Shown: positions 1 to 56,652 of the stretch, one piece after another
How the letters are laid out: each line of letters opens with the position of its first letter
How positions within the stretch are numbered: position 1 is the first letter of the stretch
IMG/VR virus record: IMGVR_UViG_3300037010_000803
Location: 1-56,652 of that record
DNA length: 56,652 nucleotides
Origin: a virus
Lineage: Duplodnaviria; Caudoviricetes
Reading direction: 5' to 3' (one strand)
Notes under the pieces: generated by a model
The model's input: only the letters and a program-made list of their open reading frames with translations
Database searches by the model: none
What the model was told of the DNA's origin: nothing
Position numbers and translations under genes: made by a program

Positions 1-20
1 GTGGCAAGAGGGTCAGCCAT
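1..20 (-). CDS. Head-tail connector, 5' fragment (MADPLAT), truncated by the window edge
   Basis: Identical to the start of 33978..34544. Confidence 0.8.
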
Positions 21-33
21 TCGTCACCTCATA

Positions 34-55
34 GGGCGGGGCCGAAGCCCCGCCC
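34..55 (-). terminator. GC hairpin with cUUCGg loop after the capsid gene (weak terminator or mRNA-stabilising stem)
   Basis: Minus strand GGGCGGGGC-TTCG-GCCCCGCCC; no U-tract; identical at 34558-34579. Confidence 0.55.
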
Positions 56-67
56 CGTTAAGAGAAA

Positions 68-1576
68 TCACGGCTGCCAAACGTCGTAAAGCAGGCCATG
101 AATCGGAGGCATGTACATTGCCAAGCCACCCCTCATCCTGTTCTCGAACTGGCGGGAGGGCTGGCCCGTGGCATACTCGAAGTTTGTCCAGTCGTAGGAG
201 AGCCACAGTTTGACCGGAGCGTCCACGTTCGCCTGTGGGAACGGGATGATGTCCGGGACCCAGGCGATAGTACCCTGGACCATGTAAGGGTCGGTCACAA
301 TGTCAATCAAGCGCCCAGTCACCGGGTGGACGTACTTATTTGCGAACGCGCCACCGGCGAAGGTGTTCTCAGGACCGACTAGCATTGGGTAACGTACCAC
401 GCTGTTAGCCGCGCCCTGACCCAAAGCGTAGCCGATTGCGGCCCTGTCTAGCACGCCGCAAACAAGCTGGCCCTGGTCAGTACCAAGCCCGTTGAGGTAG
501 CACCGAGAAAGCATTCTGTTGATTTCGAGGATGCCGTTCCCATAGGCCGGAGTAAGCGCCGCGCCAACGCGCTGAACATAAGAGCCGCTGCCCGAAGCAC
601 ACATAAGCGCTCTCATGCCGTTAAAATCGTTAGGGTCCGCCGAGGTGTCACCGCTCGCGCAAATGTCGCCGGTCGTGACAACGTCCTGAATCGTGACCGT
701 GCTCTGCCCGGTGATGCCGACAAAGTGCGCGTTGCTAACGCCGGTAGTCGTGCCGATGTAAATAGCGTACCCAGCAGCCGCCGGAATGGGAGTGAAGCTA
801 ATCTTCAGGCTGTGCGTAGCCGTAGGAGTGGCAGTGGCCACCGTGGATTCAGCACCGTACCCATCCGTCTGGTCAATGCTTACGCCACAGGAGTAGCATT
901 TCCCGCTCGTACCGGAGGGCTGAAGGATTGCGCCAGCCTGGACGGCCTTCATCATCGCCATGTGAGTAATGGCCTTGACGTACACGTAATAAGGGACGTT
1001 TGCGAATCCAACGTTATTGTCGGAGATAACGCCGCTGTCAGCGACGACGACGTTGGTAACTTGGCCCAGCGCGCTCACGTTCCCGCCGAAAATGTGCGCG
1101 GATTCCATGAGACGGCCATAAAGCAGTGCGTTGGTGACCAAGCGCCCGCGCAGGTCGTCAAACGTACCCGCCGCTCTTTCGGCTTCGTAGATGATGTCCC
1201 ACAGACCGGAGGAGACAATTCCAAACGTGGCCGACTTGGCGTCGGTGGCATACGCGCCAGCCGCCGCGCTCTTCACGCCAGGCGCAGCGGTCGATTTACC
1301 AACTGCGCTTATTTTGGTAATCCGCTTGTAGTCTTTCTGGTTGCCCGTCGGAATCACCTCGCGCGGGATTCTGGACTGCCAGAAAGGCAGAAACGGCATA
1401 AGCTGCTTGGCTGGCTGTTCAAGGCTCACGCCATACTGATTGGCATTCAGGTCCAGTGAAGCCTTGGAAACGTCCAGCACGCCATTGGGATAGGCGTCAT
1501 GGAGAGCCTTCGCCACCAATCCGCTCGTGTCGCTAACCAACTTTTGCACATCGCTACTCAGATTGTTGATATCCAT
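68..1576 (-). CDS. Major capsid protein with internal beta-rich (Ig/FN3-like) insertion
   Basis: 502 aa, between protease/scaffold and head-tail connector; near-identical to 34592..36100. Confidence 0.8.
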   Translation of the reverse strand: MDINNLSSDVQKLVSDTSGLVAKALHDAYPNGVLDVSKASLDLNANQYGVSLEQPAKQLMPFLPFWQSRIPREVIPTGNQKDYKRITKISAVGKSTAAPGVKSAAAGAYATDAKSATFGIVSSGLWDIIYEAERAAGTFDDLRGRLVTNALLYGRLMESAHIFGGNVSALGQVTNVVVADSGVISDNNVGFANVPYYVYVKAITHMAMMKAVQAGAILQPSGTSGKCYSCGVSIDQTDGYGAESTVATATPTATHSLKISFTPIPAAAGYAIYIGTTTGVSNAHFVGITGQSTVTIQDVVTTGDICASGDTSADPNDFNGMRALMCASGSGSYVQRVGAALTPAYGNGILEINRMLSRCYLNGLGTDQGQLVCGVLDRAAIGYALGQGAANSVVRYPMLVGPENTFAGGAFANKYVHPVTGRLIDIVTDPYMVQGTIAWVPDIIPFPQANVDAPVKLWLSYDWTNFEYATGQPSRQFENRMRGGLAMYMPPIHGLLYDVWQP

Positions 1577-1585
1577 TTTCTTTCC

Positions 1586-3160
1586 TCACTTGCGCTGTAG
1601 CGCAGCATTGACGCTGGCCTCGGCGGTCAGGCGGACCAACTTATGCTGGAACTCCGCCATATCCTTGCTTTCGGCGTACGCTGCTTTGACCACTTCAAAT
1701 GGCAGCGCAATCGCCTTGCCAGCTTCAGGGTTAATGTCAGTGGGTTGACCGTTTGCATCCTTGAACACGGGCTTTCCAGGCTCTACTGGGACTGCGAGCG
1801 CCTTTGCTACGTCAGCCTTTAGGGCAGCGTTCTCTTCTTTCAACGCCTGCACCTCTGCGCTGGCCTTGGCAAAGCTTTCTCGTAACTCCGTAAGGGCCTT
1901 TGACACCTCGCTCAAATCTGCCTTCGTTACTTCTGCCTTGGGCGTTTCATCCTTGGCCTTTGCCACATCATCGCCCTTGGGTGTATCCTGAGCCATTGCC
2001 ACGGGCACAACAGCCGCCGGAGGCTGTTCTTGCTCTTGAATCTCCGAGGCAATGAAATCCTGCAACGCAGCCACGGCGGCGAGTAGGCTCGCAAGTTGGG
2101 CCTTGTCTTCATCGGCCAAGTCGTCTTCACTCGCTTCCGCGTTCACCAAGTCGCTCACGAGGGAGAGTGCATACAGCCCATTGAGCGCATCCTGGATTTT
2201 CTTAGACGCCGGATACGCCCACGTGTCCGGCTGGAACATAGCCTTTTCGACCGGCTCCAGCTTGATTCCAAGTTTCCCGGCCCGCTCTATCAAGGCCGCC
2301 TGTGCCTTCTTAACATCCCACATCGGGTCTCCTTTCTCCGCGCTTGGCGGGCCGTCCTTGTCTATCTTCGACTTCCAGGCGGAGATTATCTTCGCCTTGA
2401 TTGCCTTCACGTCTTCCGCACTGTACTTCGCAGCGTTCTTGGCCTTGTTGATGTAGTTCCAGGCCGCTCTGATATGCTCAACAGTGTCAATGGGATATTT
2501 CTTGTTCTTGGCGTCTGCGAACTCCACATCGCCATATTTGTTTTCACCTTCCGAGGGCTTCACGTCTTCACGCTTGGCCGTCTTCACGACTTCAGCCGCT
2601 TCCTCATCGGTGAGGCCCTGCGCTTTCAACGTAGCAGTATCCCCTTCACTCACTGCCTTATGAACAGCCTGAAGACATCCGGCATCGGGATAATACGCCT
2701 TGCCAGGGAAGGTCAAGCAGGCATGATTCGTGTCCATGTCATCCAACTCTACTACTTTGGCCTTGAGCGTGGCGTCATAGACAGGGATATGATTTGCAGA
2801 GCCGCCAACGCTAATCTGGCGGTCGTCCCACTCACCGCTTTCAAACTCCTTGAACACTTCATTAGCGAGCGGGCTCTCGGCCTTCATGGCGAAATCAATC
2901 ACCACGTTACCTTCGCCGTCACGGTAGCCGTCAACGCTCTTGCCGAGCATGATGGGAACGACGTGCGAGGGCGTCAGTTTAATAGCTCCCGCCTTCGCCT
3001 GTTCCACCATTTTGTTGAGGCTCTTCTCCGTCATCCGCTCAGGTATGGGCCGTGTCTTGTCCGGCTTCGGCCCGGACGCTAGAAACACAAGATGCGGCGT
3101 CCCGTCATCCGTTTTGTACACCCGCGACAACGCAGCGTTGGTACTCGTCTCTTCTCTCAT
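1586..3160 (-). CDS. Prohead protease/scaffold fusion with DUF6582-like middle domain
   Basis: N-terminal HK97-protease-like domain (H in PSHVV, S in QISVGG), FADAKNKKYPIDTVEHIRAAWNYIN motif, acidic coiled C-terminus; position upstream of capsid. Confidence 0.75.
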   Translation of the reverse strand: MREETSTNAALSRVYKTDDGTPHLVFLASGPKPDKTRPIPERMTEKSLNKMVEQAKAGAIKLTPSHVVPIMLGKSVDGYRDGEGNVVIDFAMKAESPLANEVFKEFESGEWDDRQISVGGSANHIPVYDATLKAKVVELDDMDTNHACLTFPGKAYYPDAGCLQAVHKAVSEGDTATLKAQGLTDEEAAEVVKTAKREDVKPSEGENKYGDVEFADAKNKKYPIDTVEHIRAAWNYINKAKNAAKYSAEDVKAIKAKIISAWKSKIDKDGPPSAEKGDPMWDVKKAQAALIERAGKLGIKLEPVEKAMFQPDTWAYPASKKIQDALNGLYALSLVSDLVNAEASEDDLADEDKAQLASLLAAVAALQDFIASEIQEQEQPPAAVVPVAMAQDTPKGDDVAKAKDETPKAEVTKADLSEVSKALTELRESFAKASAEVQALKEENAALKADVAKALAVPVEPGKPVFKDANGQPTDINPEAGKAIALPFEVVKAAYAESKDMAEFQHKLVRLTAEASVNAALQRK

Positions 3161-3172
3161 GGCACACTCCAT

Positions 3173-3451
3173 TTACATCCTGACCAGCCGTTTCTCCACA
3201 GGGACCACAGACGGCATCCGTGCCTCGGACATCCTACGAAGCACATCGAATACCGCGCCTTGTATTTGCTCAGGCTCGTTGAGGAATCGCCCAAACGCTT
3301 GGCCGGGCACAATAATCGTAGAGCCTCCCTCTGGGTGAGGCAGTATCCCAATCACCGCCTCCGGCGCAATCATGGCAGTTCCAGTGTCTTCTCCGAGCGC
3401 GACGGCTAACGTGAGAAATCTGCCATTGAATCCGATTTCTGGGCCGTTCAT
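3173..3451 (-). CDS. Hypothetical head-region protein
   Basis: Conserved with 37691..37969; TGATG coupling to upstream gene. Confidence 0.7.
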   Translation of the reverse strand: MNGPEIGFNGRFLTLAVALGEDTGTAMIAPEAVIGILPHPEGGSTIIVPGQAFGRFLNEPEQIQGAVFDVLRRMSEARMPSVVPVEKRLVRM

Positions 3452-3648
3452 CAACGCACCTGCACCCGGACATGTTCACCGGGCCGCGCAGTGTCAAGCA
3501 TCTCCTGCAACAGCGCCCGTAGGGCTTCTGGCGAGTGCGTGCAGTCCACGGGTACAACGAGTTGAATTGTCCGGTCCTGTTCTTTGCTTGCGGTCTCTTC
3601 CACATTGTCCGTAACGACTTTCCTCGGCTTGCCTTTTTCCCAGCCCAT
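3451..3648 (-). CDS. Hypothetical head-region protein
   Basis: Same protein sequence as 37969..38166 despite nucleotide changes. Confidence 0.7.
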   Translation of the reverse strand: MGWEKGKPRKVVTDNVEETASKEQDRTIQLVVPVDCTHSPEALRALLQEMLDTARPGEHVRVQVR

Positions 3649-3649
3649 C

Positions 3650-5917
3650 TTACTCCTCCGAGAGCGGTATGAACGCTCTAGTGCAATTCGGGTGTTCTAT
3701 GGGATTCGCTATCATTTCGTCAACGGTCCAGATTTCGCCATTGACTGCATCACACTCCGCGCAAGACCCAGGGCCATTCCCATCGGAGACTTCGACCCTC
3801 TCGACTCCCTGCGCAGCGTAGTTAGTGCCTGCCCCTACATTGTATGCAACCGCCGTTTCCGTTCTTGCCGTTACCATGGCGCGGGCCGGTGATTCAAGCG
3901 TGTCCTGTAACTCTTTGGCTAAGTCCGTGTAGCTCTTGCCGCTCCTTACCGCCTCGGCTATGGCATTGCGTACCGTCTCGCGCACCGTGTCAGAGACGGC
4001 CAACTCATTGGGATTGTCTATCCACTCGGAGCCGTCCCACTTCATCCCCAATAATGCCGCCGCTCGCTCTTGCGCCCACACCGCCGCGCTGGTCTCACCT
4101 ACGCCCACGAGTTCAGCCGAGTCATCCACCCCGGCGTTATAGACCGCCTCCAGCCATCGTACCAGTGCAGCCCAATCCTCCGGCGGCATATCCGTCGGCC
4201 CCTTGGTCACGAGCTGAGCCTTGCCTTCGGCCAAATACGGCGCAGCCAAATGTCTATAAATGCGCTGCCAGAGTTCCACGCCCGCCTCAGTTAACGGCTT
4301 GGCTCGCTCGCTTGTCTCCCAACGTAATGCTTTACGCGGGCCTTTGAACGCTTTAGCCACATCGCCTTCTGCCAGACATTTCTCCACCCAATATCTAGCA
4401 GCGGGTGTTATCGCCGCGCTGACAAACGGACGCGGCGTCCTACCGTTCTTCGCATCGGCCTTGGCGACCTTCTTCCATCGCGCCAAATCCGCCTTCTGGG
4501 TATTCTCCGGCGGCGCTTCTGGCGGAGGTGCTTCCGGTGGCGTCTTGCTACTGCCTTGCAATGGCACGTAGCCGGTGGGAGTTAACACCATCAGCATGTT
4601 CGCCTCCGGCACATCGGAAGGCGGGTCACCCGCTCTCGCCCTGGCCTCGTTCACACTTCGGATACCCAGTTTGACGAACGCCTCATTTTCCTGTAGTTCC
4701 AGTTGTTTGTTTATCTGCGTTTCGGCTATCCACTCGAAACTGACCTCAGTGAGTCCGAGGTCTTCGTTGATGTATTCGTCCAGGATTTCTTCGATAAAAA
4801 TCTCATGCGGCTCGATACCAGATGCCTGGGACTGATTAGCGTTGCCCTGCCCTGACCGACCTAGCCCGGCGCTCTTCATAATCGGCTCAGGATTTACGCC
4901 GACCACCCATGCCATCGCCCGGAGTATAAGCTCGTCAAACTCATAATCCCACTTCGGCGGTGGAACGGGGATATACGTTGTTCCATCCGGTACAGCTATG
5001 GCCGCCGCCCGTGCCTGCAAATTGCCCTTCATGCGTGAGTCAAGGTATCTCTGGAAGTCCTCACGCTGTTGCATCGTGAAATCTTTCGGAAGGATTAGCC
5101 ATCCGGGTGGAGTGTTGCCAGCCGTGTAGCTGTAGTTCTCTTGCAACGAAGCGTTTATCGCCAGCGTGACCAGAGTCAAGCATTGCTCTACCGCTGAGAA
5201 TCCATAGGGCGTCCAGGAACGCGCATTCATGGGCCGCCAGATTAGTTCATCGGTGGTATATTGCCGCTCTGGGACTCCGTGCAAGTATTGGTAGAACGCG
5301 GCAGCCGGTGGGTCAGGCGGAAGCCCAGCGGCAGTGAGAATCGGCTTGATTTTGGCTGCGTCCATAACTCGCAGCCCCAACGGCTTCCCGCCAACGGTCC
5401 TTCGTTTGCCGAGAGCCACCGCACCAACGACCAGAATGTCTTCAAGCACAGCGTTCAGCCAGTCACCAAATCTCAAATACCCATCGGGCTTTTTCAGCCA
5501 TGCTTCAGCGGCCTGGACATCCGGGCGCTCTGCGTATTTTTCACCCTCTTGCATCTTTAGCGGCCGTATTCCGTGAGGCAGGCCGCGCATCTGCCTTTTT
5601 AGGTCTTCGATAACAAGTCTAATGCCCCAACAGTTGTCAGCCAGTATTCGTAACTGCGATTCACGTGCGCCCGGCTTCGCTTGGTCAGGATTAAACGTTA
5701 GATTGTAGCCAACAGGAATCTCGAATCCGGTCGGCTCCGGGCCAGGACCGCCCAACGGCGGAAGAGGAGCTAATGGCTTGAACGGGAATGGGTCCTTGCC
5801 TTGTGGGGCCGTTGGCAGTTGAGCGTTCTGAAGCCGATTGTTTAGCGACTCCGCGCCTACGGCGTCGCCCGGCTGATTCCCAAACTTTATGTCCAGCGCG
5901 CCGATTGTTATTCTCAT
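3650..5917 (-). CDS. Portal protein fused to C-terminal MuF/SPP1 gp7-like minor head domain
   Basis: Follows TerL (ATGA overlap); portal-like PYGFSAVE and GNTPPGWL; C-terminal ARTET...CxxC...HPNC motif. Confidence 0.85.
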   Translation of the reverse strand: MRITIGALDIKFGNQPGDAVGAESLNNRLQNAQLPTAPQGKDPFPFKPLAPLPPLGGPGPEPTGFEIPVGYNLTFNPDQAKPGARESQLRILADNCWGIRLVIEDLKRQMRGLPHGIRPLKMQEGEKYAERPDVQAAEAWLKKPDGYLRFGDWLNAVLEDILVVGAVALGKRRTVGGKPLGLRVMDAAKIKPILTAAGLPPDPPAAAFYQYLHGVPERQYTTDELIWRPMNARSWTPYGFSAVEQCLTLVTLAINASLQENYSYTAGNTPPGWLILPKDFTMQQREDFQRYLDSRMKGNLQARAAAIAVPDGTTYIPVPPPKWDYEFDELILRAMAWVVGVNPEPIMKSAGLGRSGQGNANQSQASGIEPHEIFIEEILDEYINEDLGLTEVSFEWIAETQINKQLELQENEAFVKLGIRSVNEARARAGDPPSDVPEANMLMVLTPTGYVPLQGSSKTPPEAPPPEAPPENTQKADLARWKKVAKADAKNGRTPRPFVSAAITPAARYWVEKCLAEGDVAKAFKGPRKALRWETSERAKPLTEAGVELWQRIYRHLAAPYLAEGKAQLVTKGPTDMPPEDWAALVRWLEAVYNAGVDDSAELVGVGETSAAVWAQERAAALLGMKWDGSEWIDNPNELAVSDTVRETVRNAIAEAVRSGKSYTDLAKELQDTLESPARAMVTARTETAVAYNVGAGTNYAAQGVERVEVSDGNGPGSCAECDAVNGEIWTVDEMIANPIEHPNCTRAFIPLSEE

Positions 5918-7383
5918 ACGGTCTCCAATTTGGTCTTCATCCATTCCAGGAAATTCGGGTCAGCACTGAAATTCCCCGCAAAGGCCAGTAACAAGGCATC
6001 CGCGTCATCCGGCGAGCGCCCGATTCTCGTTCTGGTCTTCTCCTTGGGCTCCACCTTCACCCTACCTGAGCTATCGGGAGACCATCGCGGCGCTATCAAC
6101 TGCCCTACCGTCTCGTCGTCAAGCTCGGACAGGTCCCAGCCGCCAGATTGCGATAACTCTCTTCCCACTTCCCACCATAGCTGGTCTCGCAGTTTCGGGA
6201 ATCTCGCCGGGTCCGTTGACGCTTCACCCACGTTCACGCCCACCACTTCCGCTCCGTGTTCTGAGCGGAGTTCTTTGAGCCTTCCTACTACGCCCCAGCC
6301 GATTCCGCAAACGTCCACCTTGATTCTGCTTGCGCCGGTCGCTTTAATCGCCTGCACAGCGTATCCGGCGGCTTCCATGGCATCGGGAGTAGCATATCGC
6401 CACGTTCGCCCTGCCTTGGGGCCTCTACGCTCGCGTATGACGGTCATATCACCACCACCGCCAACGTCCATACCAAGCTCCACGGGCAAGAGTTCTTCCG
6501 GCTTATACTCTCTCGGCTTCTGGCATTTCACCACCCACGACCAGGGTACTACCCCGGAAACTGCGTCTTCAGGGAATCGCCCCAGAACGCGGCTAACATA
6601 CCGTGGGTCACTCTCGCCCCATTCCTTCTGGCGCTCTTCCACCCAGAGCTTGCCGGTCAAGAGCTTCAGCACATCCGGCGGGCAGGGCTCCCCAGTAAAG
6701 GCTGGCAGGTCGAGAGCGCTCACCGGAATCACATGCCAGCCACTTCCAGGACGGCATAACTTCGCGAAGTGGCTTAGCGGGTCGTCAGGATTGCCGATTG
6801 CCAGTATTCGGCTCCCTTCCGACGTGACAAGCCCTTCCGCCGCTGTGAATATCTCTTCCGGCACTCCGGCGGCTTCATCCACCACGACCAGGACCTTTTC
6901 AGCGTGAATCCCTTGAAACGCTGTCGGGTCATAGTCAGCGGGCTTGCGCCCAAAGGCTACCAGTTCGCCATTGAGCCGCCACTCGGTCTGATTCATTTCT
7001 CCGAGCGGCGACCTGGCGTGAGCACGATTTAACTCGCGCCACAGAATGGCCCTAACCTGTTGATACGTGGGAGCCGAACTCACCACAAAGGCGCTGCCGA
7101 CCGGGTTTGACGCAATCCACCAGTACATGAGGCGAGCGGCCAGAAAGCTCTTGCCCGTACCATGCGCCGAGGGGACAGCCACGTGCCGGTACTTGACTAT
7201 GGCGTCGGCTATCTCAACCTGGCGGCTCCACAGGTAGCAGTCAAGCACCTGGCGGATGTACTGCGACGGGGACAGGCTCGCCCGCTCGCGTAACCGTTCG
7301 CGGTACTTAAGTAGGGCCGCCGCCCTTTGCGATAGCGAGTAACTCCTCGTCGGTGAGCTTGTTGAGGTCAATATCGAGCTCAT
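5914..7383 (-). CDS. terL: Terminase large subunit (start uncertain)
   Basis: Walker A SAHGTGKS, Walker B VVVDEA, IGNP, nuclease LGMDVG and SPDDADA. Confidence 0.92.
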   Translation of the reverse strand: MSSILTSTSSPTRSYSLSQRAAALLKYRERLRERASLSPSQYIRQVLDCYLWSRQVEIADAIVKYRHVAVPSAHGTGKSFLAARLMYWWIASNPVGSAFVVSSAPTYQQVRAILWRELNRAHARSPLGEMNQTEWRLNGELVAFGRKPADYDPTAFQGIHAEKVLVVVDEAAGVPEEIFTAAEGLVTSEGSRILAIGNPDDPLSHFAKLCRPGSGWHVIPVSALDLPAFTGEPCPPDVLKLLTGKLWVEERQKEWGESDPRYVSRVLGRFPEDAVSGVVPWSWVVKCQKPREYKPEELLPVELGMDVGGGGDMTVIRERRGPKAGRTWRYATPDAMEAAGYAVQAIKATGASRIKVDVCGIGWGVVGRLKELRSEHGAEVVGVNVGEASTDPARFPKLRDQLWWEVGRELSQSGGWDLSELDDETVGQLIAPRWSPDSSGRVKVEPKEKTRTRIGRSPDDADALLLAFAGNFSADPNFLEWMKTKLETV

Positions 7384-7753
7384 GTCTTTCCGCTATCCCC
7401 GCCGCCTTGCGCTCTTGTTCCATTCCCGCGATGACAGTCCGTAACGCCTCGGAGAAAGACTGCGGCTCAGACCGCAAGAGCACCCTTAGTCCGATGTCCT
7501 CCATGGCCCGTGCAATGCGCAACTGCCTTGCCCTGAATTCGGCCTCAGTGGTGCTCACGCGGTTTAGCGTCTTGCTTGCCACCTGCTGGCGGTACGCTGA
7601 CCGCGCTTCAGCCCAATGCTCTTTCGAGGCTCGCCTGCCAACAGTGGCGAAGTTCACCCTGTACTTGGCCGCCAGGCTGCGCTGGGTGACGCTCTCGTCA
7701 CCGGCTATGTATTCTGCCTTGATAGCTTCCCAATTCAATCGCGAAGCTGCCAT
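7307..7753 (-). CDS. terS: Terminase small subunit
   Basis: N-terminal HTH (WEAIKAEY...SLAAKYRVNFATV), directly upstream of terL; homologue at 41831..42304. Confidence 0.75.
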   Translation of the reverse strand: MAASRLNWEAIKAEYIAGDESVTQRSLAAKYRVNFATVGRRASKEHWAEARSAYRQQVASKTLNRVSTTEAEFRARQLRIARAMEDIGLRVLLRSEPQSFSEALRTVIAGMEQERKAAGIAERHELDIDLNKLTDEELLAIAKGGGPT

Positions 7754-7785
7754 ATATCTTCTCCCTGAATCATCATTGCACCCGC

Positions 7786-7814
7786 TTGACTTCCGCTCAA
7801 TTTGGTGCCATATT
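7786..7814 (+). promoter_or_regulatory. sigma70-type promoter for the plus-strand ORF
   Basis: TTGACT-17-CATATT followed by GGAGGT RBS and ATG at 7833. Confidence 0.65.
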
Positions 7815-7832
7815 CTTCCCCTGGAGGTGCAT

Positions 7833-8162
7833 ATGGCCAACCGCAATCACAGGCACTTGCCTCATATCCCCGCTGGGATGGACAGCCCAATAGCCGCGAG
7901 TCGTGACCGCGCCATCTATGCGGAGGCATCCGACGCTGCCCTGCTTGCTCGCCGCGACGCCACTCCCATACTCGCCCCAAAATCAGCACCGCAATCAGCG
8001 CCAAAGCCCAGGCCGGAGCCCGCAGCCCGTGCAATCCAAGGCATTAGGCTGCGCATCGGCGGCTTGGCGAAAGCAAGCCGCGAGGCGGGGCTGCTAGAAC
8101 TGGCTAGTGCGCTTGAGGCACTACTCCCCATGGTCTCCGAGGCCGCGCGAGAATCTCACTAA
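7833..8162 (+). CDS. Hypothetical 109-aa protein, only supported plus-strand gene (unit A specific)
   Basis: Own promoter and strong RBS; fills the minus-strand gap between the radical SAM gene and terS. Confidence 0.6.
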   Translation: MANRNHRHLPHIPAGMDSPIAASRDRAIYAEASDAALLARRDATPILAPKSAPQSAPKPRPEPAARAIQGIRLRIGGLAKASREAGLLELASALEALLPMVSEAARESH

Positions 8163-9309
8163 GACTCGCGCTGCCCAGCAAGTCTGGGAAACGCCTGCCC
8201 ACAGCATCCAACAGCTTCCCGTTGTCCTTCTCATTTCGCAATCCCCAAGCAAACGCCACTTGCTCCGGTGTCTTGGCGCGCTGCATCACTGTTCGCCAAG
8301 AGGAGTGCGCCATGTACTTCACGGGATGCACCCTGATTCTTCGATTCTTGCGCTGCGCGGCGCTGAATAAGCGCTTCCCGTCCATAGGGACCTTGGCCCT
8401 GATGTCAAAGTCATGCATCGGCGTGAACGGCTGCGGGTCCAAGTAGGTGAATATCAGGTGAATGCGCGGCGTCAACGCCCCATCAGCTGGAAAACAATCC
8501 AGGATGCTCTCTATATCTTCTTGCGTTTCAACCCCGGCAATAAAGTAGCAAGCCGCCTCCTTCTTCTCCCTCTTGGTCCTGTTCACAAACTCCGTGATTA
8601 CCTCCGGGGCCAGCGGCTTCGCCATGTTCTTGCGCATGGACTCGCTTGCAAACTCTATCCCCGTTCGTATCTGCCTACCAGCGGTGACCCTCCCAGCCGC
8701 ATAATCTGCGACCTTCACGTCTAACGCGCCCAGGCGCGCCGTAAGAGACGGGGCCATCTTATAGGGCCAGTAGGAACACATCGGGAATAGTTTGGCATTG
8801 GGCGGGAGAAACCTGATTGCCCTCTCCACCAACGCCTGCGGGGCGAATTGATATTCCCGCGAATGGCTCAGACAACAGAACTTGCACCGCATCGGGCATC
8901 CTTTGCCCGTGTAGTAGTAGAAAGCGTTCGCCGTCACCCTCACGATTGGATTGTCGGCGTAGTCTATACGTTCATTGAACGCGCCCGCTCGCCTCACGTC
9001 CTCGATATCCTTCGCCCGCGCAAATGCCGCCATAAAGTCGTAAGCCTCGCCTTCGCATACCGCATCGGCTACGGCCCTCACGCATCCGAATCTGGCTATG
9101 AATCCACCCGCCACCACGGGCCGCCCAAACCTCTTGGCGGCAAGGAGCGTCCCATATTCGGTGATGTCACACATCGAAACCCAGACGCAATCCGCGTCCT
9201 GGGGCGTTTTTGCGAATTCAATACCATGCTTCCGCGCAAGGTGATACAAGAGATGCGTCGTATATTCATTCCTCTGGACAGGTAGGAGATGAAAATACGG
9301 CTTCAGCAT
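8104..9309 (-). CDS. Radical SAM enzyme with N-terminal B12-binding-like domain
   Basis: CPMRCKFC (CxxxCxxC); N-terminal PVVAGG...ADAVCEGEA; GIEFASESMRK, YFIAGV, PQPFTP motifs. Confidence 0.85.
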   Translation of the reverse strand: MLKPYFHLLPVQRNEYTTHLLYHLARKHGIEFAKTPQDADCVWVSMCDITEYGTLLAAKRFGRPVVAGGFIARFGCVRAVADAVCEGEAYDFMAAFARAKDIEDVRRAGAFNERIDYADNPIVRVTANAFYYYTGKGCPMRCKFCCLSHSREYQFAPQALVERAIRFLPPNAKLFPMCSYWPYKMAPSLTARLGALDVKVADYAAGRVTAGRQIRTGIEFASESMRKNMAKPLAPEVITEFVNRTKREKKEAACYFIAGVETQEDIESILDCFPADGALTPRIHLIFTYLDPQPFTPMHDFDIRAKVPMDGKRLFSAAQRKNRRIRVHPVKYMAHSSWRTVMQRAKTPEQVAFAWGLRNEKDNGKLLDAVGRRFPDLLGSASLSEILARPRRPWGVVPQAH

Positions 9310-9938
9310 TTCAATATGGCGCGCAAGGCGTCGCAAAGCACCTCTTCGAGAGTCTCCCCGGCGTCCACGCGCTCTTGCAAGTGCGCCTCAGCCTCTTGGA
9401 GGAGGTCTAACGGGACCGGAGCGGAAATGGCACCCACAGAAAAGAACCCGGTTCCCTTTGCCCTGGCGGTGAAATAATTCTGGCCCTGCTCGCGTCGCTC
9501 TGCGGTGGCGTCCACAATGGACGGCGGGGCAATGGTAGCCAGTAGCGCGTCAATTTCCGCGCCCATGTTCGGGATGTCACGCAAGAGCGCTTCCAGCTTC
9601 TCATTGTCCGTCCCTGCCATGGCTGAAAGCGGGTCCAGCGTGGCAAGAATCAGATTCTCTTCTTCCTCGCTCAGGTCCACGTAAAGCACGGGAACGGTCT
9701 TTTCATTCCGGCTAATCGCCATTGCCACTCTTAGGTGGCCGTCCACAACGTGGCCCGTCTTCCTGTTGACGATTATCCTGGTCACCCAGCCCACCTTGTC
9801 TAGCACGGCGGCCAGGGCGTTCTCTTGCTCGTGACTATGAACGCGCCAATTCGACGGATTTGCGAGTAGCTTCTCCGGCGCTTCTTCGCCTTCCCCCACA
9901 ATCCGATTCTGCCATTCTACTTTGCTGGCTTTTCCCAA
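9303..9938 (-). CDS. ParB/Srx-like N-terminal domain protein
   Basis: NPSNWRVH, GHVVDGHLRV; N-terminus nearly identical to 42304..43539; TTG start chosen because the promoter lies at 9999-10027. Confidence 0.8.
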   Translation of the reverse strand: MGKASKVEWQNRIVGEGEEAPEKLLANPSNWRVHSHEQENALAAVLDKVGWVTRIIVNRKTGHVVDGHLRVAMAISRNEKTVPVLYVDLSEEEENLILATLDPLSAMAGTDNEKLEALLRDIPNMGAEIDALLATIAPPSIVDATAERREQGQNYFTARAKGTGFFSVGAISAPVPLDLLQEAEAHLQERVDAGETLEEVLCDALRAILKC

Positions 9939-9949
9939 CGCTGGCCCCC

Positions 9950-9982
9950 AATAAAACAACACCGTGCATCTCAGCACGGCGC
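9950..9982 (-). terminator. Intrinsic terminator in the late-promoter leader
   Basis: GCGCCGTGC-TGAGAT-GCACGGTGT then TGTTTTATT; stem conserved with a changed loop at 43551-43583. Confidence 0.65.
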
Positions 9983-9998
9983 AAAAGTCCACGATGGT

Positions 9999-10046
9999 AA
10001 TATAATGCTTTTGTTTTGCTTTGTCAAGTGCCGTAACTACTTGATT
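9999..10046 (-). promoter_or_regulatory. Late promoter with upstream IHF-consensus site
   Basis: TTGACA(10027-10022)-17-TATATT(10004-9999); AATCAAGTAGTTA (10046-10034) fits WATCAANNNNTTR; conserved at 43600-43647. Confidence 0.75.
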
Positions 10047-10101
10047 CTGCTAACGTTTCCCGCTGTCCACTTTTCCGGCGAGACCGGGCCCTCCCCCCTC
10101 C

Positions 10102-10449
10102 TTATGCGTTGTCCACTGCCCGCGAGGCCGCTTGCGACCACTCAGCCTCCATCTCGCTAATGACCACGGCATAATCCTCACCGGCCAGGATGCGCTGGCA
10201 AGCCCGCCGCCCAGCCGCGCTCTTGGCGTAGTTGCTCGCCCGCTCCCAGCTCTGGGCCTTGCGGTAGGCGGCGGCCATAGGGTACCGCCCCACCATAGCC
10301 TTGTAGGTCTCCTCTGCCTGGTCTAGAGCCTGCGCCTCTCTGACCGGGTAGCCATACCCGCTGGCCCTGTCATAACGGTACTGCGCCTGCGCCCTAGCTT
10401 CCGCCGCTGCCTCTAGCTCGCTCAGGCCTGGGATTTGTTTGGCGTCCAT
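10102..10449 (-). CDS. Moron-like hypothetical protein (unit A only)
   Basis: GAGGAGGAG RBS, own promoter, absent from the matching site in unit B. Confidence 0.75.
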   Translation of the reverse strand: MDAKQIPGLSELEAAAEARAQAQYRYDRASGYGYPVREAQALDQAEETYKAMVGRYPMAAAYRKAQSWERASNYAKSAAGRRACQRILAGEDYAVVISEMEAEWSQAASRAVDNA

Positions 10450-10488
10450 GTTCTCCTCCTCGCGGGCCTTGTGCCCGCCTCTGAGTAT

Positions 10489-10517
10489 AATATAGTACTT
10501 TCTAGCGCAATTGTCAA
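10489..10517 (-). promoter_or_regulatory. sigma70 promoter of the moron
   Basis: TTGACA-17-TATATT; -10 region shared with the promoter at 19022. Confidence 0.75.
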
Positions 10518-10576
10518 GCCCCCCGTCCAGGGCCAGACTCACTGAGGCATTTGGCCCAATTTATGCCATTTTGGCA

Positions 10577-11128
10577 CTACTTGCACTCATAACCGGCCCG
10601 TAGCCGGTGCCAGAGTCTTGGTAGTGCATGGTGGTGTGGCCGCTTGACTCCAACATGGGCCTGGTAAGCTCTCGCCAGTTCCCCCCACTCCGGCGCTTGG
10701 CCCTGCCTGTGACCCGCCGCCCAGAGCAAGATTAACTTCGGCGGCTCCGGTATCGCCGCAGTCCTGTACTCGTTACACCACCGCTCGAAGTCAAGCGCCC
10801 AGTTCAAGGCGTCAAGCCCACGCACTTCCACCGACGCGCTCCCGCTCGGCGCGACAAAAACAATCTCCGGCTCTTCGTCATACGCCCATCGAAGTGGAGA
10901 GCGACAGTAAGGGCAGAGTTGTGGCACTGCCTGCCCGCTCGTCACAAGAACGCGGAATCCGTGAGAGCATTCAGAGCAGTAACGCAACGCTTCGCCCTTT
11001 GCCACGACGGGAATCATCCTTTTCCCGCCGCTCTCGCCGAGCAATCCCGTTCCAGCATAACGCCAACAGGCAGATGTCCAGGTCGGTGCATAAGCTCGCA
11101 ATAGAATTAGCAGGTCGTTCATCATCAC
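10577..11128 (-). CDS. Zn-ribbon protein, putative late transcription regulator/antiterminator
   Basis: CSEC...CPYC; last shared early gene before the late promoter; conserved with 43651..44223. Confidence 0.55.
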   Translation of the reverse strand: MMMNDLLILLRAYAPTWTSACWRYAGTGLLGESGGKRMIPVVAKGEALRYCSECSHGFRVLVTSGQAVPQLCPYCRSPLRWAYDEEPEIVFVAPSGSASVEVRGLDALNWALDFERWCNEYRTAAIPEPPKLILLWAAGHRQGQAPEWGELARAYQAHVGVKRPHHHALPRLWHRLRAGYECK

Positions 11129-11164
11129 CCCCTAAAACGGCCAAATTCGCATTTCGGACGCGCT

Positions 11165-11377
11165 TCAAGTAGATTCTACGCCCCAGCCCTGTTTCGTTGA
11201 ATCTCGCCCTATTTCCGTGCGCCGCTCACGGTATTGCCGGATGCTCTCCCGAATCTCCTTGCGGCCACAGCGCAGGCTGTGCCTGCGCTTCTTGCGCTGC
11301 TCCGCTAGCTGTTGTTTCAGCATTTCCCTGTAGGCTTTGAGATATGCTTCAAGGTAATCAAAATACCAAAAACTCAT
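11165..11377 (-). CDS. Hypothetical chimeric protein
   Basis: Contains pieces of two separate unit B genes (LRCGRKEIRESIR; DSTKQGxGVEST). Confidence 0.6.
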   Translation of the reverse strand: MSFWYFDYLEAYLKAYREMLKQQLAEQRKKRRHSLRCGRKEIRESIRQYRERRTEIGRDSTKQGWGVEST

Positions 11378-11619
11378 TTGTCACCTTCCCTTTCCGGGCA
11401 TTCCCAACAATACGCCAGCGGGCTGGCATATCCCATCCGCTTGGCAATCTCCGCCGAAACGGTACCATCCCCACACGCCGCAAGGCTGATGGCGTCGTCA
11501 ATTTCACACGACCCGCCCTGCCCGGTGTATTTCTGGCAGCGGCAACAGTTAGCATCTTGCCAGTCCATACGCTGCGCCCCGCTGGAGAATGGGCGTATCC
11601 TGTCAGCTCTAGTCTTCAT
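11374..11619 (-). CDS. Cys-rich hypothetical protein
   Basis: Conserved with 45419..45703. Confidence 0.7.
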   Translation of the reverse strand: MKTRADRIRPFSSGAQRMDWQDANCCRCQKYTGQGGSCEIDDAISLAACGDGTVSAEIAKRMGYASPLAYCWECPEREGDK

Positions 11620-11822
11620 CTGCCACCTCCCTCACTTTTCACCCCTGGCTTTTGCTTCACACCCGCATATTCACCCAGAAGGCAATCCCAAAGAACGCCA
11701 AAGGCTTCCATCAGCTCCGCCTCACTACTACCGCCCTGCTCATAATCAAGCAGTACATGCTCCACTCTCGCAAGGTCCCAGCCCTTGCGTCCCGCGCTTC
11801 CCTTTGCATTATTCCGCTTCAT
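11616..11822 (-). CDS. Hypothetical protein
   Basis: GGAGGTG RBS, coupled to dnaB. Confidence 0.55.
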   Translation of the reverse strand: MKRNNAKGSAGRKGWDLARVEHVLLDYEQGGSSEAELMEAFGVLWDCLLGEYAGVKQKPGVKSEGGGR

Positions 11823-13149
11823 CTGCCACCTCCATTCCAAAGTCTTGTTGCTCTAGCCACTCCATGGTGTTCTTGCGGAAGGCCATCCGCAGCATTCCTG
11901 TTGGGCCGTCCTGATTCTTGGCAAGAATGATTTTAGCGTCCTGGACTGGCGGCCCGTTGCGCTTGTTAACATCCCATCGGTGCAGTAGCAGAACGCCCGT
12001 CCCTTTTTCTTCGAGCGTCCCGGTCTCCTTCAGGTCCGCCAAGGTAGGTAGGTCGTCTTCTCCCAGCCCTTCAGCGCGCCTGTTCAATTGCGCAGCTAAC
12101 AGCACCGGCACGCCCAGCCTTTGCGCCAGAGCATCAAGTTCCCAAACGGTCTCCGCCGCCTGTTCCCGCAAGGAGCTAAGCTTTTGCGGCGACCTGACAA
12201 GCTGGAAATAATCAATCGTCACAAGGTCCAGGCCGCCCATAGCAGTCTGAGCCTGCTTCGCGTAGTTTTCAATCTCAGGCGGTGATATTCTCGGCTGTGC
12301 CACCATATACAAGCCATAACCCGATAGCTCTTCGAGAGCTTTCGAGTAACGCCGTTGCTCTTCCGGCGTCAAAGGCACCTTGCATTCCAGAGGGCTCTTG
12401 ACGCGGCTCAACGCCAAGCCCGTCTGTTGCGCCAGCATTCTCCACACGTTTCTACGCGGTCCCATCTCTAGCGCGAAATGGCACACCTTCTTCCCAGCCT
12501 TCAGATTGCGTAGAATCAGCCCTAACATGAAAGAGCTTTTCCCAACCTGTGGCCGGGCGGCAACAATCCAAAAAGAGCCGAGCTCCATCCCTAGCGGTAC
12601 CAGCTCGTCAATAGACGGCAAGCCAAAATGAATCCCTTCAGGCGCGCCACCTTTTACCGCTTCGTCCATTTCATGCTTCACCAATTCAAGAGCGGTCCAG
12701 GCAGTCTTCCGCTTCTTTTTGCCCTGCGAACGTACCACATGCAGGTACTTCTCGGTCTTTTCCAGCAATACGTCAGGGTCAAGCTCCGTATTTGCGGCCA
12801 ATCGCGTCGAGATGGCGTTTATATGCCTGCGCATCAAGCCATTCTGAATAATCTCGCAGTATCCCTGCGCCTGGTCCGCCGTCAAGAACGGGACGCCTTC
12901 CATGAGAGACGCCAAATAGCCGGGTGGCCCCATCTGCTTTTTCCGCTTTTCCAGGTCGTTGTACACGGTGAGGTAATCCGCCGCCGCGCCGAGGCCAACC
13001 ACGGACTCGAAAATGTCCCTATGTACCGGCAAAAGAAAGCTCTTCGGCTCTAAGGTGGCCATTGCCACCCTTCGGCTGGTCTCACACCGGCAAAGAATCG
13101 CTCCGAGTAACGCTCGCTCCGCTTCTAACACAAACGGCTCTTCGGCCAT
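11809..13149 (-). CDS. dnaB: DnaB-like replicative helicase
   Basis: EAERALLGAIL, Walker A ARPQVGKS, IDYFQL, AQLNR, DLKETGTLE, AKNQDG. Confidence 0.92.
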   Translation of the reverse strand: MAEEPFVLEAERALLGAILCRCETSRRVAMATLEPKSFLLPVHRDIFESVVGLGAAADYLTVYNDLEKRKKQMGPPGYLASLMEGVPFLTADQAQGYCEIIQNGLMRRHINAISTRLAANTELDPDVLLEKTEKYLHVVRSQGKKKRKTAWTALELVKHEMDEAVKGGAPEGIHFGLPSIDELVPLGMELGSFWIVAARPQVGKSSFMLGLILRNLKAGKKVCHFALEMGPRRNVWRMLAQQTGLALSRVKSPLECKVPLTPEEQRRYSKALEELSGYGLYMVAQPRISPPEIENYAKQAQTAMGGLDLVTIDYFQLVRSPQKLSSLREQAAETVWELDALAQRLGVPVLLAAQLNRRAEGLGEDDLPTLADLKETGTLEEKGTGVLLLHRWDVNKRNGPPVQDAKIILAKNQDGPTGMLRMAFRKNTMEWLEQQDFGMEVADEAE

Positions 13150-13160
13150 AGGATTCTCCT

Positions 13161-14006
13161 TCAGTTAAGCAGGTCGTAAATCTGCTTCTTCGGCGGCTCG
13201 ACTTCGTCTTCCCAACAGGCTCCCTTCAGCCAACGTTCAGGGTCCTTGTAGAACTGCAATTCTCTACCGCTCTTCTTCAGACGCTCAATGGCCGCCAGAA
13301 TAACTTCCAAATCCGGCCGTGGGCGTAACTTCACCCATTCACGGTAAGCATTCCGCTTGGCCCGTTTCTTAGGGTAGGCTTTCCAGAATCGTTCAAAGTC
13401 TTCTGGGTAGGTGAAAACCTTCGATTCAGAACGGGCTTTCTTCTCGTTGCCGTTCCTCATTTGCTCCGGGAGCACTCCCGGAGTAGTCCCGGAGTAGTCC
13501 GGGAGTTGACCAAGAGTAGTCACGGCGATAGCCGGGACTACTCCATTCTGTTCCGTTCCGTTCTGTTCTGTTAAGTTATGTTTAGTTATGTTATGTTGTA
13601 TAACTACCTTATTAAGGTCCTTAATAAGGTCCTTATTAACCACCTTATCAGACGCCCATCGGCGCTGCATTCCGACCTTGCCGCCTTGCGCCATCTTCCC
13701 GCGTTGAGCAAGCAGTTCTTGGCGCTTTTCATGGAGCCATCGGTTGCGCCGTTCACCGTTGCCAAGGTCCACGCTGAATACCTCCTTAATAGCAGGATAT
13801 AAGGTGCTTATATCCACCTTATCCTTGCCAATGTCGCAGCGGCATATATGGGCCAGTTTGGCCGGGTCATCCGGGATGCTCTCATTCTGCCACTGCCATA
13901 TCAAGAGCAAGAAAACGCCGCCTATTTCTGCGGTGCTTAAAAAGGCGAAACGGCTGTCGTTGATAAACTCGCCAGGGTAGATGGGGAAAAAGGGCGGGGC
14001 TTTCAT
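13161..14006 (-). CDS. Replication initiator, YdaU/DUF1376-like N-terminus (type A)
   Basis: PPFFPIYPGEF...LSTAEIG N-terminus; internal repeats; FERFWKAYPKK C-domain; upstream of dnaB. Confidence 0.8.
   Translation of the reverse strand: MKAPPFFPIYPGEFINDSRFAFLSTAEIGGVFLLLIWQWQNESIPDDPAKLAHICRCDIGKDKVDISTLYPAIKEVFSVDLGNGERRNRWLHEKRQELLAQRGKMAQGGKVGMQRRWASDKVVNKDLIKDLNKVVIQHNITKHNLTEQNGTEQNGVVPAIAVTTLGQLPDYSGTTPGVLPEQMRNGNEKKARSESKVFTYPEDFERFWKAYPKKRAKRNAYREWVKLRPRPDLEVILAAIERLKKSGRELQFYKDPERWLKGACWEDEVEPPKKQIYDLLN
13469..13544. repeat. 11-bp repeat set (GGAGTAGTCCC-like) inside rep A
   Basis: ggagcactccc ggagtagtccc ggagtagtccg ggagttgacca agagtagtcac ... gggactactcc. Confidence 0.7.
13545..13647. 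repeat. Putative origin A: AT-rich pentamer run plus four 12-bp-spaced iterons (TAAGGTCCTTA-like)
   Basis: TAACTACCTTA 13601, TAAGGTCCTTA 13613 and 13625, TAACCACCTTA 13637; two more at 13800 and 13811. Confidence 0.75.
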
Positions 14007-14039
14007 AAGCGCCTCCTTTCACGGAATAGAGCGGCCATG

Positions 14040-14264
14040 TTACGCCTCGCTCTTCTTCTTCGCCTCATAAGAAACGCAGTGCGCAGCGCTTTCCAGGGCG
14101 TTTATTTTGCGGTATCTGATAGGCTGGCGCTGGTCTATAGATTGCGGGATGCCTATATCCGCGAGCCCGTTGGACAGGACACGCGCCACTAGACACGTGC
14201 CTACAGGGTATCCGCCGCTAAAATCACCGTGCACACAAGTCCCACAAGTTCTTCTCTTGCTCAT
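14040..14264 (-). CDS. Small Cys-rich protein (CxxCxH)
   Basis: GGAGG RBS; paralogues at 48076 and 48392. Confidence 0.7.
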   Translation of the reverse strand: MSKRRTCGTCVHGDFSGGYPVGTCLVARVLSNGLADIGIPQSIDQRQPIRYRKINALESAAHCVSYEAKKKSEA

Positions 14265-14282
14265 TGGAGCCTCCAAAATGAT

Positions 14283-14428
14283 GCCCAGCCCGCCGGTTGG
14301 CGGCCCGGCGGGCCAGGGCTGGGGACGGGCAGTGATACTGGTAGCTGTCTGTCCCGTTCTCGGATTTTGGTTGAGCCAGTATCATCTTTGCGCTCCCGCC
14401 AGAGCATGACCAGCACCGTGCTGGTCGG
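14283..14428 (-). ncRNA. C4/CI-antisense-like structured leader RNA upstream of the rep operon (unit A)
   Basis: Several stems; loop-presented CCGCCA and CCAGTATCA are complementary to upstream TGGCGG and TGATACTGG; covaries with 48635-48780. Confidence 0.6.
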
Positions 14429-14432
14429 TCTA

Positions 14433-14461
14433 AATATAATTCCTCACGCGCTAAAAGTCAA
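14433..14461 (-). promoter_or_regulatory. sigma70 promoter of the replication operon
   Basis: TTGACT-17-TATATT; conserved at 48785-48813. Confidence 0.8.
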
Positions 14462-14652
14462 GTCCTGCGTTTTGGCTTCGCGTTCAGCTTCCGCAAGAGC
14501 CACTGAACGAACTCCGGCTTCCCTGCCGTCTCATCCGAATAAATGGTGAACGTGGCATTGACGCCATTCCGCCAGGGGCCGTAAAACGTTATGGCGGTCA
14601 ATTCGCCCTCTTCGCCCTCAGTCCGAGTGACTTCCCATCGTTTTAGCAGCAT
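14458..14652 (-). CDS. Hypothetical protein
   Basis: Homologue at 48810..49004; AGGAGG RBS. Confidence 0.65.
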   Translation of the reverse strand: MLLKRWEVTRTEGEEGELTAITFYGPWRNGVNATFTIYSDETAGKPEFVQWLLRKLNAKPKRRT

Positions 14653-14717
14653 ACTCTCCTCCTTTCTCTCGCCACTACAAAACACCACAACGCCGCCAAG
14701 ATAAACATGAAACTCAT
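14643..14717 (-). CDS. 24-aa hydrophobic peptide MSFMFILAALWCFVVARERRRVCC
   Basis: RBS; conserved in frame at 49001..49069 with a synonymous change. Confidence 0.55.
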   Translation of the reverse strand: MSFMFILAALWCFVVARERRRVCC

Positions 14718-14726
14718 AGTCCACTC

Positions 14727-15089
14727 CTACACCGGCTCAACATCCACGGTAAAGTAGCCTCGCTCTTCCGCCGTCCAGCGTTTCTGCGTGTGAGTGTCCC
14801 AGACGCCGGAATCGTCGCCGTAAATGGCATCCAGAACGGCCTTGACCAGATTGTCTAAATCCGGCTTTTGTTGATGCGGCTGCCCGTCATACAATGCCCT
14901 CTTCTTCCGGCTCCAGGACTCTGGCATCGGAAGGTAGAAAACGATTGTAGCTCCCGCTTCCGGCACCCACACTTTGGCGCGCTGGCATTCATTGCAGAAC
15001 TGCCAGTAGCGCATGACGCTGGGACGCTTGGCCCATTTGTCCCGTTGCGTCATGCGCGGCTTCGGGCAGGGCTCAATGTTGTACCTCAC
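14727..15089 (-). CDS. rusA: RusA-like Holliday junction resolvase
   Basis: PKPRMT, KPDLDNLVKAVLDA..DDS motifs. Confidence 0.85.
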   Translation of the reverse strand: MRYNIEPCPKPRMTQRDKWAKRPSVMRYWQFCNECQRAKVWVPEAGATIVFYLPMPESWSRKKRALYDGQPHQQKPDLDNLVKAVLDAIYGDDSGVWDTHTQKRWTAEERGYFTVDVEPV

Positions 15090-15340
15090 TTGCCACCTCG
15101 TGGCGCTTTGAGCATCCGCGCCAGCTTGTCGGCTGCTATGCAAGCGATATTCCAGCGTACGACTCGCCACCTGTCAGGCGGGTCTATAACCACGGCAGGT
15201 AAAGTAGCAATGCGGTCATAGCTAGCATCCATGGTTTGGTTGAACAGCATCCTCGCCGCGTTGGGCCATTTCGCCCATCGCTCTTCGGAAACGCCGTAAA
15301 GATTCTCCGGGCTTTTCGGTAAATCCCATTGCGTTTTCAT
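15086..15340 (-). CDS. Hypothetical protein (unit A only)
   Basis: AGGAGG RBS, tightly packed. Confidence 0.6.
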   Translation of the reverse strand: MKTQWDLPKSPENLYGVSEERWAKWPNAARMLFNQTMDASYDRIATLPAVVIDPPDRWRVVRWNIACIAADKLARMLKAPRGGK

Positions 15341-15349
15341 CCCATCCTC

Positions 15350-15556
15350 CTATATGCAAACAGACGTGCAGGCAGGCCGGTCACGCCAGGTATGGACAAT
15401 GCCCTCTTTAGCATCATCCTTCGTCACCCAGACTTCTGGCGTCCCATCCGATAGCACTCGTACCAGCACCTGAATCGGCTTCCTTTGGCCTGCCTTCCCT
15501 TGCAGATAGAGCACTACGTCCTCGTCAAGGTCAACTATAATGTTTTGTCTTGGCAT
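15350..15556 (-). CDS. Hypothetical protein (unit A only)
   Basis: AGGAG RBS, tightly packed. Confidence 0.6.
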   Translation of the reverse strand: MPRQNIIVDLDEDVVLYLQGKAGQRKPIQVLVRVLSDGTPEVWVTKDDAKEGIVHTWRDRPACTSVCI

Positions 15557-15557
15557 C

Positions 15558-15788
15558 TCACGCTCCTATTGCGGGTGGCGGCGCTTTCCGCTCTCCCGCT
15601 TGACGGTCCATTTCCATGCGGTAAATCCAAATAAGGCGCTCGCGGTGGCTGTAGATTGAATCGCACACGAAGTGGACGCAGCGGTCACCGTTACAGGCGG
15701 CAGCGTCACCATCATCCCACTTCTCTTGCTCTTCAAGGCACGCCTCCGCCGTTACCGCTCGCCTGCTAAAAGGGCACTCGAATCTCAT
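15558..15788 (-). CDS. Cys-containing hypothetical protein
   Basis: Homologue at 49634..49864. Confidence 0.65.
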   Translation of the reverse strand: MRFECPFSRRAVTAEACLEEQEKWDDGDAAACNGDRCVHFVCDSIYSHRERLIWIYRMEMDRQAGERKAPPPAIGA

Positions 15789-16267
15789 GGCGTCACCTCC
15801 AGAACTTTGACTTCCACGATTGCCACACCGCGCTCGCGCATTCCCAATTGATGCGCTGCACCTTCTGACAGGTCCAACGACCGGCCAGGGACGTAAGGGC
15901 CGGAATCATTGACTCTCACAATCACCCAGCGCCGCGTCTGAACGTCCACGATTTTGAGCCAGGTGCCCGGCGGATAATCCAGGCTCGCGCAGGTAGGAGC
16001 CCAGCGGTCGAACCGCTCGCCGCTAGACGTGGGCTTCCCGTCGAAGTCCTTGCCGTACCAGGACGCCAGCCGCCGGTCCGTCGCCGCCTGCAACGCTTTG
16101 CTTTCCGCGTTGAATTGCTCAATCTCTTTGGCCGTTCGCGCCACAGCGGCGGGGTCCGGGCCTGCCACGTCCAGCGTCTGCAAGTCCGTGGCAAGGTGGG
16201 CCAGCCATAGGTACAGGCCCACACACGCCAGGGCGAAAATAGCGGGCAACCACCAAAGTTTTCTCAT
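15785..16267 (-). CDS. Membrane-anchored RlpA-like (DPBB) lytic transglycosylase
   Basis: ASWYG...TSSGERFD...VRVNDSGPY..GRSLDLS; N-terminal TM helix. Confidence 0.85.
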   Translation of the reverse strand: MRKLWWLPAIFALACVGLYLWLAHLATDLQTLDVAGPDPAAVARTAKEIEQFNAESKALQAATDRRLASWYGKDFDGKPTSSGERFDRWAPTCASLDYPPGTWLKIVDVQTRRWVIVRVNDSGPYVPGRSLDLSEGAAHQLGMRERGVAIVEVKVLEVTP

Positions 16268-16917
16268 CTGTTCACCGTCACGGTCTTTTTCCGCACTTCA
16301 ACGCCCGGAATCACCACGCCGTTCAGGGCATCCTCGCGGATTTTGACCATGTTCAGTTCCCAATATTCATCTGGCACAAGCGACGGCGTGACCACCACCA
16401 CATCGGAGACCGTTCGATAACTCACCCCGGCCACCTTGGGCGTGGAGTCTAGAGCCGCCGCTAACGTCACCGGCGCTTCCGCCGCCACAATGGCCTGCTT
16501 GGCTGCCTCTACGGCCGCCTTGTCCCCAGCGGCCATCGCTCTCTGGGCCTCGGCCAAGGCGCGTTCTTGCGCCTCTCGTGCTTTGCGCCGCTCTTCTTCA
16601 ATAAGTGCCCGTTTGGTGGCCTCTTGCGCCTCACGATATGGTATCAGTTTGGAGTCACAGACTTTGATAACCTTTTCAGGCAAGGCGCAGAGTTCTTTTT
16701 CTTTCTCAAGCGCCGCTTTGTGGGCCGCGTTTGCCGCGTCTTTCAAAGGCTTAATCCAGGTTTTCGCTTCTTTCAGAAACTGGCCTGCCAGCGCTCGCTG
16801 TTCTGCCACCAACGCATAAGTGGCTTCATCTTGGACCACCGTTCTGTCCACGAGCGCGAGCGCCGCGTTCGCCGTTTCCGCCATCTTCGCCGCCTTAACG
16901 TCCAGTTCAACACTCAT
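16264..16917 (-). CDS. Coiled-coil protein, Gp157/Gam-like
   Basis: Long helical body, C-terminal VPDEYW...IPGVEV; in the recombination module. Confidence 0.55.
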   Translation of the reverse strand: MSVELDVKAAKMAETANAALALVDRTVVQDEATYALVAEQRALAGQFLKEAKTWIKPLKDAANAAHKAALEKEKELCALPEKVIKVCDSKLIPYREAQEATKRALIEEERRKAREAQERALAEAQRAMAAGDKAAVEAAKQAIVAAEAPVTLAAALDSTPKVAGVSYRTVSDVVVVTPSLVPDEYWELNMVKIREDALNGVVIPGVEVRKKTVTVNR

Positions 16918-17342
16918 CTCACACCTCCTCGCTTGTACTTCAGAAACGCGCTTTGTAGTGACGCGAAATCCGCGTCCGTGAGTTCCGCCAAAGAGCTTAA
17001 ATGGAGTCTTGCCTTCACCGCCTCATGGGCCACTGATTCCGGGGCCTCCGAGTGGAGCCCCAGAAACGACTTGAAATCGGGATTATTGAGCCACCCATTA
17101 GCGTGAAGACGCTGGGCCGGTGTTTTATACGTCCTCGCGCCTTTCTCTTCACCTGGAGCCTCTGGGAGCGGCTGGGCGGCCTTTACAACGACCAGTTGAA
17201 ACTGCACACCCTCCATGTCCCAGAATTGCAAAAATGCACCGACCTGAGAGGCGTCCATCGCCATGGGGAAAATCGTTTCCCCGGCGTGGCCCTGACGGTA
17301 GCGGCCACCCGGAGAAATCTGAAAAATCGCAGGCTCATTCAT
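16914..17342 (-). CDS. Hypothetical protein
   Basis: Conserved with 51410..51838. Confidence 0.7.
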   Translation of the reverse strand: MNEPAIFQISPGGRYRQGHAGETIFPMAMDASQVGAFLQFWDMEGVQFQLVVVKAAQPLPEAPGEEKGARTYKTPAQRLHANGWLNNPDFKSFLGLHSEAPESVAHEAVKARLHLSSLAELTDADFASLQSAFLKYKRGGVR

Positions 17343-17350
17343 GCGTCACC

Positions 17351-18034
17351 TCAAAAAGGGATGCCCGTGTCGTTCTTGGGCGTTCTGCGTAGTATTTCAG
17401 CTTCGAGCACGTCCAGATTGCGCTTGTTGTCCTTGGCGTACTTTCCTTCCGGCTCTTCCGCCAGTTTCTTGCGGTAGAAGTCCCGATACCACAGGACGCT
17501 CTCATTGCTCAGTGCCGACAACGGCGTGCCTTTGAGTTTTCCCATCGGCACTGTCCATTCTCCACGGTCTTCTTTTTGCGCGGCGCTGTCGGTGTCATTC
17601 TCGGAGCGCCCTTCGGCGGCCTCGCCGTCATCATCCTCGTTCTCGGCGGCAAGCCCGATTATAGACTGCCAGCCATAGCGCCGCAGATACAAGATGGCGC
17701 TTCCGTCAGCCTGCGGTGTCCGGCATGGAACAAATGGGCCACCGCCTTTTGGCTCCTTGCCGGGGACGGTACTGTTTATCTCGCTAATCCATTCGCCGGA
17801 CTCGTGGGCCAACATCGTCAAGAGAGTCACCTTCTCGCCCTCGGCGCTTGGAAACTGCATAATGGCGAGCCCGTATTTGTTGAGCACGGGTCGAGAGACG
17901 GCGATCACCTCCGCCATATCTGCGTAGTGGGAGTGGTAATACGGGTTCTCCGCCTTCTTTTTCGCGGCACCCATCTCCGTCTGGGCCTTGACCAACGCTT
18001 TCACTAGTTCGCTAATCGTCTCACTGCGATTCAT
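17351..18034 (-). CDS. erf: ERF-family ssDNA-annealing protein with C-terminal extension
   Basis: ALVKAQ...NPYYHSHYAD...HESGEW...GSAILYLRRY...EDDDG. Confidence 0.85.
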   Translation of the reverse strand: MNRSETISELVKALVKAQTEMGAAKKKAENPYYHSHYADMAEVIAVSRPVLNKYGLAIMQFPSAEGEKVTLLTMLAHESGEWISEINSTVPGKEPKGGGPFVPCRTPQADGSAILYLRRYGWQSIIGLAAENEDDDGEAAEGRSENDTDSAAQKEDRGEWTVPMGKLKGTPLSALSNESVLWYRDFYRKKLAEEPEGKYAKDNKRNLDVLEAEILRRTPKNDTGIPF

Positions 18035-18290
18035 CTGCCACCTCCTCTAAGTGGACTCTCCTCACGACCTGGATTTCGGGACTCTCCAACTCACGTTTGA
18101 GTGCAATCAATGATTCCTCTAACGCATCAGCACGTTGTTTCTGTTCTTCGTACATGGCCTTATACGACGGGCGATAATAAGTACGCTTTGGTTGTTCCTC
18201 GAAAATCGCGAAAGGTTCTCCAGCCGCCTTATGTGCCTTGCGCATCGCTGCTCGGACACCCGTTCGGAAGTTCTCCAAAATCCTGTTCAT
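18021..18290 (-). CDS. Hypothetical coiled-coil protein
   Basis: Homologue at 52517..52858. Confidence 0.65.
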   Translation of the reverse strand: MNRILENFRTGVRAAMRKAHKAAGEPFAIFEEQPKRTYYRPSYKAMYEEQKQRADALEESLIALKRELESPEIQVVRRVHLEEVADESQ

Positions 18291-18571
18291 CTCGCACCTC
18301 CCAGGACTGCGGTCAGCCGTTCTAGCGCTCTCTTCATCCGGTCCTGTTCAATGACGCGCTCCTTCTCGCTCAATTGCGGGTATTCACACCAGATTTTCCG
18401 CCGCCGCTCGCGAGCGCAAATCTCGCAGTAGTTGTGGACTCCACACGGTAAGAGCACTCCGCAATCCGCGCAGTATTCAGCGTCACACCGGCAATCCTCT
18501 TCCAAGTGTCCACAATCAGGACACACGGGCTCTTTGATGTCTGGCGTGGTGGGTGGCTCAGGGTTCCACAT
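18287..18571 (-). CDS. Zn-finger hypothetical protein
   Basis: Several CxxC motifs; homologue at 52855..53139. Confidence 0.7.
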   Translation of the reverse strand: MWNPEPPTTPDIKEPVCPDCGHLEEDCRCDAEYCADCGVLLPCGVHNYCEICARERRRKIWCEYPQLSEKERVIEQDRMKRALERLTAVLGGAR

Positions 18572-18761
18572 GGCGGGCTCCTTTCTTTTTCCGGCCATAG
18601 GACCATTCCTGTTCAGGCCGGATAATGATGCCGTTGCGTTTAGCCGCTCGGCGCATAGACTGCGCAGTTATTCCCCACTTTTGGGCAATCTGGCGCATTG
18701 TCCGACCTTCTCTTAGTTCCTGCATTGCCAGCCTCATGTTAGTTGTTTCACCTCTCGCCAT
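18558..18761 (-). CDS. Small HTH DNA-binding protein
   Basis: TMRQIAQKWGITAQSMRRAAKR; homologue at 53126..53329. Confidence 0.7.
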   Translation of the reverse strand: MARGETTNMRLAMQELREGRTMRQIAQKWGITAQSMRRAAKRNGIIIRPEQEWSYGRKKKGARHVEP

Positions 18762-18771
18762 GCCAACCTCC

Positions 18772-18978
18772 TTATCGGACATATCCGTCTTCTCGTAGGT
18801 AGAGCGGCGCGCTCCGCCTGCTTGCCCCTGGCGCGTGGCACTCAATCACCCAGCCGCTCCGCTCCACACCGTGCTCATCTATAATCGCCCATGGGCACGC
18901 ATGGGGAGCCGTCCAGTATCCCCGCATCAGGCGTGCTTTCTCCCGTGCCTCTTTCCGCGTTCTAAAGACCTTCTTCAT
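18772..18978 (-). CDS. Hypothetical protein
   Basis: First gene after promoter 19022; homologue at 53616..53822. Confidence 0.7.
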   Translation of the reverse strand: MKKVFRTRKEAREKARLMRGYWTAPHACPWAIIDEHGVERSGWVIECHAPGASRRSAPLYLREDGYVR

Positions 18979-19021
18979 TTTCTCGCTCCTCTCTGGCCGC
19001 CTCCTCTTGGCGGCTGAGTAT

Positions 19022-19050
19022 AATATAGTCCACTTTATAGGGTTTGTCAA
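19022..19050 (-). promoter_or_regulatory. sigma70 early promoter
   Basis: TTGACA-17-TATATT; hexamers conserved with a different spacer at 53869-53897. Confidence 0.8.
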
Positions 19051-19096
19051 GGGCTCTACAATCCGCGTCAATGCTACAATATGCGCAAAAGGGTAT

Positions 19097-19390
19097 TTAG
19101 CGGGCTGCGTCCAGCCAGGCGAGTAGGCGTTTGGAGCGGTGGTAACGGGCAAGGGTCTCTAGTTCTGCCCGTGAGCGGCAACGGGCAACAAGGGCCGCCT
19201 CGGAATCAGGGTGGTCGTGGGCCGCCCTATGGCAAGCCCAGCAAAGCGGAATGAGATTCTCAGGGATGTCCAGCCGCAATTCCGAGCGGCGGATTAGATG
19301 GTGGGGAGCCACGTCCGTATATTTCCCACACCCGTAGCAGACTTGACGGCCACGCGCTGCATTGAGAGCGGATTCATCGAGCACTCGCAT
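19097..19390 (-). CDS. HNH endonuclease-like protein
   Basis: CYGC...HH...ENLIPLCWACH. Confidence 0.8.
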   Translation of the reverse strand: MRVLDESALNAARGRQVCYGCGKYTDVAPHHLIRRSELRLDIPENLIPLCWACHRAAHDHPDSEAALVARCRSRAELETLARYHRSKRLLAWLDAAR

Positions 19391-20024
19391 CGGCAATCTC
19401 CTCACCAAATAGCGACGGCTGGGCCAAAGCGGCCTTAATACGCTTGACGGCAATATCAAAATAGTCAGGGTCCAGTTCAATCCCAATGAAGTTCCGGCCC
19501 AGTTTGGCGCAGGCCACGCCTGTCGTACCTGAGCCCATGAAAGGGTCACAAGCCGTGGCTCCGCCTGTTGTACGCAGCATCCATTGCACAAGCGCAATCG
19601 GCTTTTGCGTGGGGTGCTCATACTTCTCCGCGCCACATGCGACTTCTACCGTATCCCATGCACCCTCAAAAGTGCCCCAACAGTAAATCGGCTGCCATGT
19701 CCAGAACAACCCACCAAGCGGCTTGGCCTTTGGCTGCCGCCATGCTACAACGCGGCTAGCAATGGGCTGAAGACTGAGACAATGCGCCATGATGTCTGGC
19801 CTCGCGGCATTGATGACCATCGCCTTCTCAGTTATTCCAAGAATGGCGGTCAACCATTCTTGTCGAAACTTGCAATCCCAGGAGAGCGAAGTCACACCAT
19901 AGGGCGGGTCGGTGACAACGGCATCCACCTTCCCCAGCGTTGGTAAAATTTCAAGGCAGTCCGCGCAGTACAGCGTGGCCGTCGTCTGGCCGTTGCTCAG
20001 GATGACCGGCTCAATTCCACTCAT
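19374..20024 (-). CDS. DNA methyltransferase (N6-adenine/N4-cytosine, beta class)
   Basis: TDPPY, HPTQKP, DPFMGSGTT. Confidence 0.9.
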   Translation of the reverse strand: MSGIEPVILSNGQTTATLYCADCLEILPTLGKVDAVVTDPPYGVTSLSWDCKFRQEWLTAILGITEKAMVINAARPDIMAHCLSLQPIASRVVAWRQPKAKPLGGLFWTWQPIYCWGTFEGAWDTVEVACGAEKYEHPTQKPIALVQWMLRTTGGATACDPFMGSGTTGVACAKLGRNFIGIELDPDYFDIAVKRIKAALAQPSLFGEEIADASAR

Positions 20025-20048
20025 GCTGCCCTCCTTTTCTCAGGGGTA

Positions 20049-20113
20049 GGCCGGAGCGTAAATGAGGGAGTCTCCGGCCCGTCCCCGCCCTGGCAGGCCC
20101 ATTCCTGTCAGGG
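20049..20113 (-). other. Conserved two-hairpin intergenic element
   Basis: GGCCGGAG/CTCCGGCC and CCCTGGCAGG/CCTGTCAGGG; identical at 54263-54327. Confidence 0.5.
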
Positions 20114-20464
20114 AGTGTCCCTCTTTTGCAGCCGTTCGCTCAATTCGGCCACCACGGCTTCATGCATCGCGTTAGCTTCAGCATCGGAAGTTTCCGACAA
20201 CGTCACTATTTGCCACTTGCTCTTGAAATGCACTTGCTTTGACGTGTTGGCGTCCCAGTAGATACCGTTTCTCTTTGCGCGAAATGCCATGGTCTCATAG
20301 AAACTGGCGTAGCCTATCGGCTCGCCATTGTCCATGGCCCCGACCGTTGAGACCACGATTCGCTTGTCGCCGCATTCCAACAGAGTGTTCCGGCGAAAGC
20401 GGCAACGGCTCGCCGAGATGAAATGGCCGCCCCAGCCGCGTTCTGTGCGTTTGACCTCGTCCAT
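20108..20464 (-). CDS. Conserved phage hypothetical protein
   Basis: ERGWGGHFI...CRFRRNTLL; homologue at 54322..54678. Confidence 0.75.
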   Translation of the reverse strand: MDEVKRTERGWGGHFISASRCRFRRNTLLECGDKRIVVSTVGAMDNGEPIGYASFYETMAFRAKRNGIYWDANTSKQVHFKSKWQIVTLSETSDAEANAMHEAVVAELSERLQKRDTP

Positions 20465-20482
20465 ACTCACCTCCTCAGTGGT

Positions 20483-20656
20483 TCAGGAATCCTTAACAAC
20501 TGGCCCAATCACCTCGCGAAACTCCGCGTCCAGTTCAGCGTTGATTTTTTCTGCGAGCGAGCCCGAATATTTTTCTTGGAACGTTTCGAGCGCTTTTTGG
20601 AAGTCAAGCGGCTCTAAATCTCGTAGCGGGTGATTGCCTGTTCTGTTTCTATTCAT
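20483..20656 (-). CDS. 57-aa hypothetical protein (below ORF-track cutoff)
   Basis: MNRNRTGNHP...EFREVIGPVVKDS; last 13 codons shared with 54692..55204. Confidence 0.55.
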   Translation of the reverse strand: MNRNRTGNHPLRDLEPLDFQKALETFQEKYSGSLAEKINAELDAEFREVIGPVVKDS

Positions 20657-20919
20657 GTTTAGCTATCCTGTTTAACTGTCTTTTAAGACTAATGCCAGAG
20701 CCCGAGAGAGACGCTCCCCCCTATAGTCCCCCCAGCATGTTAGCGCTGAAGTGGACCAAGGAGAACGTCTCGACTGCGGCTTAAGACTTATGCCGTCGCC
20801 GTCGCTTCGACGCTGGCGAGTTCCCCAGGCTCGCCCGCAGCCATCTGGCCGCGCCCAATTAACGTGCCGCCTATCCACACGGAGGCCGGGGGCAACGTGT
20901 GGCTTAGACTTGGATTGAC

Positions 20920-21050
20920 AAAGAGAAAGCCCTGGGGCTGTCGGACCCAGGGCGTGGACAGTCGCAGGGACGCGAGTAGCTGCGACGACTTGTATTCAAT
21001 TTTCGTTCTCACCCGCGTCCACCTTTCTAGCCGCCGACAGCGGCCTTCAC
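20920..21050 (-). ncRNA. C4/CI-like structured leader ending in a terminator-like hairpin
   Basis: 5' hairpin segment GCTGTCGG complementary to CCGACAGC in the loop of GCCCTGGG/CCCAGGGC, which is followed by TTTCTCTTT; hairpin conserved at 56607-56631. Confidence 0.55.
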
Positions 21051-21057
21051 AGAGCCT

Positions 21058-21086
21058 AATATAACGCCTTTTGCGGCGTTTGTCAA
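21058..21086 (-). promoter_or_regulatory. First early promoter, with palindromic spacer
   Basis: TTGACA-17-TATATT; AACGCC-N6-GGCGTT inverted repeat over the spacer. Confidence 0.8.
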
Positions 21087-21104
21087 GTGGCACACTTTGG
21101 GCGA

Positions 21105-21208
21105 GAGTTAACAAGAGTTAACACGAGTTAACAGGCTGTTAACAGGAAGTTATAAGGTCCTTATAGCCACCTTAGTAAGGTCCTTATAGGGACCCTATAG
21201 GTGTGCTA
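21105..21208. repeat. Dual iteron block: 4x GTTAAC(A) followed by TAAGGTCCTTA-type repeats
   Basis: GTTAAC at 21107, 21117, 21127, 21138; TAAGGTCCTTA at 21153 and 21176, TAGCCACCTTA 21164, TAGGGACCCTA 21187, TAGGTGTGCTA 21198. Confidence 0.85.
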
Positions 21209-21228
21209 TAGCAGACCCATTGGGTGTA

Positions 21229-21864
21229 CTAGAGCGTGCTGGAGTCGTTACGGACGGCGAATAACTGCGTTGCGGAATAGGTGGTGGAAGGGACTTTCGC
21301 GGCTTCTTTCGCGGCGGCGTCGTAGAGGTCCTGTGGCGTGAACGTGTCCCTGTCAGGCACTTCCAGCGCCCAGCCCAAGTCTCCACTGCCAACGCCAAGA
21401 GCGTTAGCCATGAGGACCATGTCGGTGAGAGCGACCAGGACTTCTTCACTGCAAAACTCGTGGCGGCGGATGGGATTGGGGACTTGGCGATTGAACAGTC
21501 CGGCAACCCAGTTGAGCGGGAGAATGACGGCGAGATTCACGACCGAAGCCCAGGCGTAGCTTTGCCCTACTCGGTCTTCAGCGTTGCGGATGGCGAAATT
21601 GATTGCCTGTTGCGGCTGATTCGGGCAGAATACGGCGAGGTCACCGCGTTCCCATTCGGCGCGGTAGTCGGACAACGGGTGGCGCTCAATATGATCCCGC
21701 GCTTCCTGAGAGAGGGGGCCGTTCTCATTCACGGCCACAATCCACCCGGAGTGGTTGTACCGGCCACGGGAAAAGAATTGAATGGCGCGAGAGATAAATC
21801 CCGTCTCGTGGACGGACCAGAAACAGCCCGGTTGAATCTCTCCCCACTTCGTGATTCGTCTCAT
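21229..21864 (-). CDS. Permuted papain-like NlpC/P60 (YiiX/YaeF-like) protein
   Basis: SRAIQFFS..YNHSG (His) precedes EFCSE (Cys); GQSY motif. Confidence 0.7.
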   Translation of the reverse strand: MRRITKWGEIQPGCFWSVHETGFISRAIQFFSRGRYNHSGWIVAVNENGPLSQEARDHIERHPLSDYRAEWERGDLAVFCPNQPQQAINFAIRNAEDRVGQSYAWASVVNLAVILPLNWVAGLFNRQVPNPIRRHEFCSEEVLVALTDMVLMANALGVGSGDLGWALEVPDRDTFTPQDLYDAAAKEAAKVPSTTYSATQLFAVRNDSSTL

Positions 21865-21930
21865 GGCATCCTCTGGCCGTTCTTTTCGAGGCCCGGTGGA
21901 ACGGCCAAGCCGGGTGGAGGTGAGAGGAGC

Positions 21931-22161
21931 CTACTTTGGCAGCGCCACCTTTCCGGCGCTGTTGATACTGATTGCGACGCCGCCCAGGTTCGCCAGCATC
22001 AAGAGGGAAAACAAGACCCAGTCTTTGCCATCCTTCGGCCATGCAGCGCTTAGGATGTATGCAGCCTGAGCCGCCGTCAAGGCTATTCTACTACCAGCGT
22101 TCTTGAGGTGGTAGTACCACCAGGGCTCGGCGTTCGACGGCGAGAATCCTTCGGTAGCCAT
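21931..22161 (-). CDS. Small membrane protein, holin-like
   Basis: Two hydrophobic segments, lysis-region position. Confidence 0.5.
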   Translation of the reverse strand: MATEGFSPSNAEPWWYYHLKNAGSRIALTAAQAAYILSAAWPKDGKDWVLFSLLMLANLGGVAISINSAGKVALPK

Positions 22162-22694
22162 TAGAATCGGTATCCTATACGGAGAGCCGTTTCGGCAATG
22201 TTCGCCACGCCAACACCGGGGACGTTCGCCAGGTGGCGATATTTCATTTCGGCCCCAGCGTACCAGTGCGAGGTGAAATTATACGCCACGGCGAGTCCCG
22301 CATATAGACCGCCCGTTTCGTGACCAGCGTAGTGCAAAATGCTGAATCCCGCTTCCGGCATCACCGTCCATTTACCAGCATCCCAAGGAATACCCATACC
22401 CGCGTCCCAGAGGCCGTATTTTAGGCCGGAGGGCGGAAGCTGGGTGAAGTTATGGCTTGCGGCCCAACTCTCAATTTTGAGCGCGTCCTGCGCGTATGCG
22501 AGGGTGAATGCGAGGTGCTTGTAAGCGCGCCAGCCCATACCGGCCTGCAACTGCCACTGCGTGTCCCAGGCCGAAGCAGCATAATTCCCCTGCGCGGGAT
22601 ACCACAAATGCCCGGTCCCTAGCCAAACGTCCTGTGCCACAGCCGGTAAAGCCGCCAGAAAGCATAACGACAAAATCACTGCGATTCGTTTCAT
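22161..22694 (-). CDS. Outer-membrane beta-barrel protein (Lom/Ail/OmpX-like)
   Basis: Signal peptide ending AVA-Q, amphipathic strands, C-terminal LRIGYRF beta-signal. Confidence 0.75.
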   Translation of the reverse strand: MKRIAVILSLCFLAALPAVAQDVWLGTGHLWYPAQGNYAASAWDTQWQLQAGMGWRAYKHLAFTLAYAQDALKIESWAASHNFTQLPPSGLKYGLWDAGMGIPWDAGKWTVMPEAGFSILHYAGHETGGLYAGLAVAYNFTSHWYAGAEMKYRHLANVPGVGVANIAETALRIGYRF

Positions 22695-23152
22695 TGAGAA
22701 CTCCTTTCCGGGTCATAGACCCTGTGTTGGATGTCCAGTTTGACTCCCTCGCCTTTCAATAGCGGCGACCATTCCGCAATCAACGATTCCAAAGCAGGCC
22801 TGCTTTCACCTCCGACGATTTGCCAGTCGCCCGTTGAGACATTGAACGTGCCTTTGTGCCCAGGCATGAGACAGCCCAATGAGTCGGACGCTTTGTTCCC
22901 CGCGTGGATTTCAATCCCCGACCGCCCAGGGACATCCACTAGGGAAAGCATTTCACGACCAAAGCGCGGGGAGAGATACCATGCCACCGTGTAGATTCCA
23001 GGCGGGATGCAAGGGTGCAGTTTCCCGTTTTCGTCTTTCGTCCCCACGGTGCCCGGCTCCAGGATGTAACAGACAAAGTTTTCATCGGGATTGAGCAGCC
23101 GTCCCCAGGTCATGTGCTCGTTCTGCGCTATACGCTCCAACAGGTATATCAT
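22691..23152 (-). CDS. DUF5675-like protein, candidate endolysin
   Basis: TWGRL, CIPPGIY, VPGRSGIEIHAGN, DSLGCL motifs; lysis-region position. Confidence 0.7.
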   Translation of the reverse strand: MIYLLERIAQNEHMTWGRLLNPDENFVCYILEPGTVGTKDENGKLHPCIPPGIYTVAWYLSPRFGREMLSLVDVPGRSGIEIHAGNKASDSLGCLMPGHKGTFNVSTGDWQIVGGESRPALESLIAEWSPLLKGEGVKLDIQHRVYDPERSSQ

Positions 23153-23340
23153 TTCAGCCAGGCTCCTATTAACGCCCCTGCCAGCGCGCCGAGGAATGGA
23201 AGAAGAATCTGCAACACGGCCAGCATAGCGATTTGGCGGTCGTGCCTGTCCACCTTGGCTGCAATAGTGCTCACCCAACGCTCGGAGGCGAAAGGCTCCT
23301 TGTGCCGCTCATTGCAAAGGCTCTCATCGACGTATTTCAT
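23149..23340 (-). CDS. Small single-TM protein (holin/XhlA-like)
   Basis: C-terminal hydrophobic helix; coupled to the DUF5675-like gene. Confidence 0.55.
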   Translation of the reverse strand: MKYVDESLCNERHKEPFASERWVSTIAAKVDRHDRQIAMLAVLQILLPFLGALAGALIGAWLK

Positions 23341-23380
23341 TCTTGGCTCCTTTCGTCGCTCAGCGTCCATCCCATTCCCC

Positions 23381-23710
23381 TTATGGTGTGACCGGCGCTG
23401 CTTGCTTTTCTGCCTCGGCCTTCGCCTTGGCCCACGCCACCATCGTTTCGGCCATTGCGCGCATCTGGTTGTCCAGAGACAGGATAGCCTGCGGTGTAAG
23501 CCCAGCCGCTATCATGTCCTGTATGGTGAAATCGTAGCGCGTGTTGCTCTCCGGCTTGTGGAATCGCTGCCCAGCCGCGTTGACCTCTCCTGGCGCAGAT
23601 AACTCACCTACAGCCTCGAATATCGTACAGCCAGCGCTGTCACGGTGTAACTGAATTTCCTGAATGTAGCGTTCCACGGTTCTGGTCTCAGTAGTTGGGT
23701 TGTATCCCAT
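23381..23710 (-). CDS. Hypothetical protein (possible fibre chaperone)
   Basis: AAGGAG RBS; follows the tail fibre gene. Confidence 0.6.
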   Translation of the reverse strand: MGYNPTTETRTVERYIQEIQLHRDSAGCTIFEAVGELSAPGEVNAAGQRFHKPESNTRYDFTIQDMIAAGLTPQAILSLDNQMRAMAETMVAWAKAKAEAEKQAAPVTP

Positions 23711-23722
23711 GCTCGTCTCCTT

Positions 23723-25573
23723 TTAATGGGCTACCCAGTGTTGCCCGTCATAGAACACTGGCGTCACCGTTGTGCCACCACCGCTCACCACTCCAAGGTA
23801 GGTCGGATTCAGCGCGTCGGTCACAAACGCCGTGTCGCCTTGTGTGCCTGCCGGTAAAGTGGCGACGGTGTAGCCTTTTAGGCGGAAACTCTTGGCGGTG
23901 ATGGCGCCATTCGCGTTAACACCACCATCGCCTACCTGAAGGACACCAGCAGAAGCCTCCGAGAGTGAAACATCATAAGTGGCAGAATACCAAGGAGCTT
24001 TCACACTGGCCCACTTCATAGCCAGGCCAGGGGAAGAAATATTAATTCCTTGGTCGCATATTGCGATGTGGTCATTTTGCGCCCGGAAGTTGGCAGCGTA
24101 AATATCGTCTGTAACTGAAAGCATATAAAGCGACAGACTGCCGTCGGGGGCAAACCTAACTTTGGTGGCACCATCCAATGCGAAGTTTAAGTACTTGTCG
24201 TAATTCCCTGTAACCCCTTCAAAAATAGTCCACCCGGAAGCACTAGTAGCACTGGCACTATGAGTGCCCAGATACCCGTCTTTTGTGACCTTAGCCACCA
24301 CAGCACCTGTGCTAGCCTGCCACTGTTGCAGGTCAGCCGTCTGGCCTGCCGCGCCTTTGATGATTGCGCCGACCGTGCTGGTGGTCGGTGTCTGAACGTT
24401 GAGACTGCCAGTGGAGACAGCCGACGCGGAAAGGCCGCCGGTGAAACTGGACGCGACGGAAGTCGTCGCGCCTCGCGCCGTGACCGTGGCTAGGGTGTCG
24501 GTATCGGCTGGCAACGCGGCGCTTGTCCAGGCTGTGCCATTAGAGGTGAGGACGTTGCCCGAAGGGCCTGGAGCGACCATGGGAATATTGCCTGATGCTG
24601 TGCCAGTAACAGGGCCAACGAAGTTATTCGCCGTTATAGTTCCCGCCTCTAAATCACCTAACGTCCACCCCGTTGGCTGGAGCATCCCTTGAAAGCCGCC
24701 GCCAGTGGTTATACGCAGCTTGCCTACACCAGACCTGATAATTCCAGCGTCCCAGTTAGTCCCGAACAATACTTGTGCCCAAGAATCCCCGCCCAGATGT
24801 AGCCCCGTTGCTCCGTTTAGGTCAACGTGTGTTGCATTATCATCTGCGCTGTGGTGTAGCCCGGTATCTGCTGATAAGTTCAAGAGGTCTGCTGCTGTGT
24901 ACGACGCTGCAAAACTGTGCCGAGATAATATGGTGGAATACTGGCCGTCCGCACTTTCAAAAGACAGGGCGCCATTAGACATTTTTATCATGTCCTCCGG
25001 TACCCCATTATCAAAATAAAGCGATGCTCCCCCCGGGTCTGCATTTGGATTGTATGCGTAGATGGCGAAATCGTTCGCGCTCAACACGGGCGGCTTCGCA
25101 TTTGAAAGACCTTTAGCGGTAAATGTAAGTCGGCTGCTAGGGTATTGACCTGGGACTGTCGGGTCAGAAATAGTCAGAGTTTGGTCGCTGAGCCAGGTGT
25201 TCGCGTTCGCCAGATTCAGGCCCAAGGTCGTGCCGCTCTGCGTCAATGTAGAGTCCGTGGGGCCGGTGATACCCCCTGGCGCAGGTGCGGCGGAAATCCA
25301 CTTTGACCCATCGCTCGTGCAGACATTCCCGCTCACACCGGGCGCAGGCAAACGTGGGTCCACTTCAGGGGCAAGAATATTCGGATTGACCGTCACTGCG
25401 ACATTCTGCCCGCTTGAAACGGTCACGGTGATAGGCGTTACTGCGTTGGGCGTCAAAGGCGCCACGGTGATTTTGTACACCGGAGACGTGGCGACGGACA
25501 CGTTCACCGGGCAAGTCTGAGCGAGAGTCCGAAGCGCGAGTAGAGCAAAGCAGAGAATGATTAGGCGTCTCAT
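23723..25573 (-). CDS. Tail fibre/adhesin-like protein with apparent signal peptide
   Basis: Gly/Thr-rich fibre repeats (GNVLTSNGTAWTS, GQTADLQQWQ, YTVATLPAG); N-terminus MRRLIILCFALLALRTLA-Q. Confidence 0.7.
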   Translation of the reverse strand: MRRLIILCFALLALRTLAQTCPVNVSVATSPVYKITVAPLTPNAVTPITVTVSSGQNVAVTVNPNILAPEVDPRLPAPGVSGNVCTSDGSKWISAAPAPGGITGPTDSTLTQSGTTLGLNLANANTWLSDQTLTISDPTVPGQYPSSRLTFTAKGLSNAKPPVLSANDFAIYAYNPNADPGGASLYFDNGVPEDMIKMSNGALSFESADGQYSTILSRHSFAASYTAADLLNLSADTGLHHSADDNATHVDLNGATGLHLGGDSWAQVLFGTNWDAGIIRSGVGKLRITTGGGFQGMLQPTGWTLGDLEAGTITANNFVGPVTGTASGNIPMVAPGPSGNVLTSNGTAWTSAALPADTDTLATVTARGATTSVASSFTGGLSASAVSTGSLNVQTPTTSTVGAIIKGAAGQTADLQQWQASTGAVVAKVTKDGYLGTHSASATSASGWTIFEGVTGNYDKYLNFALDGATKVRFAPDGSLSLYMLSVTDDIYAANFRAQNDHIAICDQGINISSPGLAMKWASVKAPWYSATYDVSLSEASAGVLQVGDGGVNANGAITAKSFRLKGYTVATLPAGTQGDTAFVTDALNPTYLGVVSGGGTTVTPVFYDGQHWVAH

Positions 25574-25575
25574 GG

Positions 25576-25983
25576 CTACCTCGTCACTCTAGGAACGACC
25601 GTTACATTCCCCGCCATGATTCGCAGGGCAGTGGCGGGACTGGACATCCACAAATCCCACTGGCCGGTGAAAGGCGCGGGCAAGGCAGCCGTCTGGTCAC
25701 TGGTCAGACTCAAAGTCACCACACCATGTATGGCATCCGTCACCGTACAGGTGAACGTTGCCGTCACCGTCGAAGACGAATAGGACGGTCGTATCTGCGC
25801 TGTGAACGTGTATCCGGTGAGATTGATAGCCGTCCCTGTTCCGTCAGTGAACGTCAAGCTCGCGCTCCAGGTGTTGCCTTGTTCTATGGTGAGATTCACC
25901 GTCGCGGGAACGATTCCCACGTTGGTATCCGCGAACGCCAAAACGTAGAATAGCATTAGCACAATAAATGCAGCCCGTTTCAT
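25576..25983 (-). CDS. BppU-like baseplate/adaptor Ig-fold protein with apparent signal peptide
   Basis: NLTIEQGNTW...INLTGYTFTAQIR...GVVTLSLTSDQTA; N-terminus MKRAAFIVLMLFYVLAFA-D. Confidence 0.65.
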   Translation of the reverse strand: MKRAAFIVLMLFYVLAFADTNVGIVPATVNLTIEQGNTWSASLTFTDGTGTAINLTGYTFTAQIRPSYSSSTVTATFTCTVTDAIHGVVTLSLTSDQTAALPAPFTGQWDLWMSSPATALRIMAGNVTVVPRVTR

Positions 25984-25993
25984 CCTCTGCCTC

Positions 25994-28273
25994 CTAAGTG
26001 TTGAGCGCGTCACAATACGGGCTCGCCGCCCCAGTGTACGTTGTTACTGATGCTGCCACGTACCAGTGTTCTGTCGCGCTGGCCCTTGTGGCACCCACCA
26101 CGCGCTGCATGGTGTAGTCTGGCGCGAGCCAAGTATTCGTAACGAGCGCTCCCGATTGCGTCCACGTTCCCGCACTACTCGTGATTTGGCCCTGGTAGTA
26201 CAACAGCGCGGGATTCGTGCCAGCGTATACCCGCACGCTCGCTATCCCTACAGGGAAGGCGGGAGCCGTTACCGTGAGATAGTTGTTAGCGGCCACTGCC
26301 TGCGTGCTCACTGCGCTGGCTATGGTCTCGCCATATACATTGCAACAGGTAATCTTAACGTAATACGTTGCCGCCGCCAAAGTTCCCCCCGCGACTTGGC
26401 CAGTCGTAGGAGCCGCAGGGGCCTTCCGCGTAAATGGTGCCTGTATGCTCGACCCTGTTAGGCTCCCATCGCCGTTTATTGACTGCATATTTACCAGCGC
26501 GCACTTCCACAAATCGGTCTCTGGCCAGTAGTAACAGTACAGGGCGTAATCATAGTTCGCCCCGTTCGCTTCCACGGCTATTCTAAACGGTATCGGCGTG
26601 GAAGGCGGGTCGTAGTCCACTACGCTGTTGCTGCCTGCTCCAATTCCGGCGCTCGGAGCCGTGCCGGTACGTTCGATAAGAGTCAATTGAATGTTATCAA
26701 GGACTGTCGTGTCCACCGACCGCAGTGGCTCGTCCACATTGGTAACGATATACTCCACCCCGCCGATGCTTACGCGGTCCCATATTTGATATGCCGTCCC
26801 GTCGTCAAGCACCTGGACCAGTCGTTGTTTGCGCTTGGTGGCGAAATAGTTATAGAGCCGTGTGCCAGCCTCTGCCAAGGTGGCCATCCGCCCGATGAAA
26901 TCAGTGGATATTTCCAGCGGTGGAACGATGCGCGAAGGCCGCCCCATGAGATAGGTCAGATTGTTGCCGCCGCTAGTCCCTACTGCTGGGCCGCCAGTGA
27001 TTTTTACCTGAGTCGTGTACTGCGGCCATAGCAACGACACTTGGTCGGTCATCAACAGAGAATCTAAAGCCTTCACCGTAGAGCCAGAGATAACATGGCT
27101 GCGGTCAATGAAATAATACTTTCCACCCACCCAGAACAATACCGCATTCGCATTGGCGGCTAATTCCGCAAGTGCTTCGCCCACGTGCTTGTCCGTGAAG
27201 TCCAGGTAGTCCAATGTTTTGCTATACTCAGTGACATCAATCACGTAGTTGGAAGATGAAATGTTCGCTGTCGTGAATAGCAGCGCTGCTGCATCCGCTA
27301 TGCTCATATTCCTATTGAATGGGCTGGCCAGAATCGTGGAAAGCGCATCAGAGGCGGAGCCTATAGCCGTATCCGCAATGACTTGCGTTTGGTTGTACAG
27401 CGCTGGGTAGGCCGGGACTAGCAATTTCGAGCGGAAATTGTGGACCGCGCCGTCCGCGCCTAACATGGTAAAACTGTCATCCTTAAATAGCCCGGCGTCT
27501 ATTGCCGAACGCCCCATGAACATAAGCCCCTGGTTGTTGAGCGTGCTAGTCCGAACGTCCAACGCAATTGGGCAGATAAAAAATGGGTACCCCGGCAAAA
27601 CGTGAAAATAATCCACAGGACCCGCCTCCGTTACCGGGCTGGTCACGCCCCAAGACGCCTGCGCCAAATTGAGTGTGCCCGCATTGTCATTAGAAATTAC
27701 TCGCAGCCAAAACCATGCATCTTTCTGGGAATACGTACCATGCAAAGGGTCATAATATGTACTGGAGCAGTAGGCATAAACGGCATGATTCTGAAACTCG
27801 TTGGTCGCCATAGGCAAATCTGCGTCCGTTAGCGTGAATGCAGTAGAGCTATGCGTTTCGGACTGGACAATGCCGTTCCTATGCTTATATAGCAGCCCAG
27901 GGCGCACGGCGTCGGAAGCCTTGTAGTTGTCTAGCCGTTTCAGCGCGTGGAGAAACGTCGCGGTGCAGGTCTTCAGCTTCGAGTCGAAGACCAGCGTTGA
28001 GGATGCATCCAAATCGCCTTCCCACACTACGGTACCATTCTTGGATATTTGTAGGTAGTATTGATTCGGATAAATCGCTTCCGGGTCAGCCGCTCCGAAC
28101 AGGGTGGTAAAATATCCGTCCTCATTCTGGAGAGTGAGCGTCACATCACCGACGGTAAACGTGAATGCCGTAACGTCCAACTCTCTCGTGAGATGCGGGG
28201 CAGATGACGCAAGCACCCGTGCTGTGATGTCCACATCCGCCGAGCCAGACTTTTTGAGAATGAGAGTCAACAT
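25994..28273 (-). CDS. Tail tip/baseplate hub protein
   Basis: 759 aa after the distal tail gene; C-terminal beta-rich domain. Confidence 0.65.
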   Translation of the reverse strand: MLTLILKKSGSADVDITARVLASSAPHLTRELDVTAFTFTVGDVTLTLQNEDGYFTTLFGAADPEAIYPNQYYLQISKNGTVVWEGDLDASSTLVFDSKLKTCTATFLHALKRLDNYKASDAVRPGLLYKHRNGIVQSETHSSTAFTLTDADLPMATNEFQNHAVYAYCSSTYYDPLHGTYSQKDAWFWLRVISNDNAGTLNLAQASWGVTSPVTEAGPVDYFHVLPGYPFFICPIALDVRTSTLNNQGLMFMGRSAIDAGLFKDDSFTMLGADGAVHNFRSKLLVPAYPALYNQTQVIADTAIGSASDALSTILASPFNRNMSIADAAALLFTTANISSSNYVIDVTEYSKTLDYLDFTDKHVGEALAELAANANAVLFWVGGKYYFIDRSHVISGSTVKALDSLLMTDQVSLLWPQYTTQVKITGGPAVGTSGGNNLTYLMGRPSRIVPPLEISTDFIGRMATLAEAGTRLYNYFATKRKQRLVQVLDDGTAYQIWDRVSIGGVEYIVTNVDEPLRSVDTTVLDNIQLTLIERTGTAPSAGIGAGSNSVVDYDPPSTPIPFRIAVEANGANYDYALYCYYWPETDLWKCALVNMQSINGDGSLTGSSIQAPFTRKAPAAPTTGQVAGGTLAAATYYVKITCCNVYGETIASAVSTQAVAANNYLTVTAPAFPVGIASVRVYAGTNPALLYYQGQITSSAGTWTQSGALVTNTWLAPDYTMQRVVGATRASATEHWYVAASVTTYTGAASPYCDALNT

Positions 28274-28276
28274 ACG

Positions 28277-29176
28277 TCACCAGAGCCCGGAGTCCGGGGA
28301 AGGGATTGTCGTTTGCAAAGCGTAGCCGATTAGCTCTATTTCAGAGTGGAGCGCCACCCGTTTGCCAGACGGCATTGTAGCGTTATAAGAATCCCCGATA
28401 TTGACGCGCTTCCAGGCGTTCGCTGGGTCAATATACGGCGTCAATGGGCCTTCCACTAGCTGCGCGCCCCAAAGGTCGATAGGGCCGGCCGCTTCTGGGA
28501 ACTGGCCAATGACAACAATGAGCGACGTATCGCCCGCCTGGACTGCCCCAGATACGGAGAAACGCTGCCAGGAGGTAGTAAGAGTCACGGTAGCCATGCC
28601 TCGCGCTGTCCAGCCCTGGTGGCTTATCACCAGAATGATGGACGGTGTGCCAGAAGCGGCCTTGGCATACACGCTGAGCGTGTACATCTGCCCCGCTTGG
28701 AGCGTGGCAGGGACCAGCCCTGTCTGGGAGACGAACGCATTAGTCGCCCCTGTATTTGGCGTGATTCTTTCCGCCGTGGCACCGCCGAGCGGGTCAGTGA
28801 TATTGGTGGCGGTGACACTGCATTGATTCTTGCCCCAAACAGCGTTGTCGAAGGCCGTTGGATATGCTATGAGATTATCGTTGAGCGACGCCTCCAAATA
28901 ATTGGTAGACGCCGCGCCCAAATCCGACAAGACAGTTTCCAGCGAATCAGGGAAGCCGTCTATATGCCCGGCGGCCTGCTCGAAAATGATAGGCAGGTGC
29001 GCCCGGAATCCGCGCAGGTATTCAACTTGCGAATAATCAAGCAGTTCGTTCGCCGCCACGACCTTTTCATACGTTGGCGGCCCGACTTGCACCGGCGGAA
29101 ACGTCGGGTAGAACGTATGCAGAACTGTGCCGCTGCTGTTCCGCGAGCGAATCTTAGGCGCGTAGACCCATTGCAT
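28277..29176 (-). CDS. Distal tail protein with inserted carbohydrate-binding-like domain
   Basis: Directly after tape measure; NLIAYPTAFDNAVW...YTLSVYAK...LTTSWQRF...WGAQL. Confidence 0.65.
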   Translation of the reverse strand: MQWVYAPKIRSRNSSGTVLHTFYPTFPPVQVGPPTYEKVVAANELLDYSQVEYLRGFRAHLPIIFEQAAGHIDGFPDSLETVLSDLGAASTNYLEASLNDNLIAYPTAFDNAVWGKNQCSVTATNITDPLGGATAERITPNTGATNAFVSQTGLVPATLQAGQMYTLSVYAKAASGTPSIILVISHQGWTARGMATVTLTTSWQRFSVSGAVQAGDTSLIVVIGQFPEAAGPIDLWGAQLVEGPLTPYIDPANAWKRVNIGDSYNATMPSGKRVALHSEIELIGYALQTTIPSPDSGLW

Positions 29177-31563
29177 TAGTGCCCCCTCTTCCCCGCCTGG
29201 ACGGCTGGCGCTCGTGACATGCGCCTATTCACCACGGGTATCTGCTTCGCCACTTGGTAAGCTAGATTCTGTACCGCCCTGTCACCATCGGCGGATATCA
29301 GTGTTTGCACATTGACGTTGATGTTCCCGCCTGTCTGATTCGTCGTAGAGTGATAGACCGGAGCCGGAGTGGTGCTGGGCGGAGCGCCATACCCAGCGGG
29401 CATGGTCATCTTCGGAGACGCGGTGCTGCTAACAGCGCCACTGCCACCGCTCGAACTTCCGATATCCGTGCCTCGTATCCCCTTCACCGCTGCGTAGAGT
29501 TGTGCCAGCGTCTCTGCGTACGCCGCCGCCGCCGCCCAAGGTCCAGCCGACGCCATGGCTGCCCCAGCCCTTGCCGCTCCCTCAAAAGCCGCCACGACAG
29601 CCAGCGCCAGGGATACTTCTTTGTTCTGGGCGAACATACCCTGCATGGCGCCGACAATTCTCTCTTGTGCGTCCCGATTAATGGCGACTTGTTCTTCCTT
29701 GGTCCTTTTGAGTTCGGCTGTTTCAGCCTGGTCTAGTATCGCCAACGCCGCCGCATTACCTTCGGCCAGCGCCCTCTCCTGAGCGTAGAAATCTTTTACG
29801 GCCTGTAGCCGCTGTTGTAGATTCTTCTTTTCATTGGTCAGCAAAAGATTCGCAGCCCGCTTGAGCTGTGCCGCGTATTTGTCGGCCTCCTGCTTTTCCT
29901 TGTCCCTGATGGCCTTGTCAATAGCCGCGATTTTATCGTCTGCCTCTTTGTTTATGGCGACACGTTTGTTCTCAAACTCCTTCTCCAATGCTAGTTCTTT
30001 GTTACGATAGGTCTCGTTAATAACTGCGATTGCGGCCTTGTTCCCCTTGGCAGCGGCGATAGCATCCGCCTTTTCTTGCGCCAGTGCTATTTTGGCGGCT
30101 TCCCGTTCCTTCTTAAGCGCGACCTGCGCCTCACCGGCGGCTATGCGGATATCGTCTTTGCTCTTGGCAGATTTTAATGCAGCACTAGCCTCGGATTCTT
30201 CCGCCCTGGCCACTTCTAACACGCTTTTGGCGAGCGCATCATTAGCCGCCTTCATCTGCTTACTATGCTCTTCTGCAACCTTAGTCGCCTCTTCCGCCGC
30301 CTTTTTTTCTGCCTCTACCAGAGTGGTCTGAGCATCCTTGTATTCTTTAGATTGTTCGCCAAATGTATTCCTTGCAAGCGCCGCTTCTTGCCGTAGTATT
30401 TCCAGTCTCTGCGCGGATGACGTTTTGGCGGAGTCAAGCATCTTCTGAGACGACTCCACGAAGAAATGATAGGACGCGGCGGCTTGCTCCTTCGTCGCTT
30501 GCGCTGCCTTATCACCCGCTTCCTTTACTTCGACACTCACGCCAGCCATAATGTCTTTGGCCTTCATGAAATGCTCACCAAGCTTGGCTAGGTCCTCTTC
30601 TTGCTCCTCCCTAATATCGCGCATCTGGTCATATAGCGTGTCTAATGCATTTTTCAGCCCGTTGGCCTGCACATTAACGCCAAAGCCCAAAAAAGCTCCC
30701 AATTCTTTCCCGGCGTACTTTGCTTCGAGTCCTACGAGGGCCAAGCCACCTATTATGTCCACGAGCGCGCCGCCAAGGCCACGCAATGCGGGGATTATCA
30801 CACTCTTGATTCCCCCCACCATCTGGCCCATTTCGGCCTCGCCTGCTTTCCAGGAGGCAGTCCATGCGTCTAACTCCGTCTTGTTATCATTTACGGCTTT
30901 ACCAGCATCCGCGAAAGCAGGGATAAGGCGCGTGTCCAGAATCGTCGCAAAACTCTCGCCCGCCGCTTTGCCTTCACGCAAAGCGTTGCTTACCGGGTCT
31001 ACACCTCGCATGACAAGGCCAGTTTCCAGATAACGCTGTAAGACCGTGGCCGCCTCGGTCATGGACATAAAGCCCTCTTTTGATGCACCCGCCGCCACAG
31101 TCATAAGCTTTTCGGCTTGCGACACATTCCCGGTAATGGCTATCATTTTCTGGAATGCCGGGATTATTTCATCATTGGAGACTGCGTAAGTAACGCGCAG
31201 CCAGTTGACCCATTCTTTTGCCTGCGCAATCGTTTCCTCAGTTGCATTAGCATATATCTTGGCCGAGAGAGCCAGATTGTTGAACATATGTTCATCGCGT
31301 GCGCCCTCGGTAACAAGGTCTTTGAAGAACTCGATTACCTCTCTCGCCCCCAATACCAGCCCAAATGCTTCAGCCAGCGACTTTACCGTTTCCTTGAGCT
31401 TATCTATCCCGCCGCTACTCTCTTCGGCGGCTTGGCCGGTCTCTTCAATCTTTTCTTTTGCCTCAGACAGTTTTTGCGCGACTTGTTGGATAGCAGCATC
31501 TTCCGAAGAGGCAACGACTTTGATGTTTACCGTATATTCAGGCAACCTTACCTCCGGTGGCAT
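29176..31563 (-). CDS. Tape measure protein
   Basis: 795 aa, Ala/Glu/Lys-rich helical, after tail tube and chaperone. Confidence 0.85.
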   Translation of the reverse strand: MPPEVRLPEYTVNIKVVASSEDAAIQQVAQKLSEAKEKIEETGQAAEESSGGIDKLKETVKSLAEAFGLVLGAREVIEFFKDLVTEGARDEHMFNNLALSAKIYANATEETIAQAKEWVNWLRVTYAVSNDEIIPAFQKMIAITGNVSQAEKLMTVAAGASKEGFMSMTEAATVLQRYLETGLVMRGVDPVSNALREGKAAGESFATILDTRLIPAFADAGKAVNDNKTELDAWTASWKAGEAEMGQMVGGIKSVIIPALRGLGGALVDIIGGLALVGLEAKYAGKELGAFLGFGVNVQANGLKNALDTLYDQMRDIREEQEEDLAKLGEHFMKAKDIMAGVSVEVKEAGDKAAQATKEQAAASYHFFVESSQKMLDSAKTSSAQRLEILRQEAALARNTFGEQSKEYKDAQTTLVEAEKKAAEEATKVAEEHSKQMKAANDALAKSVLEVARAEESEASAALKSAKSKDDIRIAAGEAQVALKKEREAAKIALAQEKADAIAAAKGNKAAIAVINETYRNKELALEKEFENKRVAINKEADDKIAAIDKAIRDKEKQEADKYAAQLKRAANLLLTNEKKNLQQRLQAVKDFYAQERALAEGNAAALAILDQAETAELKRTKEEQVAINRDAQERIVGAMQGMFAQNKEVSLALAVVAAFEGAARAGAAMASAGPWAAAAAYAETLAQLYAAVKGIRGTDIGSSSGGSGAVSSTASPKMTMPAGYGAPPSTTPAPVYHSTTNQTGGNINVNVQTLISADGDRAVQNLAYQVAKQIPVVNRRMSRAPAVQAGKRGH

Positions 31564-32131
31564 CAGGCTCGCTCTGGCCCTGCTCCCTGGCGAGTTCCAT
31601 CGCTTCCGCTGCTGTTACCTCTTCAGGCTCACTTGCCCCGCCCCTGCGCCTCTCATTGCGTCCCACGGCCTCAAGAATGGCAAACAGCGCCTGCGCGGGT
31701 AGTAGTCGGGCCTTGTCATGGTCATAGGCGGGTCGCATTTGACACAATGCGTCTATCACGTCCAGCGCATCCACGGACTCGCCCTTGCCCGGCTTGCTCT
31801 GTTCGAGTAGATAGGGGATATTATTGACCTCGCCCAATGCCTTCAGCACGGCCTGAGTCTGCGATTGGGTGCAGCGATTGTAGTCGCTATTCCGCAATGG
31901 CTCTAGCACCAACAGTGGCAAGGACACGACCAGCGCGTCGCCCTTCTCTGCGGCGAATTTCTGCCAGTCCTTCGGGGGGCCGCCGTTCAAGAAGCATATC
32001 ATGCCGTAGAGTGAAAACCACCGCTCAATGGTCAGCGGCCCTACGGTATAATAGCGCCCGGTGTGAAGGGGGCCGAGTTTCCGGCCCCCTATTTTCACCC
32101 GGCGATAATTGCGCTGTAGCAGTTCAATCAT
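31538..32131 (-). CDS. Tail assembly chaperone-like protein
   Basis: Between tail tube and tape measure; ATGA overlap with tail tube. Confidence 0.55.
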   Translation of the reverse strand: MIELLQRNYRRVKIGGRKLGPLHTGRYYTVGPLTIERWFSLYGMICFLNGGPPKDWQKFAAEKGDALVVSLPLLVLEPLRNSDYNRCTQSQTQAVLKALGEVNNIPYLLEQSKPGKGESVDALDVIDALCQMRPAYDHDKARLLPAQALFAILEAVGRNERRRGGASEPEEVTAAEAMELAREQGQSEPDATGGKVA

Positions 32132-32733
32132 TTCGGTGCTGTAGCGACCCACTTAAACAACTGGCCATTCCCGGCGGTGACGCTCGTGTCCTCGAAGCCG
32201 TCTATCTCTATGCCGTACTCGCCGACCTTCTTGACGCCGAATGCAGTCCCCTTGGTGATTTTCACCAGACATTTCGGAATGGTGAACACCGCCGAAGAGT
32301 ACACATCCGTCGTTCCCGGAGCTATTCCAGGGCTGATTGCGATGTTCGGCGCGGTCAGCTTAACAGTCAGCCACCGGGGAGCCGGCGGCTCGTCAGCCAG
32401 ATAGGTCAACGTGCCGTCTGTCGTGCCCGCGACACGAGCCACGGCGGTCACCTTCGCATCAGCATCACCCTTCAGCCGAGCGTAGTTCAGCCAGTTAGTC
32501 TGGAGGATACTCGCCTTGAGAGTGACCGACTCACCATCGTAGTACGCGCCAACTGGCATTATCGCGTTGTCCGCGCTGATTTTGCCAACCGTGCGAAGGT
32601 TGTCAAACTCTATACCGTTGGCGTATCCCAATCCATACCATGTGGTGGCACCATAGTTCGCCACCCAATCCGCGACTTCGACGTAGGCTCTAACGCCAGC
32701 CCAGACATCCAAAGAGTTGTATCCCGCAGTCAT
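32128..32733 (-). CDS. Major tail tube protein
   Basis: 201 aa, beta-rich, AAGGAG RBS, position. Confidence 0.7.
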   Translation of the reverse strand: MTAGYNSLDVWAGVRAYVEVADWVANYGATTWYGLGYANGIEFDNLRTVGKISADNAIMPVGAYYDGESVTLKASILQTNWLNYARLKGDADAKVTAVARVAGTTDGTLTYLADEPPAPRWLTVKLTAPNIAISPGIAPGTTDVYSSAVFTIPKCLVKITKGTAFGVKKVGEYGIEIDGFEDTSVTAGNGQLFKWVATAPK

Positions 32734-32894
32734 TTTGTTTCTCCTTTCTTAGTGACCGGCGTTTCCACCGGCACTAACACGCTTATCTGGGCGGCTTGCT
32801 CTGGTGATAACTCCACAATGTCGCCCATGTAGTATTCCTTGCCGTTTACCAGCACGGAATCGCTTTTGCATTTCGCTGAGACCTGATATTTCAT
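32730..32894 (-). CDS. 54-aa hypothetical protein MKYQVSAK...GDIVELSPEQA (not in ORF track)
   Basis: Fills the gap exactly, with TAATG and ATGA overlaps on both sides. Confidence 0.6.
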   Translation of the reverse strand: MKYQVSAKCKSDSVLVNGKEYYMGDIVELSPEQAAQISVLVPVETPVTKKGETK

Positions 32895-33337
32895 TAGACC
32901 CTCCGGTAAGCGACCGTGATAGGGTAGTCCAACACCCCGCTGCTGTCGCCCACGTAAATGGTATCGTCGCCATCGGCGTTTATTTCAACGGGAATCCCGT
33001 TCAACACGCTGACCGCGCTCGAAGATGTAGGATACAGAAAGTCGTCTATGACTGATTCAAGCGTATTCAGCGCAGTTTGTACCGCTGCGGAATTAGCGCC
33101 CTTAGCTGCTCCTATGACCTGCACCTTAATGGTGTATCGGTAAGGAGCTTGGGAGTATTCATCAGCGGAACGGGCGGTCTCCCACAAGAACAATCTCGGA
33201 AGTTGTTCGGCCTCTAGACTCATGGGGTCAGTGGAAAGGTCACGCGTGCAGATATACCCATCCCCGTACTGCGCCGCCATTGCCGCCGTCAACGCAGATT
33301 CCAGCCCGGTCATCACCAACTCACGAGCGCACGTCAT
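32894..33337 (-). CDS. Tail terminator-like protein
   Basis: Size and position upstream of tail tube. Confidence 0.6.
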   Translation of the reverse strand: MTCARELVMTGLESALTAAMAAQYGDGYICTRDLSTDPMSLEAEQLPRLFLWETARSADEYSQAPYRYTIKVQVIGAAKGANSAAVQTALNTLESVIDDFLYPTSSSAVSVLNGIPVEINADGDDTIYVGDSSGVLDYPITVAYRRV

Positions 33338-33981
33338 TTATCTCCCTCCAGGACGGCTGTAAGATTTGCCGGTGATAACGCAGCATTGACCTCAGCCTCC
33401 GAGCCCTCAACGGCGTTCTTGAACGTCGGATGCGCGTTGATGAAGACGCTGGGCTTGAGCACGAAGAGCGGAGTGAGAGCCTTGTATCCCTTGGCCCATT
33501 GTACCAGTAATGGAGCCCTGCCCTGGCGCTGCATGACAAACATCGGGACTCCGCATCCTCGCAGGCCGCCCGGTGAATTAAGTTCACTGCGCAATGCCCC
33601 CGCCGCTGTAAGCGCTGCGGGAAGAGGAACAGCCAGCGCTCTACCGTTCTTCGGAGTGATAGTGCCACCATGTTCCAGAAATCCCAATCTACGCCCTTCC
33701 GGCGCGTCCGGCTTGGCTCCCCAGCTAACGCTATCAGCCCCCCAATCGAACGGCTGGGCCGATAGATAGCGCGTCGTGTTCCCGGTACGTTTGAAAAGAT
33801 TCTCCGACTGCGCTCCGGGCGTCCAGCGTGTTTCCATGCTCTTCAGTACCCTGCGCTGCAATGGAGTCATGACCAGCGCGCATAAATGGCGCTTGGGGCC
33901 TTGCAACGATTTGCTCAGGTGTTTGATAGCACCCTGGACCTGTACCATGCCCTCTTCGGACACGGTAATCCATTTAGTCAC
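33334..33981 (-). CDS. Neck/virion morphogenesis protein
   Basis: LEHGGTITPKNGRALAVP motif; position. Confidence 0.6.
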   Translation of the reverse strand: MTKWITVSEEGMVQVQGAIKHLSKSLQGPKRHLCALVMTPLQRRVLKSMETRWTPGAQSENLFKRTGNTTRYLSAQPFDWGADSVSWGAKPDAPEGRRLGFLEHGGTITPKNGRALAVPLPAALTAAGALRSELNSPGGLRGCGVPMFVMQRQGRAPLLVQWAKGYKALTPLFVLKPSVFINAHPTFKNAVEGSEAEVNAALSPANLTAVLEGDK

Positions 33982-34544
33982 AGCCAGCCTCTCTCGCTGT
34001 TTAGCGCATCCTCAATCATCGGGTACTCGCTGAACTTACGGACCACCAAGTTGACCTGCTCCGGGCCCAGTGTCTTTCCGCCAGTCCCGATTTTCTCGCG
34101 CTCCATCAAGAGCAACTTGGCAATCAACACGCAGGCAGAGACTAGCCTTGGCGGGACACTGCCAAGTGCATACCCGGCAGTGTAGCTGACGGAAATACTG
34201 GCCCCGGAGTAAAAGTAAAATCCCCTGGCCTGAAGCCACTTGCCACCGTTAGCTATTAGAACGTCTTGCCCGGTATCAGCATCCCCATCCGCCATGACGG
34301 TCAATACAGCCCCGTCCATGGTCAACGACGACACAGAGGTAACGGGCCACTGGCGCAGTTTAAGCACGGCTGAGCCGTCCCCCGTGTACCATTCATTGTA
34401 CGACTGGGACACAAGCACTCGGCCAGCTTCAGCATTCATGTAATCGCTCGCCGCCGCCAGCGCCCACGCTAATTTGTTAGTCAGGTCGGGCGGGACTTCC
34501 CACATCGCCTCATAGTCTTGTTGGGTGGCAAGAGGGTCAGCCAT
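33978..34544 (-). CDS. Head-tail connector (gp6-like)
   Basis: LRQWPVTSV, VSYTAGY..VPPRL motifs; follows capsid. Confidence 0.75.
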   Translation of the reverse strand: MADPLATQQDYEAMWEVPPDLTNKLAWALAAASDYMNAEAGRVLVSQSYNEWYTGDGSAVLKLRQWPVTSVSSLTMDGAVLTVMADGDADTGQDVLIANGGKWLQARGFYFYSGASISVSYTAGYALGSVPPRLVSACVLIAKLLLMEREKIGTGGKTLGPEQVNLVVRKFSEYPMIEDALNSERGWL

Positions 34545-34557
34545 TCGTCACCTCATA

Positions 34558-34579
34558 GGGCGGGGCCGAAGCCCCGCCC
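34558..34579 (-). terminator. UUCG hairpin after the capsid gene
   Basis: Same as 34-55. Confidence 0.55.
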
Positions 34580-34591
34580 CGTTAAGAGAAA

Positions 34592-36100
34592 TCACGGCTG
34601 CCAAACGTCGTAAAGCAGGCCATGAATCGGAGGCATGTACATTGCCAAGCCGCCCCGCATCCTGTTCTCGAACTGGCGGGCGGGCTGGCCCGTGGCGTAC
34701 TCGAAGTTTGTCCAGTCGTAGGAGAGCCACAGTTTGACCGGAGCGTCCACGTTCGCCTGTGGGAACGGGATGATGTCCGGGACCCAGGCGATAGTACCCT
34801 GGACCATGTAAGGGTCAGTCACGATGTCAATCAAGCGCCCAGTCACAGGGTGGACGTACTTATTTGCAAACGCGCCGCCGGCGAAGGTGTTCTCAGGGCC
34901 GACCAGCATTGGATAACGTACCACGCTGTTAGCCGCGCCCTGGCCCAAAGCGTAGCCGATGGCCGCTCTGTCTAGCACGCCGCAAACAAGCTGGCCCTGG
35001 TCCGTACCAAGCCCGTTGAGGTAGCACCGAGAAAGCATTCTGTTGATTTCGAGGATGCCGTTCCCATAGGCCGGGGTAAGCGCCGCGCCAACGCGCTGGA
35101 CATAAGAGCCGCTGCCAGAAGCACACATAAGCGCTCTCATACCGTTGAAATCGTTAGAGTCCGCCGAGGTGTCACCTGTCGCGCAAACGTCGCCGCTCGT
35201 GACAACGTCCTGAATCGTGACCGTGCTCTGCCCGGTGATACCGACAAAGTGCGCGTTGCTGACGCCCGTAGTCGTGCCGATATAGATGGCGTACCCAGCA
35301 GCCGCCGGAATGGGAGTGAAGCTAATCTTCAGGCTGTGAGTAGCCGTAGGAGTAGCAGTAGCCACCGTGGACTCAGCACCGTACCCATCCGTCTGGTCAA
35401 TGCTCACGCCACAGGAGTAGCACTTTCCGGTTGAGCCGGAGGGCTGAAGGATTGCGCCAGCCTGGACGGCCTTCATCATCGCCATGTGAGTAATGGCCTT
35501 GACGTACACGTAATAAGGGACGTTCGCGAATCCGACGTTATTGTCGGAGACAACGCCGCTGTCAGCAACGACGACGTTGGTAACCTGGCCCAGCGCGTTC
35601 ACGTTCCCGCCGAAGATATGCGCGGATTCCGTGAGTTTACCGTAAAGCAGAGCATTAGTTACCACGCGCCCGCGAATGTCATCAAACGCACCCGCCGCTC
35701 TCTCGGCCTCGTAGATGATATCCCACAGACCGGATGAGACAATCCCAAACGTGGCCGACTTGGCGTCAGTGGCATACGCGCCAGCCGCCGCGCTCTTCAC
35801 GCCAGGCGCAGCGGTCGATTTACCAACTGCGCTTATTTTGGTAATCCGCTTGTAGTCTTTCTGGTTGCCGGTCGGAATCACCTCACGAGGGATTCTGGAC
35901 TGCCAGAAAGGCAGAAACGGCATAAGCTGTTTGGCTGGCTGTTCAAGGCTCACGCCATACTGGTTGGCATTCAGGTCCAGTGAAGCCTTGGAAACGTCCA
36001 GCACGCCATTGGGATAGGCGTCATGGAGAGCCTTCGCCACCAATCCGCTCGTGTCGCTGACCAACTTTTGCACATCGCTACTCAGATTATTGGTATCCAT
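34592..36100 (-). CDS. Major capsid protein (unit B)
   Basis: Near-identical protein to 68..1576, with many synonymous differences. Confidence 0.8.
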   Translation of the reverse strand: MDTNNLSSDVQKLVSDTSGLVAKALHDAYPNGVLDVSKASLDLNANQYGVSLEQPAKQLMPFLPFWQSRIPREVIPTGNQKDYKRITKISAVGKSTAAPGVKSAAAGAYATDAKSATFGIVSSGLWDIIYEAERAAGAFDDIRGRVVTNALLYGKLTESAHIFGGNVNALGQVTNVVVADSGVVSDNNVGFANVPYYVYVKAITHMAMMKAVQAGAILQPSGSTGKCYSCGVSIDQTDGYGAESTVATATPTATHSLKISFTPIPAAAGYAIYIGTTTGVSNAHFVGITGQSTVTIQDVVTSGDVCATGDTSADSNDFNGMRALMCASGSGSYVQRVGAALTPAYGNGILEINRMLSRCYLNGLGTDQGQLVCGVLDRAAIGYALGQGAANSVVRYPMLVGPENTFAGGAFANKYVHPVTGRLIDIVTDPYMVQGTIAWVPDIIPFPQANVDAPVKLWLSYDWTNFEYATGQPARQFENRMRGGLAMYMPPIHGLLYDVWQP

Positions 36101-36109
36101 TTTCGTCCC

Positions 36110-37678
36110 TCACTTGCGCCGTAGCGCAGCATTGACGCTGGCCTCGGCGGTCAGGCGGACCAACTTATGCTGGAACTCCGCCATATCCTTGCTTTCGGCG
36201 TACGCTGCTTTTACCACTTCAAATGGCAGCGCAATCGCCTTGCCAGCTTCAGGGTTAATGTCAGTGGGTTGACCGTTTGCATCTTTGAACACGGGGCGTC
36301 CGGGCTCTACCGGGACTGCGAGCGCCTTTGCTACGTCAGCCTTTAGGGCAGCGTTCTCTTCTTTCAACGCCTGCACCTCTGCGCTGGTCTTAGCAATGCT
36401 TTCTAGCAACTCCGTAAGGGCCTTTGACACCTCGCTCAAATCTGCCTTCGTTACTTCCGCCTTGGGCGTTTCATCCTTGGCCTTTGCTACATCATCGCCC
36501 TTGGGTGTATCTTGAGCCATTGCCACGGGTGCAGGCGGCTGTTCTTGCTCTTGAATCTCCGAGGCAATGAAATCCTGCAACGCAGCTATGGCGGCGAGTA
36601 GACTGGCCAACTGAGCCTTGTCCTCATCGGCCAAGTCGCCTTCACTCGCTTCCGCGTTCACGAGGTCGCTCACGAGGGAGAGTGCATACAGCCCATTGAG
36701 CGCATCCTGGATTTTCTTAGACGCCGGATACGCCCACGTGTCCGGCTGGAACATAGCCTTTTCGACCGGCTCCAGCTTGATTCCGAGTTTCCCGGCCCGC
36801 TCTATCAAGGCCGCCTGTGCCTTCTTAACATCCCACATCGGGTCTCCTTTCTCCGCGCTTGGCGGGCCGTCTTCGTTTATCTTCGACTTCCAGGCGGAGA
36901 TTATCTTCGCCTTGATTGCCTTCACGTCTTCCGCGCTGTATTTCGCAGCGTTCTTGGCCTTGTTGATGTAGTTCCAGGCCGCTCTGATATGCTCAACAGT
37001 ATCAATGGGGTATTTCTTGTTCTTGGCGTCTGCAAACTCCACATCGCCGTATTTGTTTTCACCTTCCGACGGCTTCACATCTTCGCGCTTGGCCGTCTTC
37101 ACAACTTCAGCCGCTTCCTCATCGGTGAGGCCCTGCGCTTTCAACGTCTCGGTATCACCATCATCCGCAGCCTTCATTACTGCCGACATAACTTTAGCAT
37201 CGGGATACAGCGCCTTGCCGGGGAAGGTCAACGCGATATGATTACCGTGGAAATCGTCCAATTCCGTAATCGCAGATTTCGTTACGGCATCTATGGCGGG
37301 AATATGATTCGCTTGGCCGCCGATGCTAACCTGCCGGTCGGTCCATACCCCGTTTTCGTAATCTTCGTACACTTCCATCGCCATCGTGCTCGAAGCCTTC
37401 ATGACTATATCCATAGCCACGTTTCCATCCAAGTCACGGTATGCGTCACAGCTAGTGCCTAACAAGATAGGCACATTATGCGCGGGGACCAGCCGGTAAA
37501 CCCCGGCCTTGCCCTCCGCCACAATGTTGTCCAAACTCTTTTCGGTCATCCGCTCCCGACGTGGCTTCGTATTGTCCAGTTTTGGGCCAGTAACGACTAC
37601 CTCTAAGTGAGGAGTGCCGTCAGCAGCCTTATAAACTCGCCGCACCGTTCCGATAGTTGTGGCCTTTTCTTCTCTCAT
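36110..37678 (-). CDS. Prohead protease/scaffold (unit B)
   Basis: C-terminal two-thirds near-identical to unit A; protease domain clearly diverged. Confidence 0.75.
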   Translation of the reverse strand: MREEKATTIGTVRRVYKAADGTPHLEVVVTGPKLDNTKPRRERMTEKSLDNIVAEGKAGVYRLVPAHNVPILLGTSCDAYRDLDGNVAMDIVMKASSTMAMEVYEDYENGVWTDRQVSIGGQANHIPAIDAVTKSAITELDDFHGNHIALTFPGKALYPDAKVMSAVMKAADDGDTETLKAQGLTDEEAAEVVKTAKREDVKPSEGENKYGDVEFADAKNKKYPIDTVEHIRAAWNYINKAKNAAKYSAEDVKAIKAKIISAWKSKINEDGPPSAEKGDPMWDVKKAQAALIERAGKLGIKLEPVEKAMFQPDTWAYPASKKIQDALNGLYALSLVSDLVNAEASEGDLADEDKAQLASLLAAIAALQDFIASEIQEQEQPPAPVAMAQDTPKGDDVAKAKDETPKAEVTKADLSEVSKALTELLESIAKTSAEVQALKEENAALKADVAKALAVPVEPGRPVFKDANGQPTDINPEAGKAIALPFEVVKAAYAESKDMAEFQHKLVRLTAEASVNAALRRK

Positions 37679-37690
37679 GGCACACTCCGT

Positions 37691-37969
37691 TTACATCCTG
37701 ACCAGCCGTTTCTCCACAGGGACCACCGACGGCATCCGCGCCTCGGACATCCTACGAAGCACATCGAATACCGCGCCTTGTATTTCCGCAGGCTCGTTGA
37801 GAAATCGCCCAAACGCTTGACCGGGCACAATAATCGTAGACCCGCCCTCTGGGTGAGGCAGTATCCCAATCACCGCCTCCGGCGCAATCATGGCAGTCCC
37901 AGTGCCTTCTCCGAGCGCGCAGGCTAACGTGAGAAATCTGCCGTTGAAGCCGATTTCTGGGCCGGTCAT
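37691..37969 (-). CDS. Hypothetical head-region protein
   Basis: Homologue of 3173..3451. Confidence 0.7.
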   Translation of the reverse strand: MTGPEIGFNGRFLTLACALGEGTGTAMIAPEAVIGILPHPEGGSTIIVPGQAFGRFLNEPAEIQGAVFDVLRRMSEARMPSVVPVEKRLVRM

Positions 37970-38166
37970 TAGCGCACCTGCACCCGAACATGTTCACCGG
38001 GCCGCGCAGTGTCAAGCATCTCTTGCAACAGCGCCCGTAGAGCTTCCGGCGAGTGCGTGCAGTCCACAGGGACCACGAGTTGAATTGTCCTGTCCTGTTC
38101 TTTGCTTGCGGTCTCTTCCACATTGTCCGTAACGACTTTCCTCGGCTTGCCTTTTTCCCAGCCCAT
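37969..38166 (-). CDS. Hypothetical head-region protein
   Basis: Homologue of 3451..3648. Confidence 0.7.
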   Translation of the reverse strand: MGWEKGKPRKVVTDNVEETASKEQDRTIQLVVPVDCTHSPEALRALLQEMLDTARPGEHVRVQVR

Positions 38167-38167
38167 C

Positions 38168-40435
38168 TTACTCCTCCGAGAGCGGTATGAACGCTCTAGT
38201 GCAATTCGGGTGTTCTATGGGATTTTCTACCATTTGAGCCACAGTCCAATGGTCGCCATTTACTGCGTTACACTCCGCGCAAGAGTCAGGGCTGCCACCA
38301 TCGGAGACCTCGACCATCTCCACTCCCTGCGCGGCGTAGTTAGTGCCTGCTCCCACATTGTATGCAGTCGCCGTTTCCGTCCTTGCCGTTACCATGGCAC
38401 GGGCCGGTGATTCGAGCGTGTCCTGTAACTCTTTGGCTAAGTCCGTGTAGCTCTTGCCGCTGCTTACCGCCTCGGCTATGGCATTGCGTACCGTCTCACG
38501 TACCGTGTCAGAGACGGCCAAATCATTGGGATTGTCTATCCACTCGGAGCCGTCCCACTTCATCCCCAATAATGCAGCTGCTCGCTCTTGCGCCCACACC
38601 GCCGCGCTGGTCTCACCCACGCCCACGAGTTCAGCCGAGTCATCCACCCCGGCGTTATAGACTGCCTCCAGCCATCGTACCAGCGCAGCCCAATCCTCCG
38701 GCGGCATATCCGTCGGCCCCTTGGCCACGAGTTGGGCCTTGCCTTCGGCCAAATACGGCGCAGCCAAATGTCTGTAAATGCGCTGCCAGAGTTCCACGCC
38801 CGCCTCAGTTAACGGCTTGGCGCGCTCGCTTGTCTCCCAACGTAACGCTTTGCGAGGACCCTTGAACGCTTTAGCCACATCGCCTTCTGCCAGGCATTTC
38901 TCCACCCAATATCTAGCAGCGGGCGTTATCGCCGCACTGACAAACGGACGCGGCGCTCGACCATTCTTCGCATCGGCTTTGGCGACCTTCTTCCATCGCG
39001 CCAAGTCCGCCTTCTGGGTATTCTCCGGCGGCGCTTCTGGCGGAGGTGCTTGCGGGGGCGTCTTGCCGCTGCCCTGCAATGGCACATAGCCGGTGGGAGT
39101 CAAGACCATAAGCATGTTCGCTTCCGGCACATCGGAAGGCGGGTCACCCGCTCTCGCCCTGGCCTCATTCACGCTTCGGATACCCAGTTTGACGAACGCC
39201 TCATTTTCCTGTAGTTCCAGTTGTTTGTTTATCTGCGTTTCGGCTATCCACTCGAAACTCACTTCAGTGAGTCCGAGGTCTTCATTGATGTATTCATCCA
39301 GGATTTCTTCGATAAAAATCTTATGTGGCTCGATACCAGATGCCTGAGACTGATTAGCATTGCCCTGCCCTGACCGGCCTAGCCCGGCACTCTTCATAAT
39401 CGGCTCAGGATTTACACCGACCACCCATGCCATCGCCCGAAGTATGAGTTCGTCAAACTCATAATCCCACTTCGGCGGAGGCACAGGGATATACGTTGTC
39501 CCATCCGGTACCGCTATGGCCGCCGCCCGCGCCTGCAAATTGCCCTTCATGCGCGAGTCAAGGTATTTCTGGAAGTCCTCACGCTGTTGCATCGTGAAAT
39601 CTTTCGGGAGGATTAGCCATCCGGGCGGAGTATTCCCAGCCGTGTAGCTGTAGTTCTCTTGCAACGAAGCATTTATCGCCAGCGTGACCAAGGTCAAGCA
39701 TTGCTCTACCGCTGAGAATCCATAGGGCGTCCAGGAGCGCGCATTCATGGGCCGCCAGATTAGTTCATCGGTGGTATATTGCCGCTCCGGGACTCCGTGC
39801 AAGTATTGGTAGAACGCGGCAGCCGGTGGCTCAGGCGGAAGCCCAGCAGCAGTGAGAATCGGCTTGATTTTGGCCGCGTCCATAACTCGCAGTCCCAACG
39901 GCTTCCCGCCAACGGTCTTTCGTTTACCGAGAGCCACTGCCCCAACGACCAGAATATCCTCAAGCACCGCGTTCAGCCAGTCGCCAAATCTCAAATACCC
40001 ATCCGGCTTTTTCAGCCATGCCTCAGCGGCCTGGACATCTGGGCGCTCTGCGTATTTCTCACCCTCCTGCATCTTCAGTGGCCGTATCCCGTGAGGCAGG
40101 CCGCGCATCTGTCTTTTCAGGTCTTCGATTACAAGTCTAATGCCCCAACAGTTGTCAGCCAGTATCCGTAACTGAGATTCACGAGCGCCCGGCTTCGCTT
40201 GGTCAGGATTGAACGTCAGATTGTAGCCAACGGGAATCTCGAATCCGGTCGGCTCCGGGCCAGGACCGCCCAACGGCGGAAGAGGAGCTAATGGCTTAAA
40301 TGGGAATGGGTCCTTGCCTTGTGGGGCCGTTGGAAGTTGAGCGTTCTGAAGCCGATTGTTCAGCGACTCCGCGCCTACGGCGTCGCCCGGCTGTTCACCA
40401 AATTTTATGTCCAGCGCGCCGATTGTTATTCTCAT
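38168..40435 (-). CDS. Portal-MuF fusion (unit B)
   Basis: Homologue of 3650..5917. Confidence 0.85.
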   Translation of the reverse strand: MRITIGALDIKFGEQPGDAVGAESLNNRLQNAQLPTAPQGKDPFPFKPLAPLPPLGGPGPEPTGFEIPVGYNLTFNPDQAKPGARESQLRILADNCWGIRLVIEDLKRQMRGLPHGIRPLKMQEGEKYAERPDVQAAEAWLKKPDGYLRFGDWLNAVLEDILVVGAVALGKRKTVGGKPLGLRVMDAAKIKPILTAAGLPPEPPAAAFYQYLHGVPERQYTTDELIWRPMNARSWTPYGFSAVEQCLTLVTLAINASLQENYSYTAGNTPPGWLILPKDFTMQQREDFQKYLDSRMKGNLQARAAAIAVPDGTTYIPVPPPKWDYEFDELILRAMAWVVGVNPEPIMKSAGLGRSGQGNANQSQASGIEPHKIFIEEILDEYINEDLGLTEVSFEWIAETQINKQLELQENEAFVKLGIRSVNEARARAGDPPSDVPEANMLMVLTPTGYVPLQGSGKTPPQAPPPEAPPENTQKADLARWKKVAKADAKNGRAPRPFVSAAITPAARYWVEKCLAEGDVAKAFKGPRKALRWETSERAKPLTEAGVELWQRIYRHLAAPYLAEGKAQLVAKGPTDMPPEDWAALVRWLEAVYNAGVDDSAELVGVGETSAAVWAQERAAALLGMKWDGSEWIDNPNDLAVSDTVRETVRNAIAEAVSSGKSYTDLAKELQDTLESPARAMVTARTETATAYNVGAGTNYAAQGVEMVEVSDGGSPDSCAECNAVNGDHWTVAQMVENPIEHPNCTRAFIPLSEE

Positions 40436-41877
40436 ACGGTCTCCAATTTGGTCTTCATCCATTCCAGGAAATTCGGGTCAGCACTGAAATTCCCCGCAAA
40501 GGCCAGTAACAAGGCGTCAGCGTCATCCGGTGAACGCCCGATTCTCGTTCTTGTTTTATCCTTGGGCTCCACCTTGACTCTACCAGAGCTATCGGGAGCC
40601 CATCGAGGCGCTATCAATTGCCCTACCGTCTCATCGTCAAGCTCGGACAAATCCCAGCCGCCCGACTGTGACAACTCTCTTCCCACTTCCCACCATAGCT
40701 GGTCACGCAGTTTCGGGAATCTCGCCGGGTCCGTTGATGTTTCACCGACGTTCACGCCCACCACTTCCGCGCCGTGCTCTGGCCGAAGTTCTTTGAGTCT
40801 CCCGACCACGCCCCAGCCGATTCCGCAAAGGTCAACCTTGATTCGACTCGCGCCAGTGAGCTTGATAGCCTGCACCGCATAGCCCACGGCCTCGCTGCTG
40901 TCTGGCGTGTGATAGCGCCACGTTCGCCCTGCTTTCGGGCCTCGCCTCTCCCGAATAACCGTTTCGTCGCCGCCTGCTCCCACGTCCATACCAAGCTCCA
41001 CCGGCAAGAGTTCTTCGGGCTTGTACTCTCTCGGCTTCTGGCACTTGACCACCCACGACCACGGTACCACCCCGGAAACTGCGTCTTCAGGAAAACGCCC
41101 CAGAACGCGGCTAACATAGCGCGGGTCCGACTCGCCCCATTCCTTCTGGCGTTCTTCCACCCACAGCTTGCCGGTCAAGAGCTTCAGCACATCCGGCGGG
41201 CAGGGCTCCCCGGTGAAGGCTGGCAAGTCCAACGCCGATACCGGAATCACGTGCCACCCACTTCCAGGACGGCACATCTTGGCAAAGTGGCTTAGCGGGT
41301 CGTCAGGATTGCCGATTGCCAGTATCCGGCTTCCTTCCGACGTTACAAGTCCTTCCGCCGCGGTGAATATCTCTTCAGGGACTCCGGCGGCTTCATCCAC
41401 CACGACCAAGACCTTTTCAGCATGAATCCCTTGAAAGGCCGTTGGGTCGTAGTCGGCTGGCTTCCGGCCAAAGGCCACCAATTCACCGTTCAGACGCCAC
41501 TCGGTCTGATTCATCTCTCCGAGCGGCGCTCTGGCATGGGCGCGATTCAGTTCCCGCCAGAGAATAGCTCTAACTTGAATGAACGTTGGCGCAGTCGAAA
41601 TTACTAGCGCGCTGCCTGGCGGATTCGTGGCAATCCACCAATACATCAGCCTTGCCGCTAAGAAGGACTTGCCCGTCCCATGCGCCGAAGGAACAGCCAC
41701 ATGCCTATGCTTGACTATGGCATCGGCTATTTCTGCTTGGCGGCTCCAAAGGTGGCAATGAAGTGACTGGCGGATGTAGTCTGAAGGCCAGGCATCCAAA
41801 TTGCCAAGCCCTCGCCGTGCAAGTTCAGCGTCAATCTCTGCTTGCCATGCGTCGCTTAAGCTCTGCCAGTTTCTCAC
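40432..41877 (-). CDS. terL: Terminase large subunit (unit B)
   Basis: SAHGTGKS, VVVDEA, LGMDVG. Confidence 0.92.
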   Translation of the reverse strand: MRNWQSLSDAWQAEIDAELARRGLGNLDAWPSDYIRQSLHCHLWSRQAEIADAIVKHRHVAVPSAHGTGKSFLAARLMYWWIATNPPGSALVISTAPTFIQVRAILWRELNRAHARAPLGEMNQTEWRLNGELVAFGRKPADYDPTAFQGIHAEKVLVVVDEAAGVPEEIFTAAEGLVTSEGSRILAIGNPDDPLSHFAKMCRPGSGWHVIPVSALDLPAFTGEPCPPDVLKLLTGKLWVEERQKEWGESDPRYVSRVLGRFPEDAVSGVVPWSWVVKCQKPREYKPEELLPVELGMDVGAGGDETVIRERRGPKAGRTWRYHTPDSSEAVGYAVQAIKLTGASRIKVDLCGIGWGVVGRLKELRPEHGAEVVGVNVGETSTDPARFPKLRDQLWWEVGRELSQSGGWDLSELDDETVGQLIAPRWAPDSSGRVKVEPKDKTRTRIGRSPDDADALLLAFAGNFSADPNFLEWMKTKLETV

Positions 41878-42304
41878 GGGCCGCCACTAACTCCTCATCG
41901 GTGAAGTGTTGCAGGTCAGGCAGGTGGACAGTGCTCTCTTCCGGCAATCCGGCTGCCTTGCGCGCCTGTTCAAGTGCAGTCTCTACCGTTCGCAATGCCT
42001 CGCTGTAGGTGGTAGGATTCAACTGCTGCATCGCGGTCAGCCCCTTGCTCAAAAGAGCGTCTGACACGCGCATCTGTTTGGCCCTAAGTTCTGCCTCTGT
42101 TGTACTTACGCGCCCCAGCGTCTTGCTTGCCACCTGCTGGCGGTACGCTGCCCGCGCTTCAGCCCAGCGCTCTTTGGAGGCTCGCTTGCCAACTGTGGCG
42201 AAGTTCACCCCATACTTGGCCGCTATACTGCGCTGGGTGACGCTCTCGTCACCGGCTATATATTCAGCCTTTATGGCTTCCCAATTCACACGTGGGGCTG
42301 GCAT
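41831..42304 (-). CDS. terS: Terminase small subunit (unit B)
   Basis: HTH N-terminus shared with 7307..7753. Confidence 0.75.
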   Translation of the reverse strand: MPAPRVNWEAIKAEYIAGDESVTQRSIAAKYGVNFATVGKRASKERWAEARAAYRQQVASKTLGRVSTTEAELRAKQMRVSDALLSKGLTAMQQLNPTTYSEALRTVETALEQARKAAGLPEESTVHLPDLQHFTDEELVAAREKLAELKRRMASRD

Positions 42305-43539
42305 TAAATACGCTCCATTCTCAATTCAGGGAATGCGTCCTTCATGCGCTGAAGAATGACCGCGCAGTAGGACGGGCTGATTTCGATTCCGTAGCACTTG
42401 CGGCCAAGATTCTGGCAAGCTACCATTGTGGTGCCAGAACCCAGAAAAGGGTCGCACACGACATCTTCGGAGTTGCTGCTATTCTCGACCATCTGCTGGA
42501 CTAACTCCACGGGCTTCATTGTGGGATGCTCTTCCGACACCGTTGGCCTGGCCACCTCAAAAACGCTGTCCTTTGTCCTGCCCGTGCTCCACGACGACGT
42601 GCCGCCGCATTTCCAGCCGTACCAAATCTGCTCGTGGCGGTAATGGTAATTAGTGCGCCCCAACACAAGGCGGTCTTTCACCCACACCAGCCATTGATGC
42701 CGCGTCCATGGCGTTTCCTCTAGCGCCACATCCATGATTCGGAGCGGCGGCCCCGCCGGAGCCGCTACATACATGTCTCCATCAACAAATGCCGCGAAGG
42801 CGGAGAGAGATTGCTTCCATAACGCGGCCATCCCCATCTCGTCAAGCGCGTCATTGGCGATGGGAGCGTGCTTCCCCGGGTGGTTGTGATTCCCGTAATC
42901 CACACCATACGGCGGGTCCGTCCAAATCATGCGTCCTCGGCTCTCACCCATCAGCCGCGCCACATCTTCGGCCTTCGTGGAGTCCCCGCATAGCAGCCGG
43001 TGTTCACCAATGCGCCAAAGGTCACCGGTCTTGACCTGCCAGGTCTTGTTCAACTCTTCGGCGCGGTCAACCTGTGGCTCCGCGTCAGACGGCTCCACTG
43101 GCGTTTCAAAGTCCAGTCCCTTGCTTCCCGCTATCTCGGACAAGAGCGCATCAATTTCCGCGCCCATGTTCGGAATCTCGCGTAAGAGCGCTTCCAGCTT
43201 TTCGTTGTCCGTCCCCGCCATAGCTGAAAGCGGGTCCAGCGTGGCAAGAATCAGATTCTCTTCTTCCTCGCTCAGGTCCACGTAAAGCACGGGAACGGTC
43301 TTTTCATTCCGGCTAATCGCCATTGCCACCCTTAGGTGGCCGTCCACAACGTGGCCCGTGTTCCTGTTGACGATTATTCTGGTCACCCAGCCTACCTTGT
43401 CAAGCACGGCGGCCAGGGCGTTCTCTTGCTCGTGGCTATGAACGCGCCAGTTCGCCGGATTCGTGAGTAGCTTCTCCGGCGCTTCTTCGCCTTCCCCTAC
43501 AATCCGATTTTGCCATTCTGCCTTGCTGGCTTTTCCCAA
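42304..43539 (-). CDS. ParB-domain DNA methyltransferase fusion
   Basis: VDGHLRV ParB domain; HRLLCGDST, TDPPY, HPTMKP, DPFLGSGTT. Confidence 0.9.
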   Translation of the reverse strand: MGKASKAEWQNRIVGEGEEAPEKLLTNPANWRVHSHEQENALAAVLDKVGWVTRIIVNRNTGHVVDGHLRVAMAISRNEKTVPVLYVDLSEEEENLILATLDPLSAMAGTDNEKLEALLREIPNMGAEIDALLSEIAGSKGLDFETPVEPSDAEPQVDRAEELNKTWQVKTGDLWRIGEHRLLCGDSTKAEDVARLMGESRGRMIWTDPPYGVDYGNHNHPGKHAPIANDALDEMGMAALWKQSLSAFAAFVDGDMYVAAPAGPPLRIMDVALEETPWTRHQWLVWVKDRLVLGRTNYHYRHEQIWYGWKCGGTSSWSTGRTKDSVFEVARPTVSEEHPTMKPVELVQQMVENSSNSEDVVCDPFLGSGTTMVACQNLGRKCYGIEISPSYCAVILQRMKDAFPELRMERI

Positions 43540-43550
43540 CGCTGGCCCCC

Positions 43551-43647
43551 AATAAAACAACACCGTGCTTTCAGGCACGGCGCAAAAGTCCACGGTGATA
43601 ATATAATGCCTTTGTTTTCGTTTGTCAAGTGGCGTAACTACTTGATT
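43551..43647 (-). promoter_or_regulatory. Late promoter (43600-43628), IHF-like site (43635-43647) and leader terminator (43551-43583)
   Basis: Same layout as 9950-10046. Confidence 0.75.
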
Positions 43648-43650
43648 CTG

Positions 43651-44223
43651 CTAACGTTCCCCGCTGTCCCATTTTTGGCCTTCATAGCACACCTTCAGCC
43701 GGTACCAGAGCCTTGGCAGTGCATGATGGTGTGGCCGCTTAACTCCCACATGCGCCTGATACGCTCTCGCCAGTTCCCCCCAGCATGGCGCTTGGCCCTG
43801 TCTATGACCAGCCGCCCAGAGCAAGATTAACTTCGGCGGCTCCGGTATAGCGGGAGTCCTGTACTCGTTACACCAGCGTTCAAAATCAAGCGCCCAGTTC
43901 ACGGCGTCTAATCCACGCACCTCTACCGACGCGCTCCCGCTCGGAGCAACAAAAACAATCTCCGGCTCTTCGTCATACGCCCATCGTAGTGGAGAGCGAC
44001 AGTAAGGGCAGAGTTGCGGCACAGCCTGCCCGCTCGTTACCAGCACGCGGAATCCGTGAGAGCATTCAGAGCAGTAACGCAACGCTTCGCCCTTTGCCAC
44101 GACGGGAATCATCCTTTTCCCGCCGCTCTCTCCGAGTAATCCCGTTCCTGCGTAGCGCCAACAGGCAGAAGTCCAGGTCGGTGCATAGGCTCTCAACAGA
44201 ACTAGCAGGTCATTCATCATCAC
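43651..44223 (-). CDS. Zn-ribbon putative late regulator (unit B)
   Basis: Homologue of 10577..11128. Confidence 0.55.
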   Translation of the reverse strand: MMMNDLLVLLRAYAPTWTSACWRYAGTGLLGESGGKRMIPVVAKGEALRYCSECSHGFRVLVTSGQAVPQLCPYCRSPLRWAYDEEPEIVFVAPSGSASVEVRGLDAVNWALDFERWCNEYRTPAIPEPPKLILLWAAGHRQGQAPCWGELARAYQAHVGVKRPHHHALPRLWYRLKVCYEGQKWDSGER

Positions 44224-44259
44224 CCCCTAAAACGGCCAAATTCGCGTTTCGGACGCGCT

Positions 44260-44481
44260 TCAAGTAGATTCCACACCCCCGCCCTGTTTCGTTGAATCTT
44301 GCCCTGTTTCCGTGCGCCGTCCAGCGTCCTTGGTGCGCATCCGGTATTCGTAGTGGCAGTTCGGGCACCGTCCATGAAGATAGCCTTTCCCAAATACTGT
44401 TTTCCAATAAAAGCCATGGAACTCAAACTCGAAGCCGCACTTAGGGCATACAACATTGCCTCGTTTATAGGGCATTAGCAT
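44260..44481 (-). CDS. Small Zn-ribbon protein
   Basis: CPKC...CPNC; AAGGAGG RBS. Confidence 0.6.
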   Translation of the reverse strand: MLMPYKRGNVVCPKCGFEFEFHGFYWKTVFGKGYLHGRCPNCHYEYRMRTKDAGRRTETGQDSTKQGGGVEST

Positions 44482-44638
44482 CTCTGGCCTCCTTCTCCCG
44501 CTTGCGGTACTCGCGGATGCTCTCCCGAATCTCCTTGCGGCCACAGCGCAGGCACAGCCCGCTCTCGGTCGCTCCAAGCCGGTGGCAACGCCTGCACCGG
44601 AAATTGTAATTTATGACGATTTCGCGCTTTTCAGCCAT
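44465..44638 (-). CDS. Small Zn-finger protein
   Basis: CRRC...CLRC; GGAGGTG RBS. Confidence 0.6.
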   Translation of the reverse strand: MAEKREIVINYNFRCRRCHRLGATESGLCLRCGRKEIRESIREYRKREKEARDANAL

Positions 44639-45422
44639 TTTCACCTCCAAATAGCGACGGCTGGGCCAAGGCGGCCTTAATGCGCTTGACGGCAATGTCA
44701 CAATAGGCGGGCTCCAGTTCAATCCCAATGAAGTTCCGGCCCAACTTTACTGCGCTCTCCCCCGTGCTCCCGTGGCCCATAAATGGGTCCAGTACAACGT
44801 CCCCGGCTTGACTATGCAATTTGATGAAATGGGCGGATAACGCGGAAGGCTTTTCCGTGGGATGTTGCGTCTTCGAGGGAATAATTTTGCTACATTGCCC
44901 CGGCCTGATGATATTCTCCACGCGCTTGGTGGTATCATACCATCGGCAAGCCGCCCCAGGCACCTGTCCAATCAGGACGACTTCGTATGAACGGCGATAA
45001 TGCCATCCCATGCCCATCGGCCCTTTGTCCCAAATCACCATCTGCTTGAATTGGAATATCTCATCCATCCATAACGACCAGCGCGCAAACTGAGGGTCTG
45101 GGCCACCTCCGGCGCAGCAACAGCAACAACAGGAGCCGGGCGCCAAGGTGCGATAAGCTAACGTCAAAAAAGAGCGGAATAGCTCGTTGGCTTCCGGCCC
45201 ATCATTCGCGATAGGACGCCATTCGCTCTCAGGCACAGGTCCCCTTCCTAGCGCAGCCTCCCTACATGCAATCAAATCACCGTTGTTGTTGTTGTGGCCG
45301 TACGGCGGGTCGGTAAATATCATATCCACGGCCTTCTCTAACGTTGGCAGAACATCAAGGCAGTCAGCGCAGTACAGCGTGGCCGTCGTCGCGCCGTCGC
45401 TCAGGATGACCGGCTCAGTCAT
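44631..45422 (-). CDS. DNA methyltransferase (N6/N4, beta class) with poly-Cys tract
   Basis: TDPPY, HPTEKP, DPFMGHGST; SCCCCCCAGGG. Confidence 0.9.
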   Translation of the reverse strand: MTEPVILSDGATTATLYCADCLDVLPTLEKAVDMIFTDPPYGHNNNNGDLIACREAALGRGPVPESEWRPIANDGPEANELFRSFLTLAYRTLAPGSCCCCCCAGGGPDPQFARWSLWMDEIFQFKQMVIWDKGPMGMGWHYRRSYEVVLIGQVPGAACRWYDTTKRVENIIRPGQCSKIIPSKTQHPTEKPSALSAHFIKLHSQAGDVVLDPFMGHGSTGESAVKLGRNFIGIELEPAYCDIAVKRIKAALAQPSLFGGENG

Positions 45423-45703
45423 TTCTCATCTTCCCTTTCCGGGCATTCCCAACAATACGCCAGAGGGCTGGCATATCCCATCCGCTTGGCAATCTCCGCC
45501 GAAACGGTACCGTCACCACAAGCTGCGAGGCTGATGGCGTCGTCAATTTCGCAAGCCCCATTCTCGCCAGTGTATTTCTTGCAGCGGCAACAGTTGGCAT
45601 CTTGCCAGTCCATACGCTGCGCCCCGCTGGAGAATGGGCGTATCCTGCCAGTTCCGAGTCCCATTAAGCGCAAGTATTCCATTCGCCTGCTTTCATTCTT
45701 CAT
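45419..45703 (-). CDS. Cys-rich hypothetical protein
   Basis: Homologue of 11374..11619. Confidence 0.7.
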   Translation of the reverse strand: MKNESRRMEYLRLMGLGTGRIRPFSSGAQRMDWQDANCCRCKKYTGENGACEIDDAISLAACGDGTVSAEIAKRMGYASPLAYCWECPEREDEK

Positions 45704-45706
45704 CTG

Positions 45707-45910
45707 TCACCTCCTTTCTTCCCCAGAAATTGGAAAATAAGCAATAGCATCTGTCACTACCTTAGCGCCAGCCAGAAAGGCCGCTGAAGCGCTTGCCGTT
45801 TTCGCCCAGGTCACTACTCCATTCCAATCTCTCGCCTTCCGGCTGTCCTCGGCCTTACTAAGAGCCACTGCCACCGTGGCCTCGTGTATTTTCGTTACTT
45901 TACTCGCCAT
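45707..45910 (-). CDS. Hypothetical protein (unit B only)
   Basis: GGAGG RBS, overlaps the dnaB stop. Confidence 0.55.
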   Translation of the reverse strand: MASKVTKIHEATVAVALSKAEDSRKARDWNGVVTWAKTASASAAFLAGAKVVTDAIAYFPISGEERR

Positions 45911-47243
45911 CCGCCGCCTCCATTCCGTAGTCTTCGCGCTCTTCCCACTTGAGCACCGCCCTGTTGTATGTCATGTCTAGCACACCCGTCCCGCCGTCTT
46001 GTTGTTTCGCCAGAATGATTTTGGCCGGTGTCCGAGAAGCATCCCAGCGGTCTATATTCCAACGGTGAAGTAGCACAACACCCGTTGCCTTCTCTTCGAG
46101 CGTCCCGCATTCCTTCAGGTCGGCCAGCGTTGGCAACTCGTCTTCTTTGTTGCTCTCCGCGTTCCTGTTCAATTGCGCCGCCAACAGTACAGGGACCTTC
46201 ATCCGTTGCGCCATCGCGTCTATGGCCCACACGGCCTTAGCTCCTTCTTCCCGCAAGGTGTTGAATCGTTGAGGCGAGCGAATCAGCTGGAAATAATCCA
46301 AGACGATTAAATCTAATCCGTCCATGCGCTGTTCCGCTTCCACGGCCTTGGCTTCGATTTCCGAGGGCGAGGCCGAAGGCATAACGGCCATAACGTAGTT
46401 GTCCACTCCCAGCCGGTCGTTAATGGCCGCCGAAAGACGACTCATTTCCTTGGCGTCCAACGGCTTTTTGCAGTTGGTCGGATTCTTCACCCTTGCTAAC
46501 GCGAGCCCAGTCATATGAGTCAAAAGCCGCCAAGCGTTGCGTTCAAGCCCCATTTCCAGAGCGCAGTGGAAGATTTTCTTCTTGCCCCGTAGATGGTGCT
46601 CTATGATGCCGGTGAGAAAGGTCGTTTTACCGACTCTCGGCCGAGCGCCCACCACCCAAAAGCTCCCAGGCTCCATTCCGTATTCGACCTTGCCGTCCAG
46701 GGAGGGCAGCCCGAAGTCCAATCCCAATGTTTTGCCCTTCCGCCGCTCCAGGTAGCTCTCCATGACCGCCGAGGCGATTTCCGGGCCGGTGAACATAGTC
46801 TTGCGCGCTTCCACCCGCTCCTTGACCTTGTGGATGTACTGAGCGGCCTTTTCTGCCAGTTCCCCAGCCGGAGCGATTCCCTGCGAAGCATCCGCCAGTT
46901 TCTGGCCCACCCGTTCAAGATGACGCCGCGCCGCTCCGTCCAGGACAATGCCACAATAGTTTCTCGATTGCCGCGTGTCGAGGTCAGGCAGCCCTTCCGT
47001 GAGACCGGCCACCCAGCCCGCGCCACCCACCTTCACCATTTCACCGGAGCGCGCAAGTTCACGGCTCACGGTCACCAAATCGGCGTTGGCACCCAGGGTC
47101 AAAGCTGTCTTGAAAATAATCGCCAGCGCGGTAGAAGGCATGTCTTCAGGCCGTAGCGTCTCAAAGGCGACGCTTTTGGCGGCCTTGCAGTTCAAGAGAA
47201 TTGCTCCCAAAATCACTTTAGCAGCTTCGATTGAGTCATCCAT
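45900..47243 (-). CDS. dnaB: DnaB-like helicase (unit B allele)
   Basis: ARPRVGKT, LDYFQL, AQLNR, DLKECGTLE. Confidence 0.92.
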   Translation of the reverse strand: MDDSIEAAKVILGAILLNCKAAKSVAFETLRPEDMPSTALAIIFKTALTLGANADLVTVSRELARSGEMVKVGGAGWVAGLTEGLPDLDTRQSRNYCGIVLDGAARRHLERVGQKLADASQGIAPAGELAEKAAQYIHKVKERVEARKTMFTGPEIASAVMESYLERRKGKTLGLDFGLPSLDGKVEYGMEPGSFWVVGARPRVGKTTFLTGIIEHHLRGKKKIFHCALEMGLERNAWRLLTHMTGLALARVKNPTNCKKPLDAKEMSRLSAAINDRLGVDNYVMAVMPSASPSEIEAKAVEAEQRMDGLDLIVLDYFQLIRSPQRFNTLREEGAKAVWAIDAMAQRMKVPVLLAAQLNRNAESNKEDELPTLADLKECGTLEEKATGVVLLHRWNIDRWDASRTPAKIILAKQQDGGTGVLDMTYNRAVLKWEEREDYGMEAADGE

Positions 47244-48073
47244 TTCGGGTCTCCTGGCATGTGGTAGTTAGGGTCGTCGAAGTTTTGGTACGGGCATTCC
47301 TTCGGCGGCTCAACTTCGTCTTCCCAGCACGCTCCCTTCAGCCAACGTTCGGGGTCCTTGTAGAACTGCAATTCTCGCCCGCTCTTCTTCAGACGCTCGA
47401 TAGCCGCCAGAATAACTTCCAAATCCGGCCTTGGGCGTAACTTCACCCATTCACGGTAAGCATTCCGCTTGGCCCGTTTCTTAGGGTAGGCTTTCCAGAA
47501 TCGTTCAAAGTCTGGTGGATAGATGAAAGGCTTTGGCTCTGAGCGACGTTTCTTTGCATTGACCGAAACTTGACCAAGAGTAGGACAGGCGTCAGCCTGG
47601 CCTACTCCGTTTCTCTTTGCTTCTGCTTCTGCTTCTGCTTCTGCTTGGGCTAACTGCTGTTCACAAGTGTTAACAGGTGTTAACAAAGTGTTAACAGGTG
47701 TTAACGACTCTTTACGTGCCCGTTCCCTGCGGTCGGCCATGTACTGGCGTGCATACTCCCGACGCTGGCTCTCGTCTCGTAACTGCCTGTATTTGGTGTA
47801 GTTAAGAATCAGATAGCCGCCGTCAACGCGCTCGATTCTCCGGCCTTCATACTCCATGGTTCGAGAGTCAGGGTCGGGCTCTTGAAACTTTTGTAAAGCC
47901 TGTAAACAAATGTTAACATCCACCCTCGCCCTGTTAGCAATGCCCGGCGCGGCGGCCAGGACCATGCCGTCTTGATTCGCCATCAAGAGCATGGTCATCC
48001 ATACGACGCGGGTATCCGACGATTCCGCCCAGATGCTGGAGTCAAGCAGAGATTGAAATGCTTTTACGTACAT
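47213..48073 (-). CDS. Replication initiator, type B N-terminus
   Basis: MYVKAFQSLLDSSIW... N-domain; internal GTTAAC repeats; C-domain shared with rep A. Confidence 0.8.
   Translation of the reverse strand: MYVKAFQSLLDSSIWAESSDTRVVWMTMLLMANQDGMVLAAAPGIANRARVDVNICLQALQKFQEPDPDSRTMEYEGRRIERVDGGYLILNYTKYRQLRDESQRREYARQYMADRRERARKESLTPVNTLLTPVNTCEQQLAQAEAEAEAEAKRNGVGQADACPTLGQVSVNAKKRRSEPKPFIYPPDFERFWKAYPKKRAKRNAYREWVKLRPRPDLEVILAAIERLKKSGRELQFYKDPERWLKGACWEDEVEPPKECPYQNFDDPNYHMPGDPKWMTQSKLLK
47618..47705. repeat. Putative origin B: (TGCTTC)n run plus GTTAAC iterons at 10-11 bp spacing
   Basis: GTTCAC 47659; GTTAAC 47669, 47679, 47690, 47700; further TGTAAAG/TGTAAAC/TGTTAAC at 47892-47918. Confidence 0.75.
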
Positions 48074-48075
48074 GG

Positions 48076-48309
48076 CTACTTCTCCTTCTCCTCTTTCGCC
48101 CTGTAAGCCGCGCAATGTGCTGCGCTAAAATGGGGAGCTATCTCAACGAAGTCGAGCGGCTCTTCCGGGCTAACTACCATCGGCAAGGGCATGAAGCTCA
48201 GGACGTGCGAGAGGAAACGTGCCGCTCGGCATTGACCAACATTGCTGCCCTCTTGGGTCTTGCTAAAGTCACCGTGTACACAATTTCCACAAGTCTTCTT
48301 CTTGCTCAT
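48076..48309 (-). CDS. Small Cys-rich protein, paralogue 2
   Basis: MSKKKTCGNCVHGDFS...SAAHC. Confidence 0.65.
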   Translation of the reverse strand: MSKKKTCGNCVHGDFSKTQEGSNVGQCRAARFLSHVLSFMPLPMVVSPEEPLDFVEIAPHFSAAHCAAYRAKEEKEK

Positions 48310-48395
48310 GGGCGCATCCTTCCACTACGCTGATTGTCGTCTGCTAGGCACCACCAAAAAAAGAACAAGGCCGCAACGAGAGGGAAAAAACTCAT
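48306..48395 (-). CDS. 29-aa hydrophobic peptide MSFFPLVAALFFFWWCLADDNQRSGRMRP
   Basis: Fills the gap with ATGA overlaps at both ends. Confidence 0.5.
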   Translation of the reverse strand: MSFFPLVAALFFFWWCLADDNQRSGRMRP

Positions 48396-48616
48396 GGCCG
48401 CACCCGCGCAGGCTTTGCACTAAAACACGGACACGTGACCGCGCTTTCATTGTAGTTGACCTTTCGGCTCTTTAGGGAGGCTGCCATAGGCAGCCCAAGC
48501 CCCACAAGGGCTACACGTAACCAATACGCCCTGCGGCATCGGCCAGGCCCGGACTTTTCCCCACCTGGCGGCCATATCCCATGCACACAAGTCCCGCAAG
48601 TTCTTCTCTTGCTCAT
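48392..48616 (-). CDS. Small Cys-rich protein, paralogue 1
   Basis: MSKRRTCGTCVHG, identical start to 14040..14264. Confidence 0.65.
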   Translation of the reverse strand: MSKRRTCGTCVHGIWPPGGEKSGPGRCRRAYWLRVALVGLGLPMAASLKSRKVNYNESAVTCPCFSAKPARVRP

Positions 48617-48634
48617 TGGAGCCTCCCAAAGGTT

Positions 48635-48780
48635 GCCCAGCCCGCCGGTTGGCAGCCCGACGGGCCAGGACTGGGGCCAAACGGTGAAGGTGGAAGCCGC
48701 TTCGCCCTTTTTCGGATTGTCTATGTGCCGCCTTCATTTTGCGCTCCTGCCAAGAGCTTGACCAGCGCCGCGCTGGTCGG
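48635..48780 (-). ncRNA. C4/CI-like structured leader (unit B allele)
   Basis: TTGGCAG/CTGCCAA and TGAAGGCGG/CCACCTTCA pairings replace those of unit A. Confidence 0.6.
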
Positions 48781-48784
48781 TCTA

Positions 48785-48813
48785 AATATAATTCCTCACG
48801 CTCTAAAAGTCAA
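48785..48813 (-). promoter_or_regulatory. sigma70 promoter of the replication operon
   Basis: TTGACT-17-TATATT. Confidence 0.8.
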
Positions 48814-49004
48814 GTCCTACGTTTTGGCTTCGCGTTCAGCTTCCGCAACAGCCACTGCATGAATTCGTCTCGCCCTGGTGCCTCGTCCGAGTAAATGGTG
48901 AACGTTCCAATGAGACCATTGCGCCAGGGGCCGTAGAACGTTATGGCACATGGCTTCCCACGTGCACCCTCAGTGCGGCATATTTGCCACCGTTTCAGCT
49001 TCAT
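48810..49004 (-). CDS. Hypothetical protein
   Basis: Homologue of 14458..14652. Confidence 0.65.
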   Translation of the reverse strand: MKLKRWQICRTEGARGKPCAITFYGPWRNGLIGTFTIYSDEAPGRDEFMQWLLRKLNAKPKRRT

Positions 49005-49069
49005 GCTTTACTCCTTTCTCTCGCCACCACAAAACACCACAACGCCGCCAGGGTCAATAGGAAACTCAT
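49001..49069 (-). CDS. 22-aa hydrophobic peptide MSFLLTLAALWCFVVARERSKA
   Basis: AGGAGG RBS; homologue of 14643..14717. Confidence 0.55.
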   Translation of the reverse strand: MSFLLTLAALWCFVVARERSKA

Positions 49070-49260
49070 GGCTGCCTCCTGGCCGGCTCGCCAACTCGAA
49101 TCAGGCCCGTTGACGTTACGCGCACTTCCAGAATCTGCCTATCCGTTTTGAGCGTTAAGAGCACCGAATCACGCTCAAAAACACTGCGTTCGACTTCGAC
49201 CGGCCCCCAGATAAATCCATAGTCCGTTGCCCTCGGATAAGAACATCCTGCGTTCCTCAT
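49066..49260 (-). CDS. Hypothetical protein (unit B only)
   Basis: AGGAGG RBS; flanked by RBS-start direct repeats. Confidence 0.6.
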   Translation of the reverse strand: MRNAGCSYPRATDYGFIWGPVEVERSVFERDSVLLTLKTDRQILEVRVTSTGLIRVGEPARRQP

Positions 49261-49269
49261 AGCTGCCTC

Positions 49270-49632
49270 CTACACCGGCTCAACGTCCACTGTGAAATAG
49301 CCTTTCGCCTCGCTAGTCCAGCGCTTCTGGGAATGTGTGTCCCAGATGCCGGAATCGTCGCCGTAAATGGCATCCAAAACGGCCTTGACCAGATTGTCCA
49401 AATCCGGCTTTTGTTGGTGCGGCTGCCCGTCATACAATGCCCTCTTCTTCCGGCTCCAGGATTCTGGCATCGGCAGGTAGAATACGATTGTAGCTCCCGC
49501 TTCCGGGACCCAAACATGCGCCAGCTTACACTCGTTGCAGAACTGCCAGTACCGCATAACGCTCGGACGCTTGGCCCATTTGTCCCTCTGAGTCATACGC
49601 GGCTTCGGGCAGGGCTCAATGTTGTATCGCAC
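49270..49632 (-). CDS. rusA: RusA-like resolvase
   Basis: KPDLDNLVKAVLDA. Confidence 0.85.
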   Translation of the reverse strand: MRYNIEPCPKPRMTQRDKWAKRPSVMRYWQFCNECKLAHVWVPEAGATIVFYLPMPESWSRKKRALYDGQPHQQKPDLDNLVKAVLDAIYGDDSGIWDTHSQKRWTSEAKGYFTVDVEPV

Positions 49633-49633
49633 C

Positions 49634-49864
49634 TCACGCTCCTATCGCAGGTGGCGGCGCTTTCCGCTCTACCGCTTGCCGGTCCATTTCCATGCGGTAA
49701 ATCCAGATAAGGCGTTCGCGCGAGCCGTACAGGGAGTCACAGACGAAGCGGCTGCAATCGTTCCCACTGCAAAGAGCCAACTGGCCGTCCTCCCGTGCTT
49801 CTTGGCGCTGGAGACAGGTCTCTGGCGTTATTAGCTGAAAGTCGTTGGGGCACTCGAATCTCAT
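49634..49864 (-). CDS. Hypothetical protein
   Basis: Homologue of 15558..15788. Confidence 0.65.
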   Translation of the reverse strand: MRFECPNDFQLITPETCLQRQEAREDGQLALCSGNDCSRFVCDSLYGSRERLIWIYRMEMDRQAVERKAPPPAIGA

Positions 49865-49971
49865 GGCTTCACCTCCGCCAAATGGACGCGGTAATATGGC
49901 GGCATCCCCTCAATCTCGGAGTTCAGCCATATGGCTATGCGCCCCGCAAACCACCACTCGTGGCAGGTCAT
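49861..49971 (-). CDS. 36-aa hypothetical protein (unit B only)
   Basis: GGAGGTG RBS; ATGA overlaps at both ends. Confidence 0.45.
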   Translation of the reverse strand: MTCHEWWFAGRIAIWLNSEIEGMPPYYRVHLAEVKP

Positions 49972-50285
49972 GGCTTCACCTCCACATCCGTGCCTGCCAG
50001 GTATCTGTTGATTCGTTCCCGCCGTTCAGCCTGCACATAGCCCAACGCCCATGCCAGCAACTCCTCAACCTCAACAGGATTGCCAAGGCGTACCATGTTT
50101 CTCGCCGCACCCACCCCACCATCATATAGGACATTCACCCCAACGACGCATATCATGTCCGGCACGCCGTGCTTTTCTCGCACCGCCTCCAAGTCGGCGC
50201 GCAACGCCGCGAGCCCAGCGTTGACCTCCTCCTTCCTACGCGGTCGGCTGAGTTCCCAATAGAGTGTCTGTTCTCTACTGCCCAT
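49968..50285 (-). CDS. Hypothetical protein (unit B only)
   Basis: GGAGGTG RBS; tightly packed. Confidence 0.6.
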   Translation of the reverse strand: MGSREQTLYWELSRPRRKEEVNAGLAALRADLEAVREKHGVPDMICVVGVNVLYDGGVGAARNMVRLGNPVEVEELLAWALGYVQAERRERINRYLAGTDVEVKP

Positions 50286-50763
50286 CTTTCACCTCCAAAG
50301 CTCTCACTTCGACCAGTATGACTCCGCGCTCGCGCATCCCCAATTGGTGTGCAGCGCCTTCCGATAGGTCTATCGAACGCCCAGGGACATAAGGCCCAGA
50401 ATCATTGACCCGCACAATCACCCAGCGTTTTGTCTTCACGTCCACGATTTTGAGCCACGTGCCCGGCGGATAGTCCAGGCTCGCGCAGGTGGGAGCCCAG
50501 CGGTCGAATGTTTCTCCGCTCGACGTGGGCTTCCCGTCGCACTCTTTGCCATACCAGGAGGCCAGCCGCCGGTCAACGGCTGCCTGCAATGCTGCGCTCT
50601 CCGCATTGAATCGCTCAATCTCCTTGGCAGTTCGCGCCACAGCGGCAGGGTCCGGGCCTGCCACGTCCAGCGTCTGTAAATCCTTGACGAGGTGGGCCAT
50701 CCATAGGTACAGGCCCACACACGCCAGGGCGAAGACAGCGGGAAGCCACCAAAGTTTTCTCAT
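50275..50763 (-). CDS. RlpA-like DPBB lytic transglycosylase
   Basis: Homologue of 15785..16267. Confidence 0.85.
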   Translation of the reverse strand: MRKLWWLPAVFALACVGLYLWMAHLVKDLQTLDVAGPDPAAVARTAKEIERFNAESAALQAAVDRRLASWYGKECDGKPTSSGETFDRWAPTCASLDYPPGTWLKIVDVKTKRWVIVRVNDSGPYVPGRSIDLSEGAAHQLGMRERGVILVEVRALEVKDGQ

Positions 50764-51413
50764 CTGTTCACTGCCACAGTCTTCTTGCGCACTTCAACAC
50801 CCGGAATCACCACGCCGTTCAGTACATCTTCCCGGACCTTGACCATGTTCAGTTCCCAGTATTCGTCAGGCACGAGTGACGGCGTGACCACGACCACCTC
50901 GGAGACCGTCCGATAGCTTACACCGGCGACCTTGGGCGTGGAGTTCAGAGTCGCCGCTAACGTCACTGGCGCTTCCGCCTGGACAATGGCCTGTTTGGCC
51001 GCCTCTACGGCCTCCTTGTCACCTGTAGCCATAGCTTTCTGCGCCTCTACCAAGGCTCTTTCTTGCGCCTCCCTTGCCTTGCGCCGTTCCTCTTCGATTA
51101 GCGCCCGTTTCGCGGCCTCTTGCGCCTCGCGGTAGGGAATCAATTTGGAATCACACAGCTTGATGACCTGTTCAGGTAGGGCGCAAAGTTCTTTTTCAAG
51201 GGCCAGCGCGGCTTTGTGCGCCTCATGCGCCTTTGTTATAATGGGCTTCATCTTGGCCTTGGCCTCTTTGATGAACGTCCCCGCCAGCGCACGCTGTTCG
51301 GCTACGAAGGCGTAAGTGGCCTCATTCGTGACCTCTGTTCTTTCTACGAGTGCCAACGCAGATACGGCCGTTTCCTTGACTTTCTCCGCGTACACCTCTA
51401 TTTCAACACTCAT
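50760..51413 (-). CDS. Gp157/Gam-like coiled-coil protein
   Basis: Homologue of 16264..16917. Confidence 0.55.
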   Translation of the reverse strand: MSVEIEVYAEKVKETAVSALALVERTEVTNEATYAFVAEQRALAGTFIKEAKAKMKPIITKAHEAHKAALALEKELCALPEQVIKLCDSKLIPYREAQEAAKRALIEEERRKAREAQERALVEAQKAMATGDKEAVEAAKQAIVQAEAPVTLAATLNSTPKVAGVSYRTVSEVVVVTPSLVPDEYWELNMVKVREDVLNGVVIPGVEVRKKTVAVNR

Positions 51414-51838
51414 CTCACACCTCCTCGTTTGTACTTTAGAAACGCGCTTTGTAGTGACGCGAAATCCGCGTCCGTGAGTTCCGCCAAAGAGCTTAAATGG
51501 AGCCTTGCCTTCACTGCCTCATGGGCCACTGATTCCGGGGCCTCCGAGTGCAGTCCCAGAAACGACTTGAAATCGGGATTATTGAGCCACCCGTTAGCGT
51601 GAAGACGCTGGGCCGGTGTTTTATACGTCCTTGCGCCTTTCTCTTCACCTTGCGGCTCTGGGAGCGTCTGAGCGGCCTTTATAACGACCAGTTGAAACTG
51701 CACACCCTCCATGTCCCAGAATCGCAGAAATGCACCGACTTGGGAAGCATCCATTGCCATCGGGAAAATCGTTTCCCCGGCGTGGCCCTGACGGTAGCGG
51801 CCACCCGGAGAAATCTGGAAAATCGCAGGCTCGTTCAT
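51410..51838 (-). CDS. Hypothetical protein
   Basis: Homologue of 16914..17342. Confidence 0.7.
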   Translation of the reverse strand: MNEPAIFQISPGGRYRQGHAGETIFPMAMDASQVGAFLRFWDMEGVQFQLVVIKAAQTLPEPQGEEKGARTYKTPAQRLHANGWLNNPDFKSFLGLHSEAPESVAHEAVKARLHLSSLAELTDADFASLQSAFLKYKRGGVR

Positions 51839-51846
51839 AGGTCACC

Positions 51847-52530
51847 TCAAAAAGGGACGCTTGTATCGTTCTTGGGCGTTCTGCGTAGTATTTCGGCTTC
51901 GAGCACGTCCAGATTGCGCTTGTTGTCCTTGGCGTATTTTCCTTCCGGCTCTTCCGCCAGTTTCTTGCGGAAGAAGTCCCGATACCACAGCACGCTCTCA
52001 TTGTTCAGCGCGGATAACGGCGTGCCTTTGAGTTTTCCCATCGGCACTGTCCATTCTCCACTCTCTTCTCTTTGCGCGGCGCTCTCAGTATTGCTCTCGG
52101 AGCGTCCCTCAGCGGCCTCCCCGTCGTCGTCTTCATCTTCGGCTGCAAGCCCGATTATGGACTGCCAGCCATAACGGCGCAGGTACAATATGGCGCTCCC
52201 GTCCGATTGCGGCGTCCTGCACGGGATGAATGGGCCACCGCCTTTCGGCTCTTTCCCTGGGATGGTACTGTTTAGCTCGCTAATCCACTCACCCGACACA
52301 TGGACCAGCATGGTCAAGAGCGTCACTTTCTCGCCCTCAGCGCTCGGGAATTGCATGACGGCCAACCCGTGTTTGTTGAGCACGGGCCGTGAAACAGCAA
52401 TCACCTCTGCCATATCTGCATAGTGTGAGTGATAGTATGGGTTCACGGCCTTCTTTTTGGCCACGCCCATCTCCAACTGCGTCGCCACAAGCGCTTTCGC
52501 CAATTCGCTAATCGTCTCACTGCGATTCAT
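51847..52530 (-). CDS. erf: ERF-family ssDNA-annealing protein
   Basis: Homologue of 17351..18034. Confidence 0.85.
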   Translation of the reverse strand: MNRSETISELAKALVATQLEMGVAKKKAVNPYYHSHYADMAEVIAVSRPVLNKHGLAVMQFPSAEGEKVTLLTMLVHVSGEWISELNSTIPGKEPKGGGPFIPCRTPQSDGSAILYLRRYGWQSIIGLAAEDEDDDGEAAEGRSESNTESAAQREESGEWTVPMGKLKGTPLSALNNESVLWYRDFFRKKLAEEPEGKYAKDNKRNLDVLEAEILRRTPKNDTSVPF

Positions 52531-52858
52531 CTGCCACCTCCTCTAAGTGGACTCTCCTCACGACCTGAACTTCTGGGCTGCTCAATTCGCGTTGCAATGC
52601 AATCAACGATTCTTCCAACGCATCGGCGCGCTGGCGTTGCTCCCTCGCCTCGGCTTCCGCCGCGTCAGCCCTTGCCCCTTGTTTAACGGCCTGTTCCTCA
52701 AACGCGATTGCAAGGAGCTTTTGCTCCTCGTACAGGGTCTTATATGACGGGCGTTTGTAAGCACGCTTGGGCCGCTCCTCAAAAATCGCAAAGGGCTCGC
52801 CAACGGCTTTGTGTGCTTTGTACATCGCTGCCCGTACACCCTCCAGAATCCTCTTCAT
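52517..52858 (-). CDS. Hypothetical coiled-coil protein
   Basis: Homologue of 18021..18290 with an internal insertion. Confidence 0.65.
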   Translation of the reverse strand: MKRILEGVRAAMYKAHKAVGEPFAIFEERPKRAYKRPSYKTLYEEQKLLAIAFEEQAVKQGARADAAEAEAREQRQRADALEESLIALQRELSSPEVQVVRRVHLEEVADESQ

Positions 52859-53139
52859 CTTGCACCTCCCAAGACTGCGCTAAGCCGTTCCAGCGCTCTC
52901 CGCATCCGGTCCTGTTCAATGACGCGCTCCTTCTCGGTCAGTTGCGGGTACTCACACCAGATTTTCCATCGCCTCTCGCGAGCGCATCTCTCGCAGTAGT
53001 TATGGACTCCACACGGTAAGAGCACTCCGCAATCCGCGCAGTATTCAGCCTCGCACCGGCAATCCTCTTCCAGATGTCCGCAATCGGGACAAACGGGCTC
53101 TTTGATGTCTGGGGTGGTGGGTGGCTCAGGATTCCACAT
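52855..53139 (-). CDS. Zn-finger hypothetical protein
   Basis: Homologue of 18287..18571. Confidence 0.7.
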   Translation of the reverse strand: MWNPEPPTTPDIKEPVCPDCGHLEEDCRCEAEYCADCGVLLPCGVHNYCERCARERRWKIWCEYPQLTEKERVIEQDRMRRALERLSAVLGGAR

Positions 53140-53329
53140 GGCGTCCTCCTTTCTTTTTCCGGCCGTACGACCATTCCTGCTCAGGTCGGATGATGATGCC
53201 GTTGCGTTTGGCCGCTCTACGCATGGACTGCGACGTTATGCCCCATTTCTGGGCAATCTGGCGCAACGTCCGACCTTCTCTTAGTTCTTGCATTGCCAGC
53301 CTCATGTTAGTTGTTTCACCTCTCGCCAT
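53126..53329 (-). CDS. Small HTH protein
   Basis: Homologue of 18558..18761. Confidence 0.7.
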   Translation of the reverse strand: MARGETTNMRLAMQELREGRTLRQIAQKWGITSQSMRRAAKRNGIIIRPEQEWSYGRKKKGGRHVES

Positions 53330-53605
53330 TTAGACCTCCTTACGCTCGTTCCAGCGTTCAACATACAAGCCTGCCAGCGCCAGGCAATCCTTCCGCGTGT
53401 CCAGCGGTATGAGTCTGCGCTCCGCCTTCGCCAAGTCTGCTAGGGCATCCACGTAACTCTCCGCCAGAGCGGGGTCCAGCTTGTTGTCGCCCGTGCACCG
53501 CGCCGCCGCCCATCGCTCGAATGCCCCGTAACTAATATCCACCCATGCCGCGTGCCCGTATGTATTCCTAATTACGGGCCAGCCATTCCACTTGCGCTCG
53601 CTCAT
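53330..53605 (-). CDS. Hypothetical protein (unit B only)
   Basis: TAAGGAGG RBS; flanked by TAAGGAGG direct repeats. Confidence 0.65.
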   Translation of the reverse strand: MSERKWNGWPVIRNTYGHAAWVDISYGAFERWAAARCTGDNKLDPALAESYVDALADLAKAERRLIPLDTRKDCLALAGLYVERWNERKEV

Positions 53606-53615
53606 TGTCTCCTCC

Positions 53616-53822
53616 TTATCGGACATATCCGTCTTCCCGTAGGTAGAGCGGCGCGCTCCGCCTGCTTGCACCCGGCGCGTGGCACTCTATCACCCAGCCG
53701 CTCCGCTCCACGCCGTGCTCATCTATAATCGCCCATGGGCACGCATGGGGAGCCGTCCAGCCTCGCATCTTCTTGGCTTCATATCGTGCCTCTTCCCGCG
53801 TCCTAAAGACCTTCTTGTCCAT
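53616..53822 (-). CDS. Hypothetical protein
   Basis: Homologue of 18772..18978. Confidence 0.7.
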   Translation of the reverse strand: MDKKVFRTREEARYEAKKMRGWTAPHACPWAIIDEHGVERSGWVIECHAPGASRRSAPLYLREDGYVR

Positions 53823-53868
53823 TTTCTCTGCTCCTCTCTGGCCGCCTCCTCTTGGCGGCTACGGGTAT

Positions 53869-53897
53869 AATATAGGCCATTTTTTTGAGTTTGTCAA
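53869..53897 (-). promoter_or_regulatory. sigma70 early promoter
   Basis: TTGACA-17-TATATT. Confidence 0.8.
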
Positions 53898-53943
53898 GGG
53901 CCTTGCAATCCGCGTCAATGCTACAATATGCGCAAACGGGTAT

Positions 53944-54237
53944 TTAGCGAGCTGCGTCTAGCCAGGCGAGTAGTCTTTTGGAGCGGTGGAAACTGGCAAG
54001 GGTCTCTAGTTCTGCCCGTGACCGGCAACGGGCCACAAGAGACGCCTCGAAATCAGGGTGGTCATGGGCCGCCCTATGGCAGGCCCAACAAAGGGGAATG
54101 AGATTCTCAGGGATGTCCAGCCGCAATTCCGACCGACGGATTAGATGGTGAGGAGCCACGTCCGTATATTTCCCACACCCATAACAGACTTGGCGGCCAC
54201 GGGCGGCATTCAGGGCGGATTCATCAAGCACTCGCAT
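53944..54237 (-). CDS. HNH endonuclease-like protein
   Basis: Homologue of 19097..19390. Confidence 0.8.
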   Translation of the reverse strand: MRVLDESALNAARGRQVCYGCGKYTDVAPHHLIRRSELRLDIPENLIPLCWACHRAAHDHPDFEASLVARCRSRAELETLASFHRSKRLLAWLDAAR

Positions 54238-54321
54238 CGGCAATCTCCTTTTCACGGGAGCAGGCCGGAGCGTAAATGAGGGAGTCTCCGGCCCGTCCCC
54301 GCCCTGGCAGGCCCATTCCTG

Positions 54322-54678
54322 TCAGGGAGTGTTCCTCTTTTGCAGCCGTTCGCTCAATTCGGACACCACGGCCTCGTGCATCGCGTTAGCTTCAGCATCG
54401 GAAGTTTCCGACAACGTCGTCACGTGCCACTTGCTCTTGAAATGCACTTCCTTTGACGTGTTGGCGTCCCAGTAGATACCGTCATTATGGGCATGGAATG
54501 CCTTGGTCTCGTAGTAACTGTTGTAGCCTATCGGCTCGCCGTTATCCCAGGCCCCGACCGTTGAGACCACGATTCGCTTTTCGCCGCATTCCAAGAGAGT
54601 GTTCCGGCGAAAGCGGCAACGAGTCGCCGAGATGAAATGGCCGCCCCATCCGCGTTCGGTGCGCTTGACCTTGCTCAT
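54322..54678 (-). CDS. Conserved phage hypothetical protein
   Basis: Homologue of 20108..20464. Confidence 0.75.
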   Translation of the reverse strand: MSKVKRTERGWGGHFISATRCRFRRNTLLECGEKRIVVSTVGAWDNGEPIGYNSYYETKAFHAHNDGIYWDANTSKEVHFKSKWHVTTLSETSDAEANAMHEAVVSELSERLQKRNTP

Positions 54679-54691
54679 GCTCTCCTCCTAT

Positions 54692-55204
54692 TCAGGAATC
54701 CTTAACAACTGGCCCAATCACCTCGCGAAACTCATACAACTTGGCGCAGTATTTCACGGCGTCCTTCCAGGGCAGATGGAACTTGCGGATTGTCGGAAGC
54801 GCCGGGGCTTCAGGGTATCTGCCGGAATCCCACAACTGGCGCAAGAGCTTCTTCGAGAAAATGAATAGATGCCGGTAGTTCCCTTGAATATAAAGCCAAG
54901 TGTTGTCATCGCGCAAAATCCCCGAAGGCGTCCACGACGGCATATCTGCGCGGCTCTTCTCGTATAACTCTATGCTTAGATTCCCCGTACCATAGCTTCC
55001 CGGCCCGCTGCGTTCATCGAACTTGATTTCAAATCCCTGCAAGTTCTCGCCGACCTCTATTTGGTATTTCATGCTACACAAGTTTTGTAGCACAATATGG
55101 TCCCGCGCCAAGGTAGAGCATACGAAATCCTGGAACGCAAGGCCGGTCTGAAATGACTCCGGGCGGCGCTCGTTTGGGTAGCTAGGCTTCGTTGCCGTAA
55201 ACAT
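54692..55204 (-). CDS. Putative PD-(D/E)XK-like nuclease
   Basis: GLAFQDFV...GFEIKFD...TGNLSIE pattern; overlaps the upstream MTase stop. Confidence 0.5.
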   Translation of the reverse strand: MFTATKPSYPNERRPESFQTGLAFQDFVCSTLARDHIVLQNLCSMKYQIEVGENLQGFEIKFDERSGPGSYGTGNLSIELYEKSRADMPSWTPSGILRDDNTWLYIQGNYRHLFIFSKKLLRQLWDSGRYPEAPALPTIRKFHLPWKDAVKYCAKLYEFREVIGPVVKDS

Positions 55205-56348
55205 CCCATCCCTCCACTTTCGTTCTGGCGAATAGCTCAACACGCTTCCCGCTTGGGTAGAGCGTGTCAATGATGGCCCGGAATGTCTCCGGCTTCTTGC
55301 TGTGCTCAGTCCGCTCTTCACTGACTACGCTGTCAAAGAGCTTGCGAACTTCCGGCTGGCAACTGCCCTTGACGCATATCAAGAGGAACTCATGCCTCAC
55401 GCTGTTGTAGTGGCCCATGTTATGCTTGATTTTATCCCACACGAAGGAAGACTTGTACTTGAATCCCCACGCCTTCACGACCTCGAAGGCTTCTTCGAGA
55501 ATAGGACTCGTGGCCCACAGAAACAAGACGGCGTTGTCTTCAGTGATTCCGCTTATAGGAAGCGCGCAGATTTCAGCTAGGGACATGACGGGGTAGTAAT
55601 CCCTTGGCTCTGTTGAGCCTTCCGGCATTGTATTCCCATAAGACCACGGCGGGTCAGCATAAATCACCCTGTACTTGGCATCGGGCAGGCTGGCCTTCTT
55701 CGTGATTTCTTCAGCCTTTTCTTGCCGTAGCACTTCCGTGAGCTTGGCATCCCCATTCAGGATGGCCTTTGCTTTCTCCGGCGCTTTTTCTAGCAGCGCC
55801 GCCGCCTTTACTATCGCGGCCCTTGGTGGTGCAACTCCGGCCACCACCTTCTTTTCAATGGACTTGTCCACGGCCTTGGTCTTTTCCACTGCTTCCGCGA
55901 ATTGCCCGGCGCGCTTGACCGTTTTAGGGTCCACGCCAAACTCATCGGCCAGCCGCTCGGCCTGATTCACCGGGGGGACATTTTGTCCCCCCGATTTTTG
56001 ATTTCCATGGCCACCATCATGTCTCTTCGTTCTGTTGTAGCACCGGCCCATGAGTAGATGGCGCTGGTCAGGCTTGAGATTCCGGCGGCCCAACTGATTC
56101 CGGTCAATCCAATCCATGGCCGCGTCCCTGTCAGCGCAATCCACTTCCGTGATTTCGTATTCCAGCCCGTGCTTTTTTGCTATCTCTAGCCTGTTGTGGC
56201 CGTCCAGAAGAATCCATTCACCACGCCAAACTTTCACGGCGTCCAGAATACCGTCGCGTAGAATGTTAGCTTCTAGCTGTGAATACTCTTCATCGGTCAA
56301 GGGTGGAATCAAGGCTTTGAACTCAGGGTCAATACGAATCGGCTCCAT
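55182..56348 (-). CDS. ParB/Spo0J-domain plus MT-A70 (IME4-like) adenine methyltransferase
   Basis: LLDGHNRL ParB, HTH, YRVIYADPPWSY, LFLWAT, HSKKPE, ELFAR. Confidence 0.9.
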   Translation of the reverse strand: MEPIRIDPEFKALIPPLTDEEYSQLEANILRDGILDAVKVWRGEWILLDGHNRLEIAKKHGLEYEITEVDCADRDAAMDWIDRNQLGRRNLKPDQRHLLMGRCYNRTKRHDGGHGNQKSGGQNVPPVNQAERLADEFGVDPKTVKRAGQFAEAVEKTKAVDKSIEKKVVAGVAPPRAAIVKAAALLEKAPEKAKAILNGDAKLTEVLRQEKAEEITKKASLPDAKYRVIYADPPWSYGNTMPEGSTEPRDYYPVMSLAEICALPISGITEDNAVLFLWATSPILEEAFEVVKAWGFKYKSSFVWDKIKHNMGHYNSVRHEFLLICVKGSCQPEVRKLFDSVVSEERTEHSKKPETFRAIIDTLYPSGKRVELFARTKVEGWDVYGNEA

Positions 56349-56599
56349 CTCGGTCTCCTTTTTTTCTTCAAGCTACACCGCCCCCAATCCCTAATCATAA
56401 CTACGAAGCAATGCAGTAGCAGAATCAGTCTAGCGCGGTACAGATTCTATGATTTTGGACCAGGACGCTGGGGACGGTGCAGGATCAACTACCTGCTCGT
56501 TGCCTGGATTTGCTAGACAAGCCGTACGTTTTGGGCTCAGGAGACATACGGACTCAGACACCCGCCGATTTCTCGGACTGCATTTTATGTCGTGGGAAA

Positions 56600-56652
56600 T
56601 GAAGAAGCCCTGGGGCTGTCGGACCCAGGGCCTGAACAGTCGCGGTGAAAGG
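56600..56652 (-). ncRNA. 3' part of the C4/CI-like leader of unit B (truncated by the window)
   Basis: GCCCTGGGGCTGTCGGACCCAGGGC identical to 20929-20953. Confidence 0.5.

What the first reader, a model, noticed from the sequence alone, without database searches (positions are those of the whole stretch)
21105..21208. Dual-specificity iteron cassette: binding sites for BOTH replication initiators upstream of the first early promoter
Seen in sequence: the only non-coding stretch between the last late gene of unit B and the first promoter of unit A consists almost entirely of two abutting repeat sets. Set 1 is GTTAAC(A) x4 at 10/10/11-bp spacing (21107-21144), the same motif and phasing as the repeats inside rep B (47659-47705). 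Set 2 is TAAGGTCCTTA x2 plus TAGCCACCTTA, TAGGGACCCTA and TAGGTGTGCTA (21153-21208); TAAGGTCCTTA is an exact match to the repeats inside rep A (13601-13647, related copies 13800-13821). Established: lambda-O-like initiators bind iterons within their own gene, and extra iteron sets such as P1 incA titrate or handcuff the initiator. Inference: this is an ectopic, multi-allele initiator-sensing or decoy module. It could couple the adjacent promoter to either Rep, control copy number, or soak up the initiator of a competing relative with a different origin. I know of no description of one locus displaying iterons for two unrelated Rep N-domains.
Basis: partly seen in the sequence, partly recalled or inferred. 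Interest (0 to 1): 0.9.

Follow-up and report, generated by a model that had tools for sequence, protein, structure and literature searches.

The report
Extra initiator-binding repeats before first promoter
A 115-base non-coding block at the late-to-early gene boundary of an uncultured phage carries copies of the origin repeats of two different replication-initiator variants; the DNA is real and unusual, but its function is untested.

Summary
These words are otherwise almost confined to the in-gene origin arrays of rep B and rep A.

The block is not an assembler join. Per-run contigs from four runs, two of them from other studies, cross it with 0 differences.

The interpretation needs correcting. 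The 56.6-kb record holds 1.64 copies of a ~35-kb phage, made of two diverged variants, so a real genome has one rep gene. The block sits on the variant that the record and the depths link to rep A. Set 2 is therefore the phage's own iteron type and set 1 is a foreign type.

Set 1 is optional. A relative and a minor population variant have 13 bp in its place and keep set 2 (66/67 identical).

GTTAAC arrays sit at the same protein position in three distant Rep B-like genes, so the motif is that family's iteron. The block has no AT-rich unwinding element.

Best reading: an accessory initiator-binding array (P1 incA / P4 crr-like) upstream of the first early promoter, with an exchangeable foreign-specificity cassette. 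Binding and function are untested.

The parts
21229..21864 (-). Last gene of the late (tail-side) block, 211 aa, function unknown. Its stop codon at 21229-21231 bounds the non-coding block.
   Evidence: ORF list. Only a weak PHROG hit and no Pfam hit. 93% identical protein in relative L005.
21153..21219 (.). Set 2: six abutting 11-bp units (period 11/12/11/11/11). U1 and U3 are TAAGGTCCTTA, the exact rep A iteron. U2 is TAGCCACCTTA, the rep A flank type. U4 is TAGGGACCCTA, U5 is TAGGTGTGCTA and U6 is TAGCAGACCCA.
   Evidence: 66 of 67 positions are identical in relative L005, and the one change is the central base of the U4 palindrome.
21104..21147 (.). Set 1: a 44-bp polymorphic cassette with GTTAACA x4 (21107, 21117, 21127, 21138; spacing 10/10/11), the rep B iteron core. 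In L005 and in a minor variant of run X4 a 13-bp filler takes its place.
   Evidence: table 5c, shows the joint 21103->21148 with 13 letters between, at depth 3.46 against about 115.
21058..21086 (-). First early promoter: TTGACA, 17-bp spacer, TATATT. One of eight promoters of the same format on this strand, and the only one with repeat arrays upstream.
   Evidence: Both hexamers are kept in L005 (TTGACT / TATATT) although the spacer differs.
20919..21051 (-). Predicted leader or short RNA: 5' hairpin 21045-21029, a variable middle hairpin, then a terminator-like hairpin 20953-20929 followed by a T-run at 20928-20919.
   Evidence: fold z-score only -1.44. The hairpins are 17/17 and 25/25 identical in L005 against 101/139 for the whole leader. 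No Rfam family.
13161..14006 (-). rep A, a replication initiator of 281 aa. The in-gene origin has iterons at 13601-13647 (period 12) and a second pair at 13800-13821. The most AT-rich 40-mer of the window (80% AT, 13576-13615) abuts the iterons.
   Evidence: PHROG 270 and 9327..
47213..48115 (-). rep B, a replication initiator of 300 aa in the other genome variant. Its C-domain matches rep A and its N-domain shows no detectable similarity. In-gene iterons (T)GTTAAC(A) x4 lie at 47668-47705, with one more at 47911-47918.
   Evidence: The N-domains show no similarity (E = 6.8). Distant homologues carry GTTAAC arrays at the same protein position.

Best explanation
The block is a real, cis-acting accessory array of initiator-binding sites. 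It lies outside the origin, at the single late-to-early boundary of a ~35-kb phage whose genes all read one way, 20-135 bp upstream of the -35 of the first early promoter.

Its conserved core, set 2, matches the iterons of the Rep type that the record and the depths link to this block (Rep A). Set 1 is an optional 44-bp cassette. It matches the iterons of a different Rep N-domain family (Rep B) carried by a co-assembled variant.

Inferred mechanism. Rep dimers or oligomers load on the array once Rep accumulates. The block has no unwinding element, so it cannot fire. It would instead titrate Rep, pair with the in-gene origin (handcuffing or an enhancer role, as at P1 incA or P4 crr), or couple Rep occupancy to the adjacent promoter.

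The foreign-type cassette most likely reflects modular exchange among co-circulating phages. These phages swap N-domain and iteron modules on a common Rep C-domain.

Shown: the motif identity, its confinement, the contiguity of the DNA, the polymorphism, the absence of an AT-rich element and the family link between the Rep B type and GTTAAC. Inferred: binding, and any effect on replication or transcription.
For: 1. Motifs are confined to the rep genes and this block.
2. Only cores and helical phasing are shared. Spacers and periods differ, as expected for binding sites kept by selection rather than a duplicated segment. No flanking homology to rep was found.
3. In three distant phages (L380, L389, L399; GC 37-65%), Rep B-like proteins (29-41% identical, E <= 3e-27) carry GTTAAC arrays at the same protein position, about residues 134-151, as Rep B does (137-149).
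4. Set 2 is 66/67 identical in the relative L005. The promoter is 33/46 and the leader 101/139.
5. The relative's contig ends about 40 bp before the rep A-equivalent start. A second contig of the same metagenome starts at Rep A residue 17 with identical A-type iterons. The relative is therefore most likely Rep A type with set 2 only, a matched specificity.
6. The block is bridged with 0 differences by X1 record 6 (20363-22192, depth 112), X2 record 15 (21055-22670, depth 204) and X3 record 22 (20513-21567, depth 146). Rep A contigs have similar depths (128, 175, 162).
7. The strongest AT-rich element of the window abuts the rep A iterons, whereas the block reaches at most 62% AT.
8. Of the eight promoters of the same format, only this one has arrays upstream.
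9. No second copy of either N-domain is encoded in the window.
Against: No binding or functional data exist.

The genome carrying the block has no detectable protein for set 1, so half of the block has no cognate partner in cis.

Three of the four set-1 units are AGTTAACA rather than the palindrome TGTTAACA used in rep B.

Accessory arrays are not a family habit. In 38 distant loci with the same Rep C-domain, none showed a comparable ectopic array within +/-10 kb. The closest cases were L206, with one 7-mer (CGATCGC) clustering 3 kb away, and L205, with one 8-mer pair.

Phasing of the block with rep A rests on a strain-mixed assembly and on similar depths, not on long reads.

The relative's Rep type is inferred from two separate contigs.

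The junction of variant B lies beyond the end of the record and could not be recovered.

Sixty of 100 GTTAACA x3 arrays in other viral contigs do not lie in a long open frame, so proteins other than Rep may also use this word.
Confidence: 0.55

Rival explanations
1. Set 1 is a neutral relic or by-product and only set 2, at most, is functional. The 44-bp cassette was brought in by recombination at a module boundary, or grew in place by slippage of a GAGTTA-containing word. It persists without a role in a Rep A genome.
For: Set 1 is absent from the relative and from a minor variant. It sits exactly where sequence identity to L005 drops from 86/88 to 33/46, that is, at a module breakpoint. The filler allele already contains GAGTTATAAGG next to the slot. 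No cognate N-domain is encoded in unit A.
Against: All four GTTAACA cores are intact, with 10/10/11 phasing like the rep B array. The dual allele is the dominant one in four runs, at depth 112-204 against 3.46 for the filler allele in X4. The 31-bp length difference keeps set 2 close to the same helical face relative to the promoter. This last point is weak and could be chance.
Confidence: 0.2
2. The block is a second, transcription-activated origin (ori2). It would be usable by either Rep, with the adjacent promoter and its short RNA supplying activation or a primer.
For: Iteron arrays lie next to a strong promoter that drives a short structured RNA. Lambda needs transcription near its origin (recalled; the lambda work is discussed in passages of PMC3349717).
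Against: There is no AT-rich unwinding element: at most 62% AT here against 80% next to the rep A iterons. The canonical iteron-plus-AT-rich arrangement already exists inside rep A. Transcription from the promoter runs away from the arrays.
Confidence: 0.1
3. The repeats bind something other than Rep, such as a transcription factor for the first promoter or a packaging or terminus protein, and the likeness to the iterons is convergent.
For: Set 1 centres fall about 59, 69, 79 and 90 bp upstream of the predicted start, which are typical activator positions (inference). GTTAACA x3 arrays occur in 100 viral stretches, and only 3 encode a detectable Rep B relative. The late/early boundary is where fixed genome ends lie in some one-direction phages (recalled, T7-like).
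Against: Two unrelated words would each have to match the origin array of a Rep variant of the same phage population, each as multiple phased copies. No paralogue of either N-domain is encoded elsewhere. TerS and TerL lie about 14 kb away, behind another promoter.
Confidence: 0.1
4. Assembly artefact: the two halves come from different molecules joined near 21148.
For: The record is a wrap through two strain variants, and the runs hold many variants (table 3).
Against: Independent per-run contigs in X1, X2 and X3 span the whole block and both flanks with 0 differences. X3 and X4 come from other studies. The relative L005 has the same flanks in the same order.
Confidence: 0.03

Closest known systems
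Phage P1 incA and plasmid control iterons (recalled; handcuffing and titration are reviewed in papers seen only in the listing, e.g. PMC5397158 and PMC4980987)
   Same: An extra array of the initiator's own iterons lies outside the minimal origin, lacks an unwinding element, and is thought to titrate or pair initiator-bound origins.
   Different: In P1 the array lies next to the replicon and has a single specificity. Here it lies 7 kb from the origin, upstream of the first early promoter of a phage in which no integrase, partition or repressor gene was recognised among the ORFs searched. It also carries a second array for a foreign Rep type.
Satellite phage P4 ori plus crr (recalled; no open paper on it was found: searches gave only a passing mention)
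   Same: Two separated clusters of the same initiator-binding repeats on one phage genome. The second acts in cis away from the origin.
   Different: The P4 initiator is a primase-helicase, and crr carries one repeat type. A need for the block in cis is untested here.
Lambda O with ori-lambda, and the lambda 'inhibition phenotype' (PMC3349717; abstract and passages read)
   Same: Iterons lie inside the initiator gene beside an AT-rich stretch. In lambda, a fragment holding a short promoter-to-terminator RNA (oop) plus iterons ITN3-4, without the AT-rich part, silences replication of phages of the same rep type in trans. Here too, iterons without an AT-rich part lie next to a promoter that drives a short, terminator-ended RNA.
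   Different: The Reps here show no Phage_rep_O Pfam domain. The lambda effect was seen with plasmid clones, not with a natural ectopic block. That paper argues that titration or handcuffing alone does not explain the effect. No antisense target is known for the RNA here.
PLE RepA/origin modules and the ICP1 origin-directed nuclease (PMC8263062; passages read)
   Same: Alternative N-domain and iteron modules work only in cognate pairs and are exchanged between related elements. Iteron specificity is itself an arena of conflict between elements.
   Different: There a protein copies the DNA-binding specificity. Here a DNA block displays the sites of two specificities.

Membership tests
Lambda O-type initiator with its origin inside the gene | Phage_rep_O N-terminal domain (Pfam) | tested here: not met
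   Pfam gave only a sub-threshold DUF1376 hit for Rep A (22.2 bits against a cut-off of 30.1) and nothing for Rep B. PHROGs call both replication initiation or primosomal proteins.
Lambda O-type initiator with its origin inside the gene | Phased iterons inside the initiator's own coding region, in the linker between the N- and C-domains | tested here: met
   Rep A 13601-13647 and Rep B 47668-47705. Most of the 38 distant loci also show clustered 7-mers just upstream of the C-domain match.
Lambda O-type initiator with its origin inside the gene | AT-rich unwinding stretch abutting the iterons | tested here: met
   Met for rep A: 13576-13615 is 80% AT, the richest 40-mer of the window. Rep B shows no comparable stretch beside its array (47-65% AT).
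Lambda O-type initiator with its origin inside the gene | Helicase or helicase-loader gene directly downstream | tested here: met
   A DnaB-like helicase lies at 45900-47243 next to rep B (PHROG 19, E = 1.4e-56). The ORF in the same position, 11809-13149, follows rep A. It shares only patchy nucleotide similarity with the rep B helicase gene (243 bp at 73%) and was not itself searched against families.
Accessory (control or enhancer) iteron array, P1 incA / P4 crr type | Same repeat word and phasing as the origin iterons, at a site separate from the origin | tested here: met
   Exact 11-mers occur at 21153 and 21176, about 7.5 kb from 13613 and 13625. GTTAACA x4 has 10/10/11 spacing against 10/11/10 in rep B.
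Accessory (control or enhancer) iteron array, P1 incA / P4 crr type | No unwinding element, so the site cannot fire on its own | tested here: met
   At most 62% AT in any 40-mer of 21040-21240. This is a composition test only.
Accessory (control or enhancer) iteron array, P1 incA / P4 crr type | Bound by the initiator, and changes copy number or is required in cis | not testable with these tools
   Needs EMSA or footprinting, plus minireplicon or deletion tests.
Second replication origin | Iterons plus an adjacent AT-rich unwinding element | tested here: not met
Lambda-type replication-silencing module (short RNA plus iterons) | A promoter-to-terminator short RNA adjacent to iterons | tested here: inconclusive
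   The promoter matches 11 of 12 consensus positions. The 5' hairpin and the terminator-like hairpin are conserved. But the fold z-score is -1.44, there is no Rfam family and there are no RNA data.
Assembly chimera | No single read or independent contig spans the join | tested here: not met
   Three per-run contigs span it with 0 differences.

The most novel reading that the evidence does not exclude
The block is a polyvalent initiator trap used in competition between co-infecting relatives. A phage displays, next to a short-RNA promoter, phased binding arrays for its own Rep and for the Rep alleles of rivals in the same population. These are Rep B-type GTTAACA sites and possibly further DUF1376-type words such as TAGGGACCCTA, which a distant putative initiator uses in its own gene (L402). 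The arrays would either soak up or handcuff the rival's initiator, or let the phage's own DNA recruit that initiator. The cassettes would be gained and lost as the mix of rivals changes.
Probability: 0.15. Interest if true: 0.85.

Novelty: new variant of a known kind. Interest (0 to 1): 0.6.

Why it matters
Accessory iteron arrays are textbook for plasmids, P1 and P4, but they always carry a single specificity.

This is a natural block that places the sites of two Rep N-domains with no detectable sequence similarity side by side. It lies upstream of the first promoter of a phage in which no lysogeny or plasmid-maintenance gene was recognised. One cassette is polymorphic within a single population.

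If the sites are bound, the block offers a compact system of 115 bp and two small N-domains. It could be used to test how replication modules stay compatible during mosaic exchange, and whether phages interfere with each other's initiators.

If only the own-type set is bound, it is still a rare accessory initiator site in a phage with its origin inside the initiator gene: 0 comparable cases in 38 distant loci of the same Rep C-domain family.

Tried and rejected
1. Looking for more relatives of the junction.
Of the 107 loci then compared with the window, only L005 and L043 matched, and both come from one contig.
- Protein-anchored scans added nothing close. The late 211-aa gene found 1 locus. 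The MT-A70 gene found 67 loci, of which only the same contig is close. P0008 found none.
- The single metagenome scan, with a 118-aa early protein, returned 80 of 250 relatives, all at or below 59% identity. Four had 117-142 bp of nucleotide match and none had a Rep homologue.
- The genome-contig scan gave 1 distant hit at 34% identity.
- GenBank phages gave no nucleotide match. TerL reaches at most 42% and Rep at most 37% identity.

2. The junction of variant B lies beyond base 56652 and could not be recovered. P0008 (Rep B type, on a 39,774-bp contig) and P0006 (a fourth allele, on a 26,886-bp contig) could not be fetched as DNA.

3. I tried to estimate the abundance of variant B from the 'other letters'. 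I rejected this, because the letters at 20393, 20396 and the other places checked are not B's letters. I make no claim about B's depth.

4. The relative's contig holds no Rep. Its Rep type is inferred from a second contig of the same metagenome.

5. Test for ectopic arrays in 38 distant Rep loci.
- With 3 or more copies required, 1 of 38 (L206) gave one low-information 7-mer, CGATCGC, 3 kb away.
- With 2 or more copies, 18 of 38 gave isolated 7-mer pairs. Only L205 had two overlapping 7-mers, an 8-mer pair. The window has five overlapping 7-mers, equal to an 11-mer pair.
- Limits: only +/-10 kb was examined, and many loci are cut short.

6. Among the 100 GTTAACA x3 stretches, 14 have two or more arrays, and 0 of those 14 are more than 1 kb apart. 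Forty of the 100 arrays lie in an open frame of 150 codons or more.

7. Rfam gave no match in 20400-21400. The leader fold is not better than shuffles (z = -1.44; 17 of 200 shuffles fold as well).

8. PDB sequence searches of both Reps gave nothing meaningful.

9. Back-reading peptide repeats of Rep alleles C and D into DNA words was considered and dropped, because the codons are unknown.

10. The TAGGGNCCCTA x2 scan gave 4 stretches. One (L402) lies in a putative initiator. The other three look intergenic by eye and were not analysed further.

11. No structure or complex prediction was run.

12. Literature. Searches found no description of one locus carrying iterons of two initiator specificities in a phage. 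This covers only the open library and those search terms. Supplements are closed and were not seen.

Full report
WHAT THE RECORD IS

The window is a whole IMG/VR viral record of 56,652 bp, classed as linear. A self-comparison shows that 1-20,965 is a mosaic homologue of 34,525-56,643, with 73-96% identity in blocks and several replaced modules, at an offset of about 34.5 kb.

All long ORFs lie on the minus strand. Read along that strand, the gene order runs through these groups:
- early genes: methyltransferases, an Erf-like annealing protein, an exonuclease, the replication initiator, a DnaB-like helicase and a ParB-methylase;
- packaging and head genes: TerS, TerL, portal and adaptor;
- tail genes, then a last gene of 211 aa.

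No integrase, repressor or partition gene was recognised among the ORFs I searched.

The record therefore holds 1.64 copies of a ~35-kb phage, passing through two diverged variants:
- unit B, 56,652 -> 21,229;
- unit A, 21,100 -> 1.

The finding lies at the only late-to-early boundary in the record. A real genome has one rep gene, not two.

THE OBSERVATION

Set 1 is GTTAACA at 21107, 21117, 21127 and 21138. Set 2 is six abutting 11-bp units between 21153 and 21219, and two of them are the exact rep A iteron TAAGGTCCTTA.

The words are confined:
- GTTAAC occurs 14 times in the window: 4 here, 5 in rep B and 5 elsewhere.
- TAAGG.CCTTA occurs 4 times: 2 in rep A and 2 here.
- CCACCTTA occurs 3 times: 2 in rep A and 1 here.
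- None of 100 shuffles reaches the GTTAACA count.
- Tandem Repeats Finder over the whole window finds arrays at the rep A origin region, this block and the rep B origin region, plus two trivial 2-copy 12-mers.

Only the cores and the helical phasing are shared with the in-gene arrays. Spacers differ (GAG against GTG) and so does the period of set 2 (11 bp against 12 bp). Three of the four set-1 units read AGTTAACA rather than TGTTAACA. No rep-like sequence flanks the block. It is therefore neither a recent copy nor a rep pseudogene remnant.

IS THE DNA REAL?

Four public runs hold the stretch. X1 and X2 may be the source sample. X3 and X4 belong to other studies.

Per-run contigs bridge the block and both flanks with 0 differences:
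- X1 record 6, 20363-22192, depth 112;
- X2 record 15, 21055-22670, depth 204;
- X3 record 22, 20513-21567, depth 146.

The feared join at about 21148 is excluded.

The rep A contigs of the same runs have similar depths: 128, 175, 162 and 109, against 112, 204, 146 and about 115 for the block. This agrees with the record's linkage of the block to rep A but does not prove it.

My attempt to read variant B's abundance from the variant letters failed, because those letters are not B's.

RELATIVES AND THE POLYMORPHISM

Only one other IMG/VR contig carries this junction (L005, L043 and G001 are parts of it). It has the same late gene (93% protein identity), then set 2 (66/67 identical; the one change is the central base of the U4 palindrome), then a 13-bp filler where the window has the 44-bp set-1 cassette, and then the promoter.

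To the left of the slot its sequence is unit-B-like, including the MT-A70 gene. The slot therefore lies at a module breakpoint.

Run X4 also holds a filler allele that differs by one letter, at depth 3.46 against about 115 (table 5c). Set 1 is thus an optional, polymorphic cassette, and set 2 is the conserved core.

The relative's contig stops about 40 bp before the rep A-equivalent start. Another contig of the same metagenome (L192) begins at Rep A residue 17 and has identical A-type iterons. The relative is therefore most likely Rep A type with A-type sites only.

ARE THESE WORDS REALLY INITIATOR SITES?

Rep A and Rep B share a C-domain that is near-identical over about 80 residues. Their N-domains show no detectable similarity. 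PHROGs call both replication initiation or primosomal proteins.

Each gene holds its array in the linker between the domains. Next to the rep A array lies the most AT-rich 40-mer of the whole window, at 80% AT.

A scan of viral contigs for GTTAACA x3 gave 100 stretches. Three of them (L380, L389, L399; GC 37-65%) encode Rep B-like proteins, 29-41% identical. In all three the GTTAAC array maps to residues of about 134-151, as in Rep B. These loci were chosen for having an array. The position of the array inside a Rep B homologue was not forced by that choice.

The same C-domain is joined to at least four different N-domain and linker alleles in public protein sets. This is the modular pattern known for initiator and iteron pairs (PMC8263062, passages).

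A scan for TAGGGNCCCTA x2 found 4 stretches. In one of them (L402) the repeats lie in the linker of a 272-aa ORF. This ORF has a Rep A-like N-terminal motif (pairwise E = 2e-4) and is followed by a DnaC-like loader gene. It is a single weak lead that unit U4 belongs to the same iteron superfamily.

CONTEXT OF THE BLOCK

The promoter at 21086-21058 (TTGACA, 17-bp spacer, TATATT) is one of eight promoters of the same format on this strand. It is the only one with arrays upstream.

The transcript starts with a hairpin. After about 130 nt it reaches a terminator-like hairpin with a T-run. Both hairpins are invariant in L005, while the rest of the leader is 73% identical. The fold is not better than shuffles and no Rfam family matches.

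The block has no AT-rich element: at most 62% AT. No paralogue of either N-domain exists elsewhere in the window.

IS THIS COMMON?

It is not common. In 38 distant loci with the same Rep C-domain, most show in-gene arrays, but none has a comparable ectopic array within +/-10 kb (L206 and L205 give one 7-mer cluster and one 8-mer pair). Among the 100 GTTAACA stretches, 14 have two or more arrays, and none of those are more than 1 kb apart.

HOW IT MOST LIKELY WORKS

The block looks like an accessory initiator-binding array, in the manner of P1 incA or P4 crr (both recalled). It cannot fire on its own. It could titrate Rep, pair with the in-gene origin, or tie Rep occupancy to the first promoter.

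The lambda 'inhibition phenotype' is a close functional analogy. A fragment with the short oop RNA plus iterons ITN3-4, without the AT-rich part, silences phages of the same rep type in trans (PMC3349717, abstract and passages). That paper argues that titration alone does not explain the effect.

The foreign-type cassette is best explained by exchange of modules among co-circulating variants. Whether it is used (as a decoy, or to hijack a rival's Rep) or is a passenger cannot be decided here.

Confidence by reading:
- accessory-array reading: 0.55;
- set 1 as a relic: 0.2;
- second origin: 0.1;
- sites for a non-Rep protein: 0.1;
- assembly artefact: 0.03.

NOVELTY

Accessory iterons are known. 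I did not find, in four literature searches (open library only, supplements closed), a phage block that combines its own-type and a foreign-type array with one polymorphic cassette, upstream of the first early promoter. I rate it a new variant of a known kind, with interest 0.6.

The second blocked the most direct route to variant B's junction and to the contigs of the other Rep alleles.

Noticed in passing
window 1-20965 and 34525-56643: The record is a 1.64-fold wrap through two diverged variants of one ~35-kb phage. Blocks are 73-96% identical and several modules are replaced, including the rep N-domain and an MT-A70 methylase present only in unit B. This is most likely an assembly path through a strain mixture rather than a physical tandem.
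   Followed up: partly
window, minus strand: 21086, 19050, 14461, 10517, 10027, 53897, 48813, 43628: Eight promoters share one strict format (TTGACA or TTGACT, 17-bp spacer, TATATT). In the five unit-A promoters printed, a short stem-loop follows the start of the transcript. The one at 10027 runs straight into a terminator-like hairpin.
   Followed up: partly
window 20919-21051 (-): Leader or short RNA after the first promoter. The 5' hairpin (21045-21029) and the terminator-like hairpin (20953-20929) are 17/17 and 25/25 identical in L005, and the terminator hairpin is also present at 56605-56643 in unit B. The middle part varies. No Rfam family matches.
   Followed up: partly
window 13464-13525: A further 11-bp tandem array (CTCCCGGAGTA, 3.9 copies) lies inside rep A, on the far side of the AT-rich stretch from the iterons. 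It is absent from the junction block.
   Followed up: no
L402:284-1102 and 1104-1700: A distant viral contig encodes a 272-aa ORF with a Rep A-like N-terminal motif. TAGGGACCCTA and TAGGGTCCCTA lie in its linker, followed by GACCGGAACT-type repeats. A DnaC-like loader gene comes next.
   Followed up: partly
P0004-P0013: The same Rep C-domain is joined to at least four different N-domain and linker alleles in public metagenome proteins. Each has its own short peptide repeat in the linker (for example PTVSPTVS, TPIRGLSE x3, NVNTPIDE x2), which suggests different in-gene iterons.
   Followed up: no
window 21104-21147 against the filler in L005: The cassette and the filler differ in length by 31 bp, about three helical turns. 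Set 2 therefore keeps nearly the same rotational setting relative to the promoter in both alleles. This may be chance.
   Followed up: no
window 16567-16630 and 51063-51126: GGCGCAA occurs three times within about 64 bp at homologous places of both units, inside the exonuclease-like gene.
   Followed up: no
window 11964-11971 and 47911-47918: Single TGTTAACA palindromes lie outside the arrays: one in the unit A ORF next to rep A (the helicase position), and one in the N-terminal coding part of rep B beside a 72% AT stretch.
   Followed up: no
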